NCBI GenBank assembly: GCA_035529195.1
Contig: DATKXE010000085.1
Span: forward strand, 1 to 30,667
Length of the DNA: 30,667 nt
Origin: Anaerolineales bacterium
Lineage (GTDB): Bacteria; Chloroflexota; Anaerolineae; Anaerolineales; UBA4823
Reading direction: 5' to 3'
This document shows positions 1 to 30,667 of the stretch, piece after piece. The position numbers and the translations under genes are program-made. The notes beneath the pieces were generated by a model, which did not search any database, had not been told where the DNA came from, and saw only the letters and a list, made by a program, of their open reading frames with translations. Position 1 is the first letter of the stretch. Every line of letters begins with the position of its first letter.

Positions 1-440
1 TTTGGGGCAAAAATTCGCAATCCCGGTGTCCCCAGGAATAGCTTTTCAAGTGTTTGGCTGTGAGTTGGTCCATATCCCCTGCGTCCCCCCATCGGTGTCC
101 TAATCACTATTGGCACATTAACCTGGTCATTGTACATATAGCGAAATTTTGTTGCATGATTGATCACTTGATCGGCGATTAGGGTTACGAAATCCCCGAA
201 CATAATCTCGACAACAGGGCGATATCCACGGAGAGCCAATCCGGTCGCTATTCCAAGAATCCCCGCTTCAGAGACTGGAGTTGTTAATGTTCGCTCCGGG
301 AAAGCTGTGGAAATTCCTCGAGTAACCTTAAAGGCACCACCGTAAGGATCTAGAATATCTTCCCCCAATATGATGACTCGCTCATCCTTTTTCAGGGCTC
401 TATTTAGGGCTTGATTGAGGGATTCTAGTACTGTAGGCAT
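1..440 (-). CDS. ThDP-dependent 2-oxoacid dehydrogenase/transketolase-like E1 beta subunit, 3' end truncated by the window edge
   Basis: Absent from the ORF track and translated by hand from ATG at 440: MPTVLESLNQALNRALKKDERVIILGEDILDPYGGAFKVTRG...TPVSEAGILGIATGLALRGYRPVVEIMFGDF...RTPMGGRRGYGPTHSQTLE. These are hallmark E1-beta motifs. An in-frame TTG at 470 overlapping the alpha-subunit stop is an alternative start. Confidence 0.88.
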   Translation of the reverse strand, partial: MPTVLESLNQALNRALKKDERVIILGEDILDPYGGAFKVTRGISTAFPERTLTTPVSEAGILGIATGLALRGYRPVVEIMFGDFVTLIADQVINHATKFRYMYNDQVNVPIVIRTPMGGRRGYGPTHSQTLEKLFLGTPGLRIFAP

Positions 441-466
441 TTTGATTGAGTAATGATCAGGATCTG

Positions 467-1411
467 TCAACCATGAATTATCAACTGCGATTCAGGGAGT
501 GGATCTGCGACGGCATCATTAAAAGCTTGGATAACTTCATTGATCACTTCTTGTTCGATTTCGGCGCGCTTTTCAGGATTGACGCGTTTTTCATGTATTG
601 AGATTGGGTCATAGTGTTTCTTCAGATCGAGAATATATTTCTCAGACCGAGTATCGTCACCTTTTGAATGAGGACCGAAGCGTTGTGTGTTGATGATCAA
701 TGCTTGCGGGATTGACTTCAATTTAACATCAGAGATTACCTGGCTTGCCAAAGTATGAATCTGAACAACATCGCTCGTGTCGATAACCCGTGTTTCAATT
801 CCAAACGAATCGAACCGCTTGGCGATATCTCCGGCCAAATTGAGCTCAATTGGCGTGGTTTGGGCAATATGATTATTCTCAACCACAAACAGGATGGGCG
901 CGGACCACAATGAGGCCATGTTCAAGGATTCATATAAGATACCCTCACCCAGGGCACCATCTCCGAGAAATAAAATGGTGATAGTGTTTCGTCTTTTTAG
1001 TTTTTCCGCTAAAGCGATTCCAGTAGCAATTGGTGCAGTACCACCTAATACACCATTTGAGTAAAAATTTTTCCAATGCAGATGCTGTGAACCTCCTCGT
1101 CCACCACATACGCCAGATGTTTTTCCCATCAGCTCTGCGAATAAGGCGTGCATCTCCCCACCATAAGCAAGAAAGTGGCCATGACTGCGGTGATTACTCA
1201 CCACGATATCATCACTTTCTAACTCTTCAAGCACTCCGACAGCATTTGCTTCTTGACCAATATAAGTGTGTGTCGTTCCCCCAAAATACCCACTTGAAAA
1301 TTCATCGAGTACCTTTTCTTCGAAGTGACGAATGCGCAGCATCGAGCGGTAGAAGTTTTCAAACTTTATATTGGAATCCTGGTTCGAATCTCGTGGATGG
1401 GTAATTAACAT
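467..1411 (-). CDS. ThDP-dependent dehydrogenase E1 alpha subunit (PDH/acetoin dehydrogenase-like)
   Basis: Contains HTYIGQEA, NHRSHGH, the ThDP motif GDGALGEG...VVENN and RFGPHSKGDD. Directly followed by a beta subunit. Confidence 0.9.
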   Translation of the reverse strand: MLITHPRDSNQDSNIKFENFYRSMLRIRHFEEKVLDEFSSGYFGGTTHTYIGQEANAVGVLEELESDDIVVSNHRSHGHFLAYGGEMHALFAELMGKTSGVCGGRGGSQHLHWKNFYSNGVLGGTAPIATGIALAEKLKRRNTITILFLGDGALGEGILYESLNMASLWSAPILFVVENNHIAQTTPIELNLAGDIAKRFDSFGIETRVIDTSDVVQIHTLASQVISDVKLKSIPQALIINTQRFGPHSKGDDTRSEKYILDLKKHYDPISIHEKRVNPEKRAEIEQEVINEVIQAFNDAVADPLPESQLIIHG

Positions 1412-1439
1412 CTGATTTCACTCGAGTGTTGAGGAAACA

Positions 1440-2096
1440 TTATTGCTCCACGATATCTTTACCGGGAAAACTCTTGCTATTGCTTCCCATGAATTCCCCT
1501 GACGAAATGTGACCCGGTTCGTCTATCCCTTCTCTAAGCAGAACCTTCCAAACCGTTTGCAGAAGAATCTTAATATCCAATGAAAAACTCCAGTTGTCAA
1601 CGTACCAGACATCAAAAATGAATTTGTCTTCCCACGTGATGGCATTACGACCATTGATCTGTGCCCAACCCGTGATTCCCGGTAGAACATCATGACGTCT
1701 GGCTTGTTCTGGAGTATAACGAGAAAGATACTGCATTAATAATGGTCTCGGTCCTACGATACTCATTTCGCCTTTGAATACATTTATTAATTCGGGGACT
1801 TCATCCAAACTTGTGGTGCGTAATACCCTACCCAACCAGGTTACCCGCTGTTCCTCGGGTAATAATCTGCCGTCTGTACTGAATTTTTCAGACATGGTTC
1901 TAAATTTGTATATAGTAAATGGTCTGCCGAGATAACCAGGACGCTGTTGATGGAAGAGAATCGGAAATCCCTGAATAAAAAAGATCAATATTGAAATGAT
2001 CAAAAGGATAGGGAAAAGGACTATAAATCCGCAGGTTGATATAAATAGATCCAATCCCCGCTTAACGAGTGGCACATTATCAGGAAGCAATGGCAT
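1440..2096 (-). CDS. Monotopic polyprenyl-phosphate phosphoglycosyltransferase (bacterial sugar transferase, PglC/WcaJ C-terminal domain type)
   Basis: Contains KRGLD plus a single hydrophobic helix, YKFRTM, SLDEVPELINV-KGEMSIVGPRP, PGITGWAQINGRN and D-WYVDNWS-LDIKIL. Confidence 0.92.
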   Translation of the reverse strand: MPLLPDNVPLVKRGLDLFISTCGFIVLFPILLIISILIFFIQGFPILFHQQRPGYLGRPFTIYKFRTMSEKFSTDGRLLPEEQRVTWLGRVLRTTSLDEVPELINVFKGEMSIVGPRPLLMQYLSRYTPEQARRHDVLPGITGWAQINGRNAITWEDKFIFDVWYVDNWSFSLDIKILLQTVWKVLLREGIDEPGHISSGEFMGSNSKSFPGKDIVEQ

Positions 2097-2101
2097 TCGA
2101 G

Positions 2102-2248
2102 CTATATACTTTGAATAATATTGCTGTACAAGTTCCCAATCGCTGGTCCAAATAAGTAAATTACAATGATCACAATAATCGCAACCAGGATTAAGATTAA
2201 TGCGTATTCTAATAGACTCTGTCCTTGGTTTCTTCCTGATTCACCCAT
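2102..2248 (-). CDS. flp: Flp family type IVb (Tad) pilin, 48 aa
   Basis: Below the ORF-track cutoff and translated by hand: MGESGRNQG|QSLLEYALILILVAIIVIIVIYLFGPAIGNLYSNIIQSI*. It has the G|xxxxEY prepilin motif followed by a hydrophobic helix. GGAGG lies 8 nt upstream of the ATG, and the TAG stop is at 2102-2104. Confidence 0.9.
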   Translation of the reverse strand: MGESGRNQGQSLLEYALILILVAIIVIIVIYLFGPAIGNLYSNIIQSI

Positions 2249-2363
2249 GTCTGCATCCTCCAAGTATGATTCTATTTATTTTACCTGTTAATCCAGGCAA
2301 ATGGATCTTTTTAATTGCAGGTGCAAGTATTAACCCGCTGGAAACTAATAAAACGCATCAAAT

Positions 2364-2391
2364 TTGCTTTTTATATGGATTTCGCTATAAT
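2364..2391 (+). promoter_or_regulatory. Putative sigma70 promoter for the lamin-tail protein
   Basis: TTGCTT (2364-2369), 16-nt spacer, TATAAT (2386-2391), about 120 nt upstream of ATG 2510. Confidence 0.4.
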
Positions 2392-2509
2392 AAGATTAGG
2401 GATGAACACTGGAACAAGCGGGGATTTGTTTTTGAATTTCAACATTATCGGTTTTGATAATTAATTGCAGAAATCCATGTGAGGTCCTTGTTGGGGTAAA
2501 GGGCGCGAA

Positions 2510-4471
2510 ATGAATACAAAAAGAGCACATAGGGAGGTGTTCAAAGTCTTTCCTTTATTGGTTGTGTTTATTTTCTTGATCGGTTTTTCGTATGTTAATC
2601 CAATTCACAGCTCAAAATCTATATATTTTCCGCTATTGAATCATTTAGTTCCTGTAGGTGCGGAGAGGAACAATAAGCTGGTGATATCGGAAATCATGTT
2701 CAATCCGATAGATTCCGAACCTGGCCACGAATGGATTGAATTGTTTAACCGCAGCTCAGATAGTATAGATTTGCAGGATTTTAAGATTGGAGATAGTGAA
2801 GCACAAGGCGATCTTGAGGGTATGTATGTGTTCCCAGCAGGATCACGAATTTATCCAGGTGAAACGATCGTGATTGCGAACCAATCGATGTTATTCTCCC
2901 AAGTATACGGGTTTAGACCAAATTTTGAGTTATTAAATAGTGATCCGGAAGTAATCAATCTGGTTAAGTACAAAAAATGGGCTGGTGGGGTTATAAACTT
3001 AAACAATTCGGGAGATGAACTATTGCTGCTTGATCAAGAAGATGATCTCATGGATGCTGTCTCTTGGGGTGATTCAATATTTGCTTTCAATCCACCTGCA
3101 CCCAAAACGGAGGACGGTTTTTCCCTCGAGCGCAAACCTGCTAACACCGACAGTAACCGTGCCGATGATTGGTCCATTCTTGCAGAACCCCAACCAGGCA
3201 GAGTAAATTTGGAGGTGCTTACCCCTCTTCCTCAGACTCCGACTGCTACCCAACCCGCATGTGACATTATCACTATTTTGATTTCTGAAATTTTCTACGA
3301 TCCAGAGTTAAGTCCAGAGCCAGATGGTGAGTGGATGGAACTTTATAATTTCGGAAACAAAGAAATCAGCTTGGAATGCGTGTTATTGGGAGATGAAGAA
3401 ACCAATGGAGGGGCGGAGGGCATGATGGTGTTCCCATCTGGAGGCAGCATCTCTCCTGGAGGGGTGATTGTGATCGCTAATCGGGCGAGTATATTTCTAG
3501 ATAACTATGGAATGATCCCTGATTATGAGATCAATGACACAATTGAGGAAATTCCTGATTTGAAATCTTCTCCAATTTGGGCAACTGGAAAAATAAATTT
3601 AAGTAATATCGGGGATGAATTATTCATAACCAAGAAGACTGGATACCTTGTTGATGCAGTTTCCTGGGGTGATTCTGTTATTGCTTTTGATCCATCTGTA
3701 CCCAGTGTAAATCCAGGACATTCAATTTCACGACAACCAGCGAACATGGATACGGATTCAGCGCTAGATTGGGTGGAGCTACCCCTGCCTCAACCTGGGA
3801 TGGTTCAGCTAAATCCACCAAATCCTTCAGCGACTCCTTCACGTACTCCGATGATAGTAACTCCTTCACCAATACCTCCAAATCCTACTGCTACTTCTAC
3901 ACAAACTCCAACCTCAACCTCGACCTCAACCGACACTCCTCAGCCACTAATAAAATTAGTTATTAATGAAATCTTAGCTGATCCAGATGTGGATATGGGG
4001 GATGCAAATAATGATGGGATTGTAGATAATTCGGATGATGAGTTTATAGAGATAATTAACAGCTCTGAAACACTAAGGGATATCAGCGGCTGGGCATTTG
4101 GAGATGTTTTAGATATCAGGCATACCTTCCCCGATGGTTCCATTCTTGAACCCAGTTGTGGTTTAGTTCTATTTGGTGGAGGAAATCCCAACGGGAATTT
4201 TGGAAATTCGCTTGTTCAGGTTGCATCAAGTGGAAAATTAGGTTTGAATGATAATATGGAAAACATTTACTTATATAACTCACAGCTCGAAGTTGTTGCA
4301 AGCCTCAGCTATGGGGAAGAAGCGGGCGATAATCAATCGATTACTCGTGACCCTGATATCGTGGGAACAACTCCATTAAGAAAACATAGTCTGGCGACGG
4401 ATTCTAATGGATCTTTTTTCTCTCCTGGAACACAAATAAATGGAATTAATTTCTCTGGTTGCCCGGAGTGA
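2510..4471 (+). CDS. Secreted or membrane-anchored protein with three lamin-tail domains and Pro/Thr-rich linkers
   Basis: N-terminal hydrophobic segment, then three domains starting ISEIMFNP..EWIELFN, ISEIFYDP..EWMELYN and INEILADP..DEFIEIIN. The first two share LxNxGDE and DAVSWGDS. A PSATPSRTP..TSTSTDTP linker precedes the third domain. Confidence 0.8.
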   Translation: MNTKRAHREVFKVFPLLVVFIFLIGFSYVNPIHSSKSIYFPLLNHLVPVGAERNNKLVISEIMFNPIDSEPGHEWIELFNRSSDSIDLQDFKIGDSEAQGDLEGMYVFPAGSRIYPGETIVIANQSMLFSQVYGFRPNFELLNSDPEVINLVKYKKWAGGVINLNNSGDELLLLDQEDDLMDAVSWGDSIFAFNPPAPKTEDGFSLERKPANTDSNRADDWSILAEPQPGRVNLEVLTPLPQTPTATQPACDIITILISEIFYDPELSPEPDGEWMELYNFGNKEISLECVLLGDEETNGGAEGMMVFPSGGSISPGGVIVIANRASIFLDNYGMIPDYEINDTIEEIPDLKSSPIWATGKINLSNIGDELFITKKTGYLVDAVSWGDSVIAFDPSVPSVNPGHSISRQPANMDTDSALDWVELPLPQPGMVQLNPPNPSATPSRTPMIVTPSPIPPNPTATSTQTPTSTSTSTDTPQPLIKLVINEILADPDVDMGDANNDGIVDNSDDEFIEIINSSETLRDISGWAFGDVLDIRHTFPDGSILEPSCGLVLFGGGNPNGNFGNSLVQVASSGKLGLNDNMENIYLYNSQLEVVASLSYGEEAGDNQSITRDPDIVGTTPLRKHSLATDSNGSFFSPGTQINGINFSGCPE

Positions 4472-4486
4472 TGACACCAGCTGCAT

Positions 4487-4527
4487 TAAAAAGCAATAGG
4501 TCGTTATATCCTGCACGACCTATTGCT
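4487..4527 (-). terminator. Intrinsic terminator between convergent lexA and the lamin-tail gene
   Basis: Perfect 13-bp inverted repeat AGCAATAGGTCGT (4492-4504) / ACGACCTATTGCT (4515-4527) with a 10-nt loop. A short U-tract follows on the minus strand. Confidence 0.7.
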
Positions 4528-4598
4528 AATACAATGGAGGAGTAGCTGCACTCGCAGTCAGCTGATTGGGAGACCTCAGAAGCAACTATGCGATTTGC

Positions 4599-5321
4599 CT
4601 ATGAAGGTAATCCAGATACCTGCCTGATGACCATGATAACTTTTCCCTTCACTTCGAGTGTACTTGGATCTTTAATAATTATCGGTTCCATTGTTGGATT
4701 GGCAGGTTGAAGTCGAACCTGTCCGTTCTCTCGGAAGAAATATTTTAAGGTTGTTTCGTTATTCTCACTGATCCATATTGCAACCATTTCACCGTTTCTG
4801 GCATCATTTGCTGGCTTCATGATGACGATATCACCATCATTTACCATGGCATCGATCATAGAATCCCCTTGGACTTCCAATGCAAATAGATCCTTTCCCT
4901 TTTCTCTTCCAGGAAGCTGGCTTTGCGGAATCTCAATCTTGCTCTCATAATCATAATAAGAAAAATCTGAGGAAGGGACGGGCATTAATTCACCTGCAAC
5001 AATCCGACCCAAAACAGGTATTTGAAGCATCTCTGATACGGCTTCAGCAGCCTTTCTCATCTGAGTTGAAATCGATTGGGAAGCATTCTCCAAAGGTTTA
5101 AGTAAACGAACGCCCCTTGATATACGCCGGTCCCTTTCGATATATCCCATTTCCTCGAGTTGTTCGAGATAATAATTAACAACAGAGGTAGAGGAGATGC
5201 TTGCTTCAGAACAAATCTCTCGGATAGAAGGGGGATATCCATTTTGATCCTGAAAGCTTTCTAGTACTTCTAGGATTTTCTTTTGACGCTCGCTCAACCC
5301 TTTTTTGCGTTTTCTTGGCAT
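4599..5321 (-). CDS. lexA: SOS transcriptional repressor LexA
   Basis: N-terminal wHTH (LSERQKKIL..GYPPSIREI..STSVV.YYL..LE.MGYI), cleavage region GRIVAG, catalytic Ser in VQGDSM and Lys in TTLK. Start moved to ATG 5321 (MPRKRK) because AGGAG lies 8 nt upstream. Confidence 0.95.
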   Translation of the reverse strand: MPRKRKKGLSERQKKILEVLESFQDQNGYPPSIREICSEASISSTSVVNYYLEQLEEMGYIERDRRISRGVRLLKPLENASQSISTQMRKAAEAVSEMLQIPVLGRIVAGELMPVPSSDFSYYDYESKIEIPQSQLPGREKGKDLFALEVQGDSMIDAMVNDGDIVIMKPANDARNGEMVAIWISENNETTLKYFFRENGQVRLQPANPTMEPIIIKDPSTLEVKGKVIMVIRQVSGLPS

Positions 5322-5365
5322 ACCCATTACTCCTATTAATAATAAAGGAAACACTTGTGCTATAA

Positions 5366-5394
5366 ATAATACACGAACATACGTTCTGTGTCAA
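5366..5394 (-). promoter_or_regulatory. sigma70 promoter of lexA
   Basis: On the minus strand: TTGACA (5394-5389), 17-nt spacer, TATTAT (5371-5366). Confidence 0.8.
5374..5387. promoter_or_regulatory. LexA operator (SOS/Cheo box) CGAACATACGTTCT
   Basis: Matches the Gram-positive/Chloroflexota GAAC-N4-GTTC consensus and sits in the -35/-10 spacer of the lexA promoter. Confidence 0.85.
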
Positions 5395-5445
5395 GGAAAA
5401 GAAACTTCATTTCTTGCGAATAATCTATGGTTTAATTGGTATGCA

Positions 5446-5892
5446 ATGGCTACGAAAAAAGATATATATACCAGGTTGGTATATTCACGTAACAAAACAA
5501 TTGTTGGAAGTATTGCATATTTCACATTAAAAATATTGGGAATTGAGATCCCAAAATCAGTGGTGATTGGTAAAGATTTCGAATTAGCGCATGGTGGATT
5601 CGGTGTTGTGATCCATCCAAAAACAATTATTGGGGATCGGGTGAAAATTTACCCTGGAGTAACCTTGGGGCGATCCGATATTCATCTTCCATTCGAGCGA
5701 TCAGGATTTGAGGGGATTGTTATCGAAGATGATGTTGTTCTGGCTTCCGGAGCGAAAGTGCTTTGTAAGGAAGGCACCCTGCAGGTAAAGAAAGGAACGA
5801 TTATTGGGGCAAATGCAGTTCTCCTTAGCTCGACTCAAGAGAATGAAATCTGGGTAGGTGTTCCTGCAAAGATGGCTGGATACAGGGAGTAA
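5446..5892 (+). CDS. Hexapeptide-repeat O-acyltransferase (serine acetyltransferase/WcaB-like, probably acting on a glycan)
   Basis: Left-handed beta-helix repeats (AHGGFGVVIHPKTIIGDRVKIYPGVTLG, IVIEDDVVLASGAKVL, IIGANAVL, WVGVPAK). It lacks the CysE N-terminal domain. Start moved to ATG 5446 to avoid overlapping lexA and its promoter. Confidence 0.8.
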   Translation: MATKKDIYTRLVYSRNKTIVGSIAYFTLKILGIEIPKSVVIGKDFELAHGGFGVVIHPKTIIGDRVKIYPGVTLGRSDIHLPFERSGFEGIVIEDDVVLASGAKVLCKEGTLQVKKGTIIGANAVLLSSTQENEIWVGVPAKMAGYRE

Positions 5893-5941
5893 CAGTAAAT
5901 ATTTCTAAAGGATTTTTTCACAATCTGAATTGGGAATTGAA

Positions 5942-6988
5942 ATGAAACCCAAGATTTGTCTCGTTCCTCGTTTATCTGGTATAGGTGGTATGGTTTCATT
6001 CCAGGCAAAACTCGCTGCGGGGTTATCGAAACGCGGAATTACCGTGAGTTATGAACTCAGTGATACACATACGGATTCAATATTAGTAATCGGTGGCACT
6101 CGAAATCTCCACCACTTATGGAATGCAAAGCGTCGAGGGACAAGAATTGTCCAGCGATTGGATGGCATGAATTGGATTCACCGTGTAATGAATACTGGAT
6201 TTCACCATCGGTTGAGGGCAGAGTACGGAAATTTCATATTGGGGGTGATCCGCTCGTATCTGGCCGATAAAATTGCTTACCAATCCCAGTTTTCCAGGGA
6301 ATGGTGGCAGAGTGTGAAGGGGGGTACAACTTGTCCCAATGTGGTGATCCATAATGGTGTAGATTTGACAAATTTTTTACCAGGTGGTGATGGAAGGCCT
6401 GTGGGGGATATTATTCGCTTATTGATGGTTGAGGGCAGCTTGCTTGGGGGTTATGAGTTCGGGTTAGATAATGCCATCCAAATGACCAGCGAGGTAGCAA
6501 AAATGGTCAAGACTAGTAAGCTAGTAGAACTTTGGGTTGTGGGTAAGGTATCGAAATCTACAAAAGAATATTGGGATAACTGGTTAATTGATCGTGGAGA
6601 GATGGATGCATTAAAAATCAAATGGTTGGGAATGGTCCCTCATGAGCGGATTGCTGAAATTTATCAACAAGCACATTTACTCTTCTCTGCGGATATTAAT
6701 GCCGCTTGTCCAAACTCTGTGATCGAGTCGATCGCAACCGGAACACCCGTGATCGCATTTGATACCGGCGCATTGTTAGAAATTTTAGAGGATAAAGGTG
6801 GTAAGGTTGTGCCCTATGGTGGCAATCCCTGGCAGATGGACAAGCCCGATATAACATCTCTGGCAGATGGTGCTCTAAGTATTATAAATAACCTTGATGA
6901 TTTTCGAAAATCTGCTCGAGAACGTGCTGAGTCAGCATTCAATCTTGATGATATGGTTGATCGATATGTGGAATTATTGCTGGAATAG
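5942..6988 (+). CDS. GT4 family glycosyltransferase
   Basis: GT-B features: VVIHNGVD, WLGMVPH and CPNSVIESIATGTPVIAFDTG. Start taken at ATG 5942 (MKPKICLV). Confidence 0.88.
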   Translation: MKPKICLVPRLSGIGGMVSFQAKLAAGLSKRGITVSYELSDTHTDSILVIGGTRNLHHLWNAKRRGTRIVQRLDGMNWIHRVMNTGFHHRLRAEYGNFILGVIRSYLADKIAYQSQFSREWWQSVKGGTTCPNVVIHNGVDLTNFLPGGDGRPVGDIIRLLMVEGSLLGGYEFGLDNAIQMTSEVAKMVKTSKLVELWVVGKVSKSTKEYWDNWLIDRGEMDALKIKWLGMVPHERIAEIYQQAHLLFSADINAACPNSVIESIATGTPVIAFDTGALLEILEDKGGKVVPYGGNPWQMDKPDITSLADGALSIINNLDDFRKSARERAESAFNLDDMVDRYVELLLE

Positions 6989-7029
6989 TCATAATTGATC
7001 CGCATGATTTCTTTGATGAGACAAAAGCG

Positions 7030-7896
7030 ATGAAACTCGATAATGTGGCACTTACCTTTACGGCTTATATCGCAAAGGTTCTGCCATTATCATATAAACT
7101 TTCTTTATACAGGAATCCGGCCATTTCTCATTTGATCAGGAAGGGTTTAAATCGTTTTGCACCTGAAGGTCTGAGTATAGTCTCAATCGCATCTGGAGCC
7201 AATGAAGGCCTGAAGATGCGTCTGGATTTGCACAGCGAAAAAGATTATTGGTTGGGGACATATGAGTCTGAACTACAGCAAGCAATTGGAAAGTTGGTCA
7301 AACCTGGGCAGATTGTTTATGATATCGGTGCCAATATTGGCTTTGTCACACTTTTATTTGCCAGGCAAACTGGTCCGCAAGGGCATGTTTTTGCGTTTGA
7401 AGCATTGCCTGCAAATGTAAACCGTCTTAGACAGAGTGTTGAATTGAATCGATACCAGGAGCGGGTGTCTGTGATCCAGGCTGCTGTACAAGATCATACT
7501 GGTCAGGCTGAATTCCTCGTCGGTCCATCGGATGGTATGGGGAAAGTTCAAGGGTCTGCTGGAAGGGATTCAATAGATTATGAGCAAAGGATTCAAGTCG
7601 AAGGAATTTCAATTGACCAATTCATAGGCAATTCCGGAAACCCTCCTCCAGATATTATTAAAATGGATATCGAGGGTGGGGAAATTTTAGCACTCCCCGG
7701 TATGGCAAGCCTCCTGCAGGAGGGGCGGCCGTTACTTTTGATAGAATTGCATGGACCGGAGGCAGCTCGAGTAAGTTGGGAAGCTCTAAGAACAGCTGAT
7801 TATCGAATAACCCAGATGGAATCTCAATTCCCACAAGTGATGAGTGTTGAGGATTTAAATTGGAAATCATATTTGGTGGCTTTCCCAAGTGAATAG
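7030..7896 (+). CDS. FkbM family SAM-dependent methyltransferase
   Basis: Contains VYDIGANIGF (SAM motif I), VFAFEALPAN and DIIKMDIEGGE. Confidence 0.88.
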   Translation: MKLDNVALTFTAYIAKVLPLSYKLSLYRNPAISHLIRKGLNRFAPEGLSIVSIASGANEGLKMRLDLHSEKDYWLGTYESELQQAIGKLVKPGQIVYDIGANIGFVTLLFARQTGPQGHVFAFEALPANVNRLRQSVELNRYQERVSVIQAAVQDHTGQAEFLVGPSDGMGKVQGSAGRDSIDYEQRIQVEGISIDQFIGNSGNPPPDIIKMDIEGGEILALPGMASLLQEGRPLLLIELHGPEAARVSWEALRTADYRITQMESQFPQVMSVEDLNWKSYLVAFPSE

Positions 7897-9043
7897 CAAA
7901 AGCAGTGTTTTTCCTGGAAGATTGGGAATACAACAGCGGGTTCTACCGACTTACCGGGTGGATTTTTTCGATCTACTGGCCCAGGCATGTGAAGATGGGC
8001 TTTGTATATTTGCGGGAGACGTGCAGCCTCAAGAATCAATTCCAACAACGAGTGACCTAAAAGTAGCAGAATTTGTGGAATCCAGAAACTACCATTTTCG
8101 AGATGTCCAATCTTCCTGCTATTTCCTCTGGCAAGGGGGATTAATTAATTGGCTGGAGAATTGGAAACCAGATGTTTTAGTCGTGGAAGCAAATCCCAGA
8201 TATTTGAGCACGAACAAGGGAATCCAATGGATGCATGCTCGCGGTAAACCTGTGATCGGATGGGGATTGGGGGCGCCGCTGATTGACACCCCAAAATCAC
8301 CAGGAGGGAGGATCAATAAAGATTTCCGGAGCTACTTGAGGGGAAGAATGCTGAAACGGTTAGATGGCTTGATTGCGTATAGCCACAAGGGAGCAAGGGA
8401 ATATAAAGAGATTGCATTCCCACAACAACCGGTATATGTGGCATCAAACGCTGTTGCGAAGCACCCGAAAGGATCCCCTTTAGAGCGATCTACTCATTTT
8501 AATGGTCGTCCGGTCGTCCTTTTTGTTGGTCGAATTCAAACCCGGAAGAGAATAGATATTCTTCTACGTGCATGCTCTGCTCTCCCAGAAATTTTGCAGC
8601 CTATGCTTTGGATTGTTGGGGATGGACCAATGAAGGAAAATTTGGAATTATTGGCCAGTGAGATTTATCCAAAGGCTAAATTTACAGGAAGAAAAGGTGG
8701 CGGTGAATTAGCAAGTATTTTTCAAAAGGCTGATTTATTCGTCTTACCAGGTACAGGAGGATTGGCAGTACAAGAAGCCATGTCATATGCTTTACCAGTG
8801 ATTGTTGCCGAGGGGGATGGCACTCAAGGTGATTTAGTCAAGCCTGAAAATGGATGGTTAATCCCCCCAAACGATGAGCAAGCTTTACGAGAGACACTCA
8901 TACTGGCGCTTTCGAATCCAGCTCGATTACGACAAATGGGAAAGTGCTCCTATCAAATTGTTCAAAATGAGGTCAATATTGAGCAAATGGTTGTTACTTT
9001 TCTAAATGCAATCAATGATTCTGCATTAACAGGCACTGGGTAA
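7889..9043 (+). CDS. GT4 family glycosyltransferase
   Basis: Contains VLFVGRIQTRKRID, IVGDGP and ADLFVLPGTGGLAVQEAMSYALPVI. The GTG start overlaps the FkbM stop. Confidence 0.88.
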   Translation: MNSKSSVFPGRLGIQQRVLPTYRVDFFDLLAQACEDGLCIFAGDVQPQESIPTTSDLKVAEFVESRNYHFRDVQSSCYFLWQGGLINWLENWKPDVLVVEANPRYLSTNKGIQWMHARGKPVIGWGLGAPLIDTPKSPGGRINKDFRSYLRGRMLKRLDGLIAYSHKGAREYKEIAFPQQPVYVASNAVAKHPKGSPLERSTHFNGRPVVLFVGRIQTRKRIDILLRACSALPEILQPMLWIVGDGPMKENLELLASEIYPKAKFTGRKGGGELASIFQKADLFVLPGTGGLAVQEAMSYALPVIVAEGDGTQGDLVKPENGWLIPPNDEQALRETLILALSNPARLRQMGKCSYQIVQNEVNIEQMVVTFLNAINDSALTGTG

Positions 9044-9046
9044 GCG

Positions 9047-10231
9047 ATGCGTTTGTTATTTGTATGCGATGCGCGTTCACCCATAGCAATGAACTGGATC
9101 TCTTATTTTGTTGAACAGGGGGATGAAGTCCATATCGCGTCAACCTTTGATTTTAAACCTGATATGCCATTTGCTAGTGTAAATGTGGTTCCGATTGCAT
9201 TCAGCCAGTTGAAGAAGAGCCATTCTCAAAAAGAGGCAAGAAATCACAGAGAAGGATTGCTGTGGAATTCTTCGTTGGTTAATTTCAGGACTGCTTTTCG
9301 GCGAATCCTTGCACCGCTTACCCTTAATTCTGCAGCTAATAAATTATCCGACCTGATTTCCGAGATCCAGCCCGAGCTTATTCATGCCATGCGTATCCCT
9401 TTTGAAGGTATTTTGACCGCAAGCGCTTTACGCCAAGAAATGAATTCACCATTGATTGTTTCAGTTTGGGGGAACGATTTTACTTTGCATGCAGGTACAA
9501 CTCCTTGGATGAGGAGATCAACAAAGCAAGTGTTATCCAGAACTGATGGTTTACATCTTGATTGCCAGCGTGATCGGATATTGGCATCCAACTGGGGATA
9601 TGCAAGTGATCGTCCAACCATTGTAATTCCTGGTAATGGTGGTATCGATACTGATGTGTTCTATCCACCCAAGGATGAGACGAAATCTAGAAAACTGATG
9701 GTGATCAATCCACGTGGAATCCGCGCATATATTCGCAATGACACCTTCTTCGCAGCGATTCCACAGATATTGACCCAAATGCCAGACACAAAATTTATCT
9801 GTCCTGGAATGGCGGGAGAAACAGAAGCTGAGAAATGGATTGAAAAATATAATCTTTTTTCATCTGTTGAACTGCTTCCTAATTTGCCCAGACAAGAAAT
9901 GGCGGATCTATTCCGGGGTGCAGCGGTTTCGGTTTCTCCAAGTACCCACGATGGTACTCCAAACACGCTCCTCGAAGCAATGGCTTGTGGATGCTATCCA
10001 GTCGCTGGAGATTTGGATTCCATTCGGGAATGGATCAATCCTGGGATCAATGGAACTTTGATTGATCCAAACGATCCAAATGACCTCGCAAATGCGGTGA
10101 TCCGCGCTTTATCGCAAGAAGACCTACGCAAACAAGCAGCGCTTTTAAATACTGCAGTAATCAAAGAAAGGGCAGAATACCATTCTTCAATGAATCAGGC
10201 TCGTATTTTTTATCGATCCCTGCATAGATAA
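9047..10231 (+). CDS. GT4 family glycosyltransferase
   Basis: Contains VSVWGND, IPGNGGIDTDVF and HDGTPNTLLEAMACGCYPVAGD. Confidence 0.88.
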   Translation: MRLLFVCDARSPIAMNWISYFVEQGDEVHIASTFDFKPDMPFASVNVVPIAFSQLKKSHSQKEARNHREGLLWNSSLVNFRTAFRRILAPLTLNSAANKLSDLISEIQPELIHAMRIPFEGILTASALRQEMNSPLIVSVWGNDFTLHAGTTPWMRRSTKQVLSRTDGLHLDCQRDRILASNWGYASDRPTIVIPGNGGIDTDVFYPPKDETKSRKLMVINPRGIRAYIRNDTFFAAIPQILTQMPDTKFICPGMAGETEAEKWIEKYNLFSSVELLPNLPRQEMADLFRGAAVSVSPSTHDGTPNTLLEAMACGCYPVAGDLDSIREWINPGINGTLIDPNDPNDLANAVIRALSQEDLRKQAALLNTAVIKERAEYHSSMNQARIFYRSLHR

Positions 10232-10295
10232 ATACAAAGGAGTTGTCTCAAAAGAAAGGACGGGCAGTTACGCAGGTCTATAGAACAATAATGAC

Positions 10296-10328
10296 AAAAA
10301 AACTGGCGGTTAGCTGGCCGCCAGTTTT
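10296..10328. terminator. Bidirectional intrinsic terminator between the GT operon and lpdA
   Basis: A7, CTGGCGG, 8-nt loop, CCGCCAG, T4. This gives a U7 tail on the minus strand and U4 on the plus strand. Confidence 0.8.
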
Positions 10329-10377
10329 GCTATATCATGAGCTATATAAATGAGATAGACTGCATATCTCTATCGGA

Positions 10378-11775
10378 TTAGATATTGATGGAATGCCCTT
10401 CGGCTCCATGGGCAGCTTCCATAAGGACTTCGCTTAAAGTAGGGTGGGCATGGACATTTTGAGCGATCTCGGCAGTTGTAATCTCCATCATCTGGGCGAG
10501 GGTTAATTCTGGAAGCAGTTCGGTTACTTCAGGCCCAATCATGTGTGCACCCAAGATCTCCCCGTACTTCGCATCGGTGATGATCTTTACCCATCCAGTG
10601 GACTCCCCCAATCCCAGCGCCTTGCCGTTGGCCTGAAATGGATATCTGCCGACTTTTACATCGTACCCTCGTTCTTCGGCAGTAGCCTCAGAAATCCCAA
10701 AAGAAGCTACTTGAGGTTGAGAAAAAGTTACTTTGGGAAGCATTTCATAATCCAAAGTGATGGTTTCTTGTCCAGCAATGTTCTCTGCACAGACTATCCC
10801 CTGGGCAGAACCAACATGAGCGAGCATAAGCTTTCCGGTCACATCTCCAATCGCCCAGATACCAGGGATGTTGGTGGCCATTCGCTCGTCAATTTCAACC
10901 ATTCCTTTCTCTGATAAACTCACACCGATCTCTTCTAATCCGAGAAACTGACTGTTGGGTTTTACACCGATCGCGATTAATGCTTGTTCAGCTTGTAATG
11001 GTTTTACTTCACCATCAGTTTCTACTTTGACCTCAACACCCTCATCTTTGGCTTCCAAGGAAGCAACTTTATGATTGGTCAGGACATTGATGCCTTGTTT
11101 CTTGAAAGCTTTGGCCAGTTCGAGGCTTACTTCTTCCTCTTCCAAAGGCACAATATTGGGCAGCATCTCGACAATGGTGACATCAACACCATATGAATTC
11201 CAAATTGTCGCGAATTCAACTCCGATAGCGCCAGAACCAATCACGATCGCAGATTTTGGAAGATGCTCCTGAAGAATTGCTTCATTGTAGGTAAGAATAT
11301 GTTCACCATCAACTACCCAACCTGGAGGAACCATAGCACTAGCTCCAGTAGCGATGACAATGTTCTTTGCTTGGAGGACTTGTGAATTACCATCAGTATC
11401 AGTCACCTCAACTGTATCTTGGGAAGTAAATTTAGCTGACCCCATATGAACATCAATCTTATTTTTCTTCATCAAGAATCCAACGCCTTTAGTCAAGCGG
11501 TCGGACACTTTGCGGCTGCGTTTAACAGCAACACTGTAATCTATTTTCAGATTTTCGATGGAAAATCCAAATTCTTTCCCACGTTCTCTCAGAGTATGGA
11601 TAACCTCAGCGTTCTTCAGCAAGGCTTTCGATGGGATGCAGCCAATGTTAAGACACACTCCTCCCAACCATTGTTTATCAATTATGGCAGTTTTTAATCC
11701 AAGTTGAGCTGCACGAATGGCACATACATAACCAGCTGGACCGGCACCGATAACGATGACATCATAGTTTGCCAT
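10378..11775 (-). CDS. lpdA: Dihydrolipoamide dehydrogenase (E3)
   Basis: Contains GAGPAG (FAD), GGVCLNIGCIPSK (redox disulfide), GSGAIGVE (NAD) and HAHPTLSE. AGGAG RBS. Confidence 0.96.
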   Translation of the reverse strand: MANYDVIVIGAGPAGYVCAIRAAQLGLKTAIIDKQWLGGVCLNIGCIPSKALLKNAEVIHTLRERGKEFGFSIENLKIDYSVAVKRSRKVSDRLTKGVGFLMKKNKIDVHMGSAKFTSQDTVEVTDTDGNSQVLQAKNIVIATGASAMVPPGWVVDGEHILTYNEAILQEHLPKSAIVIGSGAIGVEFATIWNSYGVDVTIVEMLPNIVPLEEEEVSLELAKAFKKQGINVLTNHKVASLEAKDEGVEVKVETDGEVKPLQAEQALIAIGVKPNSQFLGLEEIGVSLSEKGMVEIDERMATNIPGIWAIGDVTGKLMLAHVGSAQGIVCAENIAGQETITLDYEMLPKVTFSQPQVASFGISEATAEERGYDVKVGRYPFQANGKALGLGESTGWVKIITDAKYGEILGAHMIGPEVTELLPELTLAQMMEITTAEIAQNVHAHPTLSEVLMEAAHGAEGHSINI

Positions 11776-11837
11776 GAATTTCTCCTGTTTTGATAGTTAT
11801 TGACTATTCCCTTCCTAGTTTAAAGCGGGATATCTGC

Positions 11838-13088
11838 TTATTTCCAATTTTGCAAAGATTCTACCACTTTGAGCAAAAAGTGATCAGCTACCGCGCCATC
11901 CAGTATGCGATGATCGAAAGTTAAAGTGAGGTAAATCATTGGGCGGATGGCGATTGCATCATCAATAACAGTCACTCGTTTCTGGATGACACCAACACCC
12001 AGAATCGCGGCTTGAGGCTGGTTGATGATAGGTGTTGCGAAAAGTGAGCCACTCGTACCGTGGTTTGTCATAGTGAAAGTGCCTCCCTGAACTTCATCGG
12101 GTTCTAATGAGCGATTCCGAGCACGCACAGCGAGGTCATTTATCGTTCTTGCCAATCCCAATAAAGAGAGCTGGTCAGCATTTTTGATAACGGGAACGAT
12201 TAAGCCCTGCTCTCCAAGTGAAGTTGCCATACCGAAATTGATATTCTTGTGAATTTGAATGCCATCTTCAAACCAGGATGAATTGACAATGGGAAAACTC
12301 TTTAATCCGGCAATCGCTGCGGCTATAAAATATGCTGTGAAAGTAAGATTTACTCCGTCCAGGGAGAAAGATTCCTTATTCTCCTGGCGGTGAGCCACTA
12401 CATTATTTAGATCAGCTTCCATCGCGGTGGATACATGGGGAGATATTTGTTTACTTTTAACCATGTGATCCGCAATTGATCGCCGGACAATCGTATGGGG
12501 TAGAATTTCCCTGGGAATGATTTCGGATGGAGATCGCACTGATCCTATCTTGGGAGTAGAGGGGGTAATTTCTGAGCCAAGTATTTTTTTCGACTTTTCA
12601 AGATAATTTAATACATCTTTTTTGGTGATCCTACCTCCCTGACCTGTGCCAGGTACTTTGGTCAGATCAATGCTTTCTTGCTGTGAGATTTTTGCTACTA
12701 CCGGCGAGATGAAACCCAGGTCCTGATTTCGACCCGGTCGAAGTGCATCAGTTGAAGGCTCATCTTTATCATTTCGACCAGTAATTAGTTGAGTTTCCTC
12801 CAGGGGCGTGATCTCCGGTGATGAATCGTTATCGTCCGGGATTATCTCACCCTTATCTCCAATCCAGGCCAGCGTGGTTCCCGCGGTTACTATTGTTCCT
12901 TCTTCGACTAGAATTGCCAGCAGGGTTCCGTCTCCAGGACTGGGTATTTCTGAATCGACCTTGTCAGTATTCACTTCAAGCAGAGGTTCGAATTCCTTTA
13001 TCTCCTCGCCAATGGCTTTCAACCACTTACTAACCGTGCCTTCGATAACCGACTCGCCTAGCTGCGGCATAATCACTTGGATGGGCAT
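11838..13088 (-). CDS. Dihydrolipoamide acyltransferase (E2) of a 2-oxoacid dehydrogenase complex, single lipoyl domain
   Basis: Contains MPQLGES..EVNTDKV (lipoyl-Lys), the E3-binding domain ISPVVAK..GTGQGGRITKKDV and catalytic DHRILDG. Confidence 0.93.
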   Translation of the reverse strand: MPIQVIMPQLGESVIEGTVSKWLKAIGEEIKEFEPLLEVNTDKVDSEIPSPGDGTLLAILVEEGTIVTAGTTLAWIGDKGEIIPDDNDSSPEITPLEETQLITGRNDKDEPSTDALRPGRNQDLGFISPVVAKISQQESIDLTKVPGTGQGGRITKKDVLNYLEKSKKILGSEITPSTPKIGSVRSPSEIIPREILPHTIVRRSIADHMVKSKQISPHVSTAMEADLNNVVAHRQENKESFSLDGVNLTFTAYFIAAAIAGLKSFPIVNSSWFEDGIQIHKNINFGMATSLGEQGLIVPVIKNADQLSLLGLARTINDLAVRARNRSLEPDEVQGGTFTMTNHGTSGSLFATPIINQPQAAILGVGVIQKRVTVIDDAIAIRPMIYLTLTFDHRILDGAVADHFLLKVVESLQNWK

Positions 13089-13118
13089 ATCTTCACCGAC
13101 CTTCTAATGCAAAATTAT

Positions 13119-15530
13119 TTAGAAATAACTTGGATATTCCCTGGGATCACTTTCACTCATCATTTGATAGATTGCTTCAAACACTTGATCAACATTTGGC
13201 TTCGACCAGTAATCTCCATCAGACCCATATGCAGGTCGATGTGGTTTTCCTGGAAGGGTACGTGGTGGTGAATCGAGCCAGTGGTATCCACCCTGCCTTT
13301 CGATAACATCCTGCATCATATATGCAGTGGTACCACCAGGAACATCTTCATCAACGAAAATTATACGACCAGTCTTTTTCAATGAACCCAAAATTTTCTG
13401 TTGAACGTCGAAGGGCAATAAGGTTTGGACATCAATTATCTCGCATTCAATACCTATCTGGCTTAAACGCTCTGCTGCATCGAGAGCTATCCGGCAGGTA
13501 GCACCATAGGTGACGACACTTACATCCTGCCCGGGGCGTAGCACTTCGGGTACTCCCAGTGGGATAGTAAATTCATCCACATTATCTGGCAGCTGCTCTT
13601 TCAGACGATATCCGTTTAATACCTCAATCATGAGACCCGGATCATCGGAATGCAACAACGTATTATAGAAACCTGCTGCGCGGGTCATATCTCTAGGTAC
13701 AAGGACATGCATGCCGCGCACAAGATTAATAATGCCTGACATCGGAGAACCTGAATGCCAGATGCCTTCCAAACGATGACCGCGAGTGCGAATGATGATT
13801 GGTGCTTTGGTACCGCCCTTCGTCCTCCATTGTAATGTCGCCAAATCATCTGACATGATCTGCAGACCATATAATAAATAATCAAGATATTGAATCTCCG
13901 CAATGGGTCGCAGACCGCGCATAGCCATCCCTATTGCCTGTCCGATAATAGTGACCTCACGTATGCCAGTGTCGGAAACCCTCAACTCCCCAAATTTATC
14001 TTGCAGACCGCGGAAACCTTGATTGACATCTCCTAGTCTGCCAACATCTTCTCCAAATGCAATTATCCGTGGATCACGAATGAGAGCTGATTCGAATAAA
14101 GCATTTAATATCTCATAACCGTATACTATTGGCGAATCCGGGGAGAAAACAGGTTCGATTACCGGAACATTGAGTGCGGATTGGGCTGATTGGCTGTACA
14201 GGTGGGAGCTGTAACGCTCTTCATTCAGCTCCATTTGCGAGTTTTTCCATTCAAGCAGTTGATTTTTGGAGGGAATTTCTTCATTCCGGACGAGGGTTAA
14301 AGCTTTCAGTGCAGCGGACATTGAATCCCGACGATAGGGGGTTGGGATGGACAACAATCGTGACCGAATCTCTTCAATCTGAATAGCAGATTCAGAAACC
14401 CCTGCTATCTCCGCGAGGATTTCAGCAACCTGAGCTCTCTCGCTTTTGATCGGAGAGATGTAATTTTGCCAGGCTTGTTTTCTTGACTCTTCAACTCGCT
14501 GGCTTTCTTCCTCTTCCAAGTGATCTAATTCCTCCTGAGAAGCGTACTTGTGTTCGATTACCCATTCACGGAATTTAACCAAACAGTCAAACTCGGCTTC
14601 CCAATCCAGCCTTTCTTGGCTTTTATAACGCTCGTGACTCCCAGAAGTCGAATGTCCTTGGGGTTGGGTCAATTCGTATACGTGCACGATAGCTGGAATA
14701 TGTTCATCCCTGACAGATTTAGCGGCTTGTGAGTAGGCCTCGACCAGCATGGGATAATCCCAACCAGCGACAGAATAGACAGCAAATCCCTGGTCAGCAT
14801 CTGGTTCTCTCTGGAAACCTTCAAGCAGTTTAGAGATATCTTGCTTGACTAATTGGTGTTCGCTTGAAACAGAAATTCCATAACAGTCATCCCAGATTGA
14901 AATCAATGCTGGAGCTTTCAATACCCCAATGGCGTTGACCGATTCCCAAAACATTCCTTCCGCTGTGGCTGCATTACCGATTGTCCCAAAAGCGACTTCC
15001 TTCCCATTATCAGAAAACTGGGTCAAGGTTTGAAGTTGTTCAATTTCCCGGTACAATCGAGATGCATAAGCTAATCCAACCAAGCGCGGCATTTGGGAGC
15101 CCGTAGGGGAAATGTCTGGAGTGGAATTAAACTCCTTTGTTAAATCCTTCCATGTGCCATCAGAATTCAGACTGCGGGTCGCAAAATGAGCATTCATCGA
15201 CCGGCCAGCAGATGCAGGGTCATCTTCTAAATCTGCATGAGCGTATAACTGGGCGAAGAATTCTGTAGTGGTTAAAGCCCCGATGGCGAACATGAAGGTT
15301 TGATCGCGATAGTATCCGGAACGAAAATCACCCTTATGGAAAACCTTCGCCATCGCAATCTGTGGAAGTTCTTTTCCATCACCAAAAATCCCGAATTTCG
15401 CTTTCCCACTCATTACTTCACGTCTACTAATCAGACTCACCTGCCGACTGCGAAAGACGGTTCTATAGTCAGCGATGATCTCCTGTGGTGTAGTAGTGAT
15501 ATCCATTGGGCTGAGAGTAATTTCAGTCAT
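13119..15530 (-). CDS. Fused E1 alpha+beta 2-oxoacid dehydrogenase (probably branched-chain)
   Basis: The alpha part has YYRDQT and GHSTSGSHERY. The beta part has FGEDVG, DTGIREVTIIG, GLRPIAEIQY and GIWHS. It is upstream of E2 and E3. Substrate specificity is inferred. Confidence 0.88.
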   Translation of the reverse strand: MTEITLSPMDITTTPQEIIADYRTVFRSRQVSLISRREVMSGKAKFGIFGDGKELPQIAMAKVFHKGDFRSGYYRDQTFMFAIGALTTTEFFAQLYAHADLEDDPASAGRSMNAHFATRSLNSDGTWKDLTKEFNSTPDISPTGSQMPRLVGLAYASRLYREIEQLQTLTQFSDNGKEVAFGTIGNAATAEGMFWESVNAIGVLKAPALISIWDDCYGISVSSEHQLVKQDISKLLEGFQREPDADQGFAVYSVAGWDYPMLVEAYSQAAKSVRDEHIPAIVHVYELTQPQGHSTSGSHERYKSQERLDWEAEFDCLVKFREWVIEHKYASQEELDHLEEEESQRVEESRKQAWQNYISPIKSERAQVAEILAEIAGVSESAIQIEEIRSRLLSIPTPYRRDSMSAALKALTLVRNEEIPSKNQLLEWKNSQMELNEERYSSHLYSQSAQSALNVPVIEPVFSPDSPIVYGYEILNALFESALIRDPRIIAFGEDVGRLGDVNQGFRGLQDKFGELRVSDTGIREVTIIGQAIGMAMRGLRPIAEIQYLDYLLYGLQIMSDDLATLQWRTKGGTKAPIIIRTRGHRLEGIWHSGSPMSGIINLVRGMHVLVPRDMTRAAGFYNTLLHSDDPGLMIEVLNGYRLKEQLPDNVDEFTIPLGVPEVLRPGQDVSVVTYGATCRIALDAAERLSQIGIECEIIDVQTLLPFDVQQKILGSLKKTGRIIFVDEDVPGGTTAYMMQDVIERQGGYHWLDSPPRTLPGKPHRPAYGSDGDYWSKPNVDQVFEAIYQMMSESDPREYPSYF

Positions 15531-15587
15531 CGGTGCACCTTGAATTATATTTCTTATCTCTTAAATGCCGCTCGAATGCCGAGGTAC

Positions 15588-15625
15588 AAAAAAAGAGAAT
15601 GAATTGGGTGGTTCCATTCCCTTTT
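15588..15625 (-). terminator. Intrinsic-terminator-like hairpin 57 nt upstream of the E1 start
   Basis: On the minus strand: GGGAATGGA, ACCACCCAA loop, TTCATTCTC (9 bp including G-U pairs), then T7. Confidence 0.55.
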
Positions 15626-15723
15626 GTTTGGGCAAGATTAATAATTGAAACGATAAATGATAACCTTCCGGATGGAGCTGGCTCTGGTTTGAGGTATGCG
15701 TTGTTCCTTGATGAATATTAGCC

Positions 15724-15739
15724 ATATTGAGTTCAATAT
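15724..15739. promoter_or_regulatory. Palindrome ATATTGA-GT-TCAATAT (candidate operator)
   Basis: 7-bp arms in the intergenic region upstream of E1. The core ATTGA-NN-TCAAT recurs at 24304-24315. Confidence 0.35.
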
Positions 15740-15757
15740 TCCAGAATCGTTTATGCC

Positions 15758-17767
15758 TTATGATTTTCTTGTGGCCTGAACCACAATCTCAGCGATATCG
15801 AGGATTTCCATATCGCTGTCACTTTCATTCTTGGCATCGTTGAGCATCACCATGCAAAAGGGACACCCAACAGCGAGTAAATCAGCGTTTGTTTTTTGGG
15901 CTTCCCTGAATCTTTCCGCACTGACACGTCCCATACCTTCTGCTTCCTCCTTCCACATTTGTGCGCCACCAGCGCCGCAGCAAAAAGACTTGCGACCACT
16001 ACGGGATAATTCCAGGAGGTTGTACTGAGTTCGCGCCAGTACCTGGCGGGGTTCATTGAAGATATCATTTTGTCGGCCAAGATAACAGGGATCATGAAAA
16101 ACAAGGGTTTGGTTTCCTGCGGGTTCTAAATTTAGTCGTCCCTCTTCAAATAGTTCGTAGATCAGCTGGCTATGATGGATCACATGGTAGTTTCCACCAA
16201 ATGCTGGATACTCATTGCTGATGGTGTGTAAACAATGTGGACAGGTTGTAACGATCCGTTTCGGAGCGACCTCATTGAGCAGCTCAACATTCGCCATTGC
16301 CATCTCGTTAAACAGGAATTCATTTCCTGCCCGGCGAGCAGAATCGCCTGTACATTGTTCCTGCTCTCCTAAAACTGCATAATTTAAACCAGATGTATTG
16401 AGAATTTCAGCGAAAGCCCGCGCAGTTATTTGAGCCCGAGCATCTGTTGCTGGTGCACAACCAACCCACCAGAGCAAATCTGCATCTGGATTGTGTTCGA
16501 TCGTGGGTACATCCAATCCTTCTGCCCACTTCAGGCGTTCATTTTGAGATATATTCCACGGATTCATTGTGCGTTCCATGCCTCTGAAAGCCGTCTGGAG
16601 CTGTTCGGGGAAATTGTTTTCCATGAGCACTAAAGCGCGTCGGATTTCAAGGATATCGCGCATGGGTTCATTCCCTACTGGACAAATATCGACACAAGCA
16701 CCGCAGGCAGTACAAGCCCAGATGGCTTCCGGTGAAATCGCAAATTCAGATAGCGGTGTTTGGCTTCTCTCACCCGCCGCCAAGCTCGGCCCCATCGCAT
16801 TCAAGAAATAACGTTTATTGATCTCCAATGCAGCGGGTGACAGAACTTTCCCGGTATCATATGCCGGGCATACCTCCTGGCAACGATAGCACATGATGCA
16901 AGCATAGGCATCCAATATCAGCTTCCATTCAAGATCTTCGATATTGGAGGCACCAAATTGCTCAATACTTTCATCATCAAAATCCAATCTGTCAAGCTCA
17001 CCAATGGATTTGCGTGTGGGACGAATGAGGAAATTAATTGGTGCAACAATCAGGTGCAGATGTTTGGAATAAAGAAAATATGGGATGAATAATAATATTG
17101 TGCCGAGGGCCAGCCAAAAAGTGATATGAAATCCAACTATCAATGCGGATTCCTGCATACCAATCCAAATATTGGAAACAGCATTCGCAAATGGTTGCCA
17201 AGGATCGGCATGAGTTGCGCCGATTTTTATTGATTGACCCACAAAGCGTGCCCCAACATGAATAAATATAAAACCTGCGACAATCGCAGAATCCCGTGAT
17301 ATACCTCGTCTCGCTTTTTCTGAGAGTAAGATATCTTGACGAGTGGAAAGGGTAGAAGGTCTAAGAATAAAGCGGCGAATGACTAATGCGGTCATGCCAA
17401 CCAGGGCTGCCACACTGAGTAAATCAGCGGTTAACCTGAACCAATTTCCAAGAGTACCGGCTCCAAACAATTCGAAGCCGAGGAACAGGCCTTCCAATAC
17501 GTCACCGAGATTAACAAGAAGATAGAGAATAAATGCCCAACCAATGAAGGCGTGGAACAGGCTTGGCAAAAACCTGAATCGAAAGACGGGTTTAAATGTA
17601 ATGGTCTTCGCGATCACTTCGAGTAAACGGTTTGGTACTACACTCCAGTCTACTCTTCCGCGCCCACGATTAACAACTAGAACGATGCGTAAACTGACCC
17701 GGAAAGCTGCATAAGCCGACAACAGGATTGCCGCGATGAAGATTATTTTTTCGACTGTCGTAAGCAC
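15758..17767 (-). CDS. Membrane-bound Fe-S oxidoreductase with 2x[4Fe-4S] and CCG domains (FadF/HdrD/GlpC-like)
   Basis: N-terminal multi-TM region with conserved His residues, CIMCYRCQEVCP and CTACGACVDICP, then QCTGD, TTCPHC, FHDPCYLGR, CCGAGG and GCPFC. GTG start with a GAGGA RBS. Confidence 0.9.
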   Translation of the reverse strand: MLTTVEKIIFIAAILLSAYAAFRVSLRIVLVVNRGRGRVDWSVVPNRLLEVIAKTITFKPVFRFRFLPSLFHAFIGWAFILYLLVNLGDVLEGLFLGFELFGAGTLGNWFRLTADLLSVAALVGMTALVIRRFILRPSTLSTRQDILLSEKARRGISRDSAIVAGFIFIHVGARFVGQSIKIGATHADPWQPFANAVSNIWIGMQESALIVGFHITFWLALGTILLFIPYFLYSKHLHLIVAPINFLIRPTRKSIGELDRLDFDDESIEQFGASNIEDLEWKLILDAYACIMCYRCQEVCPAYDTGKVLSPAALEINKRYFLNAMGPSLAAGERSQTPLSEFAISPEAIWACTACGACVDICPVGNEPMRDILEIRRALVLMENNFPEQLQTAFRGMERTMNPWNISQNERLKWAEGLDVPTIEHNPDADLLWWVGCAPATDARAQITARAFAEILNTSGLNYAVLGEQEQCTGDSARRAGNEFLFNEMAMANVELLNEVAPKRIVTTCPHCLHTISNEYPAFGGNYHVIHHSQLIYELFEEGRLNLEPAGNQTLVFHDPCYLGRQNDIFNEPRQVLARTQYNLLELSRSGRKSFCCGAGGAQMWKEEAEGMGRVSAERFREAQKTNADLLAVGCPFCMVMLNDAKNESDSDMEILDIAEIVVQATRKS

Positions 17768-17838
17768 TGAATCCTCTTGGAGATATCAGGTTTGGAGGGA
17801 ATTTTGGTAGAAGCTCAAGAACTTGGAAGCTGCCAAAA

Positions 17839-17867
17839 AGTGTACCATAGCCATCTTATAGGTGCAA
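17839..17867 (-). promoter_or_regulatory. sigma70 promoter of the Fe-S oxidoreductase
   Basis: On the minus strand: TTGCAC, 17-nt spacer ending in TGG, then TACACT (extended -10). Confidence 0.6.
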
Positions 17868-25498: not shown

Positions 25499-26266
25499 AT
25501 GGGAAATTCCAATCAAATATTCATCGTAGTACCAACTTACAATGAAGCCGAAAATTTGCCGGAATTAGCTGCGGCATTATTTGCATTGCCTTTGGATGGT
25601 ATCCATATCCTGGTGGTTGATGACAACAGCCCCGACGGTACCGGTGAAATTGCAGAAAATCTCTCTAGAGAGCATTCGGGATGCATAACTGTAATGCACC
25701 GGTCCGGAAAAAAAGGATTGGGCTCAGCATACATCGAGGGATTTCAAAACGCGCTTGGTCAAGGTGCAGATGTAATCGTGCAAATGGACGCGGATTTCTC
25801 TCATCCTCCAGAGAAGGTTAATGAGTTAATTCAGGGCTTGAAAAATTCGGATGTTGCGATGGGATCACGCTATATCCCCGGTGGAAAACTGGATGAACAA
25901 TGGCCTTTATGGAGAAAAAGCCTATCCTCATTTGGTAATTTGTACGCTAAAACAATACTGCGACTGCCAGTGAATGATGCGACTGGTGGTTTTCGAGCAT
26001 GGCGGAAGGAAACTCTCCACGGAATGCCCCTGAATAGAATCAGGTCAAACGGATATGCATTTCAAGTTGAAATGCTCTTTGTAGCTCAAAGGTTGGGATA
26101 TTCTATCTCTGAAGTGCCTTTCTATTTTGCTGACCGTCAATGGGGAATTTCAAAAATGTCTTTCGCGATTCAACTTGAGGCAGCGGTCCGGGTTTGGCAA
26201 ATGCTATACGATTACCGCGACCTTGAAACTTCAACAAATTCAAAACACAGATCTCTGATAAATTAA
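25499..26266 (+). CDS. Polyprenol monophosphomannose synthase-like GT2 (Dpm1/Ppm1 family)
   Basis: Contains VVPTYNEAENL, VVDDNSPDGTG, MDADFSHPP, GSRY, DATGGFRAW and GYAFQVEM. Confidence 0.88.
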   Translation: MGNSNQIFIVVPTYNEAENLPELAAALFALPLDGIHILVVDDNSPDGTGEIAENLSREHSGCITVMHRSGKKGLGSAYIEGFQNALGQGADVIVQMDADFSHPPEKVNELIQGLKNSDVAMGSRYIPGGKLDEQWPLWRKSLSSFGNLYAKTILRLPVNDATGGFRAWRKETLHGMPLNRIRSNGYAFQVEMLFVAQRLGYSISEVPFYFADRQWGISKMSFAIQLEAAVRVWQMLYDYRDLETSTNSKHRSLIN

Positions 26267-26270
26267 TGCC

Positions 26271-27134
26271 TTAGGAATTCTTGGGTGGAATAAGTCTGAA
26301 GTATTCCAAGGTGATCGCATTCCACTCATCAATCGTCAGGGTTTCTGCCCTTCTACGCTCGTCAATATCAACCGCATACAGTAATTCTTCTACTATTTTC
26401 TTATCCAGTCTTAAACCTGCGGACAAGGAATTACGCAGCGTTTTTCGTTTCTGGCTAAAGCCAGCTTTAGCCAAATAGAAAAAAGTTTCCAGATACGCTT
26501 CTGGTATCAATGGAGAAGGATGCATGTCGACCCGCACGATGGCGGAATCGACTTTTGGAGTTGGGTAGAAAGCTTCAGCAGGAATCTTTGATTTAATCAC
26601 CGGATACCCAAAAACCTGAACACTTAATCCCAGAAGGCTGAGTTTTCCAGATGGCGCACAGATTCGATCTGCCACCTCTTTTTGGATTGTCAGGACAATG
26701 TGTTGGGGATGAGCATCGCTGGTCATCAGGTGGCGGATCAAATTTGAAGTAATGTAATAGGGGATGTTTGCGACAACCTGGTAAGGAATTGAAGTCATCA
26801 AGTCGGCCAAATCATATCCAAGAATATCCCCGTGGATTATTTTAATGTTCGCACATGATGCGGTGACCTGGTTCAGAATTGGGATCAAAGCAGAATCAAT
26901 TTCGACCGCGATTACCTCTTTCGCCCTCATTCCCAGCAGGCGGGTTAGATTGCCTACTCCAGCACCAACTTCAAGAACGGTATCCTGATCAGTGATTGCT
27001 CCAGCATCGGCAACACGGGTTAGATATCGCGGATCGATCAAAAAATTCTGCCCCAGGCGTTTGTTGGGCCGGATACCATACTGCTTAAGTAATCCCGGAA
27101 TATCGAGTTGAGGGGGGTTTAGGGGAAAATCCAC
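26271..27134 (-). CDS. rsmA: 16S rRNA (adenine1518/1519-N6) dimethyltransferase
   Basis: Contains KRLGQNFL, VLEVGAGVG, VANIPYYIT, F.PTPKVDS, FSQKRKTL and RRAETL. Start moved to GTG 27134 with GGAG 8 nt upstream. Confidence 0.95.
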   Translation of the reverse strand: MDFPLNPPQLDIPGLLKQYGIRPNKRLGQNFLIDPRYLTRVADAGAITDQDTVLEVGAGVGNLTRLLGMRAKEVIAVEIDSALIPILNQVTASCANIKIIHGDILGYDLADLMTSIPYQVVANIPYYITSNLIRHLMTSDAHPQHIVLTIQKEVADRICAPSGKLSLLGLSVQVFGYPVIKSKIPAEAFYPTPKVDSAIVRVDMHPSPLIPEAYLETFFYLAKAGFSQKRKTLRNSLSAGLRLDKKIVEELLYAVDIDERRRAETLTIDEWNAITLEYFRLIPPKNS

Positions 27135-28477
27135 GCAATATTCTCCGCAGGGGGCCAAAGAAAATAGACCGTCACCCACTGGTGCCAGGAGACATAATCT
27201 TCATCTAAGTAGCCAAGATCGATCATACGACCTTTAATTCCGCCTCCTGTATCGGCTGCCAGCGCCTGCCCATAACCAGGGATATACATGCGGGTCCCGT
27301 AGGGGATATAGCGAGGATCGATAGCCGCAACGCCTTTTGCCAGTGGAACGCCCGTAGCAGTTCCATACCCACCATTACTGGTTACATTGTAGGAGACAGC
27401 ATACAGATCCACTGCTCGCCAATACTTGATCTGCCCGCCAGGTGTATCCAGGGTATGTGGAACGATTTGAGTTCCGTAACCAATAATTTCAGATTGAGGT
27501 TCTTGAGATATATATTCATCTTCAATCTGGCGAGAAACCTCCTGATCATCTTCAATGCGCACCCGGATACGTTTGGTTACCAAACCAAAAACCCCGGATT
27601 GGACGATGTTCTGATGATCGATCTCCAGATCAGCAACTGGTTGAGTCTCTGTTTCGTAAGGAATGGGTTCAGATTCCAGATACAATTCTTCCCGAACGCG
27701 GATCACTTGAATTTCGCCGTCCTGAGGAAGGAGGGAATTTGCCCCAGGACGACTGTAATCCAATCCCTGTAAAGCAAAGCCTGATTCACTTAAAGCCTCG
27801 CCGACAGTACTTGCAGTGGTGTTTGAATTAATAATCCCACCTGAAAATTGGATGGTGATAGTTTTGGATTTCTCCAATTCAGCTTCAACCAGTTCATCGA
27901 GTGGTGTGTCAATAGATGGGGTGATATGATCCCCGGCATCCAGCGTAATTCCGTTCAGCCACAAGGCCTGTCCGAGAGTTGGCGCAGTTGTATGAAAGGT
28001 CTCAGATAGATCTCCTTGAGTCAGCTCGACCGGAATGGACCTTTGAATCTGAAGACTGTGATTTGTACCTGGGGTAAGGATGGTGTCATCTGAGACCAGT
28101 TTTCCATCCAGATAGAGCAGGTCATCTGGCTTAAGCTGCATACCCAGGTCAGATAATATTTCCTCAGGTGAATTTTGACGTGTATAAACGGAATTCGTAA
28201 CTCCATCGGATAGGATGGTGATCCAGGATGCCTGCTCAATGGTAATCACTTTTTCACCAGTAAGGACGGCGGATATAGGGGGTTCGATGGCATCTTCTTC
28301 AGTTAATGATATCCCTTGTTCCTGAAGGAATCCCGAAATAGTCCAGGCTGTGGTTTGGATTTCATTTGGCTGATCATTGATTATGAGTGTCACGGTTTTG
28401 TGGATCCCCTGTGTGATATAAAATATCGCTCCACCGGTCAGCGCCAGGATGATGATTAAAATATACGTCCGTTTCAT
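27119..28477 (-). CDS. YabE-like cell-wall protein: TM anchor, about 4 DUF348 (ubiquitin-like) repeats, G5 domain, 3D (MltA-like) domain
   Basis: Repeats of the type VTLI.ND....I.TTA.T....L...GI.L...D, a G5 domain EPIPYET..QSGVFG..IGYGT, and a 3D motif AIDPRYIPYG..AADTGGGIKGRMIDL. Adjacent to rsmA. Start at ATG 28477. Confidence 0.88.
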   Translation of the reverse strand: MKRTYILIIILALTGGAIFYITQGIHKTVTLIINDQPNEIQTTAWTISGFLQEQGISLTEEDAIEPPISAVLTGEKVITIEQASWITILSDGVTNSVYTRQNSPEEILSDLGMQLKPDDLLYLDGKLVSDDTILTPGTNHSLQIQRSIPVELTQGDLSETFHTTAPTLGQALWLNGITLDAGDHITPSIDTPLDELVEAELEKSKTITIQFSGGIINSNTTASTVGEALSESGFALQGLDYSRPGANSLLPQDGEIQVIRVREELYLESEPIPYETETQPVADLEIDHQNIVQSGVFGLVTKRIRVRIEDDQEVSRQIEDEYISQEPQSEIIGYGTQIVPHTLDTPGGQIKYWRAVDLYAVSYNVTSNGGYGTATGVPLAKGVAAIDPRYIPYGTRMYIPGYGQALAADTGGGIKGRMIDLGYLDEDYVSWHQWVTVYFLWPPAENIAWIFP

Positions 28478-28626
28478 AGCCCCCAAATTCTAACAGAATT
28501 GTAGACCGATTCCGGTCTTCAACAGGGTATCATGGTGTCGACCGGTCTCTACTCGTGATTTCGCATAGAGGCCAGGATTATGCTTCTTTTGGCGGTATCA
28601 TAGGCGAGGCTCCCGATGCTCAATTA

Positions 28627-28652
28627 TGTAACAAAACATAGAAACCAGCGTT
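28627..28652 (+). promoter_or_regulatory. Putative ECF-sigma autoregulatory promoter TGTAAC-N16-CGTT
   Basis: -35 TGTAAC followed by an A-tract, 16-nt spacer, -10 CGTT. This is classical ECF promoter architecture, directly before the sigma gene. Confidence 0.6.
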
Positions 28653-28659
28653 CATAAGG

Positions 28660-29220
28660 GTGGAGGAAATGCCTGATTGGCAGAACTCCGAAGACAGTGA
28701 ATTAATCAGAATTGCTCAGGAAGGTGATTCAGCAGCCTTTGGCGAGCTCTATCAGCGCTACGCTCAGACAATCTTTAGATTTATCTATGCGAACCTGAAT
28801 GATCGCCTCGATGCAGAAGATTTGACCGAAGAAGTATTTTTCCGAGCCTGGCGTTCACTGCCGAAATACCGGCAAAAAGGAGTACCATTCCTGGCCTATC
28901 TCTTTAAAATCGCTCGCAATGTTCTAATCGACTTTTATCGGCGAGCGGGACGGTCCGGGGGGATCATGTCTATAGAAGAAAAACAAATTACCGATTTCAA
29001 TCCTGATCCTGGCGAAACAGCTATACTTAATATCGAACACCAGGAAGTCCGGCAAACACTTACTCAACTGCGGGAAGATTACCGGACAGTGATAGTGCTT
29101 AGGTTCCTCAGCGGGTTGTCCCCTGAGGAGACCGGGCAGGTGATGGGGCGGACGCCTGGCGCAGTAAGGATTCTGCAGCATCGCGCCTTATCTGCCCTGC
29201 GGAGTCTTTTAGAAATCTAG
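28660..29220 (+). CDS. ECF-type sigma-70 factor
   Basis: Region 2 reads AFGELYQRY..DAEDLTEEVFFRAW and region 4 reads GLSPEETGQVMGRTPGAVRILQHRAL. The start is GTG 28660 or ATG 28669. Confidence 0.93.
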   Translation: MEEMPDWQNSEDSELIRIAQEGDSAAFGELYQRYAQTIFRFIYANLNDRLDAEDLTEEVFFRAWRSLPKYRQKGVPFLAYLFKIARNVLIDFYRRAGRSGGIMSIEEKQITDFNPDPGETAILNIEHQEVRQTLTQLREDYRTVIVLRFLSGLSPEETGQVMGRTPGAVRILQHRALSALRSLLEI

Positions 29221-29251
29221 CTGCCTGAATTATGCTCAGCAGCGAGTTGCT

Positions 29252-30559
29252 ATGATAAAGAACACAGCTCGAAACCAAGATGATTTAAGTCGCCTCCTCG
29301 ATTCCTGCCTGGAATTAATTACCAATGGTTCTGCGACGGTTGAAATGGTTCTTGATCAATATCCAGAATACAGTGGGCAATTAAAGCCTCCCCTGGAAGC
29401 TGCTCTGTGGCTGCAATCCCGCAAAGAAGTGTTTAATCCCAGGCCTGGTTTTGTGAAGCTCTCACATCGCAGATTGGTCAACCGCTTCAAGGGACAGGGG
29501 GCAGAAGCTGACACAGCTGAAACGTTCAGCCGGATTCCAGCCTTCTTTCAGGAAAGACGCATCGCGGTTCAATATTCCGCACTGCTGACCCTAACCGCGG
29601 TTTTACTGTTTGTGGGGTATCGCAGTACAGATTTCTTAGTCCAGAGAAGCATTCCTGGCGATCCACTATACAAAACCAAACGGGTCCAAGAAGAACTGCA
29701 TGTCTCCATGTCTACCAATCACAGTCAGCGAACTCGATTGAGAATAAAGTTCGCTCATCGCCGAGTGATTGAGATGCAGGAACTGGTCATGGTTGGTCGA
29801 GATGAGCTGCTTGATGAGACCTTGGAAAATTTTGAATTTCAAATGGCAGAAGCGGCAGAAGGGATCATGATCGTCGCCGAAACAGATCAGAACGATGCGC
29901 TGGTGCTTGCCACCCTCTTAACTGAAACATTGACCGGTCCAGTTAACAGTTTGGTCGGCGTTCTGGACACAAAACCCGAGTTCGCTTCGGCGGACATTAT
30001 CGATTCTATCAACACCCTGACAGCTCAGTTTTTTGATCAATCCCCTAACGATTCATTTCTGGTGTTAAACACCAGCATTCCTGGTAGTACATTTACTGTG
30101 ACATTTACTCCCACAACGGAATTCACTGCCACAGCATACGCCACCACGACAACTGAAGCAAACAATACTCTTCCCTCGCCGATACCGACCACTACAGCGG
30201 TCTCAATCAACGCACTAACCGCCACTCCAACGCCTCAACCCACTCATCCATCAGCATCTTCCCCGGATTCAACAAACACACCGGTTGGGCCAACCAGCAC
30301 GCCTCTACCAACAATCCAACCAACCAATACGCCGCTGCCAACTGTTGCGCCAAGCAATACACCGCAGCCAACAGTTGCACCAAGCAATACACCGCAGCCA
30401 ACCATTCAACCTACGAACACGCCGCAGCCAACCGTTCAACCTACGAACACGCCGCAGCCAACAGCGACGGATGAGCCGCCAGCAACACCCACACCGGAAC
30501 AGACCAAAAAACCTAAGCCTACCCTGCACCCAACCTATTGGCCCACAAATGAAAATTAA
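29252..30559 (+). CDS. Putative anti-sigma factor: cytoplasmic N-domain, one TM helix, DUF5667-like domain, Pro/Thr-rich tail
   Basis: TM segment ALLTLTAVLLFVGY, then SIPGDPLYKTKRVQEEL..RLRIKFAHRRVIEM (DUF5667-like, recognised from memory). Directly downstream of the ECF sigma. Confidence 0.72.
   Translation: MIKNTARNQDDLSRLLDSCLELITNGSATVEMVLDQYPEYSGQLKPPLEAALWLQSRKEVFNPRPGFVKLSHRRLVNRFKGQGAEADTAETFSRIPAFFQERRIAVQYSALLTLTAVLLFVGYRSTDFLVQRSIPGDPLYKTKRVQEELHVSMSTNHSQRTRLRIKFAHRRVIEMQELVMVGRDELLDETLENFEFQMAEAAEGIMIVAETDQNDALVLATLLTETLTGPVNSLVGVLDTKPEFASADIIDSINTLTAQFFDQSPNDSFLVLNTSIPGSTFTVTFTPTTEFTATAYATTTTEANNTLPSPIPTTTAVSINALTATPTPQPTHPSASSPDSTNTPVGPTSTPLPTIQPTNTPLPTVAPSNTPQPTVAPSNTPQPTIQPTNTPQPTVQPTNTPQPTATDEPPATPTPEQTKKPKPTLHPTYWPTNEN
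30290..30469 (+). repeat. Coding tandem repeat, 6 degenerate 30-nt units (P[TS][NS]TP[LQ]PTxx)
   Basis: In-frame units start at 30290, 30320, 30350, 30380, 30410 and 30440, for example ccaagcaatacaccgcagccaac twice and cctacgaacacgccgcagccaac twice. Confidence 0.9.
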
Positions 30560-30590
30560 CTAGCAATTCAAGGTGTAGATTTATAAATTT

Positions 30591-30621
30591 AGGAATCGCA
30601 AACCTGCGATTCCTTTTTTTT
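30591..30621 (+). terminator. Intrinsic terminator of the sigma/anti-sigma operon
   Basis: AGGAATCGCA, AACC loop, TGCGATTCCT (10-bp stem), followed by a T-tract of at least 7 nt. Confidence 0.88.
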
Positions 30622-30667
30622 ATCATCTCGAATGCGGACCGCTACCGGTGAAACCAATCCCTGGTGA

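Follow-up and report, generated by a model that had tools for sequence, protein, structure and literature searches.

Does a pilin gene that lies directly in front of a glycan-synthesis gene encode a protein that is decorated by its neighbour, or do the two genes merely share a location? This question is raised by a 30,667-nt stretch of DNA from an Anaerolineales bacterium, which was analysed as a whole and is referred to here as the window. Its initial annotation described a short Flp-type pilin gene immediately upstream of a gene for a PglC-type phosphoglycosyltransferase and proposed that an orphan pilin is co-expressed with the enzymes that glycosylate it. The window is a contig (C85) of a metagenome-assembled genome (MAG) of 3.8 Mb, which consists of 671 contigs and is 82% complete. 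The window was annotated with Pfam, covering open reading frames (ORFs) of at least 90 aa, and the features that bear on the question are collected in Table 1.

Table 1. Coordinates of the flp gene, its expression signals and its neighbours in the window
Feature	Position	Strand	Basis
E1 beta subunit, cut by the contig end	3..470	-	
ThDP-dependent E1 alpha subunit, next gene in the transferase operon	467..1411	-	PF00676, E 1.8e-48
PglC-type small monotopic phosphoglycosyltransferase, 218 aa (ATG 2096-2094)	1440..2096	-	PF02397, E 3e-62
Spacer between flp stop and transferase ATG, 5 nt, without Shine-Dalgarno	2097..2101	-	
flp paralogue, 48-codon Flp/Tad-type prepilin (ATG 2248-2246, stop TAG 2104-2102)	2102..2248	-	homology to the tad-locus Flp of contig C387 and purifying selection
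Shine-Dalgarno GGAGG, 8-nt spacer to flp ATG	2256..2260	-	
Candidate flp promoter -10 element GGTAAAAT	2278..2285	-	predicted from an alignment of four same-genus genomes
Secreted or anchored protein, three lamin-tail domains (LTD), Pro/Thr-rich linkers	2510..4471	+	PF00932, E 2.8e-46
Hexapeptide acyltransferase, GT1, FkbM methyltransferase, GT1, GT1	5305..10231	+	Pfam

The sequence features on which the proposal had been built were all confirmed, namely the G/QSLLEY junction, the strong GGAGG, the 5-nt gap to the transferase, the serines S42 and S47 and the absence of an N-X-S/T sequon. The product of the small ORF carries a polar leader of nine residues that ends in Gly9, followed by QSLLEY and a hydrophobic stretch of approximately 22 residues. 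The mature product of 39 residues is a hydrophobic helix with a tail of the form YLFGP...GNLYSNIIQSI, the short tail being GPAIGNLYSNIIQSI. All seven complete orthologues have exactly 48 codons and are preceded by AGGAG or GGAGG; an eighth one, from G006, is masked in part. In the transferase-linked pilins, Met1, Gly9, Gln10, Ser11, Glu14 and Tyr15 are invariant, and the remaining leader positions vary. Within the genus, the mature 39 codons showed 15-24 synonymous versus 0-2 non-synonymous differences (24:0 in the comparison with G005), while the differences in the nine leader codons were mostly non-synonymous. The mature pilin is thus nearly invariant in a genus whose transferases are only 65-73% identical. 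A large synonymous excess in the mature part combined with a free leader is what a translated prepilin should show, and on this codon-level evidence we regard the ORF as a real, translated gene under very strong constraint. It had been described as hidden, and it is indeed missed by length-limited ORF tracks; however, the exact sequence is already present in the JGI, ENA and Logan collections, so some pipelines do call it.

The assignment of the product to the Flp family was then considered. At 48 aa, with a Gly-ended leader and about 20 hydrophobic residues, it conforms to the short prepilins of the G/xxxxEY type (approximately 45-80 aa). Its score against the Pfam family Flp_Fap (PF04964) was 15.1 bits, below the cut-off of 32.2, its Class_IIIsignal score of 16 bits was likewise sub-threshold, and a search of NCBIfam gave no match. 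The bona fide tad-locus Flp of the same genome also falls just under the PF04964 cut-off, at 30 bits, and the window Flp is 58% identical to it (E 1.6e-12). Two Flp-like genes are present in the genome besides the window copy, on contigs C387 and C633. The C633 gene (positions 2770-3051, minus strand), which lies near a contig end, has a longer leader and a G/QDLAEY junction.

The initial annotation had called the pilin an orphan, with no tad or prepilin-peptidase gene in the window, and Pfam found neither among the window ORFs of at least 90 aa. A canonical tad locus was found elsewhere in the genome, running from C387 to C565 in the order LuxR-type regulator, HisKA_3 kinase, Flp, RcpC/CpaB, TadZ-like REC-ParA protein, TadA (T2SSE), TadB and TadC (T2SSF twice). 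The end of C387 and the start of C565 encode nearly the same reverse-frame peptide within the TadZ-like gene, and from this overlap the two contigs probably join into one locus. An A24 prepilin peptidase (Peptidase_A24) is encoded on C89, and neither this gene nor any tad gene adjoins the window flp. The identity to the tad-locus Flp and the location of the machinery on other contigs together indicate that the window gene is an orphan and a paralogue of the major pilin of the tad locus. Judging from these gene assignments, the machinery for its processing and assembly is available in trans.

Anaerolineae tad genes have been noted earlier (PMC4877987), and Flp matches occurred in 109 of the 121 sampled genomes of the family, usually two or three apiece; it is common here for Flp pilins to be encoded away from tad loci. 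In two other genera, an orphan Flp with a YLLGP...GNMYS tail lies beside a mutS2-like gene (L057 in G128 and L065 in G064). These orphans are intermediate between the tad-locus type and the window type and mark a second recurrent location of orphan Flps. In another relative, a stretch of 1.7 kb next to a HisKA_3-type kinase gene contains five or more Flp genes of the tad-locus type in tandem (L050; G057:C366:359-3484).

The identification of the downstream neighbour as a PglC-type enzyme was borne out. The Bac_transf domain (PF02397) covers residues 12-186 of the transferase, and residues 11-206 align to the solved N,N'-diacetylbacillosaminyl-1-phosphate transferase PglC (8e37) with E 1.5e-59, the LDE(V/L)P and GPRP motifs being matched. 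The protein has the properties of the PglC class, that is, a single Bac_transf domain of about 200 aa, an N-terminal membrane helix, a catalytic Asp-Glu and a PRP motif. Orthologues (E below 1e-60, 53-73% identity) were found in 106 of the 121 family genomes and in 44 of the 45 high-quality ones, a distribution that marks the transferase as a single-copy core gene of the family. The E1 alpha gene follows it in the same order in G001, G005, G065 and G066. Beyond E1 beta, the operon of G005 and G001 encodes an acyltransferase in which lipoyl, PglD_N and hexapeptide parts are fused, a PglE-like aminotransferase of the DegT type and a member of the UbiA family. From this gene content, we consider the operon to be a family-wide Pgl-like module that would make an N-acylated amino sugar on a lipid carrier and that works without flp. 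A UDP-diNAcBac-type sugar is the putative substrate of the transferase, in view of the PglD_N/hexapeptide and DegT genes of the G005 operon. In G005, the gene that follows E1 beta (L037:14891-16012) combines a lipoyl/biotinyl-attachment domain, PglD_N and a hexapeptide acyltransferase in one protein. The lipoyl-PglD fusion and the E1 alpha and beta genes suggest that the amino sugar is N-acylated with an acyl group generated by oxidative decarboxylation on a lipoyl arm and not taken from acyl-CoA.

On the other side of flp, the five-gene block at the far end of Table 1 keeps its order in G001 and G005 and, going by its proximity, probably encodes later steps of the same glycan. A LexA gene lies on the minus strand within the window, and unrelated metabolism genes follow further along. 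An Rfam scan of the whole window gave no match.

We asked how widely the pairing of flp and transferase is distributed. The adjacency extends beyond the window genome, flp being found directly upstream of the transferase in eight species, which belong to four GTDB genera only. Among the nine genomes of the window's genus, the five in which the genes are linked all have a gap of 5 nt; the gap is 3 nt in G065, 53 nt in G066 and 118 nt in G070, so that it measures 3-5 nt in six of the eight flp-linked species. Between the four genera, the linked pilins are 63-69% identical to that of the window and the transferases about 60%. The genomes of approximately 185,000 species were scanned with two peptide patterns drawn from an alignment of the window pilin, GQS[LI][LIV]EYAL and a helix segment that contains YLF. 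Among the Flps that carry either pattern, transferase-linked copies occurred solely in the seven relatives already known. At the 73 other Flp loci that were fetched, the flanking DNA retrieved with them, 3 kb at most, contains no transferase homologue. By contrast with these eight species, the transferase operon occurs without flp in about 98 of the 106 genomes, and in the remaining genera the gene upstream of the transferase is Mfd, LexA, a response regulator or another one.

The LTD gene lies divergently upstream of flp in all eight flp-bearing species, and LexA stands directly before the transferase in other genera; the simplest history is therefore one insertion of LTD and flp between LexA and the transferase. 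This arrangement suggests a lineage-specific origin of the pairing, by insertion ahead of a glycan operon with a housekeeping role, and we infer a single such event from the gene order. In a maximum-likelihood tree of 46 transferase orthologues, the flp-linked state requires four changes on the best tree, of which well-supported branches force only one. With this low resolution, the tree speaks neither for nor against a single origin of this state. In G085, where an LTD gene is divergent to the transferase, the 344-nt gap between them contains no hidden flp.

The co-expression that the initial annotation had assumed was examined through expression signals. In the window's genus, the 5-nt spacer is too short for a terminator, and a scan of positions 1300-2700 predicted none. 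These two features make co-transcription of flp and transferase likely in this genus. RNA data were available as Logan contigs of four small RNA libraries, and flp was covered by such contigs in two independent samples. A single 151-nt piece (1972-2122) crosses the junction, with 21 nt on the flp side against a criterion of 31 nt and with DNA carry-over possible, and as a sign of co-transcription it is suggestive. In G070, on the other hand, a GC-rich hairpin with an 11-bp stem and a T-rich tail is located 33-63 nt past the flp stop (z = -3.2), and a TGGTACAAT box lies 11 nt before the transferase ATG. With this terminator and promoter between the genes, flp and the transferase of G070 have separate signals. 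Co-expression is thus structurally likely in the window's genus, yet co-transcription is not a conserved property of the pairing.

The transferase has no Shine-Dalgarno sequence before its ATG, and the flp-less relatives offer an explanation. In at least 14 of 39 such relatives, a TAnnAT -10 box is positioned 4-9 nt before the transferase start, while about 0.5 would be expected by chance, which indicates that the transferase mRNA was ancestrally leaderless or nearly so. The box is mostly TGGTAGAAT, an extended -10 element. In L014, L021, L024, L025, L027, L029, L071 and others, 6-7 nt separate its end from the transferase start. Because the missing Shine-Dalgarno is ancestral, it is no evidence of coupling to flp. 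Upstream of flp itself, an 11-nt block, ACAGGTAAAAT, is invariant in four same-genus genomes and is a plausible flp -10 element that resembles the extended -10 TGGTAnAAT of the family. About 60 nt upstream of this candidate element, in the flp/LTD intergenic region (2320-2336), a further block of about 16 nt, reading GGnTnAATACTTGCAC on the minus strand, is conserved in four same-genus genomes. A regulator may bind at this second block, or it may serve as the promoter of LTD.

Could the glycan operon nevertheless modify the pilin? In such a scenario, the enzymes co-expressed with the orphan Flp would make a lipid-linked glycan of the bacillosamine type, which an O-oligosaccharyltransferase from another locus would transfer to a C-terminal Ser or Thr of the pilin. 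The tight gap in most of the linked species is in keeping with this idea, as is the neighbour itself, a true PglC homologue within a PglC/PglD/PglE-like module; in Neisseria, the PglC/PglD/PglE enzyme set serves both pilin and general O-glycosylation. At least one Ser or Thr is present among the last 10 residues of every linked pilin, and the genome encodes two Wzy_C-family proteins of PglL-like size (C32 and C294). There is also a precedent in the Tad pili, as the Flp1 of A. actinomycetemcomitans is mentioned as glycosylated in a passage of PMC6182317 that cites Inoue 2000. However, the solved Caulobacter Tad pilus contains no extra density attributable to a glycan or other modification (PMC10710030). 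The transferase operon is present without flp in most of its family, so its primary product must be something else, and glycan genes found in 106 of 121 genomes show no specific co-occurrence with a pilin found in eight species. In G070 the two genes are divided by a predicted terminator and promoter. A conserved acceptor is also lacking among the linked pilins, since S42 is replaced by Ala in G065, and S47 by Asn in G006 and G070 and by Thr in G066, while the tad-locus Flp carries serines at the same positions with no glycan genes nearby. The search for an O-oligosaccharyltransferase that the initial annotation had called for yielded the two Wzy_C proteins, both encoded in glycan clusters away from flp, but only sub-threshold matches to STT3/PglB in this 82%-complete MAG. 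C294 is part of an ordinary Wzz/WecA-type polysaccharide cluster. C32 is not co-distributed with flp, being absent from the hits in the closed, flp-bearing genome G005 and present in many flp-less genomes. The co-location of flp and a glycan operon does not by itself imply a glycan on the pilin, and we consider it improbable that the pairing is a pilin-glycosylation operon. The claim that the operon enzymes decorate the pilin was not supported, and an undescribed Tad-pilus glycosylation system, a reading drawn from the adjacency, is speculation. It is very unlikely that the YLFGP-type orphan Flp represents the first case of a Tad pilin gene physically fused to its own bacillosamine-type O-glycan operon, with its exposed C-terminal tail glycosylated by a Wzy_C-type transferase elsewhere to give a glycosylated alternative Tad fibre.

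Two other readings give the transferase or the pilin a different part. If flp and the divergent LTD gene formed a module of two genes that acts at the cell surface or in adhesion, such as a pilus variant with a secreted adhesin, the transferase would be a mere landing site. The constant divergent neighbourhood of the two genes, their apparent joint insertion between genes that are direct neighbours in other genera, and the conserved 16-nt block in their shared intergenic region all accord with such a module. But G003, G045, G100 and G107 have close LTD homologues (44-51% identity) with no flp and away from the transferase, and the LTD protein has no prepilin motif. In G003, the one genome examined of the same genus that has kept LTD and LexA and lacks the transferase operon, flp is missing too, which means that flp tracks the operon and not LTD. 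This pattern is a point in favour of a tie between glycan and pilin, but it is explained equally well by a single deletion of adjacent genes. On balance, we regard an independent LTD-flp module as unlikely. As for the LTD protein itself, long Pro/Thr/Ser-rich linkers separate its three lamin-tail domains, and a YFPL/YLPIV-type motif after an N-terminal hydrophobic segment recurs in orthologues. By their composition, these linkers look more like a typical target of O-glycosylation than the pilin does. Alternatively, the Flp-like peptide might have been co-opted outside the pilus, either as a small membrane partner of the transferase or as an upstream ORF that delivers ribosomes to a transferase start without its own ribosome-binding site. 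The short gap in front of a start that lacks a Shine-Dalgarno would suit this role, as would a mature sequence that changes far less than the transferase. Neither a coupling ORF nor a membrane helix, however, would need the prepilin leader, Gly-1 and Glu5, all of which are kept. Moreover, in most of its family the transferase does without any partner of this kind, its start lacks a Shine-Dalgarno there too owing to the leaderless mRNA, and in G070 it is separated from flp. A role of this kind for the peptide seems quite doubtful to us.

The explanation that we favour, and hold to be reasonably probable, is that the small gene is a paralogue of the Flp-family (Tad/type IVc) prepilins that is used by the Tad system and was inserted, together with LTD, ahead of a core Pgl-like operon. 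The precursor would most likely be cleaved after Gly9 by the A24 prepilin peptidase of the genome, and the mature peptide would be assembled by the C387/C565 Tad machinery as an alternative or minor pilin. The divergent LTD and flp genes would have entered as a two-gene module directly upstream of an envelope-glycan operon with the order PglC-type transferase, E1 alpha/beta, lipoyl-PglD-like acyltransferase, PglE-like aminotransferase and UbiA. The gap would then have shrunk to 5 nt in the window's genus, and with so short a gap transcription from the flp promoter probably now reads through into the glycan operon as well, possibly together with termination-reinitiation. Some observations weigh against this explanation. 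The adjacency has been kept across four genera with a gap of 3-5 nt in two lineages, which could reflect selection for co-expression rather than inertia. To these are added the association of flp with the transferase operon in G003, the unresolved branches of the transferase tree, the sub-threshold Flp_Fap score and the fragmentary MAG.

The biology as it stands is ordinary: a paralogous pilin and a PglC operon. Nevertheless, the annotation of Anaerolineales gains a well-supported small gene, which represents a very strongly constrained subclade of orphan Flp pilins. The locus illustrates how a strongly expressed pilin gene can become the leading cistron of an envelope-glycan operon that has a housekeeping role and an ancestrally leaderless mRNA. 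It also makes glycosylation of a Tad pilin testable in eight named genomes.

The locus can be compared with several known systems. In P. aeruginosa 1244, the gene beside the pilin gene encodes an oligosaccharyltransferase. With the pilin O-glycosylation systems (Neisseria pgl/PglL and Pseudomonas aeruginosa 1244 PilO), the window shares a pilin gene near glycan-synthesis genes and a bacillosamine-type initiating enzyme. Unlike in P. aeruginosa 1244, the neighbour of the pilin here is the initiating transferase of a housekeeping operon, and in contrast to both systems the pilin is of type IVc rather than type IVa, with no dedicated transferase to protein identified and no conserved acceptor serine. 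The window transferase agrees in size, catalytic Asp-Glu and PRP motif with the PglC of Campylobacter (8e37, 8g1n) and with the EpsL-type small phosphoglycosyltransferases. PglD-like and PglE-like genes are common to the Campylobacter PglC system and the window-type operon; however, PglB was not found here, and in the relatives the PglD-like acyltransferase carries a fused lipoyl domain and is encoded together with E1 alpha/beta. The pilin itself is to be compared with the Flp/Fap pilins of Tad (type IVc) pili, such as Caulobacter PilA and Aggregatibacter Flp1 (PF04964). Like these, the window Flp is a very short prepilin with a Gly-ended leader, one hydrophobic helix and Glu5-Tyr6 following the cleavage site, and its genome has a tad locus and an A24 peptidase. 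It differs from them in scoring below the Pfam threshold and in forming a distinct YLFGP subclade confined to eight Anaerolineales species, in which its gene is not part of a tad locus and comes first, in front of the genes of a glycan operon.
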